Source: a virus
Taxonomy: Duplodnaviria > Heunggongvirae > Uroviricota > Caudoviricetes
Length of the DNA stretch: 64,000 bases
Reading direction: 5' to 3' (one strand)
Virus record (IMG/VR): IMGVR_UViG_3300045051_000909
Span: 64,001-128,000 of that record
Made by a program: the position numbers and the translations under genes. Of this stretch, positions 1-64,000 are shown piece by piece. Positions within the stretch are counted from its first letter, which is position 1, and the number at the start of each line of letters is the position of its first letter. The notes below the pieces were generated by a model. It was not told where the DNA came from. It worked only from the letters and a program-made list of their open reading frames with translations, and did not search any database.

Positions 1-16
1 AACCCCAGGAGGTAAC

Positions 17-184
17 GTGAGGAAGAAGACCAGCACCATTCGCACAGGTACGAAGGTGCAGTTCAAGATTGGACGAGGAACGCTGACCGGTCGTGTGGAG
101 ATGATCAAGGACGGAGTTGCGATCATCGTGAGCTCGGGTCGTCCGGTTCTCAGCCGCAAGCTCGCACTTATCAAGCGGGCCTAA
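17..184 (+). CDS. small basic protein (55 aa, SH3/KOW-like beta pattern)
   Basis: AGGAGG at 7-12, GTG at 17, MRKKTSTIRTGTKVQFKIGRGTLTGRVEMIKDG...; below the ORF-track cutoff. Confidence 0.7.
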   Translation: MRKKTSTIRTGTKVQFKIGRGTLTGRVEMIKDGVAIIVSSGRPVLSRKLALIKRA

Positions 185-240
185 ATGCCTGCGGTATCCA
201 TTGCTCCGCCGGGGGCGACTTCGGCGGAGCCGGGGACCTA

Positions 241-369
241 ATGTTCAAAGACCTCTGGAAGTCACTTCCACTGCCCTTGAAGCTGTACTGGCTGTTCTGT
301 GGTGTAGCCAGTGTGACGTTCGTTGTTCTAGGGTGCATCGCCCTCTTGAAATTGATCGCGAGGCTCTAA
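241..369 (+). CDS. small membrane protein (42 aa)
   Basis: TAATG coupling at both ends; MFKDLWKSLPLPLKLYWLFCGVASVTFVVLGCIALLKLIARL has one TM segment. Confidence 0.6.
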   Translation: MFKDLWKSLPLPLKLYWLFCGVASVTFVVLGCIALLKLIARL

Positions 370-653
370 TGCGCATTTCGCACGACTCCCCGATAGCTCG
401 AGCGGTGCTAATCCTAGACGCACAGGATCAGCTCGTTGGCATGGTGCATAGCCTCGACACGGAGGCAAACACCATTACTAGGCTGGTCGTGCGTGATGGC
501 CGCGCTGTCGCAGCCGAGAATGGACAGTGGCTCACGACTACTGAGTCACTCGACGGATACCGTGTGTTCATCGACTTGGCGTACCTGGAACCGCAGATCA
601 AGGATCTCCTTCCCCTTTCCGACGAGGTGACTTCAAATGTACGTGATCATTGA
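369..653 (+). CDS. hypothetical protein
   Basis: ORF track 201..653; ATG at 369 coupled by TAATG to the upstream ORF is the likelier start; overlaps the next gene. Confidence 0.6.
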   Translation: MRISHDSPIARAVLILDAQDQLVGMVHSLDTEANTITRLVVRDGRAVAAENGQWLTTTESLDGYRVFIDLAYLEPQIKDLLPLSDEVTSNVRDH

Positions 654-1140
654 TATCGACGGGACGTTGGCGGATAACAGCCACCGGGAAGGGCACATCA
701 ACAAGAACCCCAAGGATTGGGAGACCTTCCTCAAGCCTGAGCTCGTGGCCCAGGATAGCGTCCTGCCTGGAGCTCAGCGCGGCATCGAGAATCTGCGTAA
801 CCAGAAGCACGAGCTCATCTTCCTGACTGGCCGAAACGAGGGGTTGCGCCTCGTCACTGCGGATTGGCTGCAACAACACTTCGGGCTCGTCGTTAACGAG
901 GAGTGGCTGCTGATGCGCCCCATCGGCAATATGCTCAAGCCGACAGAGTACAAGCGCGAGCAGATCCAGCGTCTAGTGACCACTATCGACCGTAGCCACG
1001 GTTTAGTGTTTGTGGACGACGATCCGTTTATGTGGCCGATCTATCGGGAGTACGGCCTTTGCTTGAAAGCCCCTGACTGCTGGCAGGTACTGTTTCCTGA
1101 GGCACAAAATCTTCCAGAAGAAACACATTGGCGGAAGTAG
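637..1140 (+). CDS. HAD-superfamily phosphatase (PNKP phosphatase-like)
   Basis: IIDIDGTLAD (DxDGT), FLTGR, LLMRP, FVDDD motifs. Confidence 0.85.
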   Translation: MYVIIDIDGTLADNSHREGHINKNPKDWETFLKPELVAQDSVLPGAQRGIENLRNQKHELIFLTGRNEGLRLVTADWLQQHFGLVVNEEWLLMRPIGNMLKPTEYKREQIQRLVTTIDRSHGLVFVDDDPFMWPIYREYGLCLKAPDCWQVLFPEAQNLPEETHWRK

Positions 1141-1143
1141 CCC

Positions 1144-1623
1144 ATGCCCTGCTGCGTAGCTTGCGGTAAGATTAAATCACGGTGTCAGTTTTATGTGCAA
1201 CGGCGTCAACTAGCCGACGGCTCACTAAAGGGTTACCGGACAAAACGATGCAAGCGCTGTCATAACAAGTACACACTGACACACTGTGACACTGTACGTC
1301 GAAAACGGATGCAGCGTGAGTGGGCACAGCGTGGGCGCCGTGAGCGGTGGCTGCGGCGCAAACAATCACGACACGCCTGGTTGGAGGTGTTGAAAGCAAA
1401 GCCTTGCGCTGATTGCAGGCGCGTGTTTCCACCTGTATGTATGGACTTTGATCACCGAAATCCGCGCACTAAGTACATGTCGATAGCTGCGATGATTAAT
1501 CAAGTACGTTCAAAGACCCGCATTCTCGCCGAGATCAGAAAGTGTGATCTCGTGTGTGCTAACTGTCATCGATTACGGCATGCACGACGTAACGGATGGA
1601 TGAGCCACCGCACTGATGGGTGA
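1144..1623 (+). CDS. HNH endonuclease
   Basis: CADC...MDFDHRNP...KCDLVCANCHRLRH. Confidence 0.8.
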   Translation: MPCCVACGKIKSRCQFYVQRRQLADGSLKGYRTKRCKRCHNKYTLTHCDTVRRKRMQREWAQRGRRERWLRRKQSRHAWLEVLKAKPCADCRRVFPPVCMDFDHRNPRTKYMSIAAMINQVRSKTRILAEIRKCDLVCANCHRLRHARRNGWMSHRTDG

Positions 1624-1628
1624 GACGT

Positions 1629-1973
1629 ATGCGCATCATCATCGCAGGCTCTCGCCAGTTCACAGACATTAAGTTGATCGACGAAGCCGTGCAGAAGAGC
1701 GGGTTCGAGGTCACGGAAGTTGTCTCGGGTGGAGCGCGCGGCGTCGACTCCCTTGGTGAGCAGTGGGCTCGTTCCAAGGGCCTGCCCACCAAGCGGTTCA
1801 TCCCTGACTGGCGTCAGGGGAACTTGGCTGCGCTGCATCGCAATGGCGAGATGGCCGCGTACGCCGAAGCCTTGGTCGCCGTTTGGGATGGCCGTAGTCG
1901 GGGTACGCAGAATATGATTTATCAGGCCGAAGCGCGTAAGCTACCTGTCTTCGTCCTATACCGAGAACCCTAG
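1629..1973 (+). CDS. SLOG/YspA-like (DUF2493-type) protein
   Basis: MRIIIAGSR, VVSGGARGVD, RNGEMA, AVWDGRSRGT. Confidence 0.85.
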   Translation: MRIIIAGSRQFTDIKLIDEAVQKSGFEVTEVVSGGARGVDSLGEQWARSKGLPTKRFIPDWRQGNLAALHRNGEMAAYAEALVAVWDGRSRGTQNMIYQAEARKLPVFVLYREP

Positions 1974-1983
1974 TGGAGGCGCC

Positions 1984-2061
1984 ATGTGGGAATTCCTGAA
2001 GCTGATTGTCGCTGTACTGCGTGAGGAGTACAAGAAGTGGACGCAGCGTCAGGGGCCCTGA
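1984..2061 (+). CDS. micro-protein (25 aa)
   Basis: GGAGG upstream; MWEFLKLIVAVLREEYKKWTQRQGP. Confidence 0.45.
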   Translation: MWEFLKLIVAVLREEYKKWTQRQGP

Positions 2062-2227
2062 GGGGGTAATTTCGTTTTCCGCTTTGGCGTGTGCTAGGCT
2101 TCTGCGCGAAGGAGGAGGAATGATCACGCATCCTAGCGCAACGTCTACAGATCCGCCATGAATCCAGTCCTCATTTTCAGTTCACGATTGGTCGCCACCG
2201 TGCGGGACCTTCGCCTTAAGAGGACGG

Positions 2228-2422
2228 ATGACGAGGCTCGAGGCAGAAAAGAAGGCACAGGCGCTCCTAGGCGAGATGGGTGACTGTCTTAGTCTTGGAG
2301 CCGGGATCTTTCAGATCGGCTTCTGGGAGAAAGGCCCGCAAGGATTCATGATTTTCCGTGTGTGCGGTCGCGGCCCAAGTTGGGAGGCTGCGCTTCGCAA
2401 CACCGAGACACCGTCTACCTGA
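2228..2422 (+). CDS. hypothetical protein
   Basis: 64-aa ORF with AGAGGA upstream. Confidence 0.6.
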   Translation: MTRLEAEKKAQALLGEMGDCLSLGAGIFQIGFWEKGPQGFMIFRVCGRGPSWEAALRNTETPST

Positions 2423-2433
2423 TAGCCTATACT
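2405..2433 (+). promoter_or_regulatory. possible sigma70-like promoter
   Basis: GAGACA-N17-TATACT just upstream of a long hairpin and the 2557 gene. Confidence 0.35.
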
Positions 2434-2443
2434 TCAGGAGTCC

Positions 2444-2540
2444 TACCCGATGTAGGGGTGCGACGACTGAACGTCCGACGGGGTCCCTTCCCCTCCCCGC
2501 CCTCCTGGGCAATTAAGTCGTCGCACCCCTAGATCGGGTA
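2444..2540 (+). repeat. 25-bp inverted repeat / leader hairpin
   Basis: TACCCGATGTAGGGGTGCGACGACT (2444-2468) pairs with 2516-2540, one mismatch; C/T-rich loop. Confidence 0.85.
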
Positions 2541-2556
2541 ACCACTAGGAGAAGCG

Positions 2557-3912
2557 ATGCGCGACCAATTTCTACGCGGTGCAGCGACAGCGAGCACCAA
2601 GTTCGCTGTTGACGTCCGTGACGTAGCGATGATGGAGCAGATTCTCCACGCGCTCGTTCCCGCAGGCCAGAAGATGCCGGTTCCGCTAGGCTCCATTACA
2701 GGCCTACATAGCGGTATGACAGATACGGGGGACAGTCCCATCGCGCGGGGCCTTCTTACCGGCGCAGGCATGCATTTTGGGGATCGTGCTGGCCAAGCCG
2801 TTGGTGGTACGGTGGGTGGCCTTGTGGGTACGGGTGCCGGCATGCTTGCCCGCGGTCTTGGCGCTGGCCCGCACGCTGGCGGGAATATTTACAACTTCAG
2901 TTCGCTGCTCGGTAAAGCCTTGGGCGGTTACGTCGGTGCACAGGAAGGTGCACACGCAGGTCAGGCGTTTGCGGATCGCAATAAGCCAAAGCCTGAGCCG
3001 AAGAAGCCCGAAGTCGAGAAGAAGTCCGCACTAGATGAGTTCTTCCTCAAGGAAGCAGCGGGCTTCGGTGCCAAGAGCATGGGCACGATGATGCGCCAGC
3101 AGGCGCTCAACGACGCCTTCCGCGCTGCACCTCGCCAGGGACCGCAGATGCCCGTAGCGCGCCAGGTCCCCATGGTCCAGATGGCACAGCAGAGCGGCGG
3201 TCGCAATATCGCGCTCCCTGGCGCCAACGCGCCGTCGCTCGAGCTCGACATGACGCCGAAGCAGTTCGCCTATGGCTACAAGGGCGGCAGCGAGAAGCAG
3301 GCGTTCACACTATTCGACTTGATCTCGCATGGTGTGATGGGTGCTGCGTGGGGTAACGCTACCTCAAACCCAGAGCACCAGCTACTAGGAACTACGCTGG
3401 GTGCCTTAGGCGGTATGGGGGGTATGGTAGGAGGGGCGCTCACCCCCACAATCCCAGGAAACGGAACACCTAGCATTATTGCCAATGCAATGCGGCCTGT
3501 CGCAGGCGCTGTTGCGGGCGGCGCTCTCGGCGGGGCAGCGACACGACTCCTTCCGCGCCACGAAGAAGAGAAGGGTGCCGCCGACGCTTCGGCTTCCTTC
3601 GGTCTCCAGAAAGAAGCAATTGCGCCGCTCCTCGGCCTTGCTGCTCGCGCCGTGCCGTGGATGGCTCGCACAGCGGTTCCATGGTTGGCCAAGAACCTCG
3701 GCAAGGGCGCTCTCGTCAATGGTGGCATCAGTGCTGGGACGTCTCTGGCCCAAGGACAAGGGGTTGGTCAATCGCTCGCCAGTGGTGTTGTCGGAGCAGG
3801 CGCCGGTATGATCAAAAATCCCGTGCTGAGCGCTGGCGCCAACATGGCAGGCGGCATGGCCGTCGATAAGCTCATGGGTCCTAAAGCATCGATGGGCAAT
3901 GGTCTCAACTGA
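2557..3912 (+). CDS. Gly/Ala-rich multi-module protein with K-x-A linkers (candidate virion internal protein)
   Basis: AGGAG SD; hydrophobic Gly-rich blocks separated by STKFA, EKKSALDEFFLKEAA, SEKQAF, GLQKEA; virion role is inference. Confidence 0.7.
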   Translation: MRDQFLRGAATASTKFAVDVRDVAMMEQILHALVPAGQKMPVPLGSITGLHSGMTDTGDSPIARGLLTGAGMHFGDRAGQAVGGTVGGLVGTGAGMLARGLGAGPHAGGNIYNFSSLLGKALGGYVGAQEGAHAGQAFADRNKPKPEPKKPEVEKKSALDEFFLKEAAGFGAKSMGTMMRQQALNDAFRAAPRQGPQMPVARQVPMVQMAQQSGGRNIALPGANAPSLELDMTPKQFAYGYKGGSEKQAFTLFDLISHGVMGAAWGNATSNPEHQLLGTTLGALGGMGGMVGGALTPTIPGNGTPSIIANAMRPVAGAVAGGALGGAATRLLPRHEEEKGAADASASFGLQKEAIAPLLGLAARAVPWMARTAVPWLAKNLGKGALVNGGISAGTSLAQGQGVGQSLASGVVGAGAGMIKNPVLSAGANMAGGMAVDKLMGPKASMGNGLN

Positions 3913-3920
3913 GATGCCTG

Positions 3921-6900
3921 ATGATCGAATTCGAGAAGGTTGCGCTTCACGCGCTTGACCGTCTTCGGGAGCGGACGCAGCTCGACCCGGATCTGATTCC
4001 TCTGCTCGAGGCCGAGGCTGACCGCGTTTCTAACGAGGTCCCGCCCGGCAAGTACTGGCTGCCGTTGCGCGACGAGCATGGACGGGTCATCGCTATCGCC
4101 GCGTTCAAGACGGTGCAGACCTACTACGGTCACAAGCTCGTCTTGGCCACGGTCCTCGCGCCAACGATGGTGCCACAAGGTACCTCGCTTGAGCACCTGA
4201 TGCACCCGCCACAGTTGGCCAAGGCTGCGGCATATGCTCCGGGCATCAAGGAGAAGGGCGACAAAGGCGACCATACCGACCTTCCCGTTGGTTTGGCTGA
4301 CTTTGTAATCCATAAGCATGACGCCGAGCGCGCGGGGCTGCACTACGACATCCGTATCGGAACACCGAAAAGCGGCCTCATCTCCTGGGCCACTCGTGAA
4401 AACCTCCCAGCACCCGGGGCGCGCATCACGGTCTTCCGTCAACCCGTGCATGAGTATTCATACAAGGACTTTGAAGGGAAGATCGAGTCTGGTTACGGCA
4501 AGGGCGACGTTAAGATCCACGACTCCGGGAAGGCCATCGTTACACAGGTTAAGCCCGAGCTGCTTCAGTTCACGCTGGGTCACAAGAAGTACCCACAGCG
4601 GTTCACCCTGATCCCCTGGAAAGAGGATCAGTGGTTGATGATGAACAGCACGCCTGTCTCACCGATCCCCTATAAGAAGCAGCACTACAAGACGCTTCCG
4701 CCCTCGAAGGCCGAAGACTTCCTGAAGAAGATTCCGACGGGAAGCTCTGTACAAGCGAAGATCGACGGGGCAGCGGGGCTAGTCACCTTCAAGAATGGCA
4801 AACTGGAAGTTGCGTCCTACCGCACGGCGGGGCCGACAGGGTACCCGATCATCCACACTGAGCGCGTCTTCGGTGGTCGCCCGGAAGTATCTCTCCCGGC
4901 ACACCTGAAGGGGACGATCCTTCGCGGCGAAATTTACGGCGTAAGGGACGGCAAGGTCATTCCGCCGCAGGAGCTCGGGGGCATCCTCAACGCAACCACC
5001 AACAACTCGCTAGAGATGCAGAAGGAGCGCGGCATCTCGTTGAAGATGATGGTGTTCGACATCCAGCAGTACGGCAAGAAGCCGACTGCGGGTATGCCAT
5101 ACAATGAGCGTCAGAAGCACGTCGATGAAGTTCTCAAGCATCTCCCGAAGGATCGGTTCCACGTCCCGGAAGAGGCCACGACACCGAAGGGCGCGCTGGA
5201 CCTTTTTCACAAGGTTCGTTCTGGCGGCCATGCGCTTACTCACGAAGGTGTTGTGGTGCACCTGCCTGAAGGTAAGCCCGTAAAGATCAAGTTCGTAGAC
5301 GACCACGACGTCTACATTACTGGCTTCTTCCAAGGAGAGGGCAAGTACGCCAAGGGTCACGTAGGCGGCTTTACCTACGCCTTCTCTAAGGACGGGAAGA
5401 CTGTTGGCCGTGTGGGTACCGGCTTGAGCGATGAATTGAGGAAAGATATGCACGAGAATCCCGACGATTTCATCGGGCGCGTAGCACGCGTGCGTTCACA
5501 GGAAGTGCTTCCCTCCGGGGCACTGCGTGCACCTTCGCTCATTGCTCTGCACGAGGACTACCCCGCCGCCAAGACGGCGGGGGAGATGTTGGAGCAGTTC
5601 CTCATTAAGATCGCGGATGACGCCGTAGCGCCGCAGATCCCCTCACACGAGTACTCGCCTGCGGAACTGCGCCTACTTCAACAGCGCTTTGGCCGTCTTC
5701 AAGGTTACCTGCGGGAGCACGGGGCCTTCGCCGGAACAGGGCACCAGCGCATCGTTATCCCCAAGAACGTATTGACTGAGGCCGACATCAATCAGTTGGG
5801 GTTCAAGCCTGTCAAGATCGCCATCCCTGAATCGGGACAGGATCGTTTTGAGTCTTTCCGGCACCCGGACAACCTCTTCCACATCCACTCGCATCCCGAG
5901 GGGTGGACGATGCACGAGGACCGTCACCCCGCCTCGACGATGCTCATCACCAAGCTTCAGCACCCCTGGGACAAAGCCAAGGCTTTTTTTCAGGGTCTCC
6001 CGCATGTCGTTACTGAGGGTATGCCAGGGCTCTTCTACTACACCAAGGGCAAGGTGCGTGACGCGCGCTCGACAGCGCAGGCAGTGCTCGAGGAAATGGA
6101 TCCTGGTGTCATTAAGCGCTTTCAAAGCTGGAAGCCCTCACCAAGCTATGCGCCGCCACCTGAGGTCACCGAGGAGTTGAAGGCGGCTGCCGAGAAGCTG
6201 TTCGGCGGAAAGGCCGATGGTCGGTCTGACACCGAATTCAATCCTGCGGCAATTGCGGCGGGCGTGCAGGTAGAACGCGAGCATACGTCGAACAAGGCGG
6301 TCCAGAAGGAGATTGCGAAGGACCACCTGTCCGAGGACCCCTCGTACTATCAGAAGCTAGAGAAGATGGAGAAGAAGGGGTTTGAGCAGTTTCTATTGAA
6401 GTCCGCGAAAGAAGCTCCAGCCCCGAAGACCGAGAAGCCGAAGTCGACCGAGAAGCCCAAGGCCGAGCCGCCAAAGAAGGCAAAGCCTGCGCCGAAGCAT
6501 GAGCTCAACATCCCCAAGGATCAACCCAATTACCAGCACACGCAGCTCTTCACAAAGCTGCTCGAAAAATCTCCGGTTCCGGTGAAGCTGGAACCGAAGG
6601 CGTACACGCACCCGGAGGACAACGGGTTTTATGACTTCGTCAACAAGCGGATCAGACTCCTGTCACCAAATCACGATTCCTTGGCACACGAAATAGGCCA
6701 CGCGCAGTACGATGAGACCCCGCTCGGATGGGCGCTGCAAAGTCGTGCCCTGTATCCGCAGATTTGGAGTACTCCGTTCGCGTCAATAGCAGGTGGCGTA
6801 ACATCGGGCCTTCTTCGTGGCTCTGGATCCTTGAAAGGACAGGGTACAGCGTCCCTGCTCAATGAGGCCGCCGGGCTACTAGCACCACTTCTACTTAGCG

Positions 6901-7730
6901 CCCCTGCTTTGTGGTCGGAGTACAACGCTACAACGCGCGGGCGAAAGCTCCTTGAGGGCGTGGGCGCAACGCCTGAGGAACTGGATCACTACGACAAGGG
7001 CCTCTGGAAGTCATATAAGTCATACTTGACCCTCCCGACTATCTCCGCGCTAGGCGGCGCCGTTATGTACGGCCTGAGCGCCTTGAACGCTCCTAAATTT
7101 GGATCAGAGAAAACCGCCGACTGGAAGGACATCCTCCTCGGCGCGGGCAAGGGCGCTGTGTTACCGGGGCTTTTCGGCGCAGCGGCTGGCGCCCTGACGG
7201 ACAGTGAAGACCGGGCGCGTGGAGCCCTGAAGGGTGGCCTCACAGGGGCAGCTATTGGTGCCATCCCCGGCGGGATTCAAGGACACCTCGAAGGCAAAGC
7301 GACAGCCGCTAACCAAGCGCTCTGGGGGCATAAGGATGTCGCCGATCACTATACACAGCAGGCAGGTGACGCAGCTCGGGCTATCGAACGCTGGCAATAT
7401 TCGCCGCCGGATGTGAAACTGCCTCCTGGGGGGCGTACTGCGGTTCGTACGCCGCAGCTACACGACCTAGGTAAGCTATTCGACCGCTACGACTTTCATA
7501 CGCAGCAGGCAGAGCTTGCTAACACGTTGGCGGACCAAGCGCGTGCGCACTGGCAACACCTTGGTGGGCAGGCTGCTGGCATGAACAAGTGGCGGTGGGG
7601 CGCGGTGCCTGCGGGTATGCTCGCGGGCGGGCTCGCAGCCTACGCACCTGAGAAGCCGGAGTGGGAGAGTGGTGGCAAGGTCTCATCGCTTCGGAGGTTA
7701 CTTCATCAAGGAAGCGAAAGTTGTCACTGA
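3921..7730 (+). CDS. multi-domain protein: LigD-type 3'-phosphoesterase + ATP-dependent DNA ligase + DUF5661-like + HExxH metallopeptidase + Gly-rich modules
   Basis: FVIHKHDA..LHYDIRI and HEYSYKDFEG (PE); QAKIDG, EGVVVH, KIKF, GRVGTGL, ALRAP (ligase); GVQVEREH..IAKDHLSEDPSYYQKL (DUF5661); AHEIGH. Confidence 0.85.
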   Translation: MIEFEKVALHALDRLRERTQLDPDLIPLLEAEADRVSNEVPPGKYWLPLRDEHGRVIAIAAFKTVQTYYGHKLVLATVLAPTMVPQGTSLEHLMHPPQLAKAAAYAPGIKEKGDKGDHTDLPVGLADFVIHKHDAERAGLHYDIRIGTPKSGLISWATRENLPAPGARITVFRQPVHEYSYKDFEGKIESGYGKGDVKIHDSGKAIVTQVKPELLQFTLGHKKYPQRFTLIPWKEDQWLMMNSTPVSPIPYKKQHYKTLPPSKAEDFLKKIPTGSSVQAKIDGAAGLVTFKNGKLEVASYRTAGPTGYPIIHTERVFGGRPEVSLPAHLKGTILRGEIYGVRDGKVIPPQELGGILNATTNNSLEMQKERGISLKMMVFDIQQYGKKPTAGMPYNERQKHVDEVLKHLPKDRFHVPEEATTPKGALDLFHKVRSGGHALTHEGVVVHLPEGKPVKIKFVDDHDVYITGFFQGEGKYAKGHVGGFTYAFSKDGKTVGRVGTGLSDELRKDMHENPDDFIGRVARVRSQEVLPSGALRAPSLIALHEDYPAAKTAGEMLEQFLIKIADDAVAPQIPSHEYSPAELRLLQQRFGRLQGYLREHGAFAGTGHQRIVIPKNVLTEADINQLGFKPVKIAIPESGQDRFESFRHPDNLFHIHSHPEGWTMHEDRHPASTMLITKLQHPWDKAKAFFQGLPHVVTEGMPGLFYYTKGKVRDARSTAQAVLEEMDPGVIKRFQSWKPSPSYAPPPEVTEELKAAAEKLFGGKADGRSDTEFNPAAIAAGVQVEREHTSNKAVQKEIAKDHLSEDPSYYQKLEKMEKKGFEQFLLKSAKEAPAPKTEKPKSTEKPKAEPPKKAKPAPKHELNIPKDQPNYQHTQLFTKLLEKSPVPVKLEPKAYTHPEDNGFYDFVNKRIRLLSPNHDSLAHEIGHAQYDETPLGWALQSRALYPQIWSTPFASIAGGVTSGLLRGSGSLKGQGTASLLNEAAGLLAPLLLSAPALWSEYNATTRGRKLLEGVGATPEELDHYDKGLWKSYKSYLTLPTISALGGAVMYGLSALNAPKFGSEKTADWKDILLGAGKGAVLPGLFGAAAGALTDSEDRARGALKGGLTGAAIGAIPGGIQGHLEGKATAANQALWGHKDVADHYTQQAGDAARAIERWQYSPPDVKLPPGGRTAVRTPQLHDLGKLFDRYDFHTQQAELANTLADQARAHWQHLGGQAAGMNKWRWGAVPAGMLAGGLAAYAPEKPEWESGGKVSSLRRLLHQGSESCH

Positions 7731-9141
7731 GCTCAAGCCCCACCAACAGCGTGTAGTTGAGCGCATGCAAGACCCCGATCAGCGCGGCCTGGTGGCCGTG
7801 CACGGTCTTGGCTCGGGTAAGACGCTCACGAGCATCGCTGTTGCTGACGCCCTCAAGCTTCCGGCGGACGTGGTGGTTCCTGCGGCGCTCCAGGGCAACT
7901 ACCAGAAGGAAGTTGCGAAGCACACCGACAAGCCGTTCCCGATGAATCTCCAGAGCCTCGAGCTGACGGCTCGCAAGGGTGGCGGCTCGTTGCAGAACCC
8001 GCTTTTGATCGTGGACGAGGCTCACCGTGTGCGTAACCCCGGGAAGACGCAGTCGGCGTTGATGAAGTCTCCGGCCAGCAAACGGCTACTCCTGACGGGC
8101 AGCTTGATGTACAACCACCCTGGCGACATGGCTGCACCGATCAACTTGGTGGCGGGCTCCGGAACCCTGCCTTCGAAGCAGAACGAGTTTGAGAATCAGT
8201 TTATCCAGGAGCGGCGTATCAGCCCTGGCCTCTGGGGAGAGCTCGTCGGTAAACCGGGCCAGACGAAACTCGAGATCAATCCTCTGATGAAGCCATACTT
8301 GGAGAAGGTCCTCCACAAGTACGTCGACTACCACCCGGGGTCAACGGAGAACTTCCCGCAGACACAGGAACAGACGCTAAAGGTTCCGATGTCCGGGCGG
8401 CAGCGCAAGATCTACGACGCAGTTATGGACGCCGCTCCGCCTTGGGTGAAGGATAAGATTCTTCGGAATCTACCTCCCACGAAAAGCGAAGCAAAGGAAC
8501 TCAACGCCTTCCTAACAGGCATCCGGCAGGTGTCGAACAGCACGGCTGCGTACGATCTGAAGAACCCTGCGGAGAGCCCGAAGATCGACCGGGCTGTGGC
8601 GGAGCTCAAGCAAATGCTTGAGGCGAATCCACGCGCAAAGGCCATCGTCTACTCCAACTTCCTGCCTTCGGGTATCAACCCCTACAAGGCCAAGCTGGAT
8701 GAGCTGAAGGTCCCTTACGGTGAGTTCACAGGAGAGATGCCGCGTCTAAAGCGCGACCAGCTCGTTCGTGATTACAACGAGGGCAAGCTGCGCGCGCTGC
8801 TACTGTCCTCGGCCGGCGGCGAAGGCCTCGACCTAAAGGGTACGCGCCTGATCCAGTTGCTCGAGCCCCACTGGAACGAAGAGAAGTTGAAGCAGGTACA
8901 GGGGCGCGGCATTCGCTTCAAGTCACACGACGACCTACCCCCGGAGGAGCGGAACGTCTTGATTCAGCGCTTCCTCGCGACTAGACCCCGGGCCGGGTTC
9001 TGGGAGAAACTACGTCTCAAGGATCCTGGCACGTCGGTAGACGAGTATCTGCACGACATGGGTGCGCGCAAGGAAGAATTGAAGGGCCAGTTCAAGGCAC
9101 TGCTCGCACAATCGGAAAAGGAGAAGACACATGCTGCGTAA
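7669..9141 (+). CDS. SNF2/SF2 helicase
   Basis: LKPHQQ, HGLGSGKT, IVDEAH, LLTGS, SSAGGEGLDL, QVQGRGIR. Confidence 0.9.
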   Translation: MVARSHRFGGYFIKEAKVVTELKPHQQRVVERMQDPDQRGLVAVHGLGSGKTLTSIAVADALKLPADVVVPAALQGNYQKEVAKHTDKPFPMNLQSLELTARKGGGSLQNPLLIVDEAHRVRNPGKTQSALMKSPASKRLLLTGSLMYNHPGDMAAPINLVAGSGTLPSKQNEFENQFIQERRISPGLWGELVGKPGQTKLEINPLMKPYLEKVLHKYVDYHPGSTENFPQTQEQTLKVPMSGRQRKIYDAVMDAAPPWVKDKILRNLPPTKSEAKELNAFLTGIRQVSNSTAAYDLKNPAESPKIDRAVAELKQMLEANPRAKAIVYSNFLPSGINPYKAKLDELKVPYGEFTGEMPRLKRDQLVRDYNEGKLRALLLSSAGGEGLDLKGTRLIQLLEPHWNEEKLKQVQGRGIRFKSHDDLPPEERNVLIQRFLATRPRAGFWEKLRLKDPGTSVDEYLHDMGARKEELKGQFKALLAQSEKEKTHAA

Positions 9142-9730
9142 CATCGCTGTTTTTTTTTGTCGGTTGGGCGTAGTCGCGTACCTTAGCCTCCGGCTTTACC
9201 AGGTAAAGTCGTGGTTGTATCGCTGGGTGTTCGAGCGCAAGTATCGGGATACGCCGCTTCCTACGTACACCAGTATGGATGACCTGGTGGCATTCATCCA
9301 CAAGCTAATCTGGGTAGCCGATTCCTGGCAGCAACTTTGGGACGCATTCTCGTACCCCGGCAAAGTCCAGTGGATCGGGACCGAGGGTGATCGGCGAGTC
9401 GGCGATTGCGATGAGTTCGCGATCTACAGCGCCACCGCGATCCTGAAGGCAAACGCAGCTGGATACCTCAAGGAGTACCGGAATCCGCGCATCCTTACCG
9501 CTTGCTGGATGGACTCCAAGGGAAAGCTGGGAGGCCATAACGTCTGCCTGCTTGAGCGCGACGGTGGGGTCGCTTACATGGATTACGGCGACCCGATTCA
9601 CTTCGACACGCTACAAGATCTGGTCGCGAGCGTTATCGCACGCTACACACGCGAGGAGAACGGCGCGTGTATTGGATGGGGCGTCACGGATCCCGTGACG
9701 CTCCGCCCTATCGAGGTTCACTGGTCCTAG
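9131..9730 (+). CDS. membrane-anchored transglutaminase-like Cys protease
   Basis: N-terminal hydrophobic segment; GDCDEFA, GHNVC, YMDYG give a Cys-His-Asp triad. Confidence 0.65.
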   Translation: MLRNIAVFFCRLGVVAYLSLRLYQVKSWLYRWVFERKYRDTPLPTYTSMDDLVAFIHKLIWVADSWQQLWDAFSYPGKVQWIGTEGDRRVGDCDEFAIYSATAILKANAAGYLKEYRNPRILTACWMDSKGKLGGHNVCLLERDGGVAYMDYGDPIHFDTLQDLVASVIARYTREENGACIGWGVTDPVTLRPIEVHWS

Positions 9731-10065
9731 AGTCCGAAGCGCTCCCAGCGAGAGTCCACACCGGCATCCCGGAATAGGTCCACCATACTCCGTGCGCGGT
9801 ACATATTAAACGAGTGGACGACGATGATCGGTGGGAGTTTCTCACGCGGAAACTGCTCGGGGTCTACAAGGGTGTTGGCAAATACGGTGCCGTTCATCCC
9901 GTATCCGAGATCGTGATCCAAGGTCGCTGCGTCAAACCGAGGGCCATCCCTCATGCAGGCGAGGGCCTCTTCGGCGGTGTAGCAGTGTACACACTCATCG
10001 GCTTCATACTTCAAGGCGAAGTACCGATGGCGAATCTCCTCGTCATCAAGAATCAAGATCCGCAT
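9727..10065 (-). CDS. cyclic-phosphate-processing receiver-like domain protein
   Basis: GGAGG SD; MRILILDDEEIR, TLDHDLG, NGTVFA, IVVHSFN. Confidence 0.75.
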   Translation of the reverse strand: MRILILDDEEIRHRYFALKYEADECVHCYTAEEALACMRDGPRFDAATLDHDLGYGMNGTVFANTLVDPEQFPREKLPPIIVVHSFNMYRARSMVDLFRDAGVDSRWERFGL

Positions 10066-10094
10066 GTTGTACCTCCAGAAGATTCTAGGTGTTT

Positions 10095-10124
10095 TTGACA
10101 AAAGCCCCTAAAGTCGACTAGGTT
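10095..10124 (+). promoter_or_regulatory. possible sigma70-like promoter
   Basis: TTGACA-N18-TAGGTT in a divergent intergenic gap. Confidence 0.4.
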
Positions 10125-10154
10125 TCGTCGGAGGGATGGGGCCATCGGAAGAGC

Positions 10155-11144
10155 GTGACCGTGAACAAGACCTGTACACGTTGCCTCCATGAGTACCCTG
10201 CCACCCCCGAGTACTTCTTTCGCCTCGCACGTAGTGAGGACGGCCTTAGGAATCAGTGTAAATCCTGTCTCGGGAACCAGCCTAGTAAGCCAAAGCCCCC
10301 ACCCGCTATGCAGCGCGAGCCTACCATGCCACCAGCGAAACGGCCTCGTAAACCGTCTGGGCAGCCTAAGGTGGCGCGCGCGCCCGACCTGAAAACAATA
10401 CTCATCCTACCCGACCTGCATGTCCCCGAACATGACCAAATCGTCTGGGACGCACTTCTTCAGTGGCTTCGTGAACACCCCGTATCAGAAATCGTGTTGC
10501 TGGGCGACTTCCTGGAACTCGCTAGCTGCTCACAGCACCCTGGCACCGACTTCACCTCTCTCAACGAAGACTTCAAAGCAGGGCGACAAGTACTTAAGGA
10601 GCTCCTGACAGCTTGTCCGAAAGGACACATCACACTCCTTGAAGGCAATCATGAGACACGATTGGCGCGCATCACTGCGTCAAAATTGCCACAGCTGGCT
10701 GACAATTTGTCAATCGCAGAAGGTCTGCGACTCGCTGAAATAGGGGCAACATGGGTCCCTGAGGATGAGCAACCCATTACGCGCGGGGACCTTGAGCTCA
10801 TTCACGGACACCAGGCTCTAGGTGAAGGCTTCGGAGCGCGCTACCACGCCGCCAAGATGGTCGACGTCTATGGTGAGCCGGGGCATACCGTCGTCTACGG
10901 TCACACGCACAAGCAGCAGGCCATCCTGAAGGCCAGTAAGCGCGGGAATCAGTTGGGCCTAGGACTTGGTGCGTTGCGCACTATGCGCCCAGACTGGCTG
11001 CACGGGCGTGAGGCGGGCTGGTGCCATCAGTTCGCAGTGGCCTGCGTTCGCGCAAATGGGCATACAGACGTGATGGTCGTCTCCATTAGGGACGGCGCAT
11101 TCGTCTGGGACGGTAAGCTATACACCGGACGACGTCATGGCTGA
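10155..11144 (+). CDS. calcineurin-like metallophosphoesterase with N-terminal Zn ribbon
   Basis: CTRC..CKSC; PDLH, LGDF, EGNHE, IHGH, YGHTH. Confidence 0.85.
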   Translation: MTVNKTCTRCLHEYPATPEYFFRLARSEDGLRNQCKSCLGNQPSKPKPPPAMQREPTMPPAKRPRKPSGQPKVARAPDLKTILILPDLHVPEHDQIVWDALLQWLREHPVSEIVLLGDFLELASCSQHPGTDFTSLNEDFKAGRQVLKELLTACPKGHITLLEGNHETRLARITASKLPQLADNLSIAEGLRLAEIGATWVPEDEQPITRGDLELIHGHQALGEGFGARYHAAKMVDVYGEPGHTVVYGHTHKQQAILKASKRGNQLGLGLGALRTMRPDWLHGREAGWCHQFAVACVRANGHTDVMVVSIRDGAFVWDGKLYTGRRHG

Positions 11145-11469
11145 GGATCCAGAACCGCTCGAAGAGGAGGATCCGCCGCAAGAACTGACCCCCGGACACC
11201 ACGAGGTAGCGGAAATGATTAGCGGGGATCTCGGCGAGGCCCTTCTTCTACTCATCGGTAATGCGTCTCAGGTACTCGCGTTGCTACTCGAGACCGACGA
11301 AGAAGAATTTGGAATGAATGCACGCCGGCTCCAGACCTTCTTCGATATCGTGCGGAACATGCCGACGCAGCCGATGCGGAGAACGCCCGTGAAGTTGCCG
11401 GTGGGCTTCCAGGTAGCCGCGAAGAAGACTTTACGGCGTAAAAGCCGGAAGCCAAAGAAAACCGAATAG
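11137..11469 (+). CDS. hypothetical protein
   Basis: 110-aa ORF overlapping the previous stop; acidic N-terminus, basic C-terminus. Confidence 0.6.
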   Translation: MAEDPEPLEEEDPPQELTPGHHEVAEMISGDLGEALLLLIGNASQVLALLLETDEEEFGMNARRLQTFFDIVRNMPTQPMRRTPVKLPVGFQVAAKKTLRRKSRKPKKTE

Positions 11470-11475
11470 CGGTGT

Positions 11476-11549
11476 TGCCCCTGGAAGGATTTGAACCCTC
11501 AGCCTGCCGGATAGAAGCCGGTCGCTCTGTCCAATTGAGCTACAGGGGC
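11476..11549 (-). tRNA. tRNA-Arg(UCU)
   Basis: cloverleaf; anticodon loop CT-TCT-AT. Confidence 0.9.
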
Positions 11550-11553
11550 TTTG

Positions 11554-11640
11554 CAGAGAGTCGAGGTCTTGATCCTCACACGCTTGTCGCGTGCCATCGG
11601 TTTAGCAAACCGCGCTGGGCGCCCGCCCAGTTGGCTCTCC
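11554..11640 (-). tRNA. tRNA-Ser(GCU), 8/4 fold
   Basis: loop TT-GCT-AA; 8-bp acceptor (one C-A), 4-bp T stem GAGG/CCTC, 6-bp D stem, long V arm. Confidence 0.8.
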
Positions 11641-11644
11641 ATAG

Positions 11645-11729
11645 AGGAAGGCAGTGGTCTTGATCCACACGCCCTTGCGAGCGCGCTCCGCTTTCGAGGC
11701 GGGCCTGGTCCCTGACCAGTTTACCTTCC
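11645..11729 (-). tRNA. tRNA-Ser(CGA), 8/4 fold
   Basis: loop CT-CGA-AA; acceptor GGAAGGTA/TGCCTTCC, T stem GTGG/CCAC, D stem CTGGTC/GACCAG. Confidence 0.8.
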
Positions 11730-11738
11730 GAATCTGAG

Positions 11739-11823
11739 CGGAGAACGGAGATCCCGACTCTCACAGACTTACGCCTGCGCACGCGCTTCCAACGCGGCCT
11801 GGTCCCTGACCAGTTCATTCTCC
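11739..11823 (-). tRNA. tRNA-Ser(GGA), 8/4 fold
   Basis: loop TT-GGA-AG; acceptor GGAGAATG/CGTTCTCC, T stem GAGA/TCTC. Confidence 0.8.
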
Positions 11824-11829
11824 AACGTG

Positions 11830-11917
11830 CAGAGGGCGGAGGACTTGAACCCCATGCCCCTTCCGGAGCACGATCTGCTTTCAAGGCAGCCTCGGTCGCC
11901 TAACCGATTCACCCTCT
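11830..11917 (-). tRNA. tRNA-Ser(UGA), 8/4 fold
   Basis: loop CT-TGA-AA; acceptor AGAGGGTG/CGCCCTCT, T stem GGGG/CCTC. Confidence 0.85.
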
Positions 11918-12473
11918 ATAGACCAATTTTCGCTAGCACTTCGTGAGCCTTCTCCTCAGAAGGATCACCCGCGCAGATCTGGAGTACCCGATGCGCCAGC
12001 TCATGAACGAGTGCTGAGTCGTCGAGGCGCAGATGCCAGCCCACAGTGATAAACGTGCCGTCTTGTTCCCCGGCGACACGGCGAAGCGACGTTATCTGGG
12101 TCCAGGTAGGTTCCCGAAACACCACCACACAACCCGCCAGTGCTTGTCTTGCCAGCGGATACGTCGGCTCAAGGTGGACGAGGAGCTCCTCAACGGTTGC
12201 ATCGAAGTCCTCGATCTTTACCGCGTACTGTTTGTCCGTCCAGCCTACCCAGAGACGGTGCGAGCTCTCAAACTTTAGGATCTTGGTTGTGCGACAGCGC
12301 TGTATAACCTGAACGATACTGACACCTATCCAGCCAGCGGCGGCTACCCAGGACACAAGCTGGGCCGGGGCTTCCTGTTGCGACACCATTGCCCATACCG
12401 CAGTTGCTAGGGCGAGTAGTGGAAACAGAACAAAAAAAAGAGCGTCGGTGAGGGTGAGCAGGCTCAGGCGCAC
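11916..12473 (-). CDS. membrane protein with HExxH metallopeptidase motif
   Basis: two N-terminal TM segments; SALVHELAHRVL. Confidence 0.65.
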   Translation of the reverse strand: MRLSLLTLTDALFFVLFPLLALATAVWAMVSQQEAPAQLVSWVAAAGWIGVSIVQVIQRCRTTKILKFESSHRLWVGWTDKQYAVKIEDFDATVEELLVHLEPTYPLARQALAGCVVVFREPTWTQITSLRRVAGEQDGTFITVGWHLRLDDSALVHELAHRVLQICAGDPSEEKAHEVLAKIGL

Positions 12474-12531
12474 AGGCGACTCCTAATCGGGATGCTCGCC
12501 CTCCTAGTATAGAGGGCGAGCGCCCCTGTAG

Positions 12532-13080
12532 TCACTTGTCCTGCACGAGCTCACCGTGCCAGTACTCAACATCGCGTAGGAACGCCTTCCAAGAGACCGG
12601 CATTCCGTTTTCATACCGCAGCGTAATGTTGAGGATGTTTGGTAGCCGCTTTGGCTGAATAGGCTCACGGAGGAGCTTCATCCCGGCCTCAGCGGGAGTG
12701 CTGTCCGCCTTCTTCTGGTTGCAAGGGATGCAGGCGACTACTACGTTCTGCCATGTCGTCTTGCCTCCCCGGCTCTTCGGCACGACGTGCTCGAAGGTGA
12801 AGTTGTGGCGCGGTACGTTTCGCCCGCAGTACTGACACTGGCCGTTGTCCCGGATCCAGATGTTGTCCCGGGAGAACCGTGCGGGGCGATCCTTCTTCCG
12901 CTTGCCTCGGATGTAGCGGACGATGGACGGTACCTTGATGGTCATGGTGACGGAGCTGACGGTACGATCTTCGTACTCCTCGACAATCTGCACCAGACCC
13001 TTGAACCAAAGTGATACGGCATGTTGCCAAGGGACCCGACGCACGGGTTCCCATTGGGCGCTAAGCACCAGCGTGTCCAT
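12532..13080 (-). CDS. HNH endonuclease (McrA-like)
   Basis: CQYCG..TFEHVVPKSRGGKTTWQNVVVACIPCNQKK; AGGAGG SD. Confidence 0.9.
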   Translation of the reverse strand: MDTLVLSAQWEPVRRVPWQHAVSLWFKGLVQIVEEYEDRTVSSVTMTIKVPSIVRYIRGKRKKDRPARFSRDNIWIRDNGQCQYCGRNVPRHNFTFEHVVPKSRGGKTTWQNVVVACIPCNQKKADSTPAEAGMKLLREPIQPKRLPNILNITLRYENGMPVSWKAFLRDVEYWHGELVQDK

Positions 13081-13109
13081 CGGGCGTCCTCCTGTTGTAA
13101 GTTTAGTTG

Positions 13110-13191
13110 TGCCCCCGGGAGGATTCGAACCTCCACGCCTTTCGGCGGCGGGGTTTAAGGCCGCTGCGTCTACCTATTCCACCACGAGGGC
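13110..13191 (-). tRNA. tRNA-Leu(UAA)
   Basis: loop CT-TAA-AC, long V arm. Confidence 0.85.
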
Positions 13192-13194
13192 GAG

Positions 13195-13277
13195 TGTCCC
13201 GGGCGGGATTCGAACCCGCAAGCCTTTCGGCAGTGGTTTTTGAGACCACCCTGTATACCAGTTCCAAGCACCAGGAC
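13195..13277 (-). tRNA. tRNA-Leu(CAA)
   Basis: loop CT-CAA-AA. Confidence 0.9.
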
Positions 13278-13280
13278 GTG

Positions 13281-13363
13281 TGGCTAAGGAGGGACTCGAA
13301 CCCTCAAGGTCTTGCGACCACCGGCTTCTAAGACCGGCGTGTATGCCATTCCACCACTCAGCC
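13281..13363 (-). tRNA. tRNA-Leu(UAG)
   Basis: loop CT-TAG-AA. Confidence 0.9.
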
Positions 13364-13373
13364 GTATCAAATG

Positions 13374-13459
13374 TGCTCGAGAGAGGAGTCGAACCTCCAC
13401 GGCCTCGCGGCCACAGGACTCTCAATCCTGCGTGTCTACCAAAGTTCCACCACTCGAGC
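13374..13459 (-). tRNA. tRNA-Leu(GAG)
   Basis: loop TT-GAG-AG. Confidence 0.9.
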
Positions 13460-13464
13460 AAGAG

Positions 13465-13548
13465 TGCTTCGGAGAGGATTTGAACCTCCACGGGTTTTAC
13501 CCCACCGGCTTCTGAGACCGGCGCGAATACCAGTTCCGCCACCGAAGC
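13465..13548 (-). tRNA. tRNA-Leu(CAG)
   Basis: loop CT-CAG-AA. Confidence 0.9.
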
Positions 13549-13554
13549 ATACAG

Positions 13555-13626
13555 TGCCCAGAGCAGGGATCGAACCTGCGACAGTCGGCTTGTAAGGCCG
13601 CTACTCTACCGCTGAGTTATCCGGGC
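13555..13626 (-). tRNA. tRNA-Val(UAC)
   Basis: loop CT-TAC-AA. Confidence 0.9.
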
Positions 13627-13633
13627 AATACGT

Positions 13634-13756
13634 TCTCGTCTGGGGCTGCATTAGCTTCACCAGCCTTGGGAGCCAGATCCGCGAACACCCCAGCCTTCAG
13701 TTGTTCCCAAGAACTTCAGGCCTCCTAAGGGGAGTGGGCTTTATACCCAGACGAGA
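13634..13756 (-). ncRNA. unassigned ~120-nt rod-like structured RNA
   Basis: terminal stem CTCGTCTGGG/CCCAGACGAG plus inner TTGGGA/TCCCAA stem; fills the gap between two tRNAs; strand inferred from the array. Confidence 0.5.
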
Positions 13757-13757
13757 G

Positions 13758-13830
13758 TCGCGACGGGTGGACTCGAACCACCGCATGACGGCTTATGAGG
13801 CCGTTGCCTTTCCATCTTGGCTACGTCGCG
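13758..13830 (-). tRNA. tRNA-Met(CAU), elongator type (Ile2 not excluded)
   Basis: loop CT-CAT-AA; C1-G72 paired; no GGG/CCC in anticodon stem. Confidence 0.8.
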
Positions 13831-13833
13831 TTA

Positions 13834-13943
13834 TAGCGGGGGCAGGAATTGAACCTGCGTAGACCGGCGTATGAGACCAGTGAGTCTTGCCTAGGCTGGG
13901 CCTTCTGAGGGCTTCTGCGTCGGCTCCACTACTCTACCCCGCA
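13834..13943 (-). tRNA. initiator-like tRNA-Met(CAU) with 33-nt D-loop insertion
   Basis: U1/U72 mismatch, A11-U24, loop CT-CAT-AC; insert at 13896-13928. Confidence 0.75.
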
Positions 13944-14011
13944 AGCCCCAGGCGGGAATCGAACCCGCCGGCTGAACCTTAGGACGGTCCGCCAGATCCA
14001 TCGTCTGGGGC
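13944..14011 (-). tRNA. degenerate tRNA-Arg(CCU) with shortened D arm
   Basis: 68 nt; acceptor and T arm intact; loop GT-CCT-AA; only 14 nt between acceptor and anticodon stems. Confidence 0.6.
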
Positions 14012-14015
14012 GACT

Positions 14016-14089
14016 TGCTCTCGGCCGGAGTCGAACCGGCAACCTCACGCTTCGGAGGCGTGCGACCTATCCAGTTGATCGACGAGAGC
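14016..14089 (-). tRNA. tRNA-Arg(CCG)
   Basis: loop CT-CCG-AA. Confidence 0.9.
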
Positions 14090-14093
14090 GTAG

Positions 14094-14166
14094 CGTCCTC
14101 GGAAGGAGTCGAACCTTCATTCCGGGTTTCGTAGACCCGTGTGATATCCAGTTTCACTACGAGGAC
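14094..14166 (-). tRNA. tRNA-Arg(ACG)
   Basis: loop CT-ACG-AA. Confidence 0.9.
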
Positions 14167-14169
14167 GTA

Positions 14170-14243
<74 letters not shown>

Positions 14244-14252
14244 ACTGTGATC

Positions 14253-14301
14253 AAAAAAACCGGCGGTGTAGGGCGACCCCGACGGAGCGGGGCCGCCCTA
14301 C
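14253..14301 (-). terminator. terminator-like hairpin after AAA ATPase gene
   Basis: 14-bp stem GTAGGGCGGCCCCG/CGGGGTCGCCCTAC, then T7 8 nt downstream. Confidence 0.5.
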
Positions 14302-14314
14302 GTACCACCACCAA

Positions 14315-15832
14315 CTATGCGCGAGCCGGAACGACGCCGTTCTTCTTCTGCGTGGTGGACAGGACCACCGTGACCTCGCCGTTCTCGTTGTCGTGCTCGA
14401 CGGCCGAGACGCGGTACTGCTCCTGCTTCTCCGCCTTCCCGTTCATGAGGTCGATGTGCGTCTGCATCCCGTCGATGGTGACCAGGATGTCCTGCTCGTT
14501 GATGCTCAGGCCGCTCTGCACCGCCGTGCCCTTGGGCAGGCGCCCGATGGCCGCGAGCTTGGCGCGCTCCACGACCTCCCGGATGATCGCCGGCCGCTGC
14601 CCGGCCAGACGCTTGCCGACCGCGCTCAAGTCGGTGCCCGGGACCATCAGGTCCCGTGCGTACAGCGTCACCAGCCGTTCGACGGCCTTGGCATCGGGCG
14701 GCCGCATCACGATGACCGCGTCGAGCCGACCCGGCCGCAGCATCGCCGGATTGATCTTCTCGGCGTGGTTGCTCGTGAGCACCACCATGATCTCCTTGCC
14801 CTTGCTGAGGATGCCGTCCAGGGTGTTCAGGATGTCGTTGACCGCCTCGTCGCGGTCCTCGTCGTCACCCCGAGTGACCTGGTCGATGTCCTCGGAGAAG
14901 ATGCAGGCCGGCTGGTACTGCATGGCGAAGGTGATCGCGTGCTCGAGGTGCTTGACCGACTTGAGGTAGATGAAGGTCCAGTCCTTCGCCTCGCACTTCT
15001 TCGCCAGGATGTTGGCCGACATGGTCTTGCCCACGCCGTAGCTGCCGGCGAGGAGCACGCCGCGCTTCAGCGGAATGCCGAGCTGGCGGCACTCCTCCGT
15101 CCGCTCCACCGGGGTGAAGAGGTTGGTCTGCATCAGCGCCTCGACCTCGCCGGGCAGGACGAGCTCGCGGTCGTCGATGCCGTGGAGGTTCATGAACTTC
15201 GGGGCGACGTCCTCGGGGCTCGTCTCGCGGGGGTTGAAGTCGTCCGGGAAGGCGACGGTGATCGCCTTGCCCTTGTAGATCGACTCCCGGTCGACGATCT
15301 TGCGAGCGAGCTCGCAGATCTCGGTCACGAGGACGCGGTGCTTGTGCTTGATCTCGCCCGCGACGGCGAAGAAGTAGCCGTCCTTGGTGACCTCGATGGA
15401 GGAGGACAGGTAGCCCTCCATGCCCGGGATCTGGAAGCGGCCCCAGGGCACCTGGACGAACTTGTTGTACGCGACCTCGATGCTCAGCATGTGCGGGGGG
15501 CGCGAACCCCAGAAGCCGGGGGTCGGCACCTGGTCGACCCAGCCGAACTTCTCGCGCAGGGCCTTGACGAAGGCGACGGCGCCGTCGAACGGGTGAGTCT
15601 TGATGACCTCGTGAACCGCGACGACCTTCTCCTCCTCCTCGCGGCGGCGGCGGATCCAGACCTCCGCGTCGGCGAGGCTCATGCCCTCGGGCATGATGAT
15701 CTTCTGGACCGGCGCCCGCTCGAGGCCGATGACGTCGAGCTTCTGGGGGTTGTTCTCCTCCATGCCCAGCTTCTTCGCCATCTTGTCGAGCTGCTTCTGC
15801 ATCTCCGCCATGTTCTGATTCTGATCAGCCAT
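14315..15832 (-). CDS. AAA+ ATPase
   Basis: GVLLAGSYGVGKT (Walker A), IFSEDID (Walker B), TSNH..PAMLRPGRLD (SRH). Confidence 0.92.
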   Translation of the reverse strand: MADQNQNMAEMQKQLDKMAKKLGMEENNPQKLDVIGLERAPVQKIIMPEGMSLADAEVWIRRRREEEEKVVAVHEVIKTHPFDGAVAFVKALREKFGWVDQVPTPGFWGSRPPHMLSIEVAYNKFVQVPWGRFQIPGMEGYLSSSIEVTKDGYFFAVAGEIKHKHRVLVTEICELARKIVDRESIYKGKAITVAFPDDFNPRETSPEDVAPKFMNLHGIDDRELVLPGEVEALMQTNLFTPVERTEECRQLGIPLKRGVLLAGSYGVGKTMSANILAKKCEAKDWTFIYLKSVKHLEHAITFAMQYQPACIFSEDIDQVTRGDDEDRDEAVNDILNTLDGILSKGKEIMVVLTSNHAEKINPAMLRPGRLDAVIVMRPPDAKAVERLVTLYARDLMVPGTDLSAVGKRLAGQRPAIIREVVERAKLAAIGRLPKGTAVQSGLSINEQDILVTIDGMQTHIDLMNGKAEKQEQYRVSAVEHDNENGEVTVVLSTTQKKNGVVPARA

Positions 15833-15901
15833 TTGGTGTTACCTCTTGGGTAGTGGTGGTGGTGATTCCCGTGCGTGAGGCACAGTTGCCTCACAGCGAC
15901 G

Positions 15902-15910
15902 GCTTATACC
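15902..15910 (-). promoter_or_regulatory. possible -10 element for AAA ATPase gene
   Basis: GGTATAAGC on - strand, intergenic, just after a terminator and about 70 nt before the ATG. Confidence 0.35.
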
Positions 15911-15944
15911 CGAGAGTCATGAATTTTTTGAAAGCCTGGGAGCC

Positions 15945-15972
15945 AAAAAAAGCCGGGTTATAGGTGGCCCGG
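15945..15972 (-). terminator. intrinsic terminator ending the large ncRNA
   Basis: CCGGG-N10-CCCGG followed by C-T7 on the - strand. Confidence 0.5.
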
Positions 15973-16445
15973 AGAGAGATAGCCTTCTCTCCCCGGGCCG
16001 GTCATTTGGCTTTCTCGCCGACCGTGGTGATCTATGGGCTCCGTTTAAGTCACAGGGTCAGTCTTAGATAGGACGCTCTAGCTTTAAGCTACCGGGCCAT
16101 AAGATATTTGGCGGCCCGGGAGGGACTTCAACCCCCATCTTCCCGTCATAGCTCCTGTAACGTTCGACTAGATCATACGGTTGTTAGTCTGAGCTTGGAG
16201 TGTAACAGCTTGAACTTGAATCTCAGTGCCTCGCTCCTAACTTACGACCTTGCCTCTCTGTGGGCTACCCGGGCGTACTAAGCAGCTACCGAATGGCTTA
16301 CACCGTTTATGGCGGTGCCCAGGTGCACGCTGGGAATTCGGTCGCTGCTTACTATGCCCGGGGGTGGTTACGAGCCACCGCTGGGGGGTCTAGGTTAGGG
16401 CTAAGCATCAGCTATCAGTCTCAGCTTGCACTCCGTAGAAACTGT
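15963..16445 (-). ncRNA. ~480-nt RNA with two circularly permuted tRNA-like modules and a minihelix
   Basis: T arm, acceptor 3' strand, closing domain, acceptor 5' strand, D arm order at 16259-16380 and 16075-16137; 14-bp hairpin 15966-15999. Confidence 0.7.
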
Positions 16446-16447
16446 TC

Positions 16448-17185
16448 CTACTTGTTGAACAAGTAGTCGAGGATCGGGGAGGTGTTGAGCTCCACCGCCT
16501 CATGCATGTTCGCTTCCTCGCGCGACGTCTTCACCGCGCGCTGGAGCTTCTCGACCCGCTCGAAGAGCTCCTTGACCTGCTGGGCCGGCATCGCGCCGGA
16601 GAACTTGACCGTGGTCCAGTAGCCGTCGAGGACGTCGGTCGTCACCTTGACTGCCTGAGCCGGATGCTCCTTGGTCGGCTGGACGATGACCTTGAAGTCC
16701 TCGACCTTCTTCTGGCGGATCGTCTCGACGGGCTCCGTGGCGTGGCAGTTCTGGTTCGAATCCCAGTGCCAGGTCTCGGTCGGATCGAGCGTCGGCAGCT
16801 TGCCGATGAAGGTCTTGAGATCGACCAGCTGCTTCTCGAGCCAGAGCAGATGCGTGGCCGGGACGCCAGTGACGAGCACCTGACCATCGACGATGACGTC
16901 GGCCTTGGCGACGCAGTTGGTCGAGTCCTTCATGCCGACGATGTTGAAGAGCTCGCTGAGGTTGCGCTTGACCTCGGTGATCACCTCGTGCGCTCGCAGC
17001 TGCACGACCTGGCGCTCGGACGGGAGCTTGTCACCCTCTTCCATCTTCGCGCGGTAGGTCTTGGCGAGACCTGCGAGCAGCGCAGGTTTGGCCATGTTCT
17101 GGTAGGCGTCGGTGAAGACCTTGTTCGCCTGGGTCTTGATGCTCTTCTCGACAGCGACAACTTGGTTCAACTTCTTGAGCTTCAT
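16448..17185 (-). CDS. uncharacterised coiled-coil protein
   Basis: 245 aa, GGGAG SD, KLNQVVAVEK..., very high GC3; function unknown. Confidence 0.85.
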   Translation of the reverse strand: MKLKKLNQVVAVEKSIKTQANKVFTDAYQNMAKPALLAGLAKTYRAKMEEGDKLPSERQVVQLRAHEVITEVKRNLSELFNIVGMKDSTNCVAKADVIVDGQVLVTGVPATHLLWLEKQLVDLKTFIGKLPTLDPTETWHWDSNQNCHATEPVETIRQKKVEDFKVIVQPTKEHPAQAVKVTTDVLDGYWTTVKFSGAMPAQQVKELFERVEKLQRAVKTSREEANMHEAVELNTSPILDYLFNK

Positions 17186-17265
17186 CTTGTCTCCCGTGGT
17201 GGACTGCGGACCCTTAGTGAGTGCCGTCAGTACTCCTCATACCACGGGCAACCAGATTTTTATGA

Positions 17266-17337
17266 TGCGCGAGGCAGGACTTGAACCTGCAACTTTCGGC
17301 GTGTCACACCGACGCTCTACCTTTGAACTACTCGCGC
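17266..17337 (-). tRNA. tRNA-Val(GAC)
   Basis: loop GT-GAC-AC. Confidence 0.88.
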
Positions 17338-17340
17338 GTG

Positions 17341-17403
<63 letters not shown>

Positions 17404-17413
<10 letters not shown>

Positions 17414-17655
17414 TTGAACTCATTGAATCTGTCCAGCGTTGCTACCTTTGCCGGATCCTCGATGTACTGCGGGCAGCCGCCATACTTCACGACGCTGAGC
17501 TGCCGCTTGGCGTCACTGTGCTTGAGATGTTCGTAATTGTGCAGCGAGCAAGTGCCCCACTCGTTGTTGGGGAATTTGCTATAGCGGCACAACGCGCAGC
17601 ACTTGAAGATTCGATACTCGATCTTCGCTAGCTTCTGTCTCTTGTTCTCATCCAT
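17404..17655 (-). CDS. small Cys-rich protein
   Basis: MDENKRQKL..CCALC..GTC..GGC; real start inside track ORF 17404..17922, whose 5' part is tRNA sequence. Confidence 0.65.
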
Positions 17656-17659
17656 GGTG

Positions 17660-17732
17660 TGGACCCGAGCGGGATCGAACCGCTGACCTCCTGAATGCCA
17701 TTCAGGCGCTCTCCCAACTGAGCTACGAGCCC
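17660..17732 (-). tRNA. tRNA-Ala(GGC)
   Basis: loop AT-GGC-AT. Confidence 0.9.
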
Positions 17733-17735
17733 GTG

Positions 17736-17808
17736 TGGAGCCAGCCGGAATCGAACCGGCGACATCCAGCTTGCAAAGCTGGCGTTCTCCCAACTGAACT
17801 ATGGCCCC
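17736..17808 (-). tRNA. tRNA-Ala(UGC)
   Basis: loop TT-TGC-AA; G3-U70. Confidence 0.92.
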
Positions 17809-17814
17809 AAAAAA

Positions 17815-17957
17815 CCCTTTCTCTCCAGCGGGACGCTGATCGCGTTCATCAAGAAAGGGGACTGCGCAATATGCGTCCCGTAATAAAGGCCGGGGGTTCG
17901 AGTGGTGAAAGGAAAAGGCCACTCATCTTCACGGACACCCCCGGTGGTCCGACCACC
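17815..17957 (-). ncRNA. structured RNA after rtcB (hairpins plus pseudoknot)
   Basis: crossed 8-bp stems 17815-22/17852-59 and 17829-36/17873-80; stem 17890-97/17937-44. Confidence 0.5.
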
Positions 17958-17962
17958 ACAAG

Positions 17963-19234
17963 CTACTCACGTACCCGATGCTTCATCTCTCGTTCGAGTC
18001 GGCGCTGGTTCTTCCACGCCTTCTCGCTTTCCTTACGGTCGCGCCTCATCTTCTCGTCGTGCCCCTTGACTGTCAAGAGAGAGTGAAGCTCGAACATCGG
18101 CGTAACAAGGTCCGCTTGGTTCTGCATGACGACCTCGATGTCCTTGTAAGCCATCGCGATCTCGTCAAGCACGCCCTTGCCGATGTGGCACTCGACGCCT
18201 TTGGTGGACTCGCGGAGGTCGTCGAGCGTGAACGTCTTGTTGGCCTTGGACCGGCTCATCTTACGTCCAGCGCCATGGCTGGCGGACATCAGGCTCTCGG
18301 GATTGCCGAGGCCTTGCACGATGAAGCTCTTGCGCCCCATGGCCCCAGGGATGATGCCCCACTGACCTTCCTTGGCTTCGATGGCGCCCTTGCGTGCGAC
18401 GATCAGTTTCTCGCCATCGATAACTTCCTCGGTGGCGTAGTTGTGATGGCAGCTGACCCGCATATCGACGGGAGCGTAATCGAGACCCTCAGCGTGCAGA
18501 GCCGACAGCAGAAGGTCCATCATCAGTTGCCGGTTCAGCCGCGCGTACTCCTGCGCGGTCTGCATGTCACGCCAGTAATCGGCGAAGTCAGGGGACTCTC
18601 GCGGAAACACGGCGATGCGCTTGTCCGGAAGATCCCGGTTGATTGGGTGTTCCTCGGCCAGGTGCGCATAGCTATCGGCGACCTCCTTGCCGAAGTTGCG
18701 TGAACCCGAGTGCAGCATGAGCCAGATGCGCCCTTCTTGATCCTCGCACACCTCGATGAAGTGATTCCCCGAACCGAGGGTTCCCATTTGACGCTTGGCA
18801 TTCTCGAGGGAACAGCGAGACTGCCTGGTCTGCTTGACGCGCTCCCACAGCTCCTCGAACTCAGGAGCCTTGGTGCCCGGATGCGCCGTCTCATGCGCAC
18901 AGCCGGTACCATTGGGGATGAACTCCTCGATGCGTAGGCGCAGACCCTTGAGGTCCTTCGGCAACATCGCGGGTGTGAGTGAGGTGCGCAGAGCATCCAT
19001 CCCGCATCCGATGTCAACACCGACGATGCCCGGGGCAACGGCGTCCTTCAACGCCACGACGCTCCCGACGGGGACGCCGAACCCCGCGTGCACGTCCGGC
19101 ATGGCGCGCACGTAGCGTGCGCTCGGCAGATTGGCGGTGTTACGAAGTTGCGTTAGCGCCTCGGACTCCACCTCATGGAGCGGCGCCCACAGCAGTACAG
19201 GCACTTGCTGCCCGTCCATCCGTGAGATCGACAT
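17963..19234 (-). CDS. rtcB: RNA 2',3'-cyclic phosphate/3'-phosphate-5'-OH ligase RtcB
   Basis: MPDVHAG, GVDIGCG, GTLGSGNHF, LHSGSR, HHNY, RKGA, SHGAGR, DEIAMAYK. Confidence 0.96.
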   Translation of the reverse strand: MSISRMDGQQVPVLLWAPLHEVESEALTQLRNTANLPSARYVRAMPDVHAGFGVPVGSVVALKDAVAPGIVGVDIGCGMDALRTSLTPAMLPKDLKGLRLRIEEFIPNGTGCAHETAHPGTKAPEFEELWERVKQTRQSRCSLENAKRQMGTLGSGNHFIEVCEDQEGRIWLMLHSGSRNFGKEVADSYAHLAEEHPINRDLPDKRIAVFPRESPDFADYWRDMQTAQEYARLNRQLMMDLLLSALHAEGLDYAPVDMRVSCHHNYATEEVIDGEKLIVARKGAIEAKEGQWGIIPGAMGRKSFIVQGLGNPESLMSASHGAGRKMSRSKANKTFTLDDLRESTKGVECHIGKGVLDEIAMAYKDIEVVMQNQADLVTPMFELHSLLTVKGHDEKMRRDRKESEKAWKNQRRLEREMKHRVRE

Positions 19235-19558
19235 GACCTTCCCCTGAATCGAAAATAAAGGGGAGCGGCGCTGGTGCGCCGTCCCCCGGGGGCGACCTGG
19301 TTAGGTCACCCTCCACCACCCATGCTGACGGGCACGGGACCGTTTGAAAGTGGAGCTGCGAAAAGCTGAAGAGCCGGATAGTACGCAGTAGGTAGTATGC
19401 ACTTGAGACCCGAGAATGTCGGTTCTGAATAATGCCCGCTTTGATGGCCGTTGGTCATGCCGGCGAGCTTTTACACGTCTACCGCTCTCTAGGCCCTTCC
19501 GGTAGCGGACGGGGTCCGCTGTCATTAGCTTTCAACTTCTCGCAGTCTGAAAGCGACT

Positions 19559-20065
19559 TTAGAGGTCGCCGTCAGCAAGATCGGACACGCCGACCTTCTC
19601 CGTGTTTCCTTCGGCGATGAGACCCTTCAGCGTGGCAAGGATTTTCTCTGCCTCGATGATCTGGGCCATCACCTGATCGTTGGTCATCACCGGCTTTGCG
19701 TGCTCCTCGGTGACATCTGCGCGCTTGATGCGGATCGTCTCATCCGGCTCGAGGTCCATGCGCTGATACATGCTCCAGCGACCTGCGTTCCGTCCCGCGA
19801 CGCCCTGCAACCGGACGGCTTCAGCCAAGGAGATCTTCTGTCCCTGGAAGTCTACCTTGACCAGCAGGTTGTACTGGGTCTGGGCTGCCTGGAGGCGGAC
19901 GATGCGGCGCTCGAGCTCGAACACCTGCGCTGCAAGCTTGGTCGGATGCTCCTTCTCCTGATCAGCGAAGCGATACATCGCCTTGTTGAACTTCCGCTCG
20001 ATGTTCTGCAACGTCAGCGAGTGCTTCTTCAGCGCCTCGCGCAACTGGTATCCTGTGACTTCCAT
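19559..20065 (-). CDS. uncharacterised coiled-coil protein
   Basis: 168 aa, GGGGAA SD, MEVTGYQLREALK...; heptad-rich. Confidence 0.8.
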   Translation of the reverse strand: MEVTGYQLREALKKHSLTLQNIERKFNKAMYRFADQEKEHPTKLAAQVFELERRIVRLQAAQTQYNLLVKVDFQGQKISLAEAVRLQGVAGRNAGRWSMYQRMDLEPDETIRIKRADVTEEHAKPVMTNDQVMAQIIEAEKILATLKGLIAEGNTEKVGVSDLADGDL

Positions 20066-20092
20066 GTGGTCTTCCCCTTGTGAATGTTTCAG

Positions 20093-20431
20093 TGGAGCTG
20101 CCGGGAATCGAACCCGGGTCCGAAGATCAATCCAGAACAGCTTCTACGAGCGTAGCCACTACCGGTGGCGCGGTACTACAGTGGAGCCCCGTTCGCAGAC
20201 GAGTGCGGGCTGCCTCTCTTCCCCGTCATGTGACCCTGTTGGTTTACCCCTGCGGCTACTAGGGTGATCTTGCCTCGGGGTGCCCACGCGGCTTTTTAGG
20301 CCGCCATCAGCTGGGCGCGCTCAACGTTGTCGTTGGCGTTTGTGTCTTTGGTCGGCTTTTAACGTGGCCTGCTGACCAACCACGGCTCGCAACCATTCTC
20401 TCTTTCACTTCGTCGAAACCAGTTCAGCCCC
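20093..20431 (-). ncRNA. ssrA: tmRNA, tag (A)ANDNVERAQLMAA
   Basis: 5' GGGGCTGAACTGGTTTCGAC, G3-U70, 3' GGTTCGATTCCCGGCAGCTCCA; tag ORF 20296-20337. Confidence 0.93.
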
Positions 20432-20526
20432 GAAACCACGGGGTGGAGCCTCGCGGCTCCGCAGTCGCTGTGCGTCCGCCTGTGGTCAATTCCACAGAGT
20501 ACCCGTGGGTGCTTCAACAACTACGG

Positions 20527-21552
20527 CTAGGCGCGCTTCCCGTTGCCCATGCCGTTGTTCTGCTGCGAGGCCGTCTGCATGGCCACCGCGAGCGCCTGCT
20601 GGCCGGACGCCGACTCGAGGGCCTTGCTGGCGATGGTCTCGGCGCGCATGTTGGCGGCGTCGATCTGGGTGCGCAGGGAGTCGATGAGCTTCTGCTGCTC
20701 GTTGATGGTCTTGGTCAGCGAGGCGATCTCGTTGCTCGAGACCTTCAGCGCCACCTCGGCGTCCTTCTTGATCATCTCGATCTGGTGGTTGAAGTCCTTG
20801 GTCAGCCGGTTGGTCGTGATGGCCTCGACGGTCTTCTCGGCCTTGGCGATGACCGACGGCATCTCGTCGACGGTCTTCTTCAGCGCGGCGAACTCCTGCT
20901 CCTTCGCCGCCATCACCGTCTCCCGCTCCTTCATGTTCTTGTTGAACGCATCGGCGCGGTCCCGCTCTTGGGCCTGCTGAACCCGCATCTGCTCCTTCCA
21001 GGCGTCCTCCGCCTGGCGGCGCTGCTGCCCGAGCTGGTACGCGTACTCCGCCTCCTCGCGGGTGCGCTCCTGGCGCTCTTCCTCATCGAGCTCGGTGATG
21101 CGCTTCTTGAGGGCGGCCAACTGCTGGTCCAGCTCCTCGCGACGGGCGAGGAAGGTGGTCTCGAGCTCCTTCTGCTTGGTGTCGTACTCGGCGACGAGGG
21201 TCTCGATGCTGGCCTTGGCGATGTCGATCTTGTACAGCCGCTCGAGCTCCGCCTTCTCGAGCTTCACCGCCTCGCGGGTCTCCTCGAGCTCCTTGACGGT
21301 GTTGGCGAACTGCTCGCTCACGCCTGCGAGGGTCTTCTGGAGGGTGAGGCCGACGTCGGTGAGGTTCTTCACCGCCTTCTCGACGGTGACCTCGTTGGTG
21401 GCGTTGCGGATCTCGGTCTCGCGCTGCGCCTGGAGCGCGCGCTCGGTGGGCGTGGCGGTCTTGACCGTCATCGTCTCAGCGCGAACGTCCTCGAAGCTCT
21501 GCTTCACGTCGGCCTTGGTCCGGGTGTTGCGATTGCTGCGCTTGCTTGCCAT
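20527..21552 (-). CDS. long coiled-coil protein
   Basis: GGAG SD before ATG at 21552; E/K/A-rich heptads; very high GC3. Confidence 0.85.
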   Translation of the reverse strand: MASKRSNRNTRTKADVKQSFEDVRAETMTVKTATPTERALQAQRETEIRNATNEVTVEKAVKNLTDVGLTLQKTLAGVSEQFANTVKELEETREAVKLEKAELERLYKIDIAKASIETLVAEYDTKQKELETTFLARREELDQQLAALKKRITELDEEERQERTREEAEYAYQLGQQRRQAEDAWKEQMRVQQAQERDRADAFNKNMKERETVMAAKEQEFAALKKTVDEMPSVIAKAEKTVEAITTNRLTKDFNHQIEMIKKDAEVALKVSSNEIASLTKTINEQQKLIDSLRTQIDAANMRAETIASKALESASGQQALAVAMQTASQQNNGMGNGKRA

Positions 21553-21605
21553 GTCGTTGCTCCGAAAATGTGGGTGGTGTCCTACACCGTCGAACCACAA
21601 TGGTC

Positions 21606-22037
21606 TCAGGTGCTGGTGCTTATACCACGACCCTCTGACAATTTATGTTCATGCGGGCAACGACCGTCAGGCGAATGTGCACGGCCGCAATTGCAGTTAT
21701 AGCAGAGCAACCGATATTCAGGAGGGAACCCTTGGCTACGAATCTGTTGGTATACGCGCGCTGAGCTGCCCAGTGAACGCCGATGCGTGGCACCGTTATT
21801 ATTTATGTGATCGATGGTCAAGAATCTCGGTTCTAACTCGCCACAACATGCGCACTTTCCGCCGTATGCCCGCAGCACCTCGTCGCGAATCTGAGTACGG
21901 TATTGGCGTTGATACGTGGCTTCCTTAGCTAAAAACGAGGCATCTACTTGTTTACGCCGTTTACGTAACTCTCTCTGATACTTCGCGCTTTTGCTAACCG
22001 GAACAGAGTTGCTACGAAACGCTAAACCCACGCGCAT
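21606..22037 (-). CDS. HNH endonuclease
   Basis: CACCG..LTIDHINNNG..LLCYNCNC; more AT-rich than neighbours. Confidence 0.85.
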   Translation of the reverse strand: MRVGLAFRSNSVPVSKSAKYQRELRKRRKQVDASFLAKEATYQRQYRTQIRDEVLRAYGGKCACCGELEPRFLTIDHINNNGATHRRSLGSSARVYQQIRSQGFPPEYRLLCYNCNCGRAHSPDGRCPHEHKLSEGRGISTST

Positions 22038-22062
22038 GCGATCACTCGTAGTGTTGAGAGAA

Positions 22063-22135
22063 TGCCAGCTCCCGGAATCGAACCAGGCTCGTCCGCTCTT
22101 CAGGCGGCTGCGATCACCAGATGTGCCTAACTGGC
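22063..22135 (-). tRNA. tRNA-Phe(GAA)
   Basis: loop CT-GAA-GA. Confidence 0.85.
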
Positions 22136-22140
22136 AAGAG

Positions 22141-22212
22141 CGCTCCGTACGGGACTCGAACCCGTCTCATCGCATAGACAGTGCGACAGCCTCACCCGAT
22201 GCTTAACGGAGC
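22141..22212 (-). tRNA. tRNA-Asp(GUC)
   Basis: loop CT-GTC-TA. Confidence 0.85.
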
Positions 22213-22371
22213 CCGCGGTCCCCACGGCTCACCGGTAGGCTCGATGCGCACAATTTCGCAAGTCGCGCACTCAATTCGGAGAGCTGGGAGGTACGTGTTG
22301 CCGCACTGCTCAAGCTTTGCACTCGAGGTTAGTGCGGGTTTACCACACTTCGGGCAGGGTTTGGGGTCCAT
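22192..22371 (-). CDS. small Zn-ribbon protein (59 aa)
   Basis: MDPKPCPKCGK...IECATCE; fills the gap between tRNA-His and tRNA-Asp; below track cutoff. Confidence 0.5.
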   Translation of the reverse strand: MDPKPCPKCGKPALTSSAKLEQCGNTYLPALRIECATCEIVRIEPTGEPWGPRAPLSIG

Positions 22372-22389
22372 GTCCGAATACTAGCCGAT

Positions 22390-22465
22390 TGGGGTGGCCG
22401 GCGGGAAACGAACCCGCATCCCCTGGGTCACAGCCAGGTACTCTAGCCAATTGAGCTACGGCCAC
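22390..22465 (-). tRNA. tRNA-His(GUG), C73 and encoded CCA, no encoded G-1
   Basis: loop CT-GTG-AC; acceptor GTGGCCG/CGGCCAC; position -1 is T (22466). Confidence 0.88.
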
Positions 22466-22466
22466 A

Positions 22467-22539
22467 TAGGGGCAAGCGGGTTCGAACCGCTGACCTGTCG
22501 GTTATCAACCGACTGCTCTACCAACTGAGCTATGCCCCA
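22467..22539 (-). tRNA. tRNA-Ile(GAU)
   Basis: loop TT-GAT-AA; U1/U72 mismatch. Confidence 0.88.
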
Positions 22540-22548
22540 ACAACACTG

Positions 22549-22622
22549 TCTAGGTGGCAGGATTTGAACCTGCGATCTCTCGCATCCGAAGCGAGCGCGA
22601 TACCAGGCTTCGCTACACCTAG
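22549..22622 (-). tRNA. tRNA-Pro(CGG)
   Basis: loop TT-CGG-AT; C1-G72. Confidence 0.9.
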
Positions 22623-22701
22623 ATAGCCGGTCAAACCTCTTGCGAGGCCCCCGTGCGCTTCGGTCCTGCGACCGAGGGGCTTACGTTAACCGCCGAGCGT
22701 G

Positions 22702-22775
22702 TCAGGATGGCAGGATTCGAACCTGCGGCCTCCTGCGTCCAAGGCAGGCGCGCTACCAGACTGCGCTACATCCTG
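22702..22775 (-). tRNA. tRNA-Pro(UGG)
   Basis: loop CT-TGG-AC. Confidence 0.9.
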
Positions 22776-22784
22776 ATGAAAAGG

Positions 22785-22901
22785 GCCGGCGCGCTACCTC
22801 TACGCTACGGTCTACTCAACGTACTCGGCTAATCTGTCTCGCGAGACTCAGATCAGTTGCTACGCCTTTTAACCGACGGGATTCGAACCCGCTCCTCCGG
22901 C
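22785..22901 (-). ncRNA. circularly permuted tRNA-like RNA (YrlA/Y-RNA-like architecture)
   Basis: GCCGG-AGGA-GCGGG TTCGAAT CCCGT-CGGTT...GACCG-TAGCGTAGAGGTAGCGC-G-CCGGC; opened at the anticodon, acceptor capped by a hairpin. Confidence 0.7.
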
Positions 22902-22908
22902 GGCTCTG

Positions 22909-22982
22909 TCAGCGTGGCCGGATTCGGACCGGCGACCTCCTGCACCCCAAGCAGGCGCTCTACCAGGCTGAGCCACACGCTG
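22909..22982 (-). tRNA. tRNA-Pro(GGG)
   Basis: loop TT-GGG-GT; T loop TCCGAAT. Confidence 0.88.
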
Positions 22983-23480
22983 TCATGTACTGATGACCAT
23001 CTTCACGACTACTGCGACGATGGCTACGAAGAGAAACACACTGAACACTCGTAGATGCCAAAGCACATAACCACGAACGATGCGGAACCGCTCAGCGTCA
23101 CAGTTCGGGTTGGGTGTAGGCATCCACCAGCCCGACAACCAGACGATGCAATCGATGCCAGCCAGGACGCCCTCGACGCGCGCGATCCAGTGGTACGCCC
23201 AGAACGACGCTCCTGTGTGCCAAGCGATGGCAAGGATGATCGGGGCTGCACTGATCAGTCCTGTCTGCTGTGGGTTGAACTGTCCCTGGAATTCAACCCG
23301 GGCCCATACAGGGCTCCACCAAGGCCGCCCTGTCCAATCAGGCCAGAGCCGGAAGTGGAAATCCGTCGCGCCATAGAGCTTGGCCACAGCTGCGTGGGAC
23401 AGCTCATGCAGTGCGAGGTGTAGAAGGATACTAAACGGCAGCCAGATGAGAGCGATGTGTAGTGAGTTCATGCTGCCCAT
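22983..23480 (-). CDS. membrane metallopeptidase (M50-like)
   Basis: LALHELSH within TM segments, ISAAP, CDAERF; start at 23471 or 23480. Confidence 0.7.
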   Translation of the reverse strand: MGSMNSLHIALIWLPFSILLHLALHELSHAAVAKLYGATDFHFRLWPDWTGRPWWSPVWARVEFQGQFNPQQTGLISAAPIILAIAWHTGASFWAYHWIARVEGVLAGIDCIVWLSGWWMPTPNPNCDAERFRIVRGYVLWHLRVFSVFLFVAIVAVVVKMVIST

Positions 23481-23484
23481 TATA

Positions 23485-23556
23485 TACCCCCGGCGAGTAT
23501 CGATCTCGCACTTCCGGCTTGAAAGGCCAGCGTCCAGGCCACTAGACCACGGGGGC
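23485..23556 (-). tRNA. tRNA-Glu(UUC)
   Basis: loop CT-TTC-AA; atypical T loop ATCGATA. Confidence 0.85.
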
Positions 23557-23562
23557 GCGACA

Positions 23563-23634
23563 TGACGCCACGGGGATTCGAACCCCGACTACCGACGTGA
23601 GAGGCCGGCTTCCTAACCATTAGAAGATGGCGCC
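23563..23634 (-). tRNA. tRNA-Glu(CUC)
   Basis: loop CT-CTC-AC. Confidence 0.9.
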
Positions 23635-23637
23635 GTA

Positions 23638-23710
23638 AGGGTTGTCCGGGGATCGAACCCGGCTACGCGGTTTTGCAGACCGCTGCCTTCGCCGTGAGGG
23701 CCAACAACCC
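23638..23710 (-). tRNA. tRNA-Cys(GCA)
   Basis: loop CT-GCA-AA; U73. Confidence 0.88.
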
Positions 23711-23715
23711 ATCAG

Positions 23716-23789
23716 TCCTCGCGGGTGGGCTCGAACCACCAACCTCCCGCTTATAAGGCAGGTGCTCTGACCCGTTGAGCTACACGAGG
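23716..23789 (-). tRNA. tRNA-Ile(UAU)
   Basis: loop CT-TAT-AA; full cloverleaf; A73. Confidence 0.88.
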
Positions 23790-23795
23790 ATCAAG

Positions 23796-23868
23796 AGCGG
23801 CACGCGGGATTCGGACCCGCGACCTTCTGCTTGGCAAGCAGACGCTCTACCAACTGAGCTAGTGCCGC
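23796..23868 (-). tRNA. tRNA-Gly(GCC)
   Basis: loop TT-GCC-AA. Confidence 0.9.
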
Positions 23869-23874
23869 ATAGTG

Positions 23875-23948
23875 CGTACCCGCCAGGACTTGAACCTGGA
23901 ACATGCCGGTTAACGGCCGGCCACTCTAGCCAATTGAGTTACGGGCAC
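23875..23948 (-). tRNA. tRNA-Asn(GUU)
   Basis: loop CC-GTT-AA (C33). Confidence 0.85.
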
Positions 23949-23968
23949 ATTCATCGTGAATTTCAGCA

Positions 23969-24041
23969 AGCCGGCGGCGAGAATCGAACTCGCGACCTAC
24001 CGCTTACAAGGCGGGTGCTCTACCAACTGAGCTACGCCGGC
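23969..24041 (-). tRNA. tRNA-Thr(UGU)
   Basis: loop CT-TGT-AA. Confidence 0.92.
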
Positions 24042-24056
24042 GTTTACGAAGTAAAG

Positions 24057-24129
24057 CAGGGGAGGAAGGAGTCGAACCTTCAACCTTGCGGTTCAGAGCC
24101 GCCTGCGCTGCCAATTGCGCCACTCCCCT
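24057..24129 (-). tRNA. tRNA-Gln(CUG)
   Basis: loop CT-CTG-AA. Confidence 0.88.
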
Positions 24130-24146
24130 ATGGAGTTAAGATCGAG

Positions 24147-24217
24147 CTGGGGCACTAGGAGTCGAACCTAGATAGGCGGATTCAAAGTCCGCCGTCCTGC
24201 CTTTGGACGATGCCCCA
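24147..24217 (-). tRNA. tRNA-Gln(UUG)
   Basis: loop CT-TTG-AA. Confidence 0.9.
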
Positions 24218-24222
24218 ATGAG

Positions 24223-24293
24223 AGCGGGTGAAGGGAGTCGAACCCTCACGTCCGGTTTGGAAGACCGGAACTCTACCGTTGAGCTACACCCGC
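24223..24293 (-). tRNA. tRNA-Gly(UCC)
   Basis: loop CT-TCC-AA. Confidence 0.92.
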
Positions 24294-24297
24294 ATGA

Positions 24298-24370
24298 TGC
24301 CCCTGGAGGGATTCGAACCCACACTGAACCGCTTAAAAGGCGGAGGTGCTAGCCATTACACTACAGGGGC
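24298..24370 (-). tRNA. tRNA-Lys(UUU)
   Basis: loop CT-TTT-AA. Confidence 0.88.
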
Positions 24371-24373
24371 GTG

Positions 24374-24445
24374 TGGGTCCGGAGAGACTCGAACTCTCGT
24401 TGCCCGGGTAAGAGCCGGGGATCCTAGCCACTAGACGACGGACCC
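24374..24445 (-). tRNA. tRNA-Lys(CUU)
   Basis: loop CT-CTT-AC. Confidence 0.88.
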
Positions 24446-24454
24446 AAAACACCG

Positions 24455-24475
24455 CTATTCAGTTTTCAATGAACA
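24455..24475 (-). promoter_or_regulatory. rrn-type boxA-like antitermination element
   Basis: TGTTCATTGAAAACTGAATAG on the - strand in a tRNA spacer. Confidence 0.6.
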
Positions 24476-24510
24476 GGAGCTATCCGGTCAGGCCGGCATC
24501 GCTCTGTCAG

Positions 24511-24595
24511 TGGACGGGGTGGGAATCGAACCCACTGGTATCCCGGAGGAGGGCGGTGTTACAGACCGCTGCCGTACCATTACGGCGTCCCGTCC
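24511..24595 (-). tRNA. tRNA-Tyr(GUA)
   Basis: loop CT-GTA-AC; long V arm. Confidence 0.88.
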
Positions 24596-24598
24596 ATA

Positions 24599-24671
24599 AG
24601 CCCGAAGCCGGAGTTGAACCGGCGACCTACTGCTTACGAGGCAGTTGCTCTACCAACTGAGCTACTCGGGC
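24599..24671 (-). tRNA. tRNA-Thr(CGU)
   Basis: loop CT-CGT-AA. Confidence 0.92.
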
Positions 24672-24680
24672 ACTTCTTTG

Positions 24681-24751
24681 CACGGCGTGTAGGAATCGAA
24701 CCCACGTAGCGGGTTTTGGAGGCCCGCGTCTTACCATTAGACGAACGCCGT
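24681..24751 (-). tRNA. tRNA-Trp(CCA)
   Basis: loop CT-CCA-AA; G73. Confidence 0.88.
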
Positions 24752-25057
24752 ATGTATCCTCCTAAAACGTTGAAGGCCGGGGAACCTTTCGGTCACCCGG
24801 CCTCCGTGGATCCTTGCGCTTGGGGCGCTTGCTCACACGGGGCCGGGCGGTTGGGTATCGAGGATCGCCGGGGCCTGATTCTGCTTCAGCATGGCCTTGG
24901 GGCACACCTCGACGGAAGCATAGCGCCAGGAAAACGAGCGACCTGCGCTCATCCCTAGATGTTGCAACGCTGTGCTTTTGAACGTCACCGGTCGACTCCG
25001 GGTTACTGCGAAGAACAAAGTGACTGTAGACCAACTCAGCCAAGAACGCAAGTAGGT

Positions 25058-25468
25058 CTAGTTGAGTAGGGTCTTGACCAGCGGGGCGCGGAGTGTTTCG
25101 GCAGCTTGCCGACGCAGAGTTTCAATAGCATTGGGATCGACGATATTGAGTTTGATCATCTCCTCAACTACCTGAGCCACGGTCATACCGTGCAACTCTG
25201 CCTGACAAGTAGGGCATTCACAAAAAGTAGCGAACACGAGACCGGTCGCATCGACGCGAAGACCCCGGAAAGCGTCGTGCTCGCTTTCCGGGATCGACAC
25301 GCCCCGGCCAACCACCTTGGAAAACGTATCCAAGGCGGTGGCCAGTTTTGCTTCTTCTGCTTCGAGACGTGCACGACGCTTCTGGAGAGCATCCCAGCGA
25401 CGCTTCAATTTTTCGTCGAGGGATCCGACAACGCGTTCCTTGATGACCTGGAATTTGCGTTCAGCCAT
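25058..25468 (-). CDS. hypothetical protein (coiled coil plus CxCPxC)
   Basis: 136-aa ORF with GGGAGG SD. Confidence 0.7.
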   Translation of the reverse strand: MAERKFQVIKERVVGSLDEKLKRRWDALQKRRARLEAEEAKLATALDTFSKVVGRGVSIPESEHDAFRGLRVDATGLVFATFCECPTCQAELHGMTVAQVVEEMIKLNIVDPNAIETLRRQAAETLRAPLVKTLLN

Positions 25469-25500
25469 TGCAGACCTCCCGCGTATCCCAGAATCATAGC

Positions 25501-25989
25501 CTACTTGGATTCGCGCGCGGTGTGTACTTCGCAGCTAGTACACGGTTCCAGGACATTGTGCAAGACGCACCGAGGACGGAGGTCCGTCAATCGGATATGT
25601 GCCGCCCGCGCCAGTTCGGTGATGCGCTCATCTCGGTACATCTCGCCGAAGACAATGCGCTGGATGCCCGAGTTGGCGATCAGCTGAAAGCAGTAGAAGC
25701 ACGGAGAAGCAGTGACGTACAGATCTGCCTTATCGATGCTGTTCCCGTGCTTCGCTGCCTGCAAGATGGCGTTGGCCTCCGCGTGGACAGTGCGTACGCA
25801 GTGACCATTCTCCATCATGTGTCCGACGTCATCGCAGTGTGGCTGACCTCGGACGGAGCCGTTGTAGCCAGTCGACAGGATGTTCTTGTCCCTGACGATC
25901 ACCGCGCCGACGTGTTTGCGGTCACAGGTCGCCCGTGTAGCAACCGTTTTCGCGACTTCCATGAAGTACGCGTCCCAGTCGCGCCTCAC
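25501..25989 (-). CDS. dCMP deaminase
   Basis: RATCDRKHVGAV, STGYNG, VHAEANA, ASPCFYC. Confidence 0.92.
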   Translation of the reverse strand: MRRDWDAYFMEVAKTVATRATCDRKHVGAVIVRDKNILSTGYNGSVRGQPHCDDVGHMMENGHCVRTVHAEANAILQAAKHGNSIDKADLYVTASPCFYCFQLIANSGIQRIVFGEMYRDERITELARAAHIRLTDLRPRCVLHNVLEPCTSCEVHTARESK

Positions 25990-26669
25990 GCCGCCTCCTC
26001 GAGCCCGATGTCCTCATCATCCTTCATGCGCAGCGCGGCCTTCGGATCGCGGAAGTACAACATCAGCCGCTCCTTCTGGCACTCGCTGATGAAGAACCGC
26101 TTGCCGTCCCGCTTCCAGATCTGACGAAGTGCATCGCGGGCCGCCTCGAGCTGGGTGTGGTGATACCCCGTCTCGTGTGCAAGCTGCATCATAGAGTACA
26201 GTCCCGAGTAGGACCGAAGGTTGTACTGCTTCATCTTCTGACGAACGCTGGGGACGGGACGGCCGAGAATCTCCGCAGCGCCGTCCGCGTTGTGACGCTC
26301 CACCAGGCCCATCAGCTTGAACTCTTCTGCCTTGGTCCACTTCCGGCGTGCGTGTTTGTACGAGATGCCTTGGCGATCCAGGTAGGCATAGAGCTGGGGC
26401 TCACTGATCCCCATCTCTGCCGAGAGCTCCGGAAGCGTCTTGTTCGGAGCATTCTCCCGAAGGTACTGGAGCTCCGCTTCGGACCAGAGCCGGCGCTGGA
26501 GCATGTTCTTGTCCTTCTTGAGCGGAATGTTGTAGCGAACACACGCGCGGCGAATCGCCTCTACGGTGCGCCCTGCAAGCTCAGGGCACTTTGCCAGTCG
26601 CGGCGCTGATGTTGTCGGGGCGTTTTCGCGCAGAAACCCGAGCTCTCCGAGCCCCCAAAACTCTCTCAC
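25986..26669 (-). CDS. protein with repeated Myb/SANT-like HTH units
   Basis: W..GELGFLRENA, WSEAELQYLRENA, WTKAEEFKL; GTG at 26669 with AGGAG SD. Confidence 0.7.
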   Translation of the reverse strand: MREFWGLGELGFLRENAPTTSAPRLAKCPELAGRTVEAIRRACVRYNIPLKKDKNMLQRRLWSEAELQYLRENAPNKTLPELSAEMGISEPQLYAYLDRQGISYKHARRKWTKAEEFKLMGLVERHNADGAAEILGRPVPSVRQKMKQYNLRSYSGLYSMMQLAHETGYHHTQLEAARDALRQIWKRDGKRFFISECQKERLMLYFRDPKAALRMKDDEDIGLEEAA

Positions 26670-27261
26670 GCTGTGTCTCCTTTCGTTCGGTTGTGTAGTC
26701 AGACCAAGCTTCATCGATGCGGAATTTGTACTCATGAACCAGCGCTGGATAGAGCTGATCCACGCTATCGCGACACTCCTTAAAGAAGTTCACGATACGT
26801 TCGATTTGTTCCGTGTCGGCTTCCTCTACGGGCTTATACCACGTAGGCTCGTAGAGGCACTTACGATTGGCATGATCACTAAAGGCCGCATCGCAGTACT
26901 GACACTCCGGGCTCCCCTCAAGCTGAAGCAGGCGATGAGGTGGCCAGTCGCTCAAGATGAGCCAACCGCTGCTTCGACCAGCTGAGTAAGCGGGACCGAG
27001 GTCAAGTTCTTTTGCTCGATCAACCGCCCACTCCCACCACCATTCCTGTACACACTGCCCTACCATCGAATCGAACTCGTCGCGGTCTACACGGCCCAGC
27101 TCGACCAGACGTTCCAGTTTACGGCTATAGCGCTTGGACAATTTTACGGAGGGCCCGTAATACTTCACATTTACAGCAGCAAAGTGTGGCCCACTGACAG
27201 CACCGTTGCCATGCGTCTCGATTCGGTACGTGTTCCCGGCTACCTCTAGATCAAGCGACAT
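26581..27261 (-). CDS. hypothetical protein
   Basis: 226-aa ORF coupled to the kinase gene; its 3' end overlaps the next gene. Confidence 0.6.
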   Translation of the reverse strand: MSLDLEVAGNTYRIETHGNGAVSGPHFAAVNVKYYGPSVKLSKRYSRKLERLVELGRVDRDEFDSMVGQCVQEWWWEWAVDRAKELDLGPAYSAGRSSGWLILSDWPPHRLLQLEGSPECQYCDAAFSDHANRKCLYEPTWYKPVEEADTEQIERIVNFFKECRDSVDQLYPALVHEYKFRIDEAWSDYTTERKETQRERVLGARRARVSARKRPDNISAATGKVP

Positions 27262-28048
27262 CGACCCCTGTGTTTTGGAGGGCGAGTTTCACATTCTTGA
27301 AGAGATCACCCCGCGTTCCCACATTGTTGAGTTCAAGGCTGACGTACTTATCCATCTCTTTCGATTTCTGCTCCTCTTCCGAACGATGTCCCTGCACGCC
27401 GGCCTCGAGCGCCTTGAGATCCTTGCGGTGTATGCGCCAAACCTGTCCGCCCAGCTCACGGATCATGCTGGCTTCGTTGAGGAAGCGTACGTCGGTAATT
27501 ACGACCATGGGAAGAGGTGCGTCCCCGGACAACAACGCGCGAGCGCGGCTCAGGCCAACTTTGATCCACACGTCGGGATCAAGGTCCCGGCCGAACTCCG
27601 TGCCGAGAGTCTGGAGCACCAGTCGAGGTGTGAGCACCTCCTCACGGGGAAGGCCGTCGAACCATCGAACGAGGGCCTGAAAGGCCACCTTAGGCTCGAC
27701 GTCTGGTAGGACCTCCTCGAGCCAGGACATGCCCCAGGTATAGAGCTGCTCGCGCGCAATCTCCCAGTTCGCTTGGCGCTCAGCAGGGGCGTAATACTCT
27801 CCGCGCAGTCGATGGAGCATCCGAGCCCACCAGCGGCGATCCGTGTCCGCCGAAAAGCGCAGGTCTGGTGTGTTACGCAGTTCACTCGGCCCCCAGAGTT
27901 GGCTGGCCGTGAACCCAAAGACCTCTTGGGCAAGTTCCTTCAGCGGATCAGCTAGCGCCAAGGTAGCGCCGTCAGTGATTGCTGCGATCATCTTGCCGAC
28001 GGTGTCCTTACCCGATCCCGCGTTACCCAGTACACCGATGATGTTCAT
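27251..28048 (-). CDS. deoxynucleoside monophosphate kinase
   Basis: GNAGSGKDT, TPRLVLQTLGTEFGR, ITDVRFLNE. Confidence 0.9.
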   Translation of the reverse strand: MNIIGVLGNAGSGKDTVGKMIAAITDGATLALADPLKELAQEVFGFTASQLWGPSELRNTPDLRFSADTDRRWWARMLHRLRGEYYAPAERQANWEIAREQLYTWGMSWLEEVLPDVEPKVAFQALVRWFDGLPREEVLTPRLVLQTLGTEFGRDLDPDVWIKVGLSRARALLSGDAPLPMVVITDVRFLNEASMIRELGGQVWRIHRKDLKALEAGVQGHRSEEEQKSKEMDKYVSLELNNVGTRGDLFKNVKLALQNTGVDVA

Positions 28049-28305
28049 GGCTTCACTCCAGAGACTTGTGGTTTGAACCCGAGCCGCTCGAGGCAGATGT
28101 TGAGCGTTACCTGTTGCTTGATGGCTTGTTCAAGGGACTTGTGAGCCATGTCCGCAGACGCGTCTACCAAGCGGACGGCTTCGTCACGTTCATCCCTTAG
28201 GCGCTCCACTTCGACGGTGTGGCGCCATTTCGACAAACTCCAACCTGCGAGAAAGGCCAGCCCCAGCGCAACGAGCGCCGGAAGAGTCTTGGTGTGGATT
28301 TCCAT
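28045..28305 (-). CDS. small membrane/coiled-coil protein
   Basis: ATG at 28305 coupled (TAATG) to the thyX stop; N-terminal TM segment. Confidence 0.65.
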   Translation of the reverse strand: MEIHTKTLPALVALGLAFLAGWSLSKWRHTVEVERLRDERDEAVRLVDASADMAHKSLEQAIKQQVTLNICLERLGFKPQVSGVKP

Positions 28306-29138
28306 TAGATCCCTGGGTATCCGGGTCGATTTTGGTTGTGGATCTCGTAACGGTATTGCTGCCACCCTTTGAAATTGCTGTTCGTGCTGCTTGCATGTAG
28401 CAGCGGCGTAGCCTGGTGCTCGAACGCCGACATGTGCAGGCTTTCGCGCAGACGGTCGTGGAGCTCCAGGTCCTTCTGGACATCGGGGGTGCTACCATCG
28501 TGGTTGTTGTACGAGACACGAGCGCAACGAGCGACGGAAATTCGCTTGCAGTGCTCCACGTCGTACTGCGCACGCTCTTCCTCTGTTACGTAGGGCAGGT
28601 GCCACCCGCTGATCTTTACCTGGCGTGGGCGGCTGTTCGTCATAGCCTCGTACATGGCATCAGCGAGACGCTGAATAACTGGATGCGCATCCTTGTGACG
28701 GCGGAGGTGAAAAAAGTTTCCGAACTCCGACGCCGTGATGATCACTGAGATGTGTGAGAAGGGCTCGAGGAGGCGATTCACTTCTTGCTTATGCAGGCCC
28801 ACGGCATTGAGGTGTCGCGCCGAGCTTACGGCGGCGTCTCGTGCGATGAGCCACATCGTCCGCGCCTCCGCGGCCTCTTCTGAGGTCATCTCCTCGGTTG
28901 CCTGCATCCCTGGCTTGTTCTTGCCCCAGTAGATCGGGACGTACGGATCGTCGATGATATCTTGGATGATCTTCTGGACGGGGATAGCGCGAGAACTTGA
29001 AGCGTTGCGACTGAATACCCGGTGAGTCATTACCTCGGCGTGGATCGAGCGCGGGTAGCGTGCCTGAATCGTGGTTAGACGCTTCCCATTCGGGACAGCG
29101 ACGCTGTCCTCGATTACCTTCGCTGTGATGGTGGTCAT
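28305..29138 (-). CDS. thyX: FAD-dependent thymidylate synthase
   Basis: EVMTHRVFSRNASSSRAIP, HKQEVNRLLEP, HMSAFEHQA. Confidence 0.92.
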   Translation of the reverse strand: MTTITAKVIEDSVAVPNGKRLTTIQARYPRSIHAEVMTHRVFSRNASSSRAIPVQKIIQDIIDDPYVPIYWGKNKPGMQATEEMTSEEAAEARTMWLIARDAAVSSARHLNAVGLHKQEVNRLLEPFSHISVIITASEFGNFFHLRRHKDAHPVIQRLADAMYEAMTNSRPRQVKISGWHLPYVTEEERAQYDVEHCKRISVARCARVSYNNHDGSTPDVQKDLELHDRLRESLHMSAFEHQATPLLHASSTNSNFKGWQQYRYEIHNQNRPGYPGI

Positions 29139-29155
29139 GTCTTCCCCTTACTGCG

Positions 29156-29512
29156 CTACGCCTTCTCGGGCGGCCAGAACCACTCGCCCGTCTGCTTTTT
29201 GTAGATGAGGCCCTTGTTGGCCTTCATGAATCGGTCAACAGTGCAGCCGCAGAGCGTCTCACGGGTCGCCACGTTTCCATGACGATCCCGCGTGGTCGTA
29301 CGCAGCCGCCCTACTCCAAGCACACTGTAGCGGCAAGCGGAGCAGCCGCGCTTGGCGAAGGCCAGAACTTCCTCGTTCGTAACCGGGCGGAGCGTGTCAC
29401 TCGTCGTCGTGGGCGAAGTCGTCACGGCGGGTGCCGCGACTGCGGCGTCGGCGGTCTCGGCGTTCGGCGCCGTCACCGTTGGTCCACTCGACGCGCTGTT
29501 GCTCGGGTCCAT
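29156..29512 (-). CDS. hypothetical Cys-containing protein
   Basis: CSAC..CGC; ATG at 29512 has AGGAG SD but lies inside the neighbouring gene; start uncertain. Confidence 0.45.
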   Translation of the reverse strand: MDPSNSASSGPTVTAPNAETADAAVAAPAVTTSPTTTSDTLRPVTNEEVLAFAKRGCSACRYSVLGVGRLRTTTRDRHGNVATRETLCGCTVDRFMKANKGLIYKKQTGEWFWPPEKA

Positions 29513-29678
29513 GGTTCTCCTGGGGTTGGTTGTTCGGTCGCTGCGTCTTGCGCTGCTGGCGGCAGCCCTTGCACCGCTTGGGCTCTTGGAAACCCATACG
29601 CGAGAAAAAGGCTTGCTCGCTCTCACTGAGGGTAAACGGGTTGTTGCACTCCTTGCAGGTCAGAGTCTTGTCAGGCAT
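29397..29678 (-). CDS. CxxC-x(n)-CxxC zinc-ribbon protein
   Basis: DKTLTCKECNNPFTLSESEQAFF..GFQEPKRCKGCR. Confidence 0.85.
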   Translation of the reverse strand: MPDKTLTCKECNNPFTLSESEQAFFSRMGFQEPKRCKGCRQQRKTQRPNNQPQENHGPEQQRVEWTNGDGAERRDRRRRSRGTRRDDFAHDDE

Positions 29679-29691
29679 TTGTTTTTGGTTC

Positions 29692-30114
29692 CTATCGTTT
29701 GCGGAGAAGTCCCTCGAGCTTCTCCTTGAGCTCGGGGGTGATGCCCTTCATAGAATCGACTTGCAAGAAACGCTTGTCGTGTCCGTGTTGGGCAAGCCAG
29801 GTAACCTCATGCGGGATAAGTTCACCGTCGATCCAGTAGAAATTGTCACCATGCGGTTCAATGACTTCTACCTTCGAAACATCGAAGAGATGGACGGGCA
29901 CCGAGTCCTCTGGGAGGGCGAGGTGGTCGTTGAGGTAAAACGCATCCCGAGGGCTACGATCCGTGAGCCAGCGAACGTCAAAGTGACTCAAAGCCCAGTT
30001 GACGAAAGGCTTGGCGTACGGAACGACTTCTCCGTGAAGGAACCGTTCAGGCGTGTGAGAGGGGACGACGACGGGGCCGTCGATCCCGATGAATAGCTTG
30101 GGCTTGGCAGTCAT
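29692..30114 (-). CDS. HAD-like domain (resembles RNA-repair-associated HADs)
   Basis: LFIGIDGPV, VRWLT, YWIDGEL; first catalytic Asp is replaced. Confidence 0.55.
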   Translation of the reverse strand: MTAKPKLFIGIDGPVVVPSHTPERFLHGEVVPYAKPFVNWALSHFDVRWLTDRSPRDAFYLNDHLALPEDSVPVHLFDVSKVEVIEPHGDNFYWIDGELIPHEVTWLAQHGHDKRFLQVDSMKGITPELKEKLEGLLRKR

Positions 30115-30434
30115 GTTGGGCTCCGCTCGTATTCTAGCCCAACAGCCGTACGAACCGGATACTGAACCGGACCATTTGCAAGCTCTTCAGCTATCTCCTT
30201 GAGCTCGTCGTCTGTAAGATCGTTGGGTGTGGGGTGCTTGAAAACAACGATCATCTTGTAGCCGCCAGGCGCATCTTCGAACCGAAGCTTCGCGCGAACG
30301 CCGCAAGCTAGCCGCGTGAATGGAGAGAGGTCCGTGTAAGCCTCTCCACGAGCAGATGCCTCCCGTCGGAAATTAAGCACCCGTCGAGCTACTAGTAGGA
30401 GGAACTGCCGTTCAGCGTTGTCGACTTGGCTCAT
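30111..30434 (-). CDS. hypothetical protein
   Basis: 107-aa ORF in a tightly packed operon. Confidence 0.65.
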   Translation of the reverse strand: MSQVDNAERQFLLLVARRVLNFRREASARGEAYTDLSPFTRLACGVRAKLRFEDAPGGYKMIVVFKHPTPNDLTDDELKEIAEELANGPVQYPVRTAVGLEYERSPT

Positions 30435-30436
30435 GG

Positions 30437-30754
30437 CTAGGTGACGTCGTCGTAGTAATCAGCGGCCGACTGCGCAATCGTGTCGAATGCTTCTTTGCCC
30501 TCGGGGTACTCTTCCCGAAGGTTGATACACGCGAGCGCCATCCCAAACACCATATGTTCCTTGGAGAGTCCAAGCTCGCGGCAGCGAGCATTGAGACACT
30601 TCACCAGGAACTCTGTGAGTCCGCCCGCCTCCTTGATGAACTCTTCCTGAAGAGCGGCCTGCTGCTTCTCAGCGTCAGCCTTCTGATCCTTGGCCACGAC
30701 TTCTCCCTCAACCTCCGACCAACCACCCTTGCCGTCTGGTACGCGCACTTTCAT
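30437..30754 (-). CDS. hypothetical protein
   Basis: 105-aa ORF, GAGG SD. Confidence 0.7.
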   Translation of the reverse strand: MKVRVPDGKGGWSEVEGEVVAKDQKADAEKQQAALQEEFIKEAGGLTEFLVKCLNARCRELGLSKEHMVFGMALACINLREEYPEGKEAFDTIAQSAADYYDDVT

Positions 30755-30762
30755 GGTTCACC

Positions 30763-31002
30763 TCACCGCTTGAGCGCCTGGGGACATGCTGCCACAACCT
30801 CATCGGTGCGCACGATCACGGGCTTCGCCAGCTTCTCAGGGGAGTCGACGCGACGTGCCGACGGAGGGAAGACCTGCCCTGGGCCCTCCTTGAAGGGGTA
30901 GAGCGAACGGGCAACGCACCAGCCGTGCGAGGCCGTGTGTCCCTTGGGCGGTGTGACCGGATCGAAGTACTTGCACTCAGAGCAACGCAACGTGTTTGCC
31001 AT
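30763..31002 (-). CDS. small Cys-rich protein
   Basis: CSECKYF..GWC..ACP. Confidence 0.7.
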   Translation of the reverse strand: MANTLRCSECKYFDPVTPPKGHTASHGWCVARSLYPFKEGPGQVFPPSARRVDSPEKLAKPVIVRTDEVVAACPQALKR

Positions 31003-31010
31003 GTGATCTC

Positions 31011-31487
31011 CTAGACGATGAGGGCTTTGATTCTTGCTGCGGCGATAGCCTTTTCCCCGTCGGGCTTGTTCTGTAGTTCCCGCAGTACGCCGACCAGAGT
31101 ATCTACGGCTGCTTTGTCATCGGTAGCTCGGATACGAACAAAGCTATTTTCCTTACCGTGAATGGTCGCATGCGGACCGGATTCGTCCAGACCGGCCAGG
31201 AAGACTCCAGCCTGTTCAAACGCGGAGCGGTGCCCCTTGGCCAAGGTGTGCACCAGCGCCACAATGCGGCTGCGAGCCGTCTCCATTGGTGTTTCGCAGT
31301 CTGCATCGAGCCATACGTGCAGGCGCGTTCGGTACCCAGGGAACACCGCACAAATCTCTTCCTGATCCTGAACAGGCTCCAGGGCGTCTTCTACACGCAG
31401 CGCATGCTTCGGATCCGTAGCCGCCTCATCTCGAGTCGGCGCCTCCTGTCTCCATGGATCGAAGATACCCGGGCGGGACTTTTTCAT
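31011..31487 (-). CDS. hypothetical protein
   Basis: 158-aa ORF coupled to the upstream gene. Confidence 0.65.
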   Translation of the reverse strand: MKKSRPGIFDPWRQEAPTRDEAATDPKHALRVEDALEPVQDQEEICAVFPGYRTRLHVWLDADCETPMETARSRIVALVHTLAKGHRSAFEQAGVFLAGLDESGPHATIHGKENSFVRIRATDDKAAVDTLVGVLRELQNKPDGEKAIAAARIKALIV

Positions 31488-31708
31488 TTGGTCACGATCT
31501 CGATAACGTGGTCGAGCGAAGTATTCTCGCAGTCAACGTGCACGAGTTCGAATTCGCCACTAAGCCACGAGCCGAAGTTCCGGATATTTCCAGGATCGAC
31601 GCCGACCTTTTCGACGATGTACGCAGGGAGAACGCGATCCGTCGCCTGGAGTCGACGCTGACATTTCATACAGCGGTCAGTGCCGCGAGAAGTCATTGGG
31701 GCGGTCAT
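31484..31708 (-). CDS. small Zn-finger protein
   Basis: CMKC...HVDC. Confidence 0.6.
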   Translation of the reverse strand: MTAPMTSRGTDRCMKCQRRLQATDRVLPAYIVEKVGVDPGNIRNFGSWLSGEFELVHVDCENTSLDHVIEIVTK

Positions 31709-32199
31709 GTGCGACTCCGAGTATCTTGCCTCGAGCTCTCGTGACTGGTCAATGCCAAAAGATACGCGGCGCCTGTGCGCCAGCTGCGCGCATCAAGTAC
31801 CTGCGGGGTTGTGTTCACGAACTCCGACGCGAGCTTCTCACCATCGGGGAGATAAACGTGAATCTCCTCTTGCCCGATACCTTGGAGAGCCTCTGGATGT
31901 GTGTGCATCAAACGTTCGAGGCAGCGCACAACGGCTAATCCTTTGGCGGCCGTTTTTGACTCCTGGGTCGTAACGGCCCAGCTAAGCACAGATCGGCGTA
32001 GATGTGCAATGACTGACGTTGTCAGGTCCATCGGTAGGCGCTTAGGCTGGCTCAAGAAACGCGCGCGGCGCTTACGTCCTCGAGCATTACGATACTCAAA
32101 TGTCGGTTCCGGATCGTTTACTGGGTAAACGACGGCCGCCGCGGTGTATCGCTTATGTGATCCTACGACGTCCACGGCAATCACCAGCTTGGCGCTCAT
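31705..32199 (-). CDS. hypothetical protein (weak RNase H-like N-terminus)
   Basis: LVIAVDVVGS..AAAVV resembles RNase HII beta1-beta2; weak. Confidence 0.5.
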   Translation of the reverse strand: MSAKLVIAVDVVGSHKRYTAAAVVYPVNDPEPTFEYRNARGRKRRARFLSQPKRLPMDLTTSVIAHLRRSVLSWAVTTQESKTAAKGLAVVRCLERLMHTHPEALQGIGQEEIHVYLPDGEKLASEFVNTTPQVLDARSWRTGAAYLLALTSHESSRQDTRSRT

Positions 32200-32252
32200 T
32201 CACTTCCCCTGGCTAGCTGGGGGGCAGCATACCCCCCAGCCGAGCCAGGTGT

Positions 32253-32492
32253 CTACTTCGTATTCAGTAACTCAGACAAAGAGATTCGAAATACTTTCGC
32301 CAAACTACACAAGTGGTCGTAGTTCAGCATTGACCGCCCTTGTTCGATCAGCGTGTATTGCGACCGTGAAATCCCGAGCTCCCACGCGACCTGTGCCTGC
32401 GTCAGTGAGTTCTGAGCGCGCAGGGTGTACAGGCGTTGGAGAAGCCACACATATTCGCGGGGATTACGAATTTCCCGCCTTCGAGTTCTCAC
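32253..32492 (-). CDS. XRE-family HTH regulator
   Basis: AGGAGG SD with GTG at 32492; LRAQNSLTQAQVAWELGISRSQYTLIEQG. Confidence 0.85.
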   Translation of the reverse strand: MRTRRREIRNPREYVWLLQRLYTLRAQNSLTQAQVAWELGISRSQYTLIEQGRSMLNYDHLCSLAKVFRISLSELLNTK

Positions 32493-34593
32493 GGGTTTCC
32501 TCCTGACGGCGCAACATCGCCAAGTAGCGCTCGACGAGGTTGAAGTCGTCGGTGCGTTGGCCATAACCCAGAGCCTTGACCACAGCGGCACCATAGCCCC
32601 AATGCGACTGAGTGGCCGTGGGCAACTTCTTACTGCTGCCGGTGTACACCCGGGGATCGAGAATAGCCAGAACACCCCGGTCCGTCTTGGTACGGATGAG
32701 CCGCCCCGCGCCCTGCCGAAGATCAGTGAGCATGGCGGGGACTGCGAAGATGTTGAAGACTTGCTTCTCGGCAACATCCTGAGGAACGCCCCGCGCCACT
32801 TGCTGCTGTACGTACTGACGCACTTGGGCGGCGTACACGGGCTCGCTTGGCATCGGAAAGGGCAGCTTCGTGATGATGACAAGCCGCAACTTGTCACCCT
32901 CGATGTTCACCCCTTCCCAGAACGACTTCACACCCAACAGGAAACTGCGGGGCGTGTTCTTGAACTCCTTGAGCGTGGACTCCGCGTCCTCCCCTTGCAG
33001 GACGATTGGGTTGTCCAGATCCTCCTCAAGAAGCCGAGCGTGGATCTCCTTCATGTCTTCCTTGGAAGAGAAGAGCACGAACGCATTGCCGTCGGACGCC
33101 CGGACCAGCTTCAGTATCTTGCTCTCAAGCTGGTCGTAGTACTTCGACTTGTCGGGATGCCCGCCCGAAACCGGCAAAGGCAGATCCCTGGGCATGTAGA
33201 GCAGGGCCTGCCGGTTGTAATCGAACGGTGTCTCGAGGATGGCTTCGAGCGGTTTGACATAGCCCTCCCACGGCGTGGAGGGGTCCTCGAGGCCAAGGCG
33301 ACGCTTGATGTCCGAGAAGCTGTCGCCGACGGCGATGGTGGCGCTGGTGACAACGACCGTGGACAGTGTGCGCAACTTGGGACCAATCATCGGGCCCACG
33401 CTGATCGGCGCAACGGTGACCGTCTTGTACTTGCGCTCCGACGACGGCGGAATGTAGATCACCTTGTTGTCGCCGGGCTCCTTCAGGTCACGCAGCGTCA
33501 ACCGAGTCTGCGCGAGAGAGCCCCCCAACGACTCCAAGGTGAACATCCGTTTCAGCTCTTCACTATCGGTGGGGACTGTGCTTTCTGCGTCTTCGCTGTC
33601 CCCTGACCGCCGCATCCCGAAGTCATCCTTGAGTGTGGTAGCCACGAGCTCTTCGTAGTCAGCTACCTGCGCGGCAAGGTCGTCGTGCGTCGAGCCGAAA
33701 GGGTCGCGGGCGATCTCCCCCTCCAGATCACGGATGCGCTCAAACGCAGCCGTCCACGCGTCCTCGAGACCCTTGGCATTGAAATGAACGCCAGCACGGT
33801 CACCCGCTTTGATCAGTCGCTTGACGTACTGGGATCCGAGGGACACGCTGTAGGCGCCCTGGAAAGCCTTCTCCGCCTGATGCGCCTCATCGATGACGAG
33901 CACGTCGTACTTACCGAGAATGCGCTGCGGCCCGAACTTCAGGTCGAACGCCACGACGTGATGGTTGGCGATGATGATGTGCGCGGTCTTGGTCTGCTGC
34001 TTGGCCTTCCAGTAGCCACAGCCGCGCTCAGCCCAGGGGCAGCGCTTACCGATGCAATCTTCCGCAGTGGCTTCGTACCAGAACGGAGGGGGACGCCCGG
34101 GGTAGTCAGCGATGTCTCCGTATTCCGACTTCTCGAGCCACTCGACGAACTTCTTGTAGCCGTCGCGGGCAACGAGATCGGTCGCCTTGTAGCGACAGGC
34201 GTAGTTGGACTTGCCCTTGAGCAATGCGACGGTGTAGTGTGGTCGTCCGAGTTTGGCGACAAGCTTCGGGAGATCGTCGCGGAGCTGGTGTTGGAGCTGC
34301 TTCTTGGCCGTGCTGATTACGACCCGTTTGTTGGCGAGAATTGCAGGGACGCAATACCCGAAGCTCTTGCCGATGCCGACGGGACCCTCAATGAACGCGA
34401 CCGCTTTCTTTTGAATGGCCTCTTCGATCAATCGACCCATCTGCACCTGGCCCGGCCGTATCTCGCGGCCCAGCGCGCCGTGCAAAAGAAAGTCATCTGA
34501 CTGGGGCTGCATCAGCTGCCCGCAGGACATGCAGCCATGACCAGCGGGAGCCTGTGGAAGGGGAATGGTGAAACCGCATGCAAGGCACAGCAT
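32464..34593 (-). CDS. DinG/YoaA-family Fe-S DNA helicase
   Basis: EGPVGIGKS, NYAC..DCIGKRC..C, DEAH, SFWEGVNIEG, QGAGRLIR; N-terminal Zn ribbon. Confidence 0.92.
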   Translation of the reverse strand: MLCLACGFTIPLPQAPAGHGCMSCGQLMQPQSDDFLLHGALGREIRPGQVQMGRLIEEAIQKKAVAFIEGPVGIGKSFGYCVPAILANKRVVISTAKKQLQHQLRDDLPKLVAKLGRPHYTVALLKGKSNYACRYKATDLVARDGYKKFVEWLEKSEYGDIADYPGRPPPFWYEATAEDCIGKRCPWAERGCGYWKAKQQTKTAHIIIANHHVVAFDLKFGPQRILGKYDVLVIDEAHQAEKAFQGAYSVSLGSQYVKRLIKAGDRAGVHFNAKGLEDAWTAAFERIRDLEGEIARDPFGSTHDDLAAQVADYEELVATTLKDDFGMRRSGDSEDAESTVPTDSEELKRMFTLESLGGSLAQTRLTLRDLKEPGDNKVIYIPPSSERKYKTVTVAPISVGPMIGPKLRTLSTVVVTSATIAVGDSFSDIKRRLGLEDPSTPWEGYVKPLEAILETPFDYNRQALLYMPRDLPLPVSGGHPDKSKYYDQLESKILKLVRASDGNAFVLFSSKEDMKEIHARLLEEDLDNPIVLQGEDAESTLKEFKNTPRSFLLGVKSFWEGVNIEGDKLRLVIITKLPFPMPSEPVYAAQVRQYVQQQVARGVPQDVAEKQVFNIFAVPAMLTDLRQGAGRLIRTKTDRGVLAILDPRVYTGSSKKLPTATQSHWGYGAAVVKALGYGQRTDDFNLVERYLAMLRRQEETRENSKAGNS

Positions 34594-34739
34594 GTGAGGT
34601 GTTCCTTTCGACGTCGTGGGGTCTAACACAATTTGGTTGATGGCGTCAACGTAGCACTTGTGCGCGGCCCTCGTTCGAGATAGGGTTTACCGCGTAAATG
34701 TCTGGCTTGAAATCTTGTACCAAAAAACCTGGAGATCTC

Positions 34740-35387
34740 ATGGCACAACGTCCCCTCATCGGCGATTTCCGCTCCCCCTCTAATAACGCGCCGCGTACCG
34801 ACGCCCCACCGCCCGCTGAGGAAACGCTGGCCACGCCCGCACCCGAAGCCGCGGTAGCCGAGCGAAGCGAAGAAGTGAACGCCGATGCGGCGAAGGAGGC
34901 GACGGAGGAGGTGCTCAAGGAGATCGAGGAAGAAGCCAAGATGACGCCGGCGGAGCGCTACCGTAAGCGCTTGGAGAAGGCGAAGATCGACATCAACACC
35001 GCTCGCGCAATCTTCGACGCTGTGCTCGCCAAGGGTCACTACGAGGAATACATCTACCTCGGCAAGAAGGAACTGGGTAAGCGTGCCACGCTGCGCACGC
35101 GCCTGTATGAGGACACGCTACGGCTCCAGACCCAGCTCGAGCTCACACGCCCTGTTCTGGGTATGACGCAGGATGACCTCGTCACGCGCTACAACCTGGC
35201 CGCGTCCTTGGTGGAGTGGAATGGTAAGCCCCTCAAGCACGAGACCGACGAAGAGTTCGACGCGGTGGTCAAGTTGTTGCACCGCCTACCGGCTCCGGTC
35301 TACGGAATGCTTGCTCAGGAGCTTGCTAAGTTTGACCGCAAGACAATGATCGTCTTCAGCGAGGGGGCGGTTGAAAATTTCTCGTAG
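34740..35387 (+). CDS. tail assembly chaperone (G-like)
   Basis: GGAG SD; lies before the tape-measure-like gene; ends at a slippery heptamer. Confidence 0.7.
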   Translation: MAQRPLIGDFRSPSNNAPRTDAPPPAEETLATPAPEAAVAERSEEVNADAAKEATEEVLKEIEEEAKMTPAERYRKRLEKAKIDINTARAIFDAVLAKGHYEEYIYLGKKELGKRATLRTRLYEDTLRLQTQLELTRPVLGMTQDDLVTRYNLAASLVEWNGKPLKHETDEEFDAVVKLLHRLPAPVYGMLAQELAKFDRKTMIVFSEGAVENFS

Positions 35388-35450
35388 CCCCGTGGGGGAA
35401 CTCTCGCGCGCATTGGTACGCTAAGGGTCTCCCACTACCTCCACGGGGCT
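35375..35450 (+). promoter_or_regulatory. -1 programmed ribosomal frameshift signal
   Basis: A-AAT-TTC in frame at 35375-35381; 13-bp stem 35386-98/35438-50; -1 frame open to 35779. Confidence 0.85.
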
Positions 35451-35779
35451 CTGCCCAAGATGAGCTCCTTCGGGAACTCTATCGTCGTGAAATGAATGAA
35501 CGAATGGCGCAGACGGCGCTGTTCGCACGGCTGCTTGGCGCAGGTTTGCACGTCCCTGGCAAGACTGTTAGCCAGATGCTGGAACTATATGCACTAGAGC
35601 TCTCGCAGGATCGCTACCGTCCGGCTATCATTGAAGCAATGCGCCAGACACGTTTGGCGCAGGCTGCGCAGCAAGAGGCGGACAAGAAACTCCTGGAGAA
35701 GGTGGAGCAGCTCACCGTCCCCGAAACGGAGCTACCGCCGCTGCCTAAGCCCAAGGGGCGCGCGCGCCGGAGGAAGTAA
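35381..35779 (+). CDS. tail chaperone frameshift extension (GT-like)
   Basis: stop-free -1 frame from the slip site through track ORF 35492..35779. Confidence 0.75.
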   Translation, partial: LVAPWGNSRAHWYAKGLPLPPRGSAQDELLRELYRREMNERMAQTALFARLLGAGLHVPGKTVSQMLELYALELSQDRYRPAIIEAMRQTRLAQAAQQEADKKLLEKVEQLTVPETELPPLPKPKGRARRRK

Positions 35780-38700
35780 ATGGCGGACGGCGACATGAAT
35801 GTGATGCAGGCTCAACTGGGTCTTCTTGGACAGTCTAGTATGAGCCCGCTCGGCATCCCAACTCCGATGCCAAATATGCCGCAGGTGAAGCACCCCGGCG
35901 AGGTCTCTCAAGAGGCCGTTCGACAGACCCAGAGTCAGTCCGTCCAGACGATGCAGTCTGCGATGATGACTCGACCGGGGGCTATGGGTGGCTGGCAGAC
36001 CCCAGGGCAGGTTGGTCCGTTCGGCGGTCCTATCGGCAGCTTCGCACAGCAATTCCAGGCTAACATGTCGCAGATGAATGGGATGATGTTCAACCCGTTC
36101 ATGGCTCAGGCGATGGCCGGCATGATGGGCCAGCAAGGCTTTGCTCCGGGCATGCTGCCCTCGCCGGTTCAAATGACGTCACCGTCGATGGGCATTTTTC
36201 GGTCGTTCCCGCAAGGACCGATGCCGTCGATCCCGCCCGTTCCGCAAATGCCGCTGTTCCAGACCCCGTTTACTCCGCGTCCGGTGTCTCCACAGTTCCA
36301 AACGCCGTACGACTACAACCACGCGTTCTATGGGCAGCGTGCGTCGCAGTGGGAGGGTGCCGCGCTTGCCACGCCGGGTGTTATGGCGCGTGGCGGCGTA
36401 GACTTCGCTGGAACCTTTGCTGGAGCGGGTATCGGCGCGGCTCTGGGCGCGCGCTTCGGCGGTGGCATGGGCGCGCGCTTTGGCGGCGGCCTTGGCGCCC
36501 TAGCGGGGTTCGCGCTGTCTGAGGGCGGCGGTTTCGGTCAAGCCGCTCAGCACATGATGGACGGCCTTAATCCTTTTGCCCCGATGGCGCGGCGTGCAGC
36601 GCAGATGCGTGGCATCACTCAGGAGTTCGTTGTTGGAGGTTCTGAGTTTGGAAGCCCAATGGCGGCACGGCGACTAGGCCGCCAGATCGAAGACGTTGGA
36701 TACGACTCTGACTTTAGGCGCCAAACTGGCGGCCAGTTCTCCGTCCAGGATCTTACTCGCATCACCCGTATGTCGGGGGAGCAGGGTCTACTGGACATGA
36801 CGCAGACCTCGGGTCAGATCGCAGGTCAAGTCAAGAACGTGGCCAAGCTAGTACGAGAGCTGATGCGTATCGTCGGCGAGCCTGACGTCAAGGAAGTCAT
36901 CAAGCAGATGGGCCAGATGAATGCCATGGGCCTATCGATGCCTGAGATGGAACGCCTGGCCCGTAACGCTAAGACGTACGCGCGTATGGCTGGCACCACG
37001 GTCAAGGGAATCATGGAGTCCGGTCTGGCCGGCGCATCTACCTATCAGCAGATGGGGCTGTCGGCAGGCTTGGGTTACGAGATGGGTATGGGGACTCTGG
37101 GTATGGCCCGTCAGGCCGTGTCCGCTGGCGTATATAACCCACAGCAACTTTCAATGCTCGGTGGCGTATCGGGCATTGCTCAGCGTGACATGATGAGCGG
37201 TGCGGCCATGCTCCGCCTGCCCATGATGGCGGCCGGCATGTCGCGCATGGGTGCTAACGGCACCTTTGGGCTCGACCCGTCTTCTGTCCTCGGGTTGATC
37301 AATGGCAACGTCGACATTCATCAGATGACCACAATGGGGGCGAACAACCTGCTCGGTGCGGTCAATAAGGGCGGTGTCGGCGCTCTGGGTATGTACAAGC
37401 TCCAAGAACGGGAGCTTCAGGATCAGCTCGGACGCGTCCTCGGCCCGCGTGGCATGAAGGTAATGACCGCACGCCAGGTCATGCAAACCCAGAAGCTCAT
37501 GGGTCTGGATCAGAACGCCGGCGGTCTAGCCACCGCTGCAATGTCAATGGGTTTAGACGAGGATCAGACTCGACAGTTCCTACAAGAGGCTGGAAGCCCC
37601 GCCTACTGGCGCAACATGCAGACGCAGTCTGAACGCGAACGCATGGAGACCCGTGCGTCTGAGCGTGAGCGTCGAGACAGGGACCGCCCGGGCATGCTAC
37701 ATCGATGGGCGAATCAAAGTCTCGCCGGCGCAGGGGGTCTTGGAAATTCAGCAGCTGCGGGTTTGATGTATGGCGGTGTACGTGACTTTGGGATAGGCAT
37801 CCGCGACACGATCAATGGCGTAGGGTCCTACTTCGACCGACAGGGAGTCGAGGCGGCCAACTGGCAAGCCCGTCAAGCTACGGTGTTCACCGAGCGCAAT
37901 CTCCTGGCGTCAAGCCCCGCGGAGGAGCGCCAGATGCGTGCGCTCAGTGGCAAAGAGATGTCAGGGGCTGCCCGCGAGATGGAGGCTTTGGCGCGTCGTC
38001 GTAGTGGTGAGGGATCGCTCTTTGGTGTCCGTAGCGGCTCGGTTGGGTTATTCAATGACGCTGTGATGGGGGGGGACTCGATGGACCTCGCCCAAGCGCG
38101 CGCAGGGCAGGGAGGTCTCTCTGGACTCATCGGCGGTGGGGTAGCCGAGGGGATCGTCCGTCTAAGTCCGTTTGGCGCTCTCTTAAGCTCAGGAAGTGAA
38201 GTCCGTGCGGAAAACGAGCGGATGTCTCGAAGTGCAAACACTACGGGTCGCGGCCTATCTATGTCCGGTGGTGAGCGAACGTCCAGCATGAAGAAAGTTT
38301 CAAAGGCATTCGGCGGCGAAGATAAGGCGATGGAATTCCGCATGCGCCTTGAACAAAAGATGGCTAAGATCGGCCGCGATAAGACCGGTGTTGTAGGGGA
38401 TACTGGAGCTATGCAGGGAGAAGAGTTTGGCGCATTCGAAGAAACCGCTCGCGAGATGGGTCTCAATACAGCACAGCTAGGGGATGCGCGTGGGGCCATG
38501 ACCCAAATGGCCGCGCGAGGGGCCAGCATTGAATCTAAGACCACCGGTGGAGGTGAGCTGCGCTTCTTCGATGCGCAGAGTATGCAGAAGGAGGGTCAGT
38601 GGGCGGCTGCGGCACAGGATTATATGACGGGTGTAAAATCCGACCTTTTCGGAAACAACGACGGCCTCTCTGGCTGGCTAAGTGATATCACCGGCGGCTC

Positions 38701-39487
38701 GGTACGCACAGGGGAGGAAAGACGGCGCGACGAGGTCATGGACATGCTGGCCAATGTCTCACCGGAAGTAGCGACCGTCGCATCTCTTATTGCAGCCGGA
38801 AACAAAGTAGAAGCGGGCAAGCTCTTAATGACGCTCCCGGAGGACCGCCGAGGAATTGTTGAAGATGATGCCAACAGCCTGGTAGCCCAGGCGGACGCCG
38901 CCGGTAACAAAGACCTCCTGGCCAAAATGGGCCGGAAGGTAAACACAATGCAGAATCCAAAGGCACAGCGTGCCTGGGTGGAAGGCAACGTCAAACGCCA
39001 TATCGCAGGTAAAGCGATCACACAATACCGCTCTGGGGTTAAGAAGCTAGTTAAGGACAGCTCACTGCTCGCCGACTCCATCGCACCCGACAGCGTGTTG
39101 CGTAAGCTGTCAGGCCTAAACGCTGACCGCCTCGAGAGCGCCGGCGTCAGCGCTGCGGGTAAGAAGATCATCGCTAAGTACAAGGGAGCCCGGACGGACA
39201 AGGAGCGTACGGCCGCCATTAATGATTGGGAGAACCTTGGCACTTCGCTTGGTGACGTGCAGGAGGCCAATGCGCGAGGTGGTGATATTACCTCGAGCGA
39301 AGGTAAGTACGATACCGAGCAGGGATCAATGGCGGCTACACAGACCGATCTCGCCAAGAACTTCCCCGGAAGCGTCGACATCTTTGCTGACGCGTCTCAG
39401 CAAATGCTCGAGGCGGCGAAGATGCTCAAGCAGATCGCACCGGACACTTACTACAACCCTGGTACGAACACGATGCGGAGGCCGTAA
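35780..39487 (+). CDS. tape-measure-like protein
   Basis: 1235 aa, A/G/M-rich helical composition, directly after the frameshifted chaperone. Confidence 0.75.
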   Translation: MADGDMNVMQAQLGLLGQSSMSPLGIPTPMPNMPQVKHPGEVSQEAVRQTQSQSVQTMQSAMMTRPGAMGGWQTPGQVGPFGGPIGSFAQQFQANMSQMNGMMFNPFMAQAMAGMMGQQGFAPGMLPSPVQMTSPSMGIFRSFPQGPMPSIPPVPQMPLFQTPFTPRPVSPQFQTPYDYNHAFYGQRASQWEGAALATPGVMARGGVDFAGTFAGAGIGAALGARFGGGMGARFGGGLGALAGFALSEGGGFGQAAQHMMDGLNPFAPMARRAAQMRGITQEFVVGGSEFGSPMAARRLGRQIEDVGYDSDFRRQTGGQFSVQDLTRITRMSGEQGLLDMTQTSGQIAGQVKNVAKLVRELMRIVGEPDVKEVIKQMGQMNAMGLSMPEMERLARNAKTYARMAGTTVKGIMESGLAGASTYQQMGLSAGLGYEMGMGTLGMARQAVSAGVYNPQQLSMLGGVSGIAQRDMMSGAAMLRLPMMAAGMSRMGANGTFGLDPSSVLGLINGNVDIHQMTTMGANNLLGAVNKGGVGALGMYKLQERELQDQLGRVLGPRGMKVMTARQVMQTQKLMGLDQNAGGLATAAMSMGLDEDQTRQFLQEAGSPAYWRNMQTQSERERMETRASERERRDRDRPGMLHRWANQSLAGAGGLGNSAAAGLMYGGVRDFGIGIRDTINGVGSYFDRQGVEAANWQARQATVFTERNLLASSPAEERQMRALSGKEMSGAAREMEALARRRSGEGSLFGVRSGSVGLFNDAVMGGDSMDLAQARAGQGGLSGLIGGGVAEGIVRLSPFGALLSSGSEVRAENERMSRSANTTGRGLSMSGGERTSSMKKVSKAFGGEDKAMEFRMRLEQKMAKIGRDKTGVVGDTGAMQGEEFGAFEETAREMGLNTAQLGDARGAMTQMAARGASIESKTTGGGELRFFDAQSMQKEGQWAAAAQDYMTGVKSDLFGNNDGLSGWLSDITGGSVRTGEERRRDEVMDMLANVSPEVATVASLIAAGNKVEAGKLLMTLPEDRRGIVEDDANSLVAQADAAGNKDLLAKMGRKVNTMQNPKAQRAWVEGNVKRHIAGKAITQYRSGVKKLVKDSSLLADSIAPDSVLRKLSGLNADRLESAGVSAAGKKIIAKYKGARTDKERTAAINDWENLGTSLGDVQEANARGGDITSSEGKYDTEQGSMAATQTDLAKNFPGSVDIFADASQQMLEAAKMLKQIAPDTYYNPGTNTMRRP

Positions 39488-39490
39488 GCT

Positions 39491-39694
39491 ATGTCGACCA
39501 AGCTCATCGTTCCGACCTCTATCAACATCGTCACCTTAGTGAACGACACCATCCTCAAGAACTACCGTGAAGGATCGTCCGCTGAGGTCGTGCTGCCTAG
39601 CCTCCGCCAGCGCGCAAAGATGATTGTTCAGGAGCAGGGGGCCATTGCGGTCCATGAGGAAGAGATTGCCGGCACTGTGATGGTAACGAGGTAA
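39491..39694 (+). CDS. hypothetical tail-module protein
   Basis: 67-aa ORF in operon. Confidence 0.65.
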   Translation: MSTKLIVPTSINIVTLVNDTILKNYREGSSAEVVLPSLRQRAKMIVQEQGAIAVHEEEIAGTVMVTR

Positions 39695-39696
39695 CT

Positions 39697-40635
39697 ATGA
39701 CGTCCCCCTTTGACGGATTCAGCGACTACGATCTCCGAGACTCGTCGTTCGCCTCGGTTCTCGAGGGGGCGAGCAAGCTTGGGCTGCCGCTACCGCGTGG
39801 CGTGTTCGCGCAGAATCCGGTCGCCACCCCTAAGTACACCAAGCAAACGCCGAATGGCGTGCGCGAGGCGGATTTCGCGGAGACCTTGGCGCGCCTATTC
39901 GTGCAGGTTGGGCGCCAGGAGTATGACAAATTCCTGAACTCCGTCGCCGCGAGCGGGGACTCATCGGCTGTGGCCCTGGCTAAAGTTCTCGCGGGTACGA
40001 ACCTAGGCGTTGGCGACGGACAGGGCGGCGCAGGTTATATCGACTTCATTCTTCAGAGCGCGCAGCACAACTTAGCGGAGCGTAAAGAAGTTGTTCCGCT
40101 GCTCTCGAATAACTACGTCGTCTACTACTTCGGCGCTGAGCCCCCGACGTTCATGTACAACGGGGCACTGATCAATAGTAAGGAAGACGATCAGGCGCAC
40201 AATATGTACCGAGTCTACCGGGACATGATCCGGGGTACGCAGCTCGCCCGTCGCCGCAAGTTGGTTGCACTGCGTTACGACAATATGATCGTCCGTGGAA
40301 CTACGGACAGCATGGGCTGGTCGATAAGCGCTGACAATGAGATGGTGTGCCCATTCCAGTTCTCTCTACTGGTCAAGACGATCACCTTGCTGCCCAATCC
40401 GGATGCGGCCATCTACCCGCTCAGCGAGCCATTCGCGGGGTCTGATGTACTGCCGAAGATGGAGAGCGCCGACGCTGTCCAGACGCGCTCTAAGATGTTC
40501 CGTGTTACACTTGTCCCACCCGAATCTAACACTGCGGCTACGAGCGCAGAGGGTACGCGCGCGAAGGTAGAGACCACTGCCGCTACGACCCCCGCTTTTG
40601 GTAGAATGGACAACTGGACGCAGGGCTCTCGGTAA
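39697..40635 (+). CDS. putative baseplate/tube-initiator protein
   Basis: 312 aa after the tape measure, GAGG SD; function inferred from synteny. Confidence 0.55.
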   Translation: MTSPFDGFSDYDLRDSSFASVLEGASKLGLPLPRGVFAQNPVATPKYTKQTPNGVREADFAETLARLFVQVGRQEYDKFLNSVAASGDSSAVALAKVLAGTNLGVGDGQGGAGYIDFILQSAQHNLAERKEVVPLLSNNYVVYYFGAEPPTFMYNGALINSKEDDQAHNMYRVYRDMIRGTQLARRRKLVALRYDNMIVRGTTDSMGWSISADNEMVCPFQFSLLVKTITLLPNPDAAIYPLSEPFAGSDVLPKMESADAVQTRSKMFRVTLVPPESNTAATSAEGTRAKVETTAATTPAFGRMDNWTQGSR

Positions 40636-40644
40636 GGAGCAGCG

Positions 40645-41211
40645 ATGGCCAGCAACAACGACTTCGTCATCGCTGTTTACGACGTAAATGGGGACCCCCT
40701 CCCCGGGGTCACGCCTACTTGGGTTTTCCTCAAGGACGTAGGCACTGGTAGCGACGTAACGCCGCCTGATGTGACACACATCTCCAATGGGGTCTATAAG
40801 GCTGCGCGTGCCGCTCTCCTGGAGCAGCATATTGCGGGGCTCATTGACTTCGGCGCCTCAGCCAAGCCCCGGTACGTCCTATACGAAGATCCGCGCGTTG
40901 ACGCGCGCCCGCCCTACGTCTCCTTTATTGGCGGTGGCGCGACGTCCAATCCTGTGGTCGCGCAAGTAGACGTGCCGCGCCGCAACCAGGTCAGGGTGAC
41001 CTTCTCTGAGCCTGTTGTGATGACTGGGGACGTGAACGGGGCTCTGCGGCTTGCTAACTACGACATCCCAGGCCTAACGCTATACGCGGTGTCGCGCGTG
41101 AGCGATACTCAAGTGCTGCTAACCACGGCAGTACAGGTCCCGGGTACAGCGTATAATCTCACCATCTCCAACGTGGAAGACCTGGACGGAAATCCCGTCG
41201 CTCCTCTCTAA
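40645..41211 (+). CDS. structural protein with C-terminal Ig-like domain
   Basis: VRVTFSEPV..LANY.IPGL..DLDGNP; paralogous to both ends of 47821..49044. Confidence 0.7.
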   Translation: MASNNDFVIAVYDVNGDPLPGVTPTWVFLKDVGTGSDVTPPDVTHISNGVYKAARAALLEQHIAGLIDFGASAKPRYVLYEDPRVDARPPYVSFIGGGATSNPVVAQVDVPRRNQVRVTFSEPVVMTGDVNGALRLANYDIPGLTLYAVSRVSDTQVLLTTAVQVPGTAYNLTISNVEDLDGNPVAPL

Positions 41212-41223
41212 TAGGGAATCCCA

Positions 41224-41649
41224 ATGCCTGGATTCAGTCACTACCTGGAAGGCAAAATTATTGGGGCCGTGTTTCGTGGCCTCGCGTTCCCAGCCCCGCC
41301 TGCTAATCTATACCTAGCGCTCTTTACTGCGTCGCCAGGAGAAGCAGGGGAGCTCACCAATGAGCTCGTCCCTGAGACAAGCCCGGGGTACGCGCGGGTA
41401 ACCCTGAGTACATTGGCCTGGGGAACGCCGGTCGTGTACTCATCAGGCACGCTGATCGCTAATGCAGGTACCATCGAGTTTCCTGGGGCGAATGGTGACT
41501 GGACGGGGCCTATCACTCACTTCGCATTGCTTGACGCCGCGTCGTTTGGAAATGTGTGGTTCCACGGCGCACTAAGCGCGCCGCGAACCGTTCTCAGTGG
41601 TGACGTACTTCGCTTCGGTCCTGGGGCGCTAAGCGTTCTAATTGATTAA
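41224..41649 (+). CDS. tail-fibre adaptor-type protein
   Basis: YLALFTA..GYARV..IEFP.A.GDW..ITHFALLDA..GN; paralog of 44933..45343. Confidence 0.75.
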   Translation: MPGFSHYLEGKIIGAVFRGLAFPAPPANLYLALFTASPGEAGELTNELVPETSPGYARVTLSTLAWGTPVVYSSGTLIANAGTIEFPGANGDWTGPITHFALLDAASFGNVWFHGALSAPRTVLSGDVLRFGPGALSVLID

Positions 41650-41655
41650 CGTCCA

Positions 41656-42741
41656 ATGGCTCTCGAGAAAACATGGCAGTACGCCCTGAACCAACCCATC
41701 ACGGGCATCTCTACAGTCGCCGGACTGTCGAAGGCGCAGATCCTGTCCCTAAAGAACGGATTGCTTGGAAATGGTGTTACCTTCACGGACCAGAGCGGTG
41801 CTGTCATAGATAGCCCCAAGGCACTCTGGGCGATGTACGCATCTTGCGATGGGACTACTGCCGGAACTATGAATGACGGGGTTGACCGCATCGGGGTGGA
41901 TCCAGCGAAGCTGGTCCGCGCGGCGGCTGGTGTTGCCCATTCATGGTTCGTCCTCAAGTCTCCCCTGATGTCCAATAAGTCGTTCACAGGTGCGTATTTC
42001 TATCTCATCGTGGACGTGTCCGGCGCCGACGACCAGCGTATGGCCCAGGTGGTGATGAGCAAGGCCGCACCCACGGGTGGAAGTACTACTGCTCGACCTA
42101 CCGCGACAGATGAGTGGGTCATCTCTCCGGCGAACACCTACTGGAACGCTAATACGATCACCACGGGTCATGTGAACTTCGTGTTGAGCACTGAGGGCTC
42201 GTGGTTCTGGTACTGGATTCCGGGCAACCTCAACATCCCGACCAACACGTTCGCGGCTTTGTTGATGGAGGATGTGTACGCAACGGACCAGTACCCGCTT
42301 TTCTGTTGGCAGGGCTACTACACAGCCGGAGGCGACGGCGTAATGAGTCGCGCTCTACAGATTCTTTACTGGGCCAACTATGGCACCAACTATCTGGTAC
42401 GTAACCGAACTCATGACGGATCAGCACTAACAGATCAAGGGGTTATCTTCCCAGTCAGAGGATCCGGGGCTTCGGGATTTACCGATTTTACAGCGGCATC
42501 GTTTGGTACTTATTCCGGAGACTACCAGACTCGCTATATGCCTGACTTTCCATGTTGGGTCATTAGCCTTTCGACAGGATACTATGGACTTCGCGGTAGG
42601 CTCCCGGACATGTTCATTACAGGGAATAACCTTCCAGGCTTCGGCTCTGCACGCCTGTCAACACCACTTGGGCCTGTGGAATATGTAGATCTTGGTGGGT
42701 TCCTGTATCCGTCCAATTCTTCGATTGTGTTGAGCTACTGA
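41656..42741 (+). CDS. fibre/appendage protein, paralog 1
   Basis: EKTWQ..LKNGL.GNGV..SCDGTTAGTMNDGVDR..GRLPD. Confidence 0.7.
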   Translation: MALEKTWQYALNQPITGISTVAGLSKAQILSLKNGLLGNGVTFTDQSGAVIDSPKALWAMYASCDGTTAGTMNDGVDRIGVDPAKLVRAAAGVAHSWFVLKSPLMSNKSFTGAYFYLIVDVSGADDQRMAQVVMSKAAPTGGSTTARPTATDEWVISPANTYWNANTITTGHVNFVLSTEGSWFWYWIPGNLNIPTNTFAALLMEDVYATDQYPLFCWQGYYTAGGDGVMSRALQILYWANYGTNYLVRNRTHDGSALTDQGVIFPVRGSGASGFTDFTAASFGTYSGDYQTRYMPDFPCWVISLSTGYYGLRGRLPDMFITGNNLPGFGSARLSTPLGPVEYVDLGGFLYPSNSSIVLSY

Positions 42742-42748
42742 GGTCACG

Positions 42749-43831
42749 ATGGCGACAGAGAAAATTTGGCAGTACTGCCTGAACAACCACTTGGCCGACT
42801 ACTCCAGCGTTGCTGCGCTATCGAAGTCTAATGTTCTTGCCCTCAAGAATGGGCTTATGGGAAACGGGGTCTCGTTTCTAAACCAAAGCGGCGCGGCTAT
42901 TGGATCACCTCAAGGGCTATGGACGATGTACGCCTCGTGCGACTCGGTTACAGCGGGGACGATGAACGACGGCGTGGACCGCATAGGTGCAGACGCTACC
43001 AAGCTCGTGCGCAACACTGCCGGCAACGCGCACTCGTGGTTCGTGCTCAAATCCCCGCTGATGAGTACGCCTACGTTCCAGCCTGGGGCGAATTTCTATC
43101 TCATCGGCGATGTCGCAGCAGCGGGCGACCAGTTGATGATCAACTACTACTGGAGCAAGAGCGCTCCGACTGGTGGTAGTACGACGGCACGCCCCACTGC
43201 GACAGACGAGATGGGATTCTCAAATACGGGCACATATCAGAATGATAACACCGCGACGAATACGTGGTGGCATTTGATGCTAACTACGGAAGGGTCGTTC
43301 ATCTACTTCGCCGCGAAGTCTGGACTGGGCATCCCGCACTACGGGGCAGTGTTCCTGTTACTCTCCGATACCACGGCTATCGAGCAGTACCCAATCTACG
43401 CCATGAACGTATACTACGCGGCAGGATGGGGCGCTCTTGGAGCTACGTGGTGGTTTCTATGGTCGAACAACGCCACGGGAAACGGCAACTGGGGTAATCG
43501 TATATACGATGGCTCTGCACTTTCTACAGCAGGTGTTGCTTACCCGATGCGCGGAAGTCTAAACAACTCAAACTGGATCGACTTCCTAAACAGCGGATTT
43601 ACGACAGCGCAAGGGGATCGTGCTACCGGAAAGAGCCCAGAATTTCCTATGTGGGCTTACACGTTCACTACGAACCTGTACCAGTACAAGGGGCGGATCC
43701 CAGATCTGATGTGGGGTCAGTCTAACCTGTCCCCTGTAGTAGGATGCACCGACCCCCTTTCCGGGTCTCCGACTTCTATCAACATGGGCGGGGTCTGGAT
43801 CCCCACCAATAGCGCGCTGCTCTGGGGCTAG
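42749..43831 (+). CDS. fibre/appendage protein, paralog 2
   Basis: same conserved blocks as 41656..42741. Confidence 0.7.
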   Translation: MATEKIWQYCLNNHLADYSSVAALSKSNVLALKNGLMGNGVSFLNQSGAAIGSPQGLWTMYASCDSVTAGTMNDGVDRIGADATKLVRNTAGNAHSWFVLKSPLMSTPTFQPGANFYLIGDVAAAGDQLMINYYWSKSAPTGGSTTARPTATDEMGFSNTGTYQNDNTATNTWWHLMLTTEGSFIYFAAKSGLGIPHYGAVFLLLSDTTAIEQYPIYAMNVYYAAGWGALGATWWFLWSNNATGNGNWGNRIYDGSALSTAGVAYPMRGSLNNSNWIDFLNSGFTTAQGDRATGKSPEFPMWAYTFTTNLYQYKGRIPDLMWGQSNLSPVVGCTDPLSGSPTSINMGGVWIPTNSALLWG

Positions 43832-43834
43832 TCG

Positions 43835-44914
43835 ATGGCGACAGAGAAGACTTGGCAGTTCTGCCTGAACCTTGCTGACTCGGATACGAGTTCGGTGGCG
43901 AACTTGTCTAAGTCCCAATTGATGAATCTCAAGAACATGCTCCGTGGAAACGGGGTAACTTTCACGGATGCGGCCGGAAGCGCTATTGGATCACCACAAG
44001 GGCTCTGGGCCACTTACTACTCCTGCGACAGCGTGACAGCGGGGACCGCCAACGACGGCGTGGACCGTTGGGCAGCTATTGCCAACATCGTACGAAACGC
44101 TGCGGGTGTGCATTCATGGTTCGTCTTGAAGTCGCAGACGATGAGCACCACGACGTTCACTCCGGGCGCACCGCTCTACATGATTTTGGACTGCAATGGA
44201 TCCACCGACCAGTCGATGGCTACCGTGATCTTCAGTAAGGCGGCGCCGACCGGTGGCACTACTTCGGCTAGACCGACCGCAACAGATGAGTGGGTACACG
44301 GAGCTTGCGCGCTCAACGACAACACCGCCTCTGCGGGCAAGTGCCACATGGGATTGACGAGCCAGGGGGCTTTCTGGTTCGGCACGAGCAAGAACACCGC
44401 CGGGTACATGTATGGCGGTATTTGTGCGTTCCTACTAGAGGACACCAGGACGACGGATCTGTACCCGTGGCTCACGTACTTCGGGTACCTCGTTAACGGG
44501 ACCAACGACTTCCGTGGTGCGTTCTCCCAGGCGTGCTTCTGTCGCTACAGTCCCGCAGGTAGCTCTACAGGTGGCGCGTGGCGCGCTCGCGCTCATGACG
44601 GTGCGGAGGTAATCAACGAAACCGCGCCGCTCAACCCGATGGGTGGAAGCGCGACTAATAACTTCATTGACATCATGGATACGTTTAGCGCAAGTACGTA
44701 TGACCGGATCACAGGGAAATCATTCGAATTTCCTATGTGGATTTTCTCATACAAAGCGGCCAGCAACTACTTCTCCTATCGCGGCAGGATCCCGGACTTT
44801 TTCTGGGGCCAAGACAACCTAACCTATCCCACCTACGAGCCTACGGTGGGTACGTACAGTACGGGAAACTTCGCAGGCATTTGGATGCCTGTAAACGCAG
44901 CGCTATCGCTGTAA
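43835..44914 (+). CDS. fibre/appendage protein, paralog 3
   Basis: same conserved blocks. Confidence 0.7.
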   Translation: MATEKTWQFCLNLADSDTSSVANLSKSQLMNLKNMLRGNGVTFTDAAGSAIGSPQGLWATYYSCDSVTAGTANDGVDRWAAIANIVRNAAGVHSWFVLKSQTMSTTTFTPGAPLYMILDCNGSTDQSMATVIFSKAAPTGGTTSARPTATDEWVHGACALNDNTASAGKCHMGLTSQGAFWFGTSKNTAGYMYGGICAFLLEDTRTTDLYPWLTYFGYLVNGTNDFRGAFSQACFCRYSPAGSSTGGAWRARAHDGAEVINETAPLNPMGGSATNNFIDIMDTFSASTYDRITGKSFEFPMWIFSYKAASNYFSYRGRIPDFFWGQDNLTYPTYEPTVGTYSTGNFAGIWMPVNAALSL

Positions 44915-44932
44915 ACCAATACGGAGGATTAC

Positions 44933-45343
44933 ATGGCTGGACTAAGCAACTATTTTGAAACCGCGATTCTGAACTACCTATTCCGGGGAAGCGCGGCTCC
45001 CTCGATTCCGGCCACGCTATACATCGGCCTGTTTACAGCGGATCCGGTAGATACCGGTACCGCCAACGAAGTGTCGGGTAACAACTATTCGCGAGTTTCG
45101 ATCTCAACGTCAAATGCGTTTGGGGCTCCGTCAGGCACCCCGGCCCAGAGCATCGCCAACAGCTCCACGATTACATTCCCCGTCGCATCCGGAAGCTGGG
45201 GCACGATCACCCACTTCGCTATCTTTGACGCCGCTTCGAACGGCAATATGCTTGTGGGTGGTGCTCTAAATACCCCGCAGGCTATTGGCCTCAATACGGC
45301 TGCGCAGTTTGGTGTGGGGTCGTTGACGATTAGCCTCGATTAA
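44933..45343 (+). CDS. tail-fibre adaptor-type protein
   Basis: LSNYFE..ILNYLFRG..LYIGLFTA..ITFP.A.G.WG.ITHFAIFDA. Confidence 0.8.
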   Translation: MAGLSNYFETAILNYLFRGSAAPSIPATLYIGLFTADPVDTGTANEVSGNNYSRVSISTSNAFGAPSGTPAQSIANSSTITFPVASGSWGTITHFAIFDAASNGNMLVGGALNTPQAIGLNTAAQFGVGSLTISLD

Positions 45344-45366
45344 GCACTGGCGAGTGAGCGCTACCG

Positions 45367-47547
45367 ATGGGACAACCAGTACTGCCATCCACAATCTTTT
45401 TGTGGCCGATGGACACGGCGTGGAACGCCAATTCCTATACCGCCCTCGGGTCGCTCAATAGTTACGGCCCCGCAGCCTACAACGGCAGCGGTCAGGATGC
45501 GATTATTACTTGGGCGCCTGGCCGGTACAATTATGGGTTTCGTACGCTAAACGATGCTGTTGCTGCGAATCAGCGGTATGGCGCGTTGCGGGTTGGGAAC
45601 AGCTCCGGAAGTGACTCCCTCGCTCAGGCGTTTCTAGGGTCGTGGACTGTAGAGCTATTCACCAAGTGGGACGCAACACAGACGCCTCGAAGTGGGCGCG
45701 TCTGCCTGTTCTCACACTATGCGAACTACAACTCGTTAGGGGAAGTCGGCGTGCTGTGGGGCGCTGAGGGCCCTACAGGTCTCTATGTCGGTTGGGAAAA
45801 CGATGCTCACAATCAAGTTTACGCGGACCTTACCACTCCTCTGGCTATTGACGGTAACTGGCGGCATCTTGCATACAGGCGCAGTGGTGGCACCGTAACA
45901 TTCTTTGTGAATGGAACTCTCGTTGGGACTGTATCTGGTCTTTCCGGAGCAGGGTTGGACCCAGGGTTTAATGGGACTACCACTGAGCACCTGACACTAG
46001 GGTACCGCCCCCTTAGCGACTTCGCAGCCCCCGGCAGCTACTTGTACAACGGATACACCGATGACGTGCGGCTGAGCAACGTTGCCCTGTCCGACGCCAC
46101 GATCTTATCCGATGCAGACTACACCGCGCCTACCTACGCGGGAATAGCCGGTGCTGTCTCTGCTGCCGCAGCTAGCTCGGGGACAGTCACCGTTGTTCCT
46201 TACTACCAACTACAGGGGGCTGCCTCGGCTACCGCCAGTGCCACAGGCGGGGTAACGGTGGTTCCGTACTACTCTCTGGCCGGTAGCGCTGTAGCGACCG
46301 CCGCCGCTGCTGCAACCGTATTGCGTCAGCTTTTCCAGGCACAAGCGTCTGTACAAATCAGCTTTACAGCCGGCGCGCCATTGCTTGCAGGCGACGTGAT
46401 CCCTATTCAAGGCACCAGCACTCCTGCGGCGTCTGCTGCGGCTACTCTGACCGGACTGGTGTCTAAACACGAAAAGCTCTGGTCCTTCTGTCTCAACACG
46501 GTTCGCACCGCTGATTTTTCGTCTGTCGCCGCAGTTTCGAAGTCCATCCTTCTGAGCTTGAAAAACATGCTCATCGCGAATGGCGTGATTTTCACAGACG
46601 ACTACGGTAGCCCTACATCCCCACCAGGAAAATGGTCCATCTATTACTCGTGTGATGGGAACACCGCCGGAACCGCCAACGACGGCGTAGACCGCTGGCT
46701 TAACAATTTGTCGATCACACGAGCGACGGCGGGCTCCGCGCATTCCTGGATGGTACTCAAGTCTCCCACGATGAGTACCGCTACTTTCCAACCCGGCGCC
46801 CCGCTCTACATGATCCTAGACGCCAGCGGAACTACGGATCAGGTAATGTTAAACCTGACCTTTTCAAAGGCAGCGCCGACCGGGGGGACCACAACGGCTA
46901 GACCAACTGCTACTGATGAGTGGACTCACGGCATTACAGCTTTGAACGACAACACGGCGACAGAGCATAGCTTGTTCTTGGCGTTGGCTAGCTCGGGGGC
47001 TTTTTGGTTTGGGTCCAGTAAGCGTGGTCAGGGATACATTGCTGAGGGTATCGCTGCCTTCTTGCTGGAAAACACCGACGCAACCGATGTGTATCCTTGG
47101 CTTACGATGTTCGGCTCTTATGGAGGCGCAGGTTCCTCGCGTGGGGCTTACGCACAAGCCAGCTTCTACCGCTACACAAGCGGCGGGTCTGCTTCGGGCG
47201 GCATGTTCAGGGCGCGCTCGCACACAGGGACTTCGGTACTGACTATGGAGTCCCCGATTCTTCCCTGGGGCGGCACCGGGGCTAGCGGTCTCTACGTGCC
47301 CTGGGACTATTGGCCGGATGTATACCACGACCGGCAGACCAACAAAGCCCCGCGAGTTCCGATCTACGTGTTCGCGTATGATACGGCGGGGGCTACTTAC
47401 TACGCCTATCGCGGGCGCCTCCCGGACTTTTTCTGGGGTCAAACAACTATAGACTATGGAAATGGTGATACCCTCTCCGGAGGAACTAACTTTGTAAACT
47501 GCGGCGGTACCTGGGTACCGGTGAACGCGGGACTGGGACTGGGGTGA
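45367..47547 (+). CDS. LamG/ConA-like domain + Ala-rich linker + paralog-4 domain
   Basis: SWTVELF, WRHLAY.R..VTFFVNG, GYTDDVRLSN; C-terminal ~360 aa match paralogs 1-3. Confidence 0.8.
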   Translation: MGQPVLPSTIFLWPMDTAWNANSYTALGSLNSYGPAAYNGSGQDAIITWAPGRYNYGFRTLNDAVAANQRYGALRVGNSSGSDSLAQAFLGSWTVELFTKWDATQTPRSGRVCLFSHYANYNSLGEVGVLWGAEGPTGLYVGWENDAHNQVYADLTTPLAIDGNWRHLAYRRSGGTVTFFVNGTLVGTVSGLSGAGLDPGFNGTTTEHLTLGYRPLSDFAAPGSYLYNGYTDDVRLSNVALSDATILSDADYTAPTYAGIAGAVSAAAASSGTVTVVPYYQLQGAASATASATGGVTVVPYYSLAGSAVATAAAAATVLRQLFQAQASVQISFTAGAPLLAGDVIPIQGTSTPAASAAATLTGLVSKHEKLWSFCLNTVRTADFSSVAAVSKSILLSLKNMLIANGVIFTDDYGSPTSPPGKWSIYYSCDGNTAGTANDGVDRWLNNLSITRATAGSAHSWMVLKSPTMSTATFQPGAPLYMILDASGTTDQVMLNLTFSKAAPTGGTTTARPTATDEWTHGITALNDNTATEHSLFLALASSGAFWFGSSKRGQGYIAEGIAAFLLENTDATDVYPWLTMFGSYGGAGSSRGAYAQASFYRYTSGGSASGGMFRARSHTGTSVLTMESPILPWGGTGASGLYVPWDYWPDVYHDRQTNKAPRVPIYVFAYDTAGATYYAYRGRLPDFFWGQTTIDYGNGDTLSGGTNFVNCGGTWVPVNAGLGLG

Positions 47548-47551
47548 TACT

Positions 47552-47821
47552 ATGGCGGTTGTGGGGCGCAGCTACTACTCGGTTTTTTATCCAGCGTACA
47601 CCTCGGTAACTACACCTGCGTCCGATTTTGCCGCCCGTCCTATCGTGGCGCGGGACGTTGACTGCCCGACTGGTACAGTGCCGGTCCCGGAAGCTGTGCA
47701 GCCCAAAGCGGTGCGTGCACCTGCATTCCGTTTTGTAATGCAGCACTGGAACTTGCGCATACCCTGGCAGGCGACAACAGCGGGAACGGGAACGATGCTG
47801 CCGGGCGTTAGGAGAGCGTAA
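47552..47821 (+). CDS. small structural protein
   Basis: 89-aa ORF in operon. Confidence 0.6.
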   Translation: MAVVGRSYYSVFYPAYTSVTTPASDFAARPIVARDVDCPTGTVPVPEAVQPKAVRAPAFRFVMQHWNLRIPWQATTAGTGTMLPGVRRA

Positions 47822-49044
47822 TGCAGCTTATTCCGCGAGGCGACACACCCAGAGTGCTCCTTTACGCCACGGACGGTGGCGGTGCACCGCTTACCGGGCT
47901 CACGGTTGCGGCAAAGGTGTCAAAAGATGGTGGTGGATTCATCGCTAGTTCAAACGTAGTCCAGGAAACCGGCTATGGCTTCTACTATGTAGATCTGACC
48001 TCAGCTGAAACCAACGCAGCTGTCATCGCTATCGTTGCTACAGCTACCAATGCTTTCTTCGGCCCGGTGGTTTTGAACACTGAGCCCAACTATACGCCGG
48101 CTCGGTCGGCACGGCTCGACAACCTAGACGCGACCGTGAGCAACCGCGCGACCCAGGCCAGCGTGGATGCGCTGGGGTCCCCGCTTCAGGCCTCGGCGTA
48201 TACCGCGCCGGATAACCCCCGGATCGCGGCTATCGATGCCAAGACCAGCAATCTTCCGGCGATTCCGGCGGCGCGGGGGGACGCGATGACCCTCACTCCG
48301 GCGTATGATGCTGCGAAGACCGCCGCTCAAGTTTCAGACATCCCCACACCCACTGCGAATGCTATTGCCGTTTGGGAGGAACCCACAGCGTCGCACCAGG
48401 CCGCAGGTACCGCCGGTAAGGCAATCACCGCCGGTACAGCTCCCACCGTGCCCGAGATCGTTAGTGGTATTCTGGACGAAGCGCTAGCGAGTCACACGAC
48501 CGCTGGAACTGTCGGCAAACGCCTAGCCGACACCGCTCTGATTACCGACATCCCGACAGCCGCACAGATTACCGATTCCGTATGGGATGAGCCTAAAGCA
48601 GACCATCAGATTGCTGGTTCTACCGGTCAACAGCTATCAACAAGCACCGCGCCTACCGTTCAGCAAATTGTCGACGGCGTACTGGACGGACCCATTGCAG
48701 GGCATGTTGGAGCCGGTACGGTCGGCGAGGCGATCTCGGCTACCGGGAGTTCGACCGTCTATCAGTTTACGGGCGGCGGGGAGATGGTCAATCCGATCAT
48801 TACTTCCGTCATGGCTCCAAACCGACACACGGTCACAGTTGTATTTTCAGAGCCGGTAAAAATGACTGCTGACCCTGATGGTGCTTTGAACCTGGCAAAC
48901 TACTCTATCGTGGGTCTTACAATTAATTCCGTCACCGAAGTCAACAGTACGACGGTAACGCTACACACTGACCTGCAAGTGCCCGGGCTGGGCTACTCCC
49001 TCACCGTGCTCAACATCGTTGACCTCAACGGGAACCCACTCTAA
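47821..49044 (+). CDS. structural protein with four internal repeats and C-terminal Ig-like domain
   Basis: four PT...V(W/L)(D/E)E....H..AG(T/S).G repeats; VTVVFSEPV..DLNGNP. Confidence 0.75.
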   Translation: MQLIPRGDTPRVLLYATDGGGAPLTGLTVAAKVSKDGGGFIASSNVVQETGYGFYYVDLTSAETNAAVIAIVATATNAFFGPVVLNTEPNYTPARSARLDNLDATVSNRATQASVDALGSPLQASAYTAPDNPRIAAIDAKTSNLPAIPAARGDAMTLTPAYDAAKTAAQVSDIPTPTANAIAVWEEPTASHQAAGTAGKAITAGTAPTVPEIVSGILDEALASHTTAGTVGKRLADTALITDIPTAAQITDSVWDEPKADHQIAGSTGQQLSTSTAPTVQQIVDGVLDGPIAGHVGAGTVGEAISATGSSTVYQFTGGGEMVNPIITSVMAPNRHTVTVVFSEPVKMTADPDGALNLANYSIVGLTINSVTEVNSTTVTLHTDLQVPGLGYSLTVLNIVDLNGNPL

Positions 49045-49694
49045 TGGCCGAGATCATTTTCAGTGGTGGGAACTCGACCCCTAGAGATGCAGGGGCCGAT
49101 ATCACCGCGTTGGGTGCGCCCGAACTCAACCTGACCGCCGTTCGAGAGGTGGAGGCACCTACTATAACTGCGGGGGCTTCGGTCTCGCTTAGCAGCCATG
49201 CCCGCGTCAGTTTCACCGGCACAGGTCCGATTACCGAATCTGTCGGCGGAGCCATCGTCGAACAGTTCCCTGTTGAGCTGCGCCTGCTCTCACCTTTCCC
49301 TTACCCTGCCCTCGAGGAATGCCGTCAACGCACGCTACGCGCCGTGACGATCTTCCCTGACACTACTGCGCAGTCGCGAGGCGTTCTCGTATTCGCATAC
49401 GCGACCGAGCTCAGGTCAGTATTCGTGGAACTGCTCAACGCACCTGTTGAGAAGGTTATCGTAGCGATCCCGGGGCGCCAGAAGACGCTAGACATCGATG
49501 CTGACCTCCAGATCTTGCAAATGCGTAAGCCTCAGTTCATGCGCGAAATGGAACAGCTACGCGTACCCCAAGCGTACCGGGACGTCATCGAAACTCACTA
49601 CACCAGCGCATCCTTTACTCACCGTGTATCCGCGATGTGCGCTATGCTCGTGCTCGTAGCCGCGCTGCTCTTGGATGACGAGGCACATGCGTGA
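49044..49694 (+). CDS. hypothetical tail-module protein
   Basis: 216-aa ORF, TAATG-coupled. Confidence 0.65.
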   Translation: MAEIIFSGGNSTPRDAGADITALGAPELNLTAVREVEAPTITAGASVSLSSHARVSFTGTGPITESVGGAIVEQFPVELRLLSPFPYPALEECRQRTLRAVTIFPDTTAQSRGVLVFAYATELRSVFVELLNAPVEKVIVAIPGRQKTLDIDADLQILQMRKPQFMREMEQLRVPQAYRDVIETHYTSASFTHRVSAMCAMLVLVAALLLDDEAHA

Positions 49695-52066
49695 CCGCTT
49701 TCACCGAGACCTTCACTCCGTCTGACCCACATCGCGGGGCCTGGTTGGTTTACATCAACGGGATCGAAGTTCCCTGCCCCGCTGTAACAGTAAGCTACGG
49801 GGTGTGGCAAATCCCTGAGGCAACACTTTCGTTCGCGCCACACCGACTACTTCAGCGGTTGGGTAACGAGGATCGCCTTGAGGTGGTGGTCTTCTATCTG
49901 GATACCCTCCAGAACCCCGATGAGCCTACGTGGAAGCTGCTATTCGAGGGTGACATTGTGGGCTGGAGCTATACCAGCTCGGCACGCGGTCGCCAGATGT
50001 CTTTCAACGCCATCGGCGATATCTCCATCTGGACTCAGCTAAACTATTTCTTCACCAACACCGTTGATGCTGTCGCGACCTCCGTGCTCGATCCGGAAGT
50101 ACACGCGGGCGGCATAATCCAACCGGGGGCCTTTTATCCGTTCTCACTCTTCAAGAAGGGGTTGGTAGTACCCCCTGGGCGTGAAGGTGAAGAGACACCG
50201 GCGGATATCACCCGGCCGTATGAACTAGTCTACAACATCGTGAAGGGTATGCTGAGTCACAACCTCCCTAGCCAGCAGCGCACACTTGCAGCGGTGAACT
50301 TCTTCGCGCGCTGGGCTCGGAAGCGTAACTTCCTGAATCGGTTTGCTGCGCTGCCCTTGATTGAAGACGAGGCCGATAAGACAGCTGGCGTCTTCCCAAT
50401 CTTTCAGTCTGCGCAGGCGGTGCAGGCTGTAGACGCCATGAAGTCCAGCCTGGCAACGACCATTGGCAGCGCAGGGACGATCTTCGACGTACTTAAGGAA
50501 GCCCTGGGTCAGGTCTTCTTCGAGCTCGCGATGATCCCCACGGCTCCCTGTCTACGCGTACGTCTGAATGACGGGACCATCCTGGGACCCTCTAATGTAG
50601 AGCCTACGTCCCCAGTGAACGCAGCACTCGAGCCAGTGCGCGTGGTCAACTACTTCGCCAAACCTCAGATGGTTTTTGGCATACCACCAACCTGCAATGT
50701 CATCTTCCCACCGATGATCGCGTCGTACTCGTACAGCGAGAGCTTCCTCTCGCAACCGACGCGTATGTATGTCAATGACCAGTTCATCTCCAAAGGCCTG
50801 AGCACAACGAACGCATTCGTGCCTCCCGCTCTGACCGCAGCGTATCCTGAAAGTGCCCAGGTCATCCTGCGTCAGCATACCGGGGACCCTACTGACGACA
50901 GCCCAGCCCCCAATAGCCTGGCGCACGGTAAGAACTTGTTGGTGTTCCCTGAAGAGTTCTTCAAGGGGCCGATTATCCGACGCACGCCCGTCCCCGCGTG
51001 GTTCACACACCTGATGAACACGCTGCGGGCAAACAAACCTGACGAGAACACCCCAGAAGAATCCGAGGTACTCAAGCAGGAAGTAGGCCGGGTGCAGCAG
51101 CTTCTCGAGCTGTACGCCAAGTATGAGTACTTCAGGAGCCGCTACGAGCGGCGCGGCGGTGCGGTGAACCTCGCATTCAACCCATATGTTCTGCCTGGCT
51201 TTCCTTGCGTCGTCTTTGACCACCGAGCCAGTGCACTGGACACCGTTGGCTACGTAACCAATGTCACGCAGTCACTAAGCAACGGGAGCATGAGCACGGC
51301 CATCCAGTACAGTTTCGGACGCACCCTCCAGGAGATGTTCGATCTCCTGCACTACGACATTGCTCAGCAGGGCAAGGTGTACGGGGCCGCGCCGCTGGAG
51401 CCGGTGCCCATGATCCGGGACATCATTCAGGATTTCGACAAGGCCGAGCAGTTGTACGGTTCGCTCCTTTTTGGCCGACTGGTACCTGAGGGGCAGACCG
51501 CGGCCTTCGACTTCCGTAAGGTGATTGGCTACATCAAGGATGATCCGACCAAATGGTACGATGATGAAGTCATCGAGCCTATTCAGGTGACCACGACAAA
51601 GGACAATCTAAGTGGGGACCGGGACATTGCTCCGCTTAAGACTGCGGAGGAACTGTTCCAGAACTACGACGCCGCCATGCAATATGTGTCGCGCCCTATC
51701 TGTACCTTGCAGGAGTACATCACCTTCTTGCACGGCGGGAAGTTGCTAAGCGAGCTCATTGATAGTGGGGAGCTACAAGGCGTGAGCAATGAGTACGGCT
51801 ACGACGGCGAAAACGTGTCTACGGATCCACAGATTCCTATCACCGGCGCAACCTACTTCACACGAATTCGAAAATTGCGGCAGGGACCGGGTCCCAATCC
51901 CAATGCCTCGCAGGTGGGCGTGGCGAGTGCAAATGGTGCTGTAACCCCGTATACTGGGAGTCCGCAAGGTGTGGACGCTGGGTTCGCACAGACCCGGTTT
52001 GACTGGGACGCTGTATTGCTAGCGTACCGCCATGAGATCTTGACTCTGGAATCGCCGCAGAGGTGA
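49691..52066 (+). CDS. baseplate hub-like protein
   Basis: 791 aa; AWLVYINGIEVP..LLFEGDI and FNPYVLPGFP..VTNVTQSL patterns; synteny. Confidence 0.6.
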   Translation: MTAFTETFTPSDPHRGAWLVYINGIEVPCPAVTVSYGVWQIPEATLSFAPHRLLQRLGNEDRLEVVVFYLDTLQNPDEPTWKLLFEGDIVGWSYTSSARGRQMSFNAIGDISIWTQLNYFFTNTVDAVATSVLDPEVHAGGIIQPGAFYPFSLFKKGLVVPPGREGEETPADITRPYELVYNIVKGMLSHNLPSQQRTLAAVNFFARWARKRNFLNRFAALPLIEDEADKTAGVFPIFQSAQAVQAVDAMKSSLATTIGSAGTIFDVLKEALGQVFFELAMIPTAPCLRVRLNDGTILGPSNVEPTSPVNAALEPVRVVNYFAKPQMVFGIPPTCNVIFPPMIASYSYSESFLSQPTRMYVNDQFISKGLSTTNAFVPPALTAAYPESAQVILRQHTGDPTDDSPAPNSLAHGKNLLVFPEEFFKGPIIRRTPVPAWFTHLMNTLRANKPDENTPEESEVLKQEVGRVQQLLELYAKYEYFRSRYERRGGAVNLAFNPYVLPGFPCVVFDHRASALDTVGYVTNVTQSLSNGSMSTAIQYSFGRTLQEMFDLLHYDIAQQGKVYGAAPLEPVPMIRDIIQDFDKAEQLYGSLLFGRLVPEGQTAAFDFRKVIGYIKDDPTKWYDDEVIEPIQVTTTKDNLSGDRDIAPLKTAEELFQNYDAAMQYVSRPICTLQEYITFLHGGKLLSELIDSGELQGVSNEYGYDGENVSTDPQIPITGATYFTRIRKLRQGPGPNPNASQVGVASANGAVTPYTGSPQGVDAGFAQTRFDWDAVLLAYRHEILTLESPQR

Positions 52067-52070
52067 GTGC

Positions 52071-52811
52071 ATGATTTACCGCGTAAAGGAAGCACTCCAG
52101 GGTGCGGGCGGGCGGCCTGACGTCAAGCAGAAGGACCTCGAGCTCTGGCGCCAGTGGAAGAAGTCTCAGAATCCCCAGGACCTTCAAAAGCTGCTCGACC
52201 AGATGCAGCCGATCATCTCGCGCGAGGTAAATAAATGGGCGGGCGCGATGTCTCGCAGTTTGCTCGAAGCAGAGGCCAAACGGTTGGCGGTGGAGGCGTT
52301 CAAGAGCTACGACCCTAATCAAGGCACCGCGCTCTCAACCTACGTGGCGAGTCGTCTGCCAAAACTATCCCGCATGGTGTATGCAACGCAGAACACGGCA
52401 CGGCTATCTGAAACCAAGGCCTTGCTCTTTCACACCTACAACACCGCCACCAATGAGCTGCGCGATAAGCACGGGCGTGAGCCGACTAACGAAGAGCTTG
52501 CCGACCATCTCGGCTGGTCAAAAAAGAAGCTTGAGCAGTTTCAACGCCAGGCTACGCGCAAAGAGTTCATCGAGTCGGAAGAACACCCCGACCATGAAAC
52601 CGCTGAGGATCATCTGGCTGACTTCATCTACCACGACCTTACACCACTCCAGAAGCAGATCTTCGAGTATACGACTGGCTATGGTGGTAAGCCCAAGCTT
52701 TCTGGCAAAGAGATCATGTCCAAGCTGGGCGTCACACAAGGCCAACTCTCCTATCAGAAGAGCCTCATCGTCAAAAAGGTAGAGGAGGCACAGCAGGTTC
52801 ATGGCCTATAA
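52071..52811 (+). CDS. phage sigma70-family factor (FliA/WhiG-like)
   Basis: region 2 (EAFKSYDPNQGTALSTY), region 3 (REPTNEELADHLG), region 4 HTH (KEIMSKLGVT). Confidence 0.85.
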   Translation: MIYRVKEALQGAGGRPDVKQKDLELWRQWKKSQNPQDLQKLLDQMQPIISREVNKWAGAMSRSLLEAEAKRLAVEAFKSYDPNQGTALSTYVASRLPKLSRMVYATQNTARLSETKALLFHTYNTATNELRDKHGREPTNEELADHLGWSKKKLEQFQRQATRKEFIESEEHPDHETAEDHLADFIYHDLTPLQKQIFEYTTGYGGKPKLSGKEIMSKLGVTQGQLSYQKSLIVKKVEEAQQVHGL

Positions 52812-54039
52812 CGGCACGCTGAACTTCAGCCAAGACTTTGCTGATGCTTCCTGGGTGGTCCAGATCACGGACGGGGAGCTCGTTAGTGTCTTCCGTAACA
52901 AGGAAGACGTGACTCGGGCATTTCTGGATCTAGACGTATCCGGCATTTATAACGACACCAGTGTTGGCCGGGATGTGCAGATCGAGCGCATCCTGACGAA
53001 ACTTCAGGCCGAATACGCTACCAAGTTCAAACCCCGGGACGACGTCTCCGTAGACCGGCTACCGCCGCAACTGCTGAACGACCCCGTCAGTGTGGATCCA
53101 ACAGCGGCAGCGGGCGCACTTCAGAGCGTAGCCCAGCACGCGCAGAACGCGGCGCTTGCCTGCGTCAATGTGACGAATCCCCCAGCACTTCGCCAAGGGC
53201 CTCGTCTACCCCCGTTGCCCGTGCAGACAGTGGAGGGCTACGCACGCGGCTCCCCGCTACAAGTCCAAGTCGTTACGATTGATGGATTCCAGATCGAGGA
53301 GAACACGGCCAAGGACTTCATCCTGATGCGCAACGCTGCGGCTAAGGATGGGATTATCCTGCACATCGTCAGTGCGTTTCGATCAATGGAGCTCCAGACA
53401 AGGATGTACAGTGAGCGCTTCAATAGCGACGGCTCACTTACGGCTGAAGGGCTCAAGTGGGGGCCCGCTGCTAAGCCCGGCTGGAGCAACCACCAGAGTG
53501 GCGTCGCCCTGGACATTGAAACGGGTATGACCATCGCTGACCGTCTGGCCGGGCGACGCTCCGCGATCTTTGCCTGGTTGCAAACACATGCAGCAACCTA
53601 CGGGTTCGACAACGACGACATCCCTCCCAAGCAACCCGAGCCGTGGCACTGGCGGCACAAGGAGAAGCGCTTCGTCGCCGAGACTCTGATCGACAGTGTG
53701 CTCGCCACGGATTACTACGCGCAGCTCGTCGACTCCAGTGAAGCAGCCAAAGCAGCTATGCGCAGAGGGTCACTGTCAAAGGTGGCCTACGACAAGGTCC
53801 GCGCATACGAGCGTAGCGTTAAAATTGCCAACTCGAGCCGGGACACCCTCATCAATCAGAACGCGGCTGAGAAGCTAGGCACTTCGGCTGACATCAACAA
53901 GACCGCCGCCCAGATGACCCAAACCGCCGTTAAGGCAGATCAAGAATATCCTGCATATACGGCGGGGTCTCTCAACGCCCTCGTCTACAATTTTGAAACG
54001 GGGCGCTGGGGTGAGGACGGGAAGGGAGACGTGGTCTGA
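52801..54039 (+). CDS. protein with M15 (VanY-like) peptidoglycan peptidase domain
   Basis: IVSAFRS..Q..AAKPGWSNHQSGVALD..EPWHW. Confidence 0.85.
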   Translation: MAYNGTLNFSQDFADASWVVQITDGELVSVFRNKEDVTRAFLDLDVSGIYNDTSVGRDVQIERILTKLQAEYATKFKPRDDVSVDRLPPQLLNDPVSVDPTAAAGALQSVAQHAQNAALACVNVTNPPALRQGPRLPPLPVQTVEGYARGSPLQVQVVTIDGFQIEENTAKDFILMRNAAAKDGIILHIVSAFRSMELQTRMYSERFNSDGSLTAEGLKWGPAAKPGWSNHQSGVALDIETGMTIADRLAGRRSAIFAWLQTHAATYGFDNDDIPPKQPEPWHWRHKEKRFVAETLIDSVLATDYYAQLVDSSEAAKAAMRRGSLSKVAYDKVRAYERSVKIANSSRDTLINQNAAEKLGTSADINKTAAQMTQTAVKADQEYPAYTAGSLNALVYNFETGRWGEDGKGDVV

Positions 54040-54485
54040 TGGCTACCTACGACACCCACATCCAACTGCTCGCTCCTGAAGTACAGGAAAGAACTGGCAA
54101 ATTTTTTGGCTTCGGCTATGTGGCATCCGTAGCCATACGCGGGCCACAGAAGCTCATCAACCGCTGGTTGAAGTGCCTACTCACACCTAAGGGCTCTGAT
54201 CCACGGGAGCCTGCGTATGGCACCGGTTTCACAGGGTTGATTGGGTCGAACATCAGCAGTAACAAGGATGTCTATGACGCGCTGACCCTCTTCGTCGAAG
54301 ACTGCAACAATCAGATTCGGGCCATGGATATCCGTAGTTTCCCTCCGGACGAAGAGCGGTTAGAATCAGCAACAGTGGCGGGTGTCGTACCGCACGCATC
54401 TGGCGACGGCTTCGAAGTCTATGTCCGGCTCCGTAACGCAGCTGGGCTAGTAGTCGCTCTTCAACTTCCGAGTGTCTCGAGGTAG
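54039..54485 (+). CDS. baseplate wedge gp25-like protein
   Basis: LLTPKGSDP.EP.YGTGF..LIGSN; precedes the baseplate J-like gene. Confidence 0.75.
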   Translation: MATYDTHIQLLAPEVQERTGKFFGFGYVASVAIRGPQKLINRWLKCLLTPKGSDPREPAYGTGFTGLIGSNISSNKDVYDALTLFVEDCNNQIRAMDIRSFPPDEERLESATVAGVVPHASGDGFEVYVRLRNAAGLVVALQLPSVSR

Positions 54486-54487
54486 GA

Positions 54488-56473
54488 ATGGCAACGATCA
54501 CGATCACGGCGCAGGATGTCGAACGCGCTGACGCGTTTCTCGAAGCCTACCTAAAAGCAAAGATCCCGGACGCGGACTTCAGCCCGGGAAGCGCTAACCG
54601 GGACTTCACTGTCAAGGCTATTGCGTACATCTTTGCGTACCTCGAGAGTGAACGAAATCAGGCCCGTGCCCGGCAGTCCCTTAAGAACCTAACGGCACTC
54701 ACACCCGACGAAGATGTAGGCGAGGCCATCGAGGCGCTGCTCTCGAACTGGTTCCTTACCAAGAAGGGGGGCACTCGCGCACGGCTTCCCGTGGTCCTCC
54801 ACTTCTCACGGGCTACCGACGTAACTCTTAAGCCCACACAGCGCTTCTTCAAGAGCTCCTCTCTGATTTTCCAGCCGAACATCACCGAGCAGATGGTAAT
54901 TCCTGCTAGCGATCTACAGCGCTCGGTTGACGCAGACGGCACGATCCAGGACTACAGCATTACCGTGACGCTGTTGGCCAAGGAAGCCGGGAGCACCTAC
55001 AACGTCAAGGCGGGGCGCTTCGTTGCAGCGGATCCCTTCAATCCGTACTTCCTGTACGCCGAGAACCTGGTTGAAGGCTATGACGGCCAAGACGCAGAAA
55101 CGGCACAGGAGCTGCTCGAGCGCGCGCCAACCGCCATTACCGTGCGCAATATGGTGAATGAGCGGTCCATCGCAACTGTCCTTCGTGAACGCTATTCTGA
55201 TCTTCGCCGCGTGGTAACTGTTGGGTTTGGTGACCCTGAGATGTTGCGAGATCGTGCTGTTGAGGCGGTCACCAACCTCGACATGCACGTCGGCGGCTAC
55301 AAGGATATCTTCGTCGATCTGAACCGAACAGATGTCACTGAAACGTTGACTATTGGCGGAGAGTTCCGGCGTCCCGACAATCTCATCACGATCCTGCGGG
55401 ATGAGACCATCGACTTTACTGGCGTAGTGCAGCCACGCGATATTCTGCGTGTCGTGCAAGGGCTTCCTCGAGTACCCCGTATGTACGTCGTTCAGAGCGT
55501 ACTACCGAACCAACTTGAGGTAGTGTCCCGGCAGCCCTTCAGTGATGCCACAGATGAACAGGGCACCATTGAACAGCCTGTGTTCGTTCGCTATAGCGTA
55601 GGAGCCACAGCTCCCGGCTTCCAAGATCATGTTCCTCTGCGATACACCGGCCAGACTTCTCGCGTGTACAAGAATACAGGAAGTGTCGTCCTGACCGGCC
55701 GCCCACACTACCGGATCAAGCGGATCGAAGTACTGAACGATGATGACACCGTAAACGCCGTGCTCAGTACGCGCGTAAATATGGGCCCGGGGCCCACGCA
55801 GTACAGTGTTAGTGTGTACAACCCGCCCGCAGCACAGTCCAGCAGTGTGATGACTGTGATCAATGTGAATGCTGCGTACAACGGGCGCCGGCTTCGCGTC
55901 ACATATGAGACTCTGAGCGGGTTTTCGGAAATCGACACCTTCGTTCAAGATCGCTATGAGCGCGTTCTAGACTCAAACGTCATGCTGCGCGCGCTGCACC
56001 CGGTGTACCTCAGCATCCTGCTCAACTGCCGTCCGTTGGTAGAGATCGACAAAGCAGATGTTGCCCGGCGACTTGCGGCGTACATCAATACTCTGGATCC
56101 CTCGAAGACGGTCGACGTCATGGAAATCGGGCGGTATGTGCGGTCCACGTTCCCTGAGCTTGGAGCTGTTCTAGACCCCCTGGGCGTGAGCTACAGTCTG
56201 CTCGCACCCGACGGACAGGTATACTCCTTCACTACGCGAGACATCGTTACCATCCGTCCGGAGTACCCCACGAACCATGCAAAGCTGACCAATGGTGGCT
56301 CCCTGCGTATCGCCATCCCGTACGCGAGCCTGGACCCTGCGATTCCCGCAAACACAACGAAAGTCTCCACTGCTGAAAAGACTTTGCGACGCCAGTTGGA
56401 CGCACTGGGTGTATCTGATCGCACTATTCGACTTATGACCGATACCTCTTTGATCACCATCAACGCAGGGTAA
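54488..56473 (+). CDS. baseplate J-like protein
   Basis: DFSPGS..RD, G.YNV..G, GQDAET..ELLER. Confidence 0.8.
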   Translation: MATITITAQDVERADAFLEAYLKAKIPDADFSPGSANRDFTVKAIAYIFAYLESERNQARARQSLKNLTALTPDEDVGEAIEALLSNWFLTKKGGTRARLPVVLHFSRATDVTLKPTQRFFKSSSLIFQPNITEQMVIPASDLQRSVDADGTIQDYSITVTLLAKEAGSTYNVKAGRFVAADPFNPYFLYAENLVEGYDGQDAETAQELLERAPTAITVRNMVNERSIATVLRERYSDLRRVVTVGFGDPEMLRDRAVEAVTNLDMHVGGYKDIFVDLNRTDVTETLTIGGEFRRPDNLITILRDETIDFTGVVQPRDILRVVQGLPRVPRMYVVQSVLPNQLEVVSRQPFSDATDEQGTIEQPVFVRYSVGATAPGFQDHVPLRYTGQTSRVYKNTGSVVLTGRPHYRIKRIEVLNDDDTVNAVLSTRVNMGPGPTQYSVSVYNPPAAQSSSVMTVINVNAAYNGRRLRVTYETLSGFSEIDTFVQDRYERVLDSNVMLRALHPVYLSILLNCRPLVEIDKADVARRLAAYINTLDPSKTVDVMEIGRYVRSTFPELGAVLDPLGVSYSLLAPDGQVYSFTTRDIVTIRPEYPTNHAKLTNGGSLRIAIPYASLDPAIPANTTKVSTAEKTLRRQLDALGVSDRTIRLMTDTSLITINAG

Positions 56474-56477
56474 TCGA

Positions 56478-58517
56478 ATGGCCTTGATCGGTAACAACGC
56501 AGACACGCTCCTCCAGGGTCTATCAGACTTCTGGCTGCGTTACTTCAAGGACATCGGCGACCTTCAGGCCATCTACGAAGGCACCGAGATTCTGCTAGGC
56601 CAGCACTACCTGAATCTGTTGAATGATGTCCTCAACATCACCGTGACTGAAACACCTCTTTTTCGTAAGGAGTACTACAAGCTCTACACCGTCCGTGAAG
56701 ATCAACTGCGCTATCGCGATACAGGTACTATCGCGCAGGCTCGGTACGTGTTCACATCTGATGAGCCAATTGTGGCGGTGCCTCAGCTACAGAACAAGGT
56801 CTATAACCCTACGGCGGCGCTCGAGGATGGCGTTGAGTACGAGGTGATTGACGGTGCGCTCGCTTTCGCCGAGAACCCATTCACATCCAACACGCTGCGC
56901 GGTTTCGCGCGTCGGCAAGTTGATGTAGCTGTCTCGGGATTCTTCACAACCACTGACCCGCTGGTAGGTGTACCCGTACAGCCGGGAGATATCCTTTATC
57001 TGTACACAGTCACACAACTGCCTGTCGATCAGGGTGCGCGGTTCCCCTTAGCGTCGTCCAAGCTCACAGTCACCCATGTGGCTAATGGCCGCCTCGCAAT
57101 CGCTACCGATACGACGCTACCGCCGGAACCGCCGACACCAGTTGCATATCAGTGGGAATTGGTGCGCCAGCGGGTAGGCGGCATCCTTGTATCTTACGCA
57201 AGCGGTACCGGTTTCACTGGTAGCCTCACATACACCTCAACATTGCAGGTCGAGCAGCTTGCCCTTTGGGCGGTCGACGCGCGTATCGATGACTACCGAC
57301 TTTATGAAACCTTTGGGCACCTGTTCGGTGACAAGCGGCGCTCAACCGAAAGCTATCGTGCGTTCATCCGTGGACTCATGCAGCTGTACATCTTGGGACC
57401 CGCTATCGCGCGTGTGGAGAGTGCGTTGAATGTGGTCGCCAATCTTCCGGTGATACGGGACGATGGCGAGATCCTCCAAGAGTATCGCAGTGGAACACTA
57501 GGTAGCGGGGCGACCGGCGCACTACTGAGCAGTGGGACTACGGCTGTCTTTACAGCGTCATCTGCGATACCGCCGCCCAGTGTCTTCCGACCTGAGTATG
57601 TCGGCTACTACGTGTGGATCAAGGGCTCCCGGAATCCGACCAATCAGGGACTGTTCCAGGTCCGGTCGTACATCGATCCAAATACCGTCGAGCTCTATCA
57701 CCCCACCAGTACATTCGTATCTGAGAATGGTGTGACGTGGGAACTCACGATAGATGCAATTCAGCGTGTGATCACGGATAAGAACACCTACAGCTACCCC
57801 AGTGACATTCCGATGCGGTCTGACGTCGTCACACCTGCCAACTTCGGAAAACTGATATTCCGCGCATTCGAGCCCCTCACAACTGCGGTTCAGGTCACTG
57901 ACTATATTGAAGACCCTGAGTGGTGGTACAACATCACCATCCCTGAAGAGATTCTTCCGGGGCTTCCGCGCGAGCAGAGAGTTGTTTCTCCGGAGCTGTA
58001 TCCCAACTACATTGGCGCTACCGGTAACGCGTATATCGGGGATGCGGGATACTTTATTGGCGCGGATGAAAATGGTCAGATTCCTAGCCAGCCCGACGGT
58101 GAGACCTTCCGTCACCTAGCTACGTTCATCCTCGTCGACCGTTTTCTAAAGACCCACTTGTTCATGGTGCGCCTCGACGGTGCCTTAGATCTCACGGGCG
58201 TGCTCATTCAAGAGCTCCAGCAGCTTATCAAAGAAGTAAAACCAGCACATACGCAGGTCTACTTCCAGCCGTTCACAGTTTTCCATGACATCGTGGATGT
58301 AGTTGATGACCTAGACCTCGGAGCCCGTCTACCGTTGACCCCGGACGAGATCCCAGTAGTGGATAACGTCTTCCGCATCGGAGACGCTGCTATTATCGGG
58401 GCCTTTGGCCGCTCAGAGGGTATGGTCCTTACGGTCGGTGGGCAGGATCCAGGAGTAACAGGCACCGGTCTGCTGGACCAGGTACTGGAACTGACCGTGC
58501 GGCCGGTGATTACGTAA
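56478..58517 (+). CDS. baseplate wedge subunit
   Basis: 679 aa after baseplate J; LIKEVKPAHT motif. Confidence 0.65.
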   Translation: MALIGNNADTLLQGLSDFWLRYFKDIGDLQAIYEGTEILLGQHYLNLLNDVLNITVTETPLFRKEYYKLYTVREDQLRYRDTGTIAQARYVFTSDEPIVAVPQLQNKVYNPTAALEDGVEYEVIDGALAFAENPFTSNTLRGFARRQVDVAVSGFFTTTDPLVGVPVQPGDILYLYTVTQLPVDQGARFPLASSKLTVTHVANGRLAIATDTTLPPEPPTPVAYQWELVRQRVGGILVSYASGTGFTGSLTYTSTLQVEQLALWAVDARIDDYRLYETFGHLFGDKRRSTESYRAFIRGLMQLYILGPAIARVESALNVVANLPVIRDDGEILQEYRSGTLGSGATGALLSSGTTAVFTASSAIPPPSVFRPEYVGYYVWIKGSRNPTNQGLFQVRSYIDPNTVELYHPTSTFVSENGVTWELTIDAIQRVITDKNTYSYPSDIPMRSDVVTPANFGKLIFRAFEPLTTAVQVTDYIEDPEWWYNITIPEEILPGLPREQRVVSPELYPNYIGATGNAYIGDAGYFIGADENGQIPSQPDGETFRHLATFILVDRFLKTHLFMVRLDGALDLTGVLIQELQQLIKEVKPAHTQVYFQPFTVFHDIVDVVDDLDLGARLPLTPDEIPVVDNVFRIGDAAIIGAFGRSEGMVLTVGGQDPGVTGTGLLDQVLELTVRPVIT

Positions 58518-58555
58518 GCTATACTAACTGCGCATCTTCGTGATAGGGTACCTGC

Positions 58556-59056
58556 ATGTCTGCGATCCAACGCACTGAAGGTCTTCCGGTCCGTGGCGAC
58601 TTGCGCGTGACTGTCCGCGACGCTACGACGGGTAGGTCTCTGCGACGTTTTCTGATCAAAAATACGATCACTGAAAAGGGTCTCACCGCGCTCATTAATC
58701 TAATGCGGCAGATCACCAACTACGACCCGACCGGTAATCGCATCGCTACCTTGCAGGTGGGAACGGGAAATGCGCCACCGGATCGGCTTCAAACCGCGCT
58801 CGTGGCTCCCGTGGCTCCTCCCGTCGCCCTCACTATCGGCGATGCCAATGTGTCGGGGTCGACGACAGCAGATCCGGTCTACGAGCTGCGCATTCTAGTA
58901 ACGCTCGGTGCCAATGACGCCAATGGGAACACGCTACAAGAAGCAGCGTTGTTCATGGCGAACAATGAGATGTTCTCTCGTCAGACGCATCCGGCGATCC
59001 CGAAAAGCAGTGCCATCGTGGTTGACTACGACTGGCGCATCTCCATTACGGCGTAA
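58556..59056 (+). CDS. tail-fibre attachment/collar-type protein
   Basis: NTIT..GL..LQVGTG..TLQEAALF..MFSR..WRI. Confidence 0.7.
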   Translation: MSAIQRTEGLPVRGDLRVTVRDATTGRSLRRFLIKNTITEKGLTALINLMRQITNYDPTGNRIATLQVGTGNAPPDRLQTALVAPVAPPVALTIGDANVSGSTTADPVYELRILVTLGANDANGNTLQEAALFMANNEMFSRQTHPAIPKSSAIVVDYDWRISITA

Positions 59057-59070
59057 AGGGGTTTAGGCAC

Positions 59071-61629
59071 ATGGCCAACCAGTTCATCGACTACACCGTT
59101 TCTCCTGTGACCGCAGAGAATGACACGGGCGAGCAGGACCTTGATTCTATCAGGCCCATCATCGACGGGGAGCGGGGCAGCCAAGCCACCTTCCGTCGTC
59201 CGATGGAAAATCTGCGCAAGCGTACGGAAACACTGCGCGGCACCGCAGAAGACCAGCTCTACCTCAGCGATGCTGACCGTGCGCTCCTCTTGGAGGGCGG
59301 AGGTACTGTTGCTTGGACCTATGACGTTGAACAGAATCACGGGTCCTTCACTATCGGGAGTGATCTCGTCATCCGTCCGATGGTGGGTGTTACCGAGAGC
59401 ACGCCAGCTACAGCCACGATCCTTGGCCTGAAGTTCTCTACGGTTACTAGCGCCGAAGGAGAGCTGCGAGGCTCCGTAGTTCCGCGTGCTTATAGCGGCG
59501 CTAACAAGATCACAATCGCAGTCACCGGAGCAAACGGCGCAAGCCTCGCCGTCGCTGTCAGCGGCAGTCCTGCGGACAACTGGTCGATTACGATCAATAC
59601 GCACCCTGACGTAGGCACGACCCGCCAGCAGCTAGTCGACTATTTGATGGCGAACACAACGTTCCTGAACGCGGGCTTGAAGGTTGAAGTTGCCACGGGT
59701 GCTGATCCGCTTGTCAAGATTGCTCTAGTCGAGCCGACATCCGCAAGGCTGACCGGGGCAGTCGACGGAGAGGAACACGTCCTTAGTGCGGCCGGGCTGG
59801 CTGCTTTCTTTGCCCAGGTAGATGATCTTTTTGTGCCCATTAATCGCCTCCGCAAGGGGGACAGTCTCTGCATCTGGTACGATTCCCTTGTGATGGCAGA
59901 AACGTACGGTGGTCGTCGTCAGTCTTTGGCCGGGTATCCAGAAGCCACTAGCGGCAAGGGCACGAACGTCGACAACAACCTGTTCATCGCTCGCCGTTTC
60001 CCAGAGAAGGTCCCGCTGGCGATTCCTATCGCTAGTGTGGATGGCAGCGGCCGGCTCATCTTCGCGAATGGCGTGGCGCTATCCCCGGGTCAGTCGCGTA
60101 CTCTCGTGCTCACGCCGGCAGATGCCACTACCGCGCTAGATGGCACGGCGGCTGGCGGTTCGGCGAGTACGTTCTCTCGTGGGGATCACAAGCATGGCAT
60201 TGGCGCAGGTGCGATCACCACCACGATGCTTGCGACGGGATCCGTAACCGAGGACATCCTCGCACAGGATGCGGGGAACGATGCCAACCGTGCCGTTGGT
60301 ACTGATCACATCCACAACTATGCGGTAACCACGATTAAACTCGATAGTGACGCTGTTGATGGCCGTGTACACGGTGACATCACCGCGCCTATAACCGCTG
60401 GTACGTATCACGGTCTCGCAAAGAGCGCAGCGGGTAGCGAAGCTCACGGCTTCATGTCTGCCTCGGATCGACAGCTCCTCGAGCAGGGATCTGTCACTGC
60501 GATGCTGCATGAGAATTTTGAGGGGTCTTCGATGATCCCTCCTCTTTGGGAATCGTATCCAGGCATGCCTGGTAATAAGTACTGGGCTACTGCGGGGCTA
60601 CCGGTATACGATTGGCAGCGCAATCTAGCGGGAGCTATCCGAGGCACTTACAGCTTCCGTGCTCAATATGAAAACATTGATGGATCCGTTTCGCTAGCGC
60701 GACTGCGGGTGAATACTGCAACGTGGTCCGACCTTGCATTCTCGCTCAGCATGCACGGCGATTTTACTGAATTCACTGTATGGTGTGACGAAGTTCAGAT
60801 CGATATACGGGCGTCGACGGGTAGCGTAACCCGGTTGCTCAAAAATGCAATACCGCCGGGGTCTCACTCGATCTGGTTTGCGGCCAAGCGAAATGCTGGG
60901 GCGTACAATGCGGGAGACTACGTCGTCATCGACGACGTGAAGGTCCTCGCCTCTCCTGACTACCTGACGACGATCTATCCGTTGAACAATATGATGGGCG
61001 GCTTGGCGGATAGCGTGTACCCGCTTCTCTCGGCGCCGGGAACGATGAATCGTGTTGCAACGTACACTCAGCCAGCGAATTCAGCGCTACCCTCGTACAC
61101 GATCCAGGGAAACTACCTTCAGTTCGACACCCCGAATAACGTCAACCCCAATGACACCTGGTATTTCTATAACCAGATCTCGATCTTTATGGCTCGCAAT
61201 TACCGGATCGGCTTCCAAGCCGAAGTAGACGTACCGAACGGCAATGCGGGTAACTTCGAATTCGAATGCGGTCTAGAGACCCCCGACCACCTGATTTACT
61301 ACCGCTTCTTCAAGACGACAGGTACCAACTGGCGCTGCCAAAACGACGTAGCGCTAGACGTGGACACTGGCGTCTCCTCGCAGTCCACCACATTGCGATT
61401 GGAGTATATCCAATACGCGGCGGGCAATGGCTTGTGGGAGTTTTACGTAGGGGACACTCGCTACGCCACCTACGAAATTGATGAGTCGGCGCTGAGCAAG
61501 TGGGTACGCCCGTATGTGAAGTGCAAGGTGACTGGCGTGCCTACGCTCACGGACTCCGGCTTGCTCCGCTACACTACCTACAAGTTGCAGCTTCCTCACC
61601 TGCCCTACTGGCGTACTGGGGCCGCGTAA
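59071..61629 (+). CDS. tail fibre protein
   Basis: 852 aa; SRGDHKH and 'AVTTIKL' fibre-type motifs, aromatic beta-rich C-terminus. Confidence 0.7.
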   Translation: MANQFIDYTVSPVTAENDTGEQDLDSIRPIIDGERGSQATFRRPMENLRKRTETLRGTAEDQLYLSDADRALLLEGGGTVAWTYDVEQNHGSFTIGSDLVIRPMVGVTESTPATATILGLKFSTVTSAEGELRGSVVPRAYSGANKITIAVTGANGASLAVAVSGSPADNWSITINTHPDVGTTRQQLVDYLMANTTFLNAGLKVEVATGADPLVKIALVEPTSARLTGAVDGEEHVLSAAGLAAFFAQVDDLFVPINRLRKGDSLCIWYDSLVMAETYGGRRQSLAGYPEATSGKGTNVDNNLFIARRFPEKVPLAIPIASVDGSGRLIFANGVALSPGQSRTLVLTPADATTALDGTAAGGSASTFSRGDHKHGIGAGAITTTMLATGSVTEDILAQDAGNDANRAVGTDHIHNYAVTTIKLDSDAVDGRVHGDITAPITAGTYHGLAKSAAGSEAHGFMSASDRQLLEQGSVTAMLHENFEGSSMIPPLWESYPGMPGNKYWATAGLPVYDWQRNLAGAIRGTYSFRAQYENIDGSVSLARLRVNTATWSDLAFSLSMHGDFTEFTVWCDEVQIDIRASTGSVTRLLKNAIPPGSHSIWFAAKRNAGAYNAGDYVVIDDVKVLASPDYLTTIYPLNNMMGGLADSVYPLLSAPGTMNRVATYTQPANSALPSYTIQGNYLQFDTPNNVNPNDTWYFYNQISIFMARNYRIGFQAEVDVPNGNAGNFEFECGLETPDHLIYYRFFKTTGTNWRCQNDVALDVDTGVSSQSTTLRLEYIQYAAGNGLWEFYVGDTRYATYEIDESALSKWVRPYVKCKVTGVPTLTDSGLLRYTTYKLQLPHLPYWRTGAA

Positions 61630-61639
61630 CGGGTGACCC

Positions 61640-62050
61640 GTGGCCGACGAACAGATCGACAAGAAGATCAAGGATCTCGCCGACACCGCGCTCAAGCTGG
61701 GCGATGAGAATCAGTCGTGGATTTGGAAGCTCATCGGCACGATCATGCTAGGCATCAGCCTGTGGTACCTGCGAAACGAGCTCGAGGAGAAGACTGCGGA
61801 GCTCGCCAAGGCCCGCACGGAACTTGCCCTCCAGAAGCTCGAGGCTCAGCAAAAGCTAGCGCAGGCGCGCTTCCAGGAACTTCAACTTGGTGCCAAGGGC
61901 GCCGAGGAAGTAGCGAAGAAGGAGCTCGCGGCCGTCCTCGAACGCGAGACCCAGATCCGTACCGCTGAAGAGGTGCATCGCAAGCGCGTAGAACAGATTG
62001 AGAAGATTCGAGACTGGAAGAATCTCAACAAAGACGCCGGTGTGTCATGA
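61640..62050 (+). CDS. TM plus coiled-coil protein (i-spanin-like)
   Basis: single N-proximal TM segment followed by a long coiled coil. Confidence 0.55.
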   Translation: MADEQIDKKIKDLADTALKLGDENQSWIWKLIGTIMLGISLWYLRNELEEKTAELAKARTELALQKLEAQQKLAQARFQELQLGAKGAEEVAKKELAAVLERETQIRTAEEVHRKRVEQIEKIRDWKNLNKDAGVS

Positions 62051-62517
62051 AGAAGAAGAAGATCCTCGCGGTTACCCTGGCGATCCTGCTACCGGCTGAA
62101 AGCCTGGCAGAGGGGCTACAGGCCCTGCCCAAGTGGCACATGTGTGGGCAGGAGGCCTGCTACAGCTTTGAGGAGGCAAAGCAGCTGCTGGTGCTCGACA
62201 GCGAGCTCCTCATGCACCGCGACGTCAGCGCCAAGCTGAAGCTGCTCAATACCGACCTACATCTGGCAGTCGACGCCCTGAAGATTTCACTAGACCAGCA
62301 GAAGGCCGCTACTCAGGTCATCCTCGACAATAACAAGATCCTCGAGGAGCAGCTCAAGACAGCAATCATCGAAAAGAACAAGGCCGAGGCGAACCGCGCC
62401 CCAGGCCTGGGGTGGGCCGTCGCGGGTAGCCTAGCTCTGGTGATTGTGGGAGTCGTCGTCGGTCACTACCTGTGGCCAAAGACCGAAGTGGTGACCTCTA
62501 CACCGCCCGCACAATAG
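62047..62517 (+). CDS. signal peptide + coiled coil + C-terminal TM (spanin-partner-like)
   Basis: MKKKKILAVTLAILL; two Cys; C-terminal TM; ATGA overlap with the previous gene. Confidence 0.55.
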   Translation: MKKKKILAVTLAILLPAESLAEGLQALPKWHMCGQEACYSFEEAKQLLVLDSELLMHRDVSAKLKLLNTDLHLAVDALKISLDQQKAATQVILDNNKILEEQLKTAIIEKNKAEANRAPGLGWAVAGSLALVIVGVVVGHYLWPKTEVVTSTPPAQ

Positions 62518-62782
62518 GGTCTCCACCGAAGCCTGCCGGCTTCAGAGCGAACTCTACCCACTTCACACGACGCTGTCCCAAGAAGAACTCCACCACGAGA
62601 ATCGTGGTTGAATTCATCGGGTCTTCCGCGTCGGCCTTCCAAGGCATGAGCTCGCGGACCACAACGCTGTTGAACCCAGCGTACCCCTTCGGGGAGTAGG
62701 TCCCACATCCCAACGCCGCGTAGTAAGCTGCCAGGCGCAGGACGTAGGGCGTGACTCCCGCTCGTTGAATTTCGCTGGTCAT
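62498..62782 (-). CDS. hypothetical protein
   Basis: 94-aa ORF, GAGG SD. Confidence 0.55.
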   Translation of the reverse strand: MTSEIQRAGVTPYVLRLAAYYAALGCGTYSPKGYAGFNSVVVRELMPWKADAEDPMNSTTILVVEFFLGQRRVKWVEFALKPAGFGGDPIVRAV

Positions 62783-62790
62783 TTGTCACC

Positions 62791-63333
62791 TCACATGAAC
62801 GGCAACGGTGGGCCGGGCACTGGAGTAAGTCCCGAGGGGGTGGTAGTCCACACATTGGCGACGACCATATGTGTCATCGTCCAACCGTGGATCGCCGTAC
62901 CCAACGCCTTTCGCTGAACGTTCTTACCGCTAGAATCTTTGATCGCCATACCGATGGCAACTGTTGCCACACCCAGTGGTACAAAGGGCGCCGGCGCAGG
63001 AATGATCGACAGTCGCTGGAACTGACCTGGCGCAGGAGGTAGGTCTTGTTTCAGACCCACAGGTGTGCCGAGCGCCGTCCAGGTCGCGCGCATCGCTGCT
63101 TCGAGCTGGGCAAAAAAAACCGGGAGGGGGTTTGCCTGAATGAGCCCGGGGAGGAGCGCGGGCACAAAGACTCCTTGTGCCAGCGCGTCCATCCCCTGGT
63201 TCAAGTGCGACATGTTCTTCGCGTACTTCCACCAGGCGTCAAACCACCGCTGTGCCGCCGAAGCTGGATTCGGCGGACAGGGTTCGTCGAGCTTCATCAA
63301 CTCGTCGATCAACGTCTGGGGGTTGAGTGCCAC
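62791..63333 (-). CDS. hypothetical Pro-rich protein
   Basis: 180-aa ORF abutting the upstream stop. Confidence 0.6.
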   Translation of the reverse strand: MALNPQTLIDELMKLDEPCPPNPASAAQRWFDAWWKYAKNMSHLNQGMDALAQGVFVPALLPGLIQANPLPVFFAQLEAAMRATWTALGTPVGLKQDLPPAPGQFQRLSIIPAPAPFVPLGVATVAIGMAIKDSSGKNVQRKALGTAIHGWTMTHMVVANVWTTTPSGLTPVPGPPLPFM

Positions 63334-63549
63334 TTAGAACGGTACTCCAATGATCGGCTGGTACTGCTCGTACATGAAGGTCTCGCTATCGACGAATTTC
63401 TTCACCACGAGCTTGGCGAGAGCTACGTTCTCCAGGCAGGAAGGACAGATCGCCGCTACGACGACGCCCTTCTCCCGGAGAACCATGCAGCCAGCATCGT
63501 GGTCAGCCGCGAGATCCACTTCCTTTTCACAGTTACTGCACTGATACAT
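63334..63549 (-). CDS. small Zn-finger protein
   Basis: MYQCSNC..ICPSC; GAGGAG SD; real start inside track ORF 63334..63780. Confidence 0.7.
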   Translation of the reverse strand: MYQCSNCEKEVDLAADHDAGCMVLREKGVVVAAICPSCLENVALAKLVVKKFVDSETFMYEQYQPIIGVPF

Positions 63550-64000
63550 TACAAGTCTCCTCGAGATACTTGAAGATGTATCCCTTAGTATGAGAAAGCC
63601 TACCTTTGAGAACTGCGGAGATAGCCGAACTGTCGACCCCCAGCTGGCGTCCTGCTTCTCGTACTGAATCGTACCGATTACCAAACTGATCTGTGAATGG
63701 ACGTGCACCGCGGGCACGAGCCATGCGCAACCGTTGCTCAGGTGTATGCGGGCCGTGAATAGCTGCACGCGTACGTGCATTCGCTAATTGTCGTCGCTGA
63801 ACGATGTTCTGCATCCGCTGTTGTTGTGCGGTACGCATTCGCTGCCGCGTCTCCTCGGAAAAGACGCGTCCTTTGAACAACTGTGAATAGTACTTACGTT
63901 CGGCGGGGTCCTCAAAGCGTTTCTTCGTACTCAAGCTTAATCTGCGTTTGGTTTCTTCAGACACTTGACGACCAACACGAGAACGGGCGCGCTCCTTTGC
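63533..64000 (-). CDS. homing endonuclease C-terminal region (NUMOD3/NUMOD1), 5'-truncated by the window edge
   Basis: GRQVSEETKRRLS, GRVFSEETRQRM, YDSVREAGRQLGV..GYIFKY; frame open to 64000. Confidence 0.8.
   Translation of the reverse strand, partial: AKERARSRVGRQVSEETKRRLSLSTKKRFEDPAERKYYSQLFKGRVFSEETRQRMRTAQQQRMQNIVQRRQLANARTRAAIHGPHTPEQRLRMARARGARPFTDQFGNRYDSVREAGRQLGVDSSAISAVLKGRLSHTKGYIFKYLEETCNVSVQ

Follow-up and report, generated by a model that had tools for sequence, protein, structure and literature searches.

In T4-style capsid targeting, the CTS of the internal proteins IPI-III and Alt is removed by the prohead protease gp21 (Mullaney and Black, 1996, reviewed in PMC9026906), and in the phiKZ-like system of SPN3US gp245 the propeptides of ejection proteins are processed at A-x-E (PMC10052503). 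All gp21-type proteases characterised to date cut after Glu (PMC10052503, PMC12991175). Polyvalent proteins, as described by Iyer et al. (2017, PMC5512222), combine unrelated enzymatic domains in rapidly shuffled architectures and are predicted to be delivered along with the DNA; the authors propose autoproteolysis by embedded MPTase domains and describe some polyvalent proteins as travelling at full length. Their processing has so far been guessed and credited to their own peptidases, and the literature has kept them apart from T4-style targeting and the head protease.

The locus studied here lies in a window of 64,000 nucleotides (the whole stretch analysed) of a 194-kb phage genome, the proteome of which comprises 261 ORF products and 60,181 aa. 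No match for the region was found by blastn against 50,697 phage records. The closest cultured relatives are Salmonella phage Arash (OQ632216) and the Vibrio phages D69, D148 and D181. Arash and D69 are both distant: identity to Arash is 31% for the portal, 39% for the capsid protein, 33% for the protease-like protein and 38% for the helicase, and the two RNA polymerase genes have matches there as well, while identity to D69 is about 30% at the protease-like protein. The features of the locus are the following, with positions counted from the start of the window.

2557-3912, + strand: g123 (P0001, 451 aa), Gly/Ala-rich and Gly-zipper-like, carrying one copy of the long leader plus two short Phi-x-K-x-A-like sites
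3016-3060, + strand: long leader copy 1, EKKSALDEFFLKEAA, g123 residues 154-168
3289-3306, + strand: SEKQAF, in g123
3598-3618, + strand: short site FGLQKEA (K352), g123, ahead of the Gly-zipper segment
3921-7730, + strand: g124 (P0002, 1269 aa), predicted polyvalent protein
3921-3944, + strand: MIEFEKVA, start of g124
4215-4232, + strand: junction site LAKAAA (K101), g124, between N-domain and LigD phosphoesterase
4311-4613, + strand: LigD 3'-phosphoesterase domain, g124 residues 131-231 (PF13298, E 9e-12)
4710-5540, + strand: ATP-dependent DNA ligase adenylation domain and OB domain, g124 residues 264-540
5565-5618, + strand: long leader copy 2, AAKTAGEMLEQFLIKIAD, g124 residues 549-566
5688-6197, + strand: anchor domain, g124 residues 590-759, His-rich (FHIHSHPEGWTMHEDRH)
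6174-6200, + strand: junction site ELKAAAEKL (K754), g124, between anchor domain and DUF5661
6258-6377, + strand: DUF5661, g124 residues 780-819 (PF18905, E 5e-11)
6369-6416, + strand: long leader copy 3, EKKGFEQFLLKSAKEA, g124 residues 817-832
6687-6701, + strand: HEIGH (HExxH) motif of a small candidate zinc-peptidase-like module, g124
7101-7124, + strand: junction site GSEKTADW (K1064), g124, before the C-terminal Gly-zipper module
7669-9141, + strand: g125, SNF2-type helicase, GTG start
7669-7719, + strand: N-terminal leader of g125, MVARSHRFGGYFIKEAK
9131-9730, + strand: g126 (199 aa), N-terminal hydrophobic segment and GDCDEFA...GGHNVC pattern

A leader-like peptide in g123 and at the joints of g124

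The sequence-only reading of this DNA had proposed that g123 and g124 encode packaged polyproteins cut at a recurring K-x-A linker, which may double as a capsid-targeting signal; all the peptides it quoted are found in the translations, at the coordinates listed above. The long form of the linker, [DEQ][EQ]F[FLIM][LIM]K(.A), has exactly three matches in the 60,181-aa proteome, all of them in g123 and g124. Such a concentration within two genes is well beyond chance, and the recurrence of the long signature across the pair is borne out. The bare short form did not hold up as a recurring signal. Out of 304 K.A occurrences in the proteome, g124 has 14 (10.3 expected from composition) and g123 has seven (3.3 expected), neither count being significant, while the 22 across g123-g125, compared with 17.2, represent no enrichment. 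Bare K.A enrichment in the two genes was therefore dropped as evidence, and some of the short sites originally quoted could be due to chance. It is position, rather than count, that gives the short form its meaning.

The motif is better described as hydrophobic(-2)-x-K(0)-x-A(+2), with acidic or small residues after it and, in many cases, F at -6; the logo of 63 sites shows F at -6, L at -2 in 33 sites and D/E/A at +3 to +5. An amphipathic helix is predicted for the long form, and some leaders are very short, with K already at residues 3-6. A weight matrix trained solely on sequences from other phages gave four matches above 9 bits in g124 (K101, K754, K827 and K1064), all outside the homology-defined domains or at their edges, as is also K563 of long leader copy 2. 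Among eight polyvalent proteins, only one of 32 matrix matches was located inside a domain against about 10.8 expected; the junction matches are somewhat inflated because linkers are rich in A/K/E. Genome-wide the matrix is weak (23 matches compared with 10.8 in shuffles).

Inter-domain placement was also apparent in the AlphaFold (AF2) model of g124, in which helices of low confidence terminate in the motifs and are flanked by confidently folded domains (pLDDT above 90). Long leader copy 2 is modelled as a lone helix (pLDDT 52-72) with K-x-A at its end, followed by coil, and copy 3 closes the DUF5661 helix on its C-terminal side, followed by a disordered Pro/Lys linker.

The order of modules in g124 is N-domain, LigD phosphoesterase, ATP DNA ligase with OB domain, anchor domain, DUF5661, HEIGH module and Gly-zipper tail. 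The ligase was identified by PF01068 (E 6.5e-07, 29.7 bits, cut-off 26.2 bits) and phrog_114 (E 1.6e-31), with the OB domain (PF14743) under its cut-off (21.5 vs 28 bits), while the N-domain, anchor domain and HEIGH module belong to no family in Pfam and PHROG scans. By tblastn against phages, the N-domain and residues 860-1269 had no match, and the 540-840 stretch matched through DUF5661 only; the g124 modules were found in neither Arash nor D69. In homologues the domain orders are shuffled with K-x-A at each joint: the junction of N-domain and phosphoesterase (LAKAAA) reads MQKAA or SKAAA, and that of anchor domain and DUF5661 is kept as ELKAAAE or ELKTAAS.

Several unrelated domains (LigD_N, ATP ligase with OB, DUF5661, anchor, HExxH) thus share one polypeptide of 1269 aa, and the anchor-domain homologues show variable, shuffled architectures with hallmark domains. 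On these sequence features, g123 and g124 are best classed as polyvalent proteins as Iyer et al. (2017) use the term, with packaging presumed. Like the proteins of that study (PMC5512222), they combine unrelated enzymatic domains in rapidly shuffled architectures and are predicted to travel with DNA, and the domains in common are SNF2 and InPase, in relatives here, and a peptidase-like module. Unlike in that study, a junction peptide would tie the proposed processing to the head protease. In the searched text of the article (PMC5512222), the word 'linker' has no occurrence, and neither the pair of LigD phosphoesterase and ligase nor the anchor domain is among the matches.

The anchor domain (290 clusters) occurs N-terminally, internally or C-terminally in proteins of 108-2454 aa, and its partners include SNF2, InPase, SWIM, AAA and ligase. 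Among N-terminal copies, 29 of 58 carry [LMIVF].K.A in the leader ahead of the domain, compared with 4.0+-1.8 in shuffles (maximum 11 of 500); for internal copies the figures are 20 of 91 and 6.3+-2.3. Judged by sequence, the leader of stand-alone anchor modules is the peptide that recurs between the modules of g124. It stands before anchor, SNF2, Gly-zipper and other modules, both N-terminally and internally, as expected of a CTS-type signal. With regard to g123, which has no Pfam or PHROG family, its FGLQKEA is the same type of peptide as the N-termini of the stand-alone g16 and g239 (FG[LV]EKTAI).

Head proteins and a candidate maturation protease

Our analysis revealed an enrichment of K.A in the head block g239-249, where 66 occurrences compare with 30.2 expected (2.19x). 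The enrichment is specific to this spacing, as KA (0.43x), K..A (0.8x), K...A (1.0x) and A.K (1.13x) in the same block stay near or below expectation, and K.A in the rest of the proteome stands at 0.95x. As in this phage, K-x-A is enriched in the head proteins of Arash (gp218-225, 2.24x) and D69 (2.42x, vs 0.8x in the D69 RNAP and tail genes). Small scaffold-like head proteins such as g249 reiterate the motif 6-11 times, and the N-terminal arm of the capsid protein carries RIKEAAA, LVKEAGAA or LTKEAGAA in this phage, Arash and D69. In Arash, K-x-A sites are found at K27 of the capsid protein Gp226 and at K30 and K251 of Gp222, with several more in Gp220, Gp223 and Gp225.

A candidate for the prohead protease, which the sequence-only reading had expected elsewhere in the genome, is g247 (genome positions 183,709-185,754, outside the window). 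Its N-domain (model pLDDT 72) aligns with T4 gp21 (5jbl_B) over 130 residues at Z 8.3 and rmsd 3.1 A, a match that came from the second-look alignment only, the Foldseek E-value being 0.17 and not significant; herpesvirus proteases match at Z 5-6.5, and MCE barrels do so as well at Z 6-7. All 26 homologues retain His127/128 and Ser179. No match to Pfam S77 (PF03420) or S78 (PF04586) was found in the genome, and the g247 profile had none among PDB sequences. Pfam searches of the whole genome for ClpP, S49 and HK97 capsid were likewise negative, and in PHROG scans covering about 40 large genes most structural genes received no name. We regard g247 as a candidate head-maturation protease with a predicted T4 gp21-like fold, proposed on fold similarity.

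The protease-like domain of g247 is flanked by the motif, with a conserved [ST]KTASEA before it and M[ML]KKVA after it, in a disordered linker, and this arrangement is repeated in Arash gp222 and D69 0270. The end of the leader is the same motif that occurs in scaffold, capsid protein and protease flanks in three phages. The parallels with the T4 CTS are as follows: a short N-terminal peptide is common to unrelated proteins (the packaging of which we infer here), it ends in a putative head-protease cut site, the same site is also present in scaffold, capsid protein and the protease itself, and the candidate protease would have the gp21 fold. Unlike in T4, the site is hydrophobic-x-Lys-x-Ala instead of Ile/Leu-x-Glu, the proteins share no sequence similarity with T4 proteins, and the motif is reiterated inside long multi-domain proteins, so that cutting would yield several cargo proteins per gene. 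As for SPN3US, both phages are large myoviruses that have a multisubunit RNA polymerase of the virion and numerous internal head proteins, and the gp21-like protease, a candidate here, cuts itself as well (proposed here), but in SPN3US N-terminal propeptides are removed at A-x-E and no sites that punctuate multi-enzyme chains internally are described.

Since the characterised gp21-type proteases cut after Glu, a site based on Lys and Ala would be a new specificity. The rule for T4 gp21 is hydrophobic-x-Glu, while in HK97 the cut is at Lys. By analogy with these two, Phi-x-K/x-A (the slash marking the scissile bond) is slightly favoured over K-x-A/.

Proposed packaging and processing

The reading of g123 and g124 as packaged polyproteins cut at a targeting linker is partly supported. 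Leader conservation, spacing enrichment confined to head proteins, the sites in protease and capsid protein, the AlphaFold model and the Arash helicase argue for it, while the bare K-x-A count and a protease recognised by fold only argue against it. We estimate a probability of roughly 0.55 that g123, g124 and g125 are virion cargo and that prohead-protease sites double as cargo leaders. Each module would be preceded by a leader, an amphipathic helix of ~10-20 residues ending in hydrophobic-x-Lys-x-Ala and followed by acidic or small residues, which may serve as the recognition site of g247. During prohead assembly the leaders would bring the proteins into the scaffold core, and the protease would then cut the motifs, degrading the scaffold-like proteins, trimming the capsid protein and itself, and splitting the polyvalent proteins into free individual modules. 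These products, presumably the N-domain, phosphoesterase with DNA ligase, anchor domain, DUF5661, HEIGH module, Gly-zipper membrane modules and SNF2 helicase, could finally be ejected together with the DNA. Cutting of g124 at all five junctions would give products of about 11, 51, 21, 8, 26 and 22 kDa.

Virion data are available for the orthologue of g125, Arash Gp217 (38% identical), for which 38 peptides and 1148 spectra were reported, compared with 1333 for the capsid protein and 877 for the portal (PMC10585845). Gp217 is thus an abundant virion protein, at a level comparable to both, and it has no N-terminal leader. The Arash study employed a trypsin digest, which is blind to cuts after Lys, and listed 116 'virion' proteins, a number that implies that some may be contaminants; the word 'protease' does not occur in the paper (PMC10585845).

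The leader could also act as a docking or targeting helix only. The virion RNA polymerase of N4 is packaged and ejected uncut, and cargo brought here to scaffold, portal or capsid interior may behave similarly. The amphipathic helix predicted for the long form, the packaging of Gp217 without a leader and the full-length travel of some polyvalent proteins described by Iyer et al. (PMC5512222) are in line with such a role. We nevertheless find it unlikely, as 6-11 motif copies in proteins of the g249 type and sites on both sides of the protease domain are classical for cleavage, and leaders with K at residues 3-6 are too short for a helix.

The location of g123-g125 outside the head gene cluster, among nucleic-acid enzymes (PNKP phosphatase, HNH, SLOG and metallophosphoesterase), and the unremarkable raw K.A count would suit multi-enzyme proteins of repair or anti-defence that stay in the cytoplasm and do not enter the virion, with the motif as a helix-capping or linker element without proteolytic role. 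This is quite improbable, given that the same peptide leads unrelated modules (anchor, SNF2 and Gly-zipper), that head proteins of three phages are enriched at a single spacing, and that the helicase orthologue is abundant in virions.

The HEIGH module had no Pfam match at E up to 5, so that membership of the MPTases or zincins is not supported, and a word-based homologue search among shorter proteins returned only the phage's own fragment; in relative L003 the motif reads HELGH, and only HExxH is conserved. Processing could instead fall to a peptidase that the polyprotein carries or has as its neighbour (the HEIGH module of g124, or g126 with its Cys/His pattern), perhaps after ejection into the host, as Iyer et al. 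(PMC5512222) proposed for MPTase domains. This reading could draw on the HExxH conservation and on the autoproteolysis predicted in the literature on polyvalent proteins, but it is very unlikely, as there is no peptidase family match and MPTase-PolyVal (PF18818) is absent from the genome search, none of P0003-P0009 has a module with a HEIGH-like HExxH (P0007-P0009 lacking any HExxH) while all keep K-x-A at the joints, and head-block enrichment and the sites flanking g247 would be left unexplained.

Implications and neighbouring genes

On the reading that leaders are both targeting and cleavage signals, Phi-x-K-x-A may further constitute an 'address and cut here' code of a largely uncultured clade of Arash-like myoviruses of ~180-195 kb, in which the gp21-fold protease has switched from Glu; we hold this tentatively, at somewhat less than an even chance. 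Such a code would be portable, in that any enzyme gene gaining a leader becomes capsid cargo, and genes would be free to merge or separate, since the protease would yield identical mature products either way, which would account for how polyvalent proteins evolve, including gene fusion and fission at these loci. If true, it would also link polyvalent proteins with T4-style targeting and the head protease, and provide a gp21-fold protease of non-Glu specificity. A sequence rule for the injected proteome of uncultured relatives would follow, together with a testable peptide code for a lineage with a cultured member, Salmonella phage Arash, and the leader might be used, like the T4 CTS in T4, to load capsids of this lineage with foreign proteins. 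A DNA-end-repair kit (phosphoesterase and ligase) would then be delivered with the genome; if a LigD-type phosphoesterase and ATP ligase are injected along with an SNF2 helicase and Gly-zipper modules active on membranes, this suggests a cargo that repairs or protects the genome as it enters.

We considered and rejected the idea that g124 and g125 are joined by a programmed frameshift. No slippery run is present in their 62-nt overlap and GGAG is found 8 nt ahead of the GTG start, so that the two are separate genes. In P0004, P0007 and P0033 helicase and polyvalent protein form a single chain, the joint reading LLLKEAA or EKEAA. The pattern in g126, which has no family match in Pfam and PHROG, is by eye reminiscent of transglutaminase-like cysteine peptidases, and its product may be a minor rival processing enzyme.

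The anchor domain is modelled with pLDDT above 90 and has no Pfam family and no PDB fold match (Foldseek best E 0.3; VIA-align against 48,161 chains, best Z 3.4). HEDxH within it was dropped as a zincin motif, as Glu is replaced by Lys in P0007-P0009. Protein-atlas look-ups provided weak leads only. Finally, a P0001-like gene is located upstream of the polyvalent gene in relative L003 as well, and in relative L002 a leader-bearing protein with anchor domain and Gly-zipper is encoded directly upstream of the portal gene.

Leader peptides of the polyvalent genes

The short peptide ending in Phi-x-K-x-A (Phi, hydrophobic) that precedes several phage modules is best read, by analogy, as an address-and-cut signal, which the T4 CTS likewise is (PMC9026906). 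The leader would address a protein as capsid cargo and be cut at Phi-x-K-x-A, and reiteration of the motif within long proteins would yield several cargo proteins from one gene. A sequence-only reading had already proposed that genes 2557 and 3921 encode packaged polyproteins cut at a recurring K-x-A linker.

Features of the locus (window coordinates; residues refer to gene 3921)
637-1973: PNKP-type HAD phosphatase, HNH endonuclease and YAcAr/SLOG-domain protein, immediately upstream of the cargo genes
2557-3912, + strand: gene 2557 (g123, 451 aa), rich in Gly/Ala
3921-7730, + strand: gene 3921 (g124, 1269 aa)
residues 1-100: conserved N-domain
residues 131-231: LigD 3'-phosphoesterase
residues 264-540: ATP DNA ligase with OB domain
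residues 590-759: His-rich anchor domain without Pfam family
residues 780-819: DUF5661, followed in turn by a Pro/Lys linker, a small HEIGH module and Gly-zipper-like hydrophobic segments
7669-9141, + strand: g125, SNF2 helicase of a type known from polyvalent proteins
9131-9730, + strand: g126 (199 aa), hydrophobic N-terminal segment and GDCDEFA...GGHNVC...D, resembling transglutaminase-type cysteine peptidases; no family match
10155-11144: metallophosphoesterase with Lar-like N-terminus

No family was found for gene 2557. Homologues of gene 3921 carry shared modules in other orders, with SNF2, InPase, SWIM, AAA and ligase partners, and this shuffling is, judged from domain content, the pattern that Iyer et al. 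(2017; PMC5512222) describe for polyvalent proteins; they predict packaging and autoproteolysis, and the word 'linker' does not occur in their text. The locus encoding the fused homologue P0004 and that of this phage are syntenic; in the former, a 193-aa gene lies in a place comparable to that of g126, one gene further downstream. The three genes at 637-1973 and the metallophosphoesterase gene, taken with the ligase and phosphoesterase that look packaged, resemble a nucleic-acid end-repair neighbourhood.

All peptides quoted in the sequence-only reading were found in the translations where it had placed them, and its long form ([DEQ][EQ]F[FLIM][LIM]K.A) proved peculiar to genes 2557 and 3921, which hold all three matches in the proteome. 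Bare K-x-A, of which there are 304 genome-wide, was not enriched over the expectation from composition (14 vs 10.3 in gene 3921, 7 vs 3.3 in gene 2557); the count is thus uninformative alone, and position matters. A weight matrix built solely on other phages' sites (cut-off 9 bits) gave 23 matches in this proteome vs 10.8 in shuffles, six of them in g123-125 (3.7% of residues) and six in the head block g239-249 (6%). Across eight polyvalent proteins, only one of 32 matches fell inside homology-defined domains, while about 10.8 were expected. In an AlphaFold2 model of gene 3921 residues 540-880 (98 sequences, mean pLDDT 77), the second long motif is a lone helix (pLDDT 52-72) with K-x-A at its end, followed by coil, K754 lies in a weak inter-domain helix, and the third long motif is at the end of a DUF5661 helix, directly before the disordered linker. 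The motifs are therefore modelled, as the sequence-only reading had supposed, at junctions between domains and not inside them.

A profile of the anchor domain (window 5688-6197), run against 1.84 billion proteins, retrieved 290 clusters (50% identity), with the domain at either end or in the interior of proteins of 108-2454 aa. Stand-alone anchor proteins start with a leader of 10-22 residues, e.g., M..LxAFxxELxK(L/E/I)A, which by its residues is the long form. K-x-A is enriched 3-4-fold at 11-25 residues upstream of the domain, and in the aligned sites position -2 is Leu in 33 of 63, positions +3 to +5 are acidic or small, and Phe stands at -6. Against 500 composition-matched shuffles, [LMIVF].K.A was found in the leader of 29 of 58 N-terminal copies (4.0+-1.8 shuffled, maximum 11) and before 20 of 91 internal copies (6.3+-2.3). 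Another sub-lineage (P0035, P0040, P0042, P0044, P0050, P0064, P0078 and others) carries at this position a different conserved peptide, ...NTIEGLxHGGxA...R..TDFGSGYQG, which may be its own leader or processing signal and is consistent with a mobile cargo domain whose leaders differ between lineages. The anchor domain itself (model pLDDT >90; invariant His115/117/126/156, Asp128 and Glu98/160, alignment numbering) had no structural match among 48,161 PDB chains (best Z 3.4) and may represent a novel metal-binding fold in the cargo proteins of phages.

Leaders are also found on other modules. The g125 helicase, whose GTG start has GGAG 8 nt upstream, begins with one of the same type, MVARSHRFGGYFIKEAK, and where the helicase is fused (P0004, P0007) the joint reads LLLKEAA or EKEAA. 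A variant, FG[LVS][EQ]K[TE]A, stands in front of Gly-zipper modules, both in the stand-alone genes g16 and g239 and inside g123 and g124.

Head-protein sites and a candidate protease

K-x-A frequency, observed over expected
Head block g239-249: 66 observed, 30.2 expected (2.19x)
Head block g239-249, other spacings: KA 0.43x, K..A 0.8x, K...A 1.0x, A.K 1.13x
Remaining proteome of this phage: 0.95x
Arash gp218-225: 2.24x
Vibrio phage D69: head block 2.42x, RNA polymerase and tail genes 0.8x

The spacing comparison is the strongest control for this enrichment. The scaffold-like g249 (230 aa) contains 11 sites as read by eye and 12 by pattern count, and the N-terminal arm of the capsid protein reads RIKEAAA, LVKEAGAA or LTKEAGAA in this phage, Arash and D69. 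Such a distribution, with sites packed into scaffold-like proteins, on both sides of the candidate protease and in the capsid arm, is the classical prohead-protease-site signature. Three other explanations, namely that the leader docks cargo without cleavage, that the proteins are self-processed by the HEIGH module or g126, or that they are not packaged and the motif is a structural linker, are less probable alternatives that fit the head-specific and spacing-specific enrichment more poorly than an address-and-cut signal. Away from the head cluster, g205 and g206 (genome 141,815-143,597, outside the window) show the strongest K-x-A excess in the genome (g205, 13 vs 2.8) and the top-scoring matrix match (g206); they too are probably proteins of the head or scaffold.

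The prohead protease that the earlier reading expected elsewhere in the genome has a candidate in g247 (genome 183,709-185,754), which belongs to the head block and precedes the capsid gene g253 by four genes. The model of its N-domain (built from 26 sequences, pLDDT 72) most resembles the prohead protease gp21 of T4 (5jbl_B; Z 8.3 with rmsd 3.1 A across 130 residues). Herpesvirus proteases reach Z 5-6.5, and MCE barrels, at Z 6-7, show the fold class to be a common one. His127/128 and Ser179 are invariant across 26 homologues, and no other head-protease family was found in the genome. Conserved [ST]KTASEA lies N-terminal to the domain and M[ML]KKVA C-terminal to it, the latter within a disordered linker of variable length; L-x-K-x-A occurs at both corresponding places in Arash gp222 and D69 0270. 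Homologues of about 1030 aa (P0161, P0238, P0239, P0245, P0269, P0271) contain intein/homing-endonuclease domains (PF14528, PF14890), marking the g247 gene as part of the clade's conserved core. Two endonuclease VII paralogues are encoded at genome 185,738-186,157 and 2,097-2,615, one of them between the protease-like gene and g249.

Proposed processing and packaging

In HK97 the cut falls after Lys. Characterised relatives cut with a hydrophobic P3 and Glu at P1 (T4 I/L-x-E; SPN3US A-x-E, PMC10052503), and given both precedents Phi-x-K/x-A is an attractive putative scissile bond, to which trypsin-based data are blind; a cut after K-x-A is equally possible. Polyvalent proteins, CTS-type leaders and gp21-type proteases are known components; in the literature searched we found neither the Phi-x-K-x-A motif nor a defined peptide at domain junctions through which the processing of polyvalent proteins is linked to the head protease, and the Arash paper does not mention a protease (PMC10585845).

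Regarding packaging, the Arash orthologue of g125, Gp217, was detected in virions with 38 unique peptides and 1148 spectra (capsid protein 1333, portal 877, RNA polymerase beta' 1210), in a list of 116 proteins that calls for caution on Gp217 as a virion protein (PMC10585845). In a 177-kb relative, the gene immediately before the portal gene (34% identity to g231) encodes a leader-bearing anchor and Gly-zipper protein; ahead of it is a g205 homologue, two genes upstream of the portal.

Genome and relatives

The source record (IMG/VR, 194,266 bp, rated 100% complete; GC ~58%; 261 products totalling 60,181 aa by simple ORF calling), of which the window spans bases 64,001-128,000, is a myovirus-type genome; a tail sheath was matched weakly (phrog_279, E 6.5e-07), and genes for a multisubunit RNA polymerase are present. 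Even its closest relatives in culture are distant by sequence identity: Salmonella phage Arash (31% for the portal, 39% for the capsid protein, 33% for the g247-like protein and 38% for the SNF2 helicase; both RNA polymerase genes also matched) and Vibrio phages D69, D148 and D181 (~30% at the g247-like protein). Copies of g247 at 53-79% identity are carried by uncultured contigs of 140-196 kb, which number in the hundreds. Outside the window, the RNA polymerase beta-like gene (1621 aa, genome 168,209-173,074) has an InPase domain (PF18823, E 2e-31) inserted at residues 607-728 and includes, by fusion, an N-terminal portion of beta'; the remainder of beta' is encoded by a separate gene (L010:9023-10822, on the record segment where the beta-like gene is L010:3209-8074).

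Follow-up and report, generated by a model that had tools for sequence, protein, structure and literature searches.

The repair protein LigD carries a 3'-phosphoesterase (PE) directly N-terminal to an ATP-dependent ligase, which is the domain order of LigD of the Pseudomonas type, and additionally has a polymerase/primase domain and a partner, Ku. Ku/LigD repair is stored in bacterial spores. Minimal ligases are nick sealers. Other relevant systems are found in phage heads. In T4 and phiKZ-like giant phages, the head protease processes internal and ejected proteins at a short motif (L/I-x-E or S/A/G-x-E) that recurs in scaffold, protease and cargo; N-terminal propeptides are removed, and enzymes are delivered from the head. 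P1 DarB, a large helicase-containing protein, and other capsid-borne antirestriction helicases are proposed to act in cis on incoming DNA. Finally, the polyvalent proteins of phages and conjugative elements contain many unrelated enzymatic modules per polypeptide, which are shuffled combinatorially, and are predicted to be processed and delivered with the DNA (Iyer et al. 2017, PMC5512222).

Here, we describe a PE and ligase pair within a protein of this polyvalent type, encoded by a large, uncultured soil phage with a genome of 194 kb. The window, which is the whole stretch of 64,000 nucleotides that was analyzed, contains an ORF at 3921 to 7730 on the plus strand, encoding the multi-module protein P0001. 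The features of this region are the following:

2557 to 3912, plus strand: P0002, a Gly-rich protein of 451 aa with four K-x-A sites, adjoining P0001 on the upstream side
3921 to 7730, plus strand: P0001, the multi-module protein of 1269 aa
3921 to 4220, plus strand: module A, a conserved N-terminal module (aa 1-100)
4221 to 4229, plus strand: K-A-A linker site (aa 101-103), with the cassette start A-P-G-I just downstream
4230 to 5579, plus strand: PE-ligase cassette (aa 104-553), with K-A-A and K-T-A as its borders
4299 to 4655, plus strand: LigD-type 3'-phosphoesterase domain, with H133, H141 and D143 as metal ligands, R145 and H177 as phosphate binders, and the conserved Y181
4710 to 5270, plus strand: ligase nucleotidyltransferase domain, with motifs I (KIDG; K280, nt 4758-4769), III (E337), IIIa (D380) and IV (E442-G443)
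5283 to 5558, plus strand: ligase motif V (K455, K457), OB domain and motif VI (R536, P538)
5571 to 5579, plus strand: K-T-A linker site (aa 551-553), with the conserved cassette end H-E-D-Y-P just upstream
5673 to 6170, plus strand: module C (aa 585-750), His-rich, with H-x-H-x-H-P ... H-x-D-x-H; widespread and unannotated
6258 to 6377, plus strand: DUF5661 domain (Pfam)
6534 to 7094, plus strand: HExxH region, with H-E-I-G-H at nt 6687-6701
6855 to 7187, plus strand: three hydrophobic, Gly-zipper-like segments (aa 979-997, 1036-1054 and 1071-1089)
7669 to 9141, plus strand: P0003, an SNF2-family helicase encoded by a separate gene in the +1 frame

The N-terminal part of the cassette scored 45.5 bits against LigD_N (PF13298, aa 131-231) in Pfam, where the cut-off is 31.1, and 50.8 bits in the genome scan. 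In a phmmer search against the PDB, it aligned to the stand-alone archaeal enzymes CkoPE (3p4h), MbaPE (3p43) and PaePE (3n9b), which belong to the same PE family as the PE of LigD. Six residues are essential in PE (PMC3082917); all six (His133, His141, Asp143, Arg145, His177 and Tyr181) are in register with the PDB enzymes and are invariant across 32 homologs of the cassette. A profile of the cassette family retrieved CkoPE from the PDB with an E-value of 1e-29. Members of the PE superfamily fold as an eight-stranded beta-barrel. Over aa 124-243, the AF2 model is rich in beta-strands and predicted with confidence; the 50 Foldseek matches listed were all to ligases, with no PE among them. Characterized PE enzymes act on DNA whose strands end in a 3'-phosphate or a 3'-ribonucleotide (PMC3082917).

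The C-terminal part of the cassette matched DNA_ligase_A_M in Pfam (aa 264-450; 29.7 bits, cut-off 26.2) and PHROG 114, a family of ATP-dependent DNA ligases (E 1.6e-31), and a match to DNA_ligase_OB_2 (aa 471-540) was found at 21.5 bits, under the Pfam cut-off of 28. Ligase motifs I (K280-I-D-G), III (E337), IIIa (D380), IV (E442-G443), V (K455-x-K457) and VI (R536-x-P538) are all present. Asp282 of motif I, Glu337, Glu442-Gly443 and Lys455 are invariant in the 32 homologs, and Lys280, Lys457 and Arg536/Pro538 are shared by at least 90% of them. The AF2 model of the cassette (pLDDT 90.4) was matched by Foldseek to archaeal, T4, human Lig1, LigD and Lig E DNA ligases (E 7.5e-15 to 1e-11), with a TM-score by target of 0.59 to the Mycobacterium LigD ligase (6nhx). 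The motifs confirm the assignment as a minimal ATP-dependent DNA ligase with a nucleotidyltransferase domain and an OB fold, which is predicted to be catalytically intact. Searched against the PDB, the family profile found archaeal and Lig1-type or minimal phage ligases at E 2e-14, compared with E 1e-7 for the ligase domain of Mycobacterium LigD. By these profile scores, the phage ligase may not be specifically of the LigD clade.

The domain searches and alignments show aa 104-553 to be a self-contained, putative 'heal-and-seal' cassette. As in LigD, the PE directly precedes the ligase, and healing of the 3' end would be coupled to sealing. Unlike in LigD, the pair is an internal module of a multi-domain phage protein of 1269 aa, and both the polymerase/primase domain and Ku are missing: no match to PF02735 (Ku) was found in the phage genome or in 25 cassette-bearing phage genomes, and none to PF21686 (LigD Prim-Pol) in the phage genome or in P0001. 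These results bear out part of a preliminary description of this DNA, which had placed a LigD PE and an ATP-dependent ligase at 4290-5570 of the window (aa 124-550 of P0001), within a putative virion polyprotein. Both domains were recovered by Pfam, the ligase also by PHROG 114 and the PE also by phmmer, their catalytic residues align, the host protein is composed of several modules with a K-x-A linker on both sides of the cassette, and the lack of Ku and of a LigD polymerase, described for the window, extends to the whole 194-kb genome.

The PE and ligase recur as one unit of approximately 450 aa in at least 200 large phage proteins. BLAST aligned residues 105-550 or so of the query, mostly as a single HSP and at variable positions, in about 75 proteins, and some relatives have an insert within the ligase. 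Fusion partners were counted among 120 listed proteins out of the at least 200 longer proteins bearing the cassette: SNF2 (about 34), 2H-SAK (about 26) and InPase (about 24) were joined by Nudix, GNAT, C39 peptidases, HD, RNA ligase, GH24 lysozyme with LysM, and glucosaminidase. Fusions of the cassette to cell-wall hydrolases were found in P0270, P0306 and P0309. Another protein, P0140, combines a Mu-type portal (Portal_Mu) with InPase and module C; this fusion was detected by Pfam, but not by phmmer with Mu gp29. Across IMG/VR, 61 phage loci carry the cassette, many of them on contigs of 150-226 kb. One relative (P0029) is a counterpart of P0001 that lacks the cassette and has the helicase fused in frame, while in P0001 the cassette separates the two core modules of the family, A and C, and DUF5661, the HExxH region and a membrane-like tail follow further on. 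This mobility shows the cassette to be an interchangeable module of what, by its architecture, would be a phage polyvalent protein.

The resemblance to DarB lies in the SNF2 helicase, the commonest partner of the cassette; here, however, the partnered activities are end-healing and ligation rather than methylation, and in the window the helicase is encoded by a separate gene immediately downstream. With the polyvalent proteins, the cassette family shares both the combinatorial shuffling of modules and the typical partners, namely SNF2 helicase, InPase, 2H, GNAT, Nudix, peptidases and portal fusions (PMC5512222). P0001 differs from these proteins in that no portal, MuF or other virion genes lie beside its gene, in its K-x-A linker code, and in modules A and C, which match no Pfam family (LPD families included) and none in PHROG. 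A full-text term search of PMC5512222 gave no occurrence of 'LigD', and the mentions of 'ligase' shown were of RNA ligases; the cassette was absent from the searched text of both this main survey and the main one on jumbo phages. A literature search returned nothing on LigD, phosphoesterase, phage and virion together, nor on DUF5661. A search of the ESM Atlas gave no usable match. Among 50,697 phage records, megablast found no match to the gene, and tblastn gave distant ligase matches only, plus DUF5661 in a 735-kb uncultured phage. As no close match is present in this collection, the protein has no cultured relative there.

Module A is usually N-terminal in relatives as well, with module C immediately after it. 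From its histidine motifs, module C looks like a metal enzyme; it was left without a fold assignment because the best Foldseek match in the PDB had an E-value of 0.38 and the best match of a wide VIA-align search a Z-score of 3.3. Polyvalent proteins can contain a processing peptidase, such as a zincin-like MPTase or Hint, and the HExxH region of P0001 is a possible zinc peptidase. It gave no family match at E<5 in Pfam or PHROG and resembles only the N-terminus of P0080; one relative with module C matches Zn_peptidase_2, and relatives also carry C39, Hint or Zn_peptidase_2 domains. At the C-terminus, a Gly-rich tail runs on to the stop codon, and a homolog search with aa 860-1269 returned P0001's own fragment alone. 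P0003 begins at the module boundary where fused relatives read K-T-A followed by S, and an RBS plus GTG are found there. A frameshift or assembly error at this junction was rejected, given the RBS and GTG and an independent metagenome contig (run X3) that spans the junction without any difference.

The cassette is frequently delimited by K-x-A motifs in the family. A K-x-A lies at most 12 aa upstream of 39 of the 50 internal cassettes (78%; background 5%) and at most 18 aa downstream of 33 of 46 (72%; background 7%), and the motif also flanks module C. Some K-x-A occur inside folded elements, for example 5 aa ahead of the helicase motif L-K-P-H-Q. P0002, which has no Pfam or PHROG family match, has a syntenic counterpart of 498 aa in the relative L003, and the site context FGLQK-x-A is common to both.

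The same motif is found among the head proteins. A probable head protease, at 183709-185754 of the genome, was identified by PHROG 18299 (E 5e-11), and the 230-aa gene after it contains 7 K-x-A-type sites. Pfam and PHROG identified no capsid, portal or scaffold genes. In the head block of this genome, whose genes other than the protease were assigned by position and conservation with the distant genome G001 only, K[TESAQH]A was observed 30 times against 19 expected (p 0.012), a modest enrichment of a motif that was defined post hoc from the same data. P0002 and P0001 together contain 10 against 4.8 expected, and the rest of the genome is not enriched (70 against 71.5). The head block of G001 contains 32 against 13.1 expected (p 7e-6), its cassette protein 7 against 2.1, and the rest of that genome 91 against 80. 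That the motif is enriched among the head-module proteins of two distant genomes suggests the head protease as the cutting enzyme, and P0001 is probably cleaved at its K-x-A linkers. The parallel with T4 and phiKZ-like phages would lie in a short motif that recurs in head proteins and cargo. The motif itself differs, with A, S, E or D after the K-x-A; cleavage and packaging are predicted here, and the enzyme delivered would be one of DNA repair.

The explanation we favor combines these elements. P0001 would be cut at its Lys-x-Ala linkers by the head-maturation protease, freeing a PE-ligase of about 50 kDa, which would then be taken up into the prohead and enter the cell along with the DNA. 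A Mn-type PE of the LigD family would then strip 3'-phosphates or 3'-ribonucleotides from a broken strand, and the minimal ATP-dependent ligase would seal the nick. In this way, the incoming genome would have its 3'-blocked nicks and breaks repaired ahead of gene expression or in parallel with it. The damage could have accumulated in the particle or result from host attack. Since the cassette is the only phage-encoded DNA ligase, it probably also serves as a general nick sealer during infection. In favor of the whole are the catalytic motifs, the mobility of the cassette, its K-x-A flanks, the motif's link to the head, the portal and lysozyme fusions, the sole-ligase status and the lack of an early promoter; against packaging are a gap of about 100 kb to the head block, repair-gene neighbors, and the sole-ligase profile of a replication enzyme. 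Taken as a whole, we consider this explanation about evenly balanced between right and wrong. Virion loading by itself is plausible, at roughly an even chance, because the linker motif is common to head-module proteins and relatives have portal and lysozyme fusions.

The strongest alternative is that P0001 is never packaged and acts as an intracellular multi-enzyme, in which the cassette is a housekeeping ligase with a 3'-end cleaner and K-x-A either just marks linkers or is a cleavage site for the HExxH region of P0001 itself. No ATP- or NAD-dependent DNA ligase other than the cassette was detected in the genome, no other ligase was found in 17 of the 25 large cassette-bearing genomes, and a sister phage with a cassette-less homolog has a separate ligase gene. 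The neighborhood, too, is one of nucleic-acid metabolism and repair rather than of virion genes: HAD-PNKP, YAcAr, cREC, a metallophosphatase, RtcB and a tRNA array lie next to the P0001 gene, the first three of which also adjoin its homologs in the relatives L001 and L003. The membrane-like tail and HExxH region could instead anchor P0001 in the infected cell. However, 8 of the 25 genomes carry a second ligase beside the cassette, the effector-type domain shuffling, which includes lysozyme and portal fusions, is hard to square with a replication enzyme, and K-x-A is co-enriched in the head-module proteins of two distant genomes. We therefore regard an unpackaged housekeeping ligase as a substantial possibility, but one on the doubtful side. 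As 8 of the 25 relatives have a second ligase, the role of the cassette may differ between phages. Gene position also varies: L004, L006 and G001 have the gene on the strand of the RNAP/head block, at a distance of 9-14 kb upstream of it. The P0001 operon lacks the early GGGTATAAG promoter, and a k-mer search for a late promoter gave only this known early GGGTATAAG motif, nearly all on minus-strand genes.

The same neighborhood could point to RNA repair following attack by host anticodon nucleases or other RNases. The PE would rid the broken strands of 3'-phosphate or cyclic ends and the ligase would rejoin RNA or RNA-DNA ends, both working alongside HAD-PNKP, cREC and RtcB. Within 20 kb of the P0001 gene are HAD_PNKP, YAcAr, cREC_REC, Metallophos, RtcB, 38 tRNAs and one tmRNA; relatives carry RtcB and Ro60/TROVE nearby, and 2H-SAK and RNA-ligase domains are frequent partners of the cassette. 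Such domains have been described in jumbo phages as an RNA-repair and NAD-conflict set (PMC7824862). The ligase, however, is of the DNA type (DNA_ligase_A_M plus OB) with DNA ligases as its closest structures, characterized PEs act on DNA with 3'-phosphate or 3'-ribonucleotide ends (PMC3082917), and RtcB is already available to the phage for sealing RNA, which makes this reading improbable. Ku-independent, NHEJ-like joining of double-strand ends, as in genome circularization or the rejoining of restriction cuts, is highly improbable despite the signature domain and Pseudomonas-type domain order of LigD, given the absence of Ku from this genome and 25 relatives, the absence of the LigD polymerase domain, the greater closeness of the profile to archaeal/Lig1-type or minimal phage ligases (2e-14 against 1e-7 for the Mycobacterium LigD ligase), and the role of minimal ligases in sealing nicks.

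A weak point of the preliminary description is its proposal that the pair could heal breaks made by restriction or CRISPR nucleases. Restriction and Cas nucleases leave 3'-OH/5'-P ends, and therefore no 3'-phosphoesterase is needed there; the PE points to 3'-blocked or 3'-ribonucleotide ends instead. Returning to the packaged, heal-and-seal module, we tentatively extend it to a head that carries a DNA first-aid kit, in which a polyprotein directed to the prohead would be cut at K-x-A, and the PE-ligase, the SNF2 translocase and other enzymes would fix 3'-blocked nicks and breaks, left by damage in the dormant particle or by host nucleases, ahead of all phage gene expression, as a virion-borne counterpart of the Ku/LigD repair of spores; we place this extension somewhat short of an even chance.

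Delivery of the cassette from the capsid, if it occurs, would add DNA repair to the activities that phages bring along, besides polymerases, modifiers and antirestriction factors, and would provide a mechanism for surviving virion DNA damage and nicking-type defenses. This would concern a widespread module, present in at least 200 large proteins and on 61 viral contigs, mostly of phages of 150-230 kb. The conserved K-x-A delimiters, read as a protease code, could indicate which mature proteins arise from hundreds of phage polyproteins that lack annotation, and a compact heal-and-seal enzyme of 450 aa could find use as a reagent. No RNA run was among those listed for the stretch described here, which is present in four rhizosphere DNA metagenomes.

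The phage record comprises 194,266 bp, is rated complete by CheckV, and carries 38 tRNA genes plus one tmRNA; the window covers its bases 64001-128000, and the stretch is present in four rhizosphere metagenomes. A preliminary description had placed a LigD-type 3'-phosphoesterase (PE) and a ligase at window positions 4290-5570. This position is correct and corresponds to aa 124-550 of P0001, a multi-module protein with the following features:

Window 3921-7730, + strand: P0001 open reading frame, 1269 aa
aa 131-231: LigD_N (Pfam, 45.5 bits, cut-off 31.1)
aa 264-450: DNA_ligase_A_M (Pfam, 29.7 bits, cut-off 26.2)
aa 471-540: DNA_ligase_OB_2 (Pfam)
aa 780-819: DUF5661 (Pfam)
aa 101-103: K-A-A site
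aa 551-553: K-T-A site
aa 754, 827/830, and 1064: further K-x-A sites

In addition, aa 257-565 matched PHROG 114, an ATP-dependent DNA ligase family (E 1.6e-31). The PE-ligase unit (aa 104-553) is referred to as the cassette.

Both enzymes of the cassette look active, judged by their residues. The PE was aligned by phmmer against the PDB to archaeal CkoPE (3p4h) and MbaPE (3p43) and to the Pseudomonas LigD PE (3n9b). Conservation was assessed in an alignment of 32 cassette homologs, with 31-56% identity to the window cassette, plus one true LigD at 26%. The six PE active-site residues found essential by mutagenesis (PMC3082917) were invariant across the 32 homologs, as were ligase Asp282 (motif I, K-I-D-G), Arg301, Glu337 (motif III), Glu442-Gly443 (motif IV), and Lys455 (motif V), and motif I Lys280, Asp380 (motif IIIa), motif V Lys457, and Arg536/Pro538 (motif VI) were kept in at least 90%. 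On the question of whether the catalytic residues align, raised in the preliminary description, those of both PE and ligase were in register. A profile of the cassette family matched CkoPE at 1e-29, archaeal Lig1-type ligases at 2e-14, and the ligase domain of Mycobacterium LigD at 1e-7, and an AF2 model of aa 100-575 (mean pLDDT 90.4) had matches to many DNA ligases, with E values near 1e-14. The PE genuinely belongs to the LigD-PE superfamily, and its partner is a genuine DNA ligase of the ATP-dependent type.

The LigD PE-LIG pair is one of the closest known systems, with which the cassette has in common the PE superfamily and the order of PE followed by ATP-dependent ligase. LigD/Ku systems, however, include a polymerase (Pol) and Ku. 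Neither Ku nor a LigD primase-polymerase was found in the genome, which extends their earlier noted absence from the window to the whole record, and Ku was absent from 25 of 25 large cassette-bearing phage genomes examined. Membership of a LigD/NHEJ system thus fails on Pol and Ku. In the comparison of the family profile with the PDB, the ligase is of the minimal NTase+OB kind and appears not to belong specifically to the LigD clade.

A search with the whole of P0001 returned 75 relatives, in nearly all of which the alignment was limited to aa ~105-550, mostly as one block; a few relatives have an insert in the ligase. In relatives of 700-2200 aa, the cassette lies at the N-terminus, in the middle, or at the C-terminus. 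Searching with the cassette alone yielded at least 200 longer cassette-bearing proteins, and IMG/VR held 61 cassette loci, many on contigs of 150-226 kb. Partner domains, counted from a table listing 120 of these at least 200 proteins, included SNF2 helicase (~34), 2H-SAK (~26), InPase (~24), Nudix (8), and GNAT (7), smaller numbers of C39-type peptidases, HD, RNA ligase, and inteins or Hint, and, in three proteins, cell-wall hydrolases (GH24 lysozyme with LysM, or glucosaminidase). Other modules of P0001 are shuffled among relatives too. Module A (aa 1-100) usually occupies the N-terminus, directly ahead of module C (aa 585-750), and P0029, the closest relative, is the same protein minus the cassette, with the SNF2 helicase fused in frame. 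By comparison with these relatives, the cassette in this phage is an insertion between modules A and C.

Such domain shuffling is the pattern of the polyvalent proteins, so named by Iyer et al. (2017; PMC5512222). These are the other closest known system, which P0001 resembles in its module architecture; by architecture it fits the class, bearing out the earlier view of a PE-ligase pair embedded in a multi-domain protein. A term search for "LigD" gave no hit in the text of Iyer et al., where the few mentions of "ligase" concern RNA ligases, or in that of the same group's jumbo-phage survey (PMC7824862). In our literature search we found no account of the PE-ligase cassette as a mobile module common in phage polyproteins, or of its K-x-A delimiters, and a search of phage records found the cassette in no cultured phage.

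Essential phage enzymes are often homing targets. In several relatives (P0014, P0025, P0030, P0033, P0053, P0288, P0291, P0302, and P0308), the cassette is split by inserts of 100-450 aa beside ligase motif III or inside the PE, and several of the interrupted proteins have annotated intein, Hint, or LAGLIDADG domains. These inserts are a sign that the cassette is itself a homing target.

The cassette is flanked by a Lys-x-Ala (K-x-A) motif, found at most 12 residues before its start (A-P-G-I/L-P) in 39 of 50 internal cassettes and at most 18 residues past its end (H-E/L-D) in 33 of 46, against 5% and 7%, respectively, in random windows of the same proteins; as the relatives are homologous, part of this enrichment is inherited. 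In terminal cassettes, the protein starts or ends within a few residues of the same boundary points, and module C is likewise bracketed by K-x-A. This recurrence at different kinds of boundary argues for a general module delimiter, and we moderately favor release of the enzyme by cleavage at these sites.

The downstream helicase gene starts at one such boundary:

Window 7669-9141, +1 frame: P0003, SNF2 helicase, a separate gene whose first 62 nt lie within the end of P0001

In three fused relatives (P0005, P0029, and P0084), K-T/V-A followed by Ser lies 17-21 residues ahead of the helicase motif L-K-x-H-Q. P0003 starts with GTG at 7669, with GGAG 8 nt upstream, 21 residues before the same motif, and an independent metagenome contig spans the junction with zero differences. 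The gene was thus truly split at a boundary between modules, and a frameshift error is ruled out.

Upstream of P0001, P0002 (window 2557-3912) encodes a Gly-rich protein of 451 aa that contains four K-x-A sites and matched no family. A syntenic gene of 498 aa in a relative's locus (L003) has little in common with it beyond an F-G-L-Q-K-x-A context and the segment after. P0002 may be another processed cargo or a membrane-active protein.

Outside the window, the genome contains a tail sheath gene and the following features:

Genome 168209-173074: beta-beta' RNA-polymerase fusion with inserted InPase
Genome 183709-185754: probable head-maturation protease (PHROG 18299, E 5e-11)
Genome 186157-186849 (L007:18157-18849): 230-aa protein

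K[TESAQH]A sites were counted here and in G001, a distant cassette-bearing phage genome with 15 of 261 genes in common; the statistics were computed after the motif was seen, enrichment is modest in this genome, and head genes other than the protease were assigned by position only.

Observed and expected K[TESAQH]A sites
This genome, head block: 30 observed, 19.0 expected, p 0.012
This genome, P0002+P0001: 10 observed, 4.8 expected, p 0.025
This genome, rest: 70 observed, 71.5 expected, not enriched
G001, head block: 32 observed, 13.1 expected, p 7e-6
G001, cassette protein: 7 observed, 2.1 expected, p 0.006
G001, rest: 91 observed, 80.2 expected, not significant

Co-enrichment in head proteins and polyprotein would be expected if a single protease processed both, in which case the polyprotein would be located in the prohead. 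The 230-aa protein, whose gene comes after those for the probable head protease and an endonuclease VII, has seven sites of the form K-[TEQA]-A against 1.8 expected, several as E-K-T-A-A/S. It could be a scaffold that is cleaved at repeated sites. Further, indirect support for packaging comes from P0140, a fusion of Mu-type portal, InPase, and module C; from the cassette-lysozyme fusions, which make sense for proteins leaving the particle; from the early GGGTATAAG promoter, which occurs almost only ahead of minus-strand genes and is absent before the P0001 operon; and from three relatives (L004, L006, and G001) in which the gene shares the strand of the RNAP/head block and precedes it by 9-14 kb. 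We give even chances to head loading of the enzyme and its delivery along with the DNA.

The RNA-polymerase fusion is a 1621-aa protein (region genome 168209-175822; L007:209-7822) of beta and the N-terminal part of beta', with InPase at aa 607-728. A second gene with more RNA-polymerase subunit domains follows, and both adjoin the head block; L004 and L006 encode similar fusions of ~1480 aa.

Against packaging, the P0001 gene lies ~100 kb from the head block in this genome, near a tRNA array and surrounded by a gene cluster for nucleic-acid repair and NAD conflict:

Window 637-1140: HAD_PNKP phosphatase
Window 1144-1623: HNH endonuclease
Window 1620-1973: YAcAr SLOG protein
Window 9727-10101, minus strand: cREC_REC domain protein
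Window 10155-11144: Lar-like zinc ribbon fused to metallophosphatase
Window 17963-19234, minus strand: RtcB

The homologs in L001 and L003 have the same type of neighborhood, and this gene set has been interpreted in terms of RNA repair and conflict centred on NAD (PMC7824862). Apart from the cassette, no DNA ligase, whether ATP- or NAD-dependent, was detectable in the genome. Among 25 large relatives, 17 had no other ligase, 4 a second ATP-dependent one, and 4 an NAD-dependent one, in a census of limited sensitivity, since the Pfam model misses many cassettes. A sister phage lacking the cassette has a separate, unrelated ligase. A role in intracellular replication or repair is therefore likely in any case; it is compatible with packaging and does not need it.

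Sequence comparison shows an intact PE followed by a minimal DNA ligase that is likewise intact; the two are passed on together, with conserved linkers on both sides. PE strips 3'-phosphates and cuts back 3'-ribonucleotides so that a 3'-OH remains, and a ligase requires a 3'-OH and a 5'-phosphate at a nick (PMC3082917). The pair would mend breaks in phage DNA strands whose 3' ends are blocked. The preliminary description had named breaks made by restriction or CRISPR nucleases among the substrates, a part of its rationale that is weak, because the cuts of restriction enzymes and of Cas nucleases end in a clean 3'-OH. Better-fitting substrates would be breaks that soil-borne particles accumulate through oxidation or desiccation, the products of glycosylase/lyase or metal-independent nucleases, or ribonucleotide-terminated strands.

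Module C (window 5673-6170) had 5616 cluster representatives at E<=1e-3 in an exhaustive search, occurring alone (117-300 aa) or within proteins of up to 2454 aa. It had no Pfam match, and its AF2 model (pLDDT 92.9) had no PDB match (best Foldseek E 0.38, best VIA-align Z 3.3). Its invariant residues (G..T..R, P-E-x-G-Q, H-x-H, H-x-D, and H...E-G-x-P), along with two more His and Trp in at least 90%, suggest a metal enzyme. Further downstream, window 6687-7187, which had no family match, encodes an H-E-I-G-H-A motif with at least three hydrophobic, Gly-zipper-like segments after it, and its predicted product is similar to Zn_peptidase_2-type zinc peptidases, which are embedded in membranes.

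Follow-up and report, generated by a model that had tools for sequence, protein, structure and literature searches.

Results

Two overlapping genes in an uncultured soil phage

We analysed a 64,000-nt stretch of viral DNA, referred to here as the window, which corresponds to bases 64001–128000 of an IMG/VR virus record of 194,266 bp. The virus is an uncultured soil phage that occurs in rhizosphere metagenomes, and the variant examined here is found in several samples. The window has a G+C content of 58.7% and, based on ARAGORN, contains 38 tRNA genes and one tmRNA gene on the − strand between 11476 and 24751. The locus of interest consists of two + strand open reading frames, ORF-A (3921–7730) and ORF-B (7669–9141). 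A blastn search with the region 3900–9200 gave no match among cultured phages.

ORF-A encodes 1269 aa, and its domain organization was determined from the translation, from Pfam, from tblastn comparison with the closest relative of the locus (contig L001), and from a search of 1.84 billion representatives. An N-terminal domain (aa 1–104), for which tblastn found no match in cultured phages, is followed by a LigD 3'-phosphoesterase (LigD_N, Pfam; aa 131–231) and an ATP-dependent ligase with its OB fold (DNA_ligase_A_M and OB, Pfam; aa 264–540). The next module (aa 536–839) is common to L001 and contains DUF5661 (aa 780–819). Toward the C-terminus lie a zincin-like module (aa ~873–1059), with its HEIGH motif at aa 923 (6687–6701), and a Gly-rich hydrophobic module (aa ~1062–1176) similar to the N-terminal extension of a second relative, L004. 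Stand-alone homologs of about 200 aa were found for the zincin part among the 1.84 billion representatives, where the last 200 aa or so of ORF-A were covered only by a fragment of the phage itself. Viral and metagenome contigs likewise contained no relative of the C-terminal module that would give a second copy of the junction.

ORF-B encodes an SNF2-type helicase of 490 aa, as determined from its translation and Pfam. The protein has the two lobes of an SF2 helicase, the SNF2-related N-lobe (SNF2-rel_dom, PF00176, 50.6 bits with a cutoff of 24.9) and the Helicase_C lobe (PF00271, 53.6 bits with a cutoff of 23.5), and motifs I, II, III and VI are intact (GSGKT, DEAH, TGS, and QxxGRxxR, which reads QGRGIR). 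Its best relatives among cultured phages, from Salmonella phage Arash and Pseudanabaena phage PA-SR01, reach identities of no more than 38% and 35%.

Several unrelated catalytic domains are found within the single polypeptide of ORF-A, and the order of modules is mosaic among relatives in which SNF2 is one of the modules (L001, L041, L007 and L012). The locus is a phage polyvalent protein, with unrelated enzyme modules strung together by short K-x-A linkers. A hydrophobic-x-K-x-A motif, often L-x-K-E-A, is common to the module boundaries (3040, 4215, 5598, 6390 and 7699) and to the leaders of stand-alone helicases; in the six frames of the window it occurs four times (3040, 5598, 6390 and 7699), in each case within a polyprotein gene. 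The motif may be likened to the L-x-E/A sites cut by prohead proteases of the T4 type and to the short leaders that direct proteins to the capsid in those systems.

Location of the frame break

The two reading frames overlap by 62 nt (7669–7730), with ORF-B in the +1 frame relative to ORF-A. Frame 0 of ORF-A reads CTT (7689) CGG AGG TTA CTT CAT and continues to a TGA at 7728. The preliminary description of this DNA had reported the overlap, the +1 frame and the CTT-CGG-AGG at 7689, and had proposed that ribosomes slip on this CTT to make a product of approximately 1740 aa. Its statements about the sequence are all correct: omission of C7692 yields ...GGKVSSL-GGYFIKEAKVVTELKPHQQ, and the joined product computes to 1739 aa.

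The unshifted end of ORF-A, RRLLHQGSESCH plus the TGA stop (7692–7730, + strand), had been said to look meaningless, and by its codon usage it does look non-coding. The coding score across the 62-nt overlap was −7.6 for frame 0 and +2.3 for frame +1, and the tail includes AGG (2.5 per 1000 codons in the phage genome) and TTA (0.6 per 1000, the rarest Leu codon). A codon model built from 86 long ORFs of the phage genome placed the best switch from frame 0 to frame +1 at 7683–7695. On sequence grounds, the change of frame must fall within the 13-nt interval 7692–7704. The slip at 7689 had also been credited with rebuilding the linker across the junction, which it does not do: the FIKEAK half of the linker already lies wholly in the frame of ORF-B, and only the K-x-S-L half lies in frame 0.

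Other apparent long overlaps in the phage genome mostly have a coding signature opposite to that of the helicase junction because the downstream start was called too early in those cases. Three further same-strand overlapping pairs, wholly or partly outside the window, have the same signature as the helicase junction. Long overlaps that look coding only in the downstream frame are seen in the + strand pairs 16358–17038/16941–17462 and 143657–145042/144895–146538 and in the − strand pair 51700–51413/51512–51180 (genome coordinates).

The frame break in separate assemblies

A potential concern with a frame break of a single base is that it arose from sequencing or assembly, so that the locus would be a plain in-frame fusion, as found in the closest relative, L001. 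The preliminary description had listed such an error as an alternative. We compared the window with assembled contigs from three assemblies representing at least two samples. A Logan contig at 24x, possibly from the source sample, is identical to the window across the junction, as are a 557-nt contig from a different sample (window 7368–7924) and the JGI contig L019 from sample 3300044712 (window 6073–7869), each with 0 differences and 0 gaps. No indels are reported, and the break site lacks a homopolymer run. The break is real, and we regard an error at this position as highly improbable. The matching contigs show, at the level of assembled sequence, that this phage population is fixed for the break; copies that are 100% identical say nothing on its age.

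Ancestry of the junction

Searches with the helicase identified 30 distinct relatives, at 36–74% identity; viral, metagenome and genome contigs contained no relative between 74% and 100%. In this family, approximately 11 relatives have an in-frame N-terminal extension of more than 100 aa, approximately 9 have a C-terminal extension, and approximately 12 are stand-alone proteins, the last with a start codon 16–30 codons upstream of the PHQ motif. Homologs had been suggested as a check on whether the two genes are fused or keep the CTT-C. All are fused or stand-alone, and a +1 arrangement at the helicase junction was found in 0 of the 30; L001 keeps the CTT-C and is nevertheless in frame. L004 and L012 contain other ORF pairs that are out of frame with each other; these overlap in the usual start/stop manner and carry no slip motif.

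In L001, which is 74% identical in SNF2, a single ORF begins with the N-domain (65% identical to that of ORF-A), includes the middle module with DUF5661 (56%), and closes with the helicase, fused in frame. The frame-0 end of ORF-A (LAAYAPEKPE ... GGKVSSL; 7632–7691, + strand) is homologous to the stretch of L001 before its in-frame helicase linker. A local alignment of the final 60 residues of ORF-A in frame 0 with the 90 residues before this linker (GGQAAG...LAAYAPEKPE opposite GGSLVG...LATYKPIAPE) scored 41. Shuffled sequences gave a mean of 22.8 (sd 4.0), and 2 of 2000 reached this score; read in the +1 frame, this DNA matched the pre-helicase sequence of L001 at chance level (p 0.59). Further along, frame-0 GGKVSSL matches GVKTASL of L001. 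Homology of the nucleotide sequence to L001 begins at 7690 (69.7% over 1417 nt), and the codons line up across the break, with CGG AGG TTA CTT [C] ATC AAG GAA GCG in the window and CGG GGG TTG CTT CTA AAA GAA GCT in L001. Relative to L001, the window has one extra base near 7704.

A second line of evidence comes from L004, in which the N-terminal extension that precedes SNF2 in frame matches, at 33% over 125 aa (E 6e-4), the Gly-rich module of ORF-A. When the two frames of the window are joined, a single BLASTP alignment crosses the junction to each of these fused relatives, L001 and L004. These sequence homologies demonstrate that the junction descends from an in-frame fusion and that the helicase is a polyprotein module by descent. 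The proposal that the helicase is the last module of the polyprotein is upheld in this evolutionary sense, by the in-frame fusion in L001 and by the homology of the frame-0 end; the accompanying idea that a programmed shift still bridges the two frames did not fare as well, as described below.

The same homologies bear on whether ORF-A and ORF-B could always have been separate genes with a long-standing functional overlap. A start codon with a Shine-Dalgarno sequence is present for ORF-B, and many relatives of the helicase are stand-alone proteins, in line with such a history. The junction homology to the fused L001 and L004 disfavours it: the frame-0 end of ORF-A has its homolog in L001 in a stretch that runs on into the helicase, L004 carries the Gly-rich module as a fusion with SNF2, and the frame-0 tail within the overlap carries no coding signal. 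We consider this history quite improbable.

Candidate sites for a +1 shift

Two CTT_C sequences lie exactly inside the 13-nt interval of the frame change. Site 1 (7689–7692, + strand), the slip site of the preliminary description, would have CGG as its A-site codon. Site 2 (GGAGG-TTA-CTT-C; 7693–7704, + strand), which had not been noted before, consists of an SD-like pentamer, a 3-nt spacer, and CTT followed by C, with CAT in the A site. The pattern of site 2 is unique in the window, where 0.69 occurrences are expected by chance, and the base that the window has in excess of L001 falls at this site. A slip at site 2 would give ...KVSSLRRLL-IKEAKVVTEL, matching RGLLLKEAALLTDL of L001. At both sites the zero-frame CTT has a pyrimidine after it. 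An SD-like purine run 3 nt before the CTT is present at site 2 (GGAGG, 7693–7697), where the same bases are Gly-Gly codons of the +1 frame; CTT 7689 has no SD-like element at this distance. As a prfB-type signal, site 2 would be formally the better candidate of the two.

The A-site codons are not those expected of such a signal, there being neither a stop nor a slow codon at CGG or CAT. The codon after CTT 7689 had been taken to be slow, an assumption contradicted by the frequency of CGG (14.5 per 1000 codons in the phage genome, as common as CGT) and by a phage gene for tRNA-Arg(CCG) at 14016–14089. CAT is used at 10.1 per 1000. The tRNA set of the phage includes five for Leu, those for Arg with anticodons UCU, CCG and ACG, and one for His; ARAGORN found no Arg(CCU) tRNA among them, leaving AGG with no dedicated phage tRNA.

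We also examined RNA folding around the two sites. A local hairpin (UCGCUUC/GAAGCGA plus GGAG/CUUC; 7686–7717, + strand) encloses both CTT_C sequences and has a predicted energy of −11.3 kcal/mol (z −2.95), with 4 of 200 shuffled sequences folding as well. In this predicted structure the internal GGAGG could be masked. For the 125 nt starting at 7686, the predicted fold was not more stable than expected (z −1.83), indicating that there is no downstream stimulator.

From these features one can construct a programmed +1 shift on CUU_C, by which a fraction of ribosomes would make the 1739-aa polyprotein ending in the helicase and the rest would stop at 7730; the slip would take place either at 7701–7704, where the GGAGG 3 nt before the CTT would help as its counterpart does in prfB, or at 7689–7692. 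The fused ancestry and the placement of the linker halves in different frames are consistent with such a shift, as are the position of both sites within the interval, the local hairpin, and the short tail of non-coding appearance that would be made in frame 0. At site 2 there is in addition the geometry of prfB, with CTT followed by a pyrimidine and the weak and very rare UUA in the E site, and the codon alignment to L001 puts the extra base at the CTT_C of this site. Several observations argue against it, however. None of the 30 relatives has the +1 break, so that neither break nor signal is conserved, and the closest one, L001, retains GGGGG-TTG-CTT-C and yet reads through in frame. The A site holds no stop or hungry codon at either position, CGG and CAT both being served by cognate phage tRNAs, and site 1 lacks an SD-like element at the right spacing. 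The GGAGG of site 2 is equally explained by its Gly-Gly coding (GGA GGT), which is also present in L023, and the pattern was spotted after the fact. Reading in frame 0 through AGG-TTA is furthermore disfavoured by codon usage, by about 7 log units. A programmed shift at this locus is in our view possible, though doubtful.

Two other recoding mechanisms were considered and rejected: transcriptional slippage, in that no homopolymer run lies near the site, and bypassing of the T4 gene 60 type, in that no matching take-off and landing codons flank a stop. In L001 the corresponding sequence (5990–6030) reads GGGGG-TTG-CTT-CTA-AAA in frame, and a +1 slip there would run straight into TAA (TTC TAA) and lose the helicase. 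In this respect L001 mirrors the arrangement in the window.

A candidate independent start for the helicase

The consecutive codons GTG GTG (7669–7674, + strand) are the sole start codons that keep the conserved N-terminus of the helicase. From GTG 7672 to ATG 7765 the +1 frame contains no other ATG, GTG or TTG, and a start at ATG 7765 would remove the conserved KPHQQRVV block. The gene call of IMG on the full record uses ATG 7765 and gives a protein of 458 aa that has lost this block; the Logan call and one JGI call both start at GTG 7669. A candidate Shine-Dalgarno sequence, GGAG (7658–7661, + strand), is situated 7 nt before GTG 7669, a spacing within the 5–7 nt most used in the phage genome, which does employ such sequences. 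From GTG 7669 to the PHQ motif there are 23 codons, inside the range of the stand-alone relatives. The preliminary description had named this GTG and its GGAG as a second alternative to the frameshift; both are present as described, and an independent start here would still be the simplest route to the helicase.

Some features of the start are less favourable. The GGAG is weak evidence, SD-like motifs being found at 31% of first starts in the phage genome and also, by chance, at 10% of internal start codons. The leader, MVARSHRFGGY, is without the [AST]-[ST]-L element found in the leaders of several relatives, the SSL of this locus being in frame 0, and the +1 codons 7669–7689 score approximately 4 log units worse in the codon model than the frame-0 codons of the same interval. 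The N-terminal leaders of 29 relatives were too variable for profile scoring of the three candidate readings.

The state of ORF-B also bears on whether the helicase has merely been cut off by a recent frameshift mutation; it would then be expressed little or not at all and be decaying as a module dispensable in this lineage. The break is specific to this lineage, the complete identity of all assemblies leaves its age unindicated, and modules are gained and lost freely in the family. Against this, the 490-codon ORF is intact with all of its helicase motifs, a usable GTG with a Shine-Dalgarno sequence precedes it, and the variant was recovered from several rhizosphere samples. We judge recent disconnection of the helicase to be unlikely.

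Discussion

We favour gene fission, with the helicase initiated at its own GTG 7669, as the explanation of this locus, and assign it a probability of roughly 0.5. In the ancestral state the SNF2 helicase was the last module, fused in frame. A discontinuity of one base would then have arisen within the linker, between 7692 and 7704, in this phage lineage, the probable occasion being exchange of the preceding zincin and Gly-rich modules or shortening of the linker. ORF-A would as a consequence continue for 9–13 junk codons to a chance TGA at 7728, and the helicase would be made as a separate 490-aa protein from GTG 7669, within the end of ORF-A.

Support for fission comes from several directions. 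Three assemblies are identical over the junction, the fused ancestry can be traced through L001, with N-domain, middle module and SNF2 in one ORF, and through L004, and both fusion and separation are common among the 30 relatives. The leader from GTG 7669 has a length that fits the stand-alone relatives, its GGAG has a spacing usual for the genome, this start was chosen by two gene callers, and the overlap has a coding look in the +1 frame only. Other points weigh against fission. A same-strand overlap of 62 nt is unusually long, and initiation at GTG 7669 would have to take place while other ribosomes are still reading through ORF-A; to these are added the chance frequency of SD-like motifs, the missing leader element and the poor +1 codons at 7669–7689. 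Our inference is that the helicase is in fact made by initiation at GTG 7669.

A possible parallel to fission is found in L023 (2890–3040), in which SNF2 is in the −1 frame relative to an upstream ORF of 450 aa with a Gly-rich hydrophobic part. A GGAGG-7 nt-GTG lies about 85 nt inside the upstream ORF, a second GGAGG-4 nt-GTG directly follows its TAG stop, and the junction has no slippery heptamer. L023 may be an independent fission at the same linker, the statistics for the parallel being weak (p 0.086 and 0.024).

Gene fission and fusion by frameshifts in inter-domain linkers are familiar in prokaryotic genomes, where frameshifts also yield long overlaps. The present locus resembles such cases in that one lineage has a fused gene and another has adjacent out-of-frame ORFs, the break being followed by a brief junk tail and preceded closely by a start codon, and we see no difference of substance. 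By analogy, linker fission would be the ordinary reading of the locus.

In the +1 site of Ty1, CUU-AGG-C, CUU is likewise the slipping P-site codon, and a rare AGG is nearby here as well. At site 1, however, AGG is the second codon after CUU (CTT-CGG-AGG) and not the A-site codon, and the system is bacterial. The +1 signal of prfB (RF2) is AGGGGG-3 nt-CTT-TGA-C (PMC12421855). GGAGG-TTA-CTT-C at 7693–7704 shares with it the SD-like element, the 3-nt spacing, and the CTT followed by a pyrimidine. It differs in that the A site is CAT and not a stop, so that there is no built-in pause or autoregulation, in that homologs do not conserve a shift at the site, and in that the gene family is unrelated.

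If fission is the correct explanation, the locus would capture cleanly how the polyvalent proteins of phages acquire and lose modules at their linkers, and the IMG gene call, which loses a conserved motif, would be corrected. A programmed shift, if one did occur, would set the ratio of a 1269-aa repair/peptidase polyprotein to a 1739-aa form with the SNF2 helicase. It would then represent a rare bacterial-type +1 recoding event at a sense codon, in a phage polyvalent protein, and would mean that phages are able to adjust the dose of an optional module in a multi-enzyme protein that is injected or packaged.

Iyer, Burroughs, Anand, de Souza and Aravind described such polyvalent proteins in phages and conjugative elements in 2017, with SWI2/SNF2 as a recurrent module (PMC5512222); virion packaging and delivery into the host along with the DNA are a further feature of the class. 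The locus described here has in common with them the many unrelated enzymatic domains per phage polypeptide, the SWI2/SNF2 module, the embedded peptidase domain and the mosaic composition. It is distinguished by its combination of LigD phosphoesterase, ATP-dependent DNA ligase, DUF5661, HEIGH zincin and Gly-rich hydrophobic modules, by a last module that is out of frame, and by the SNF2 module being seen here with no methylase partner. LigD-type ligase and SNF2 modules are fused directly in different relatives in either order, as ligase-SNF2 in L041 and as SNF2-ligase in L007 and L012, and the occurrence of both orders suggests that the two modules work together.
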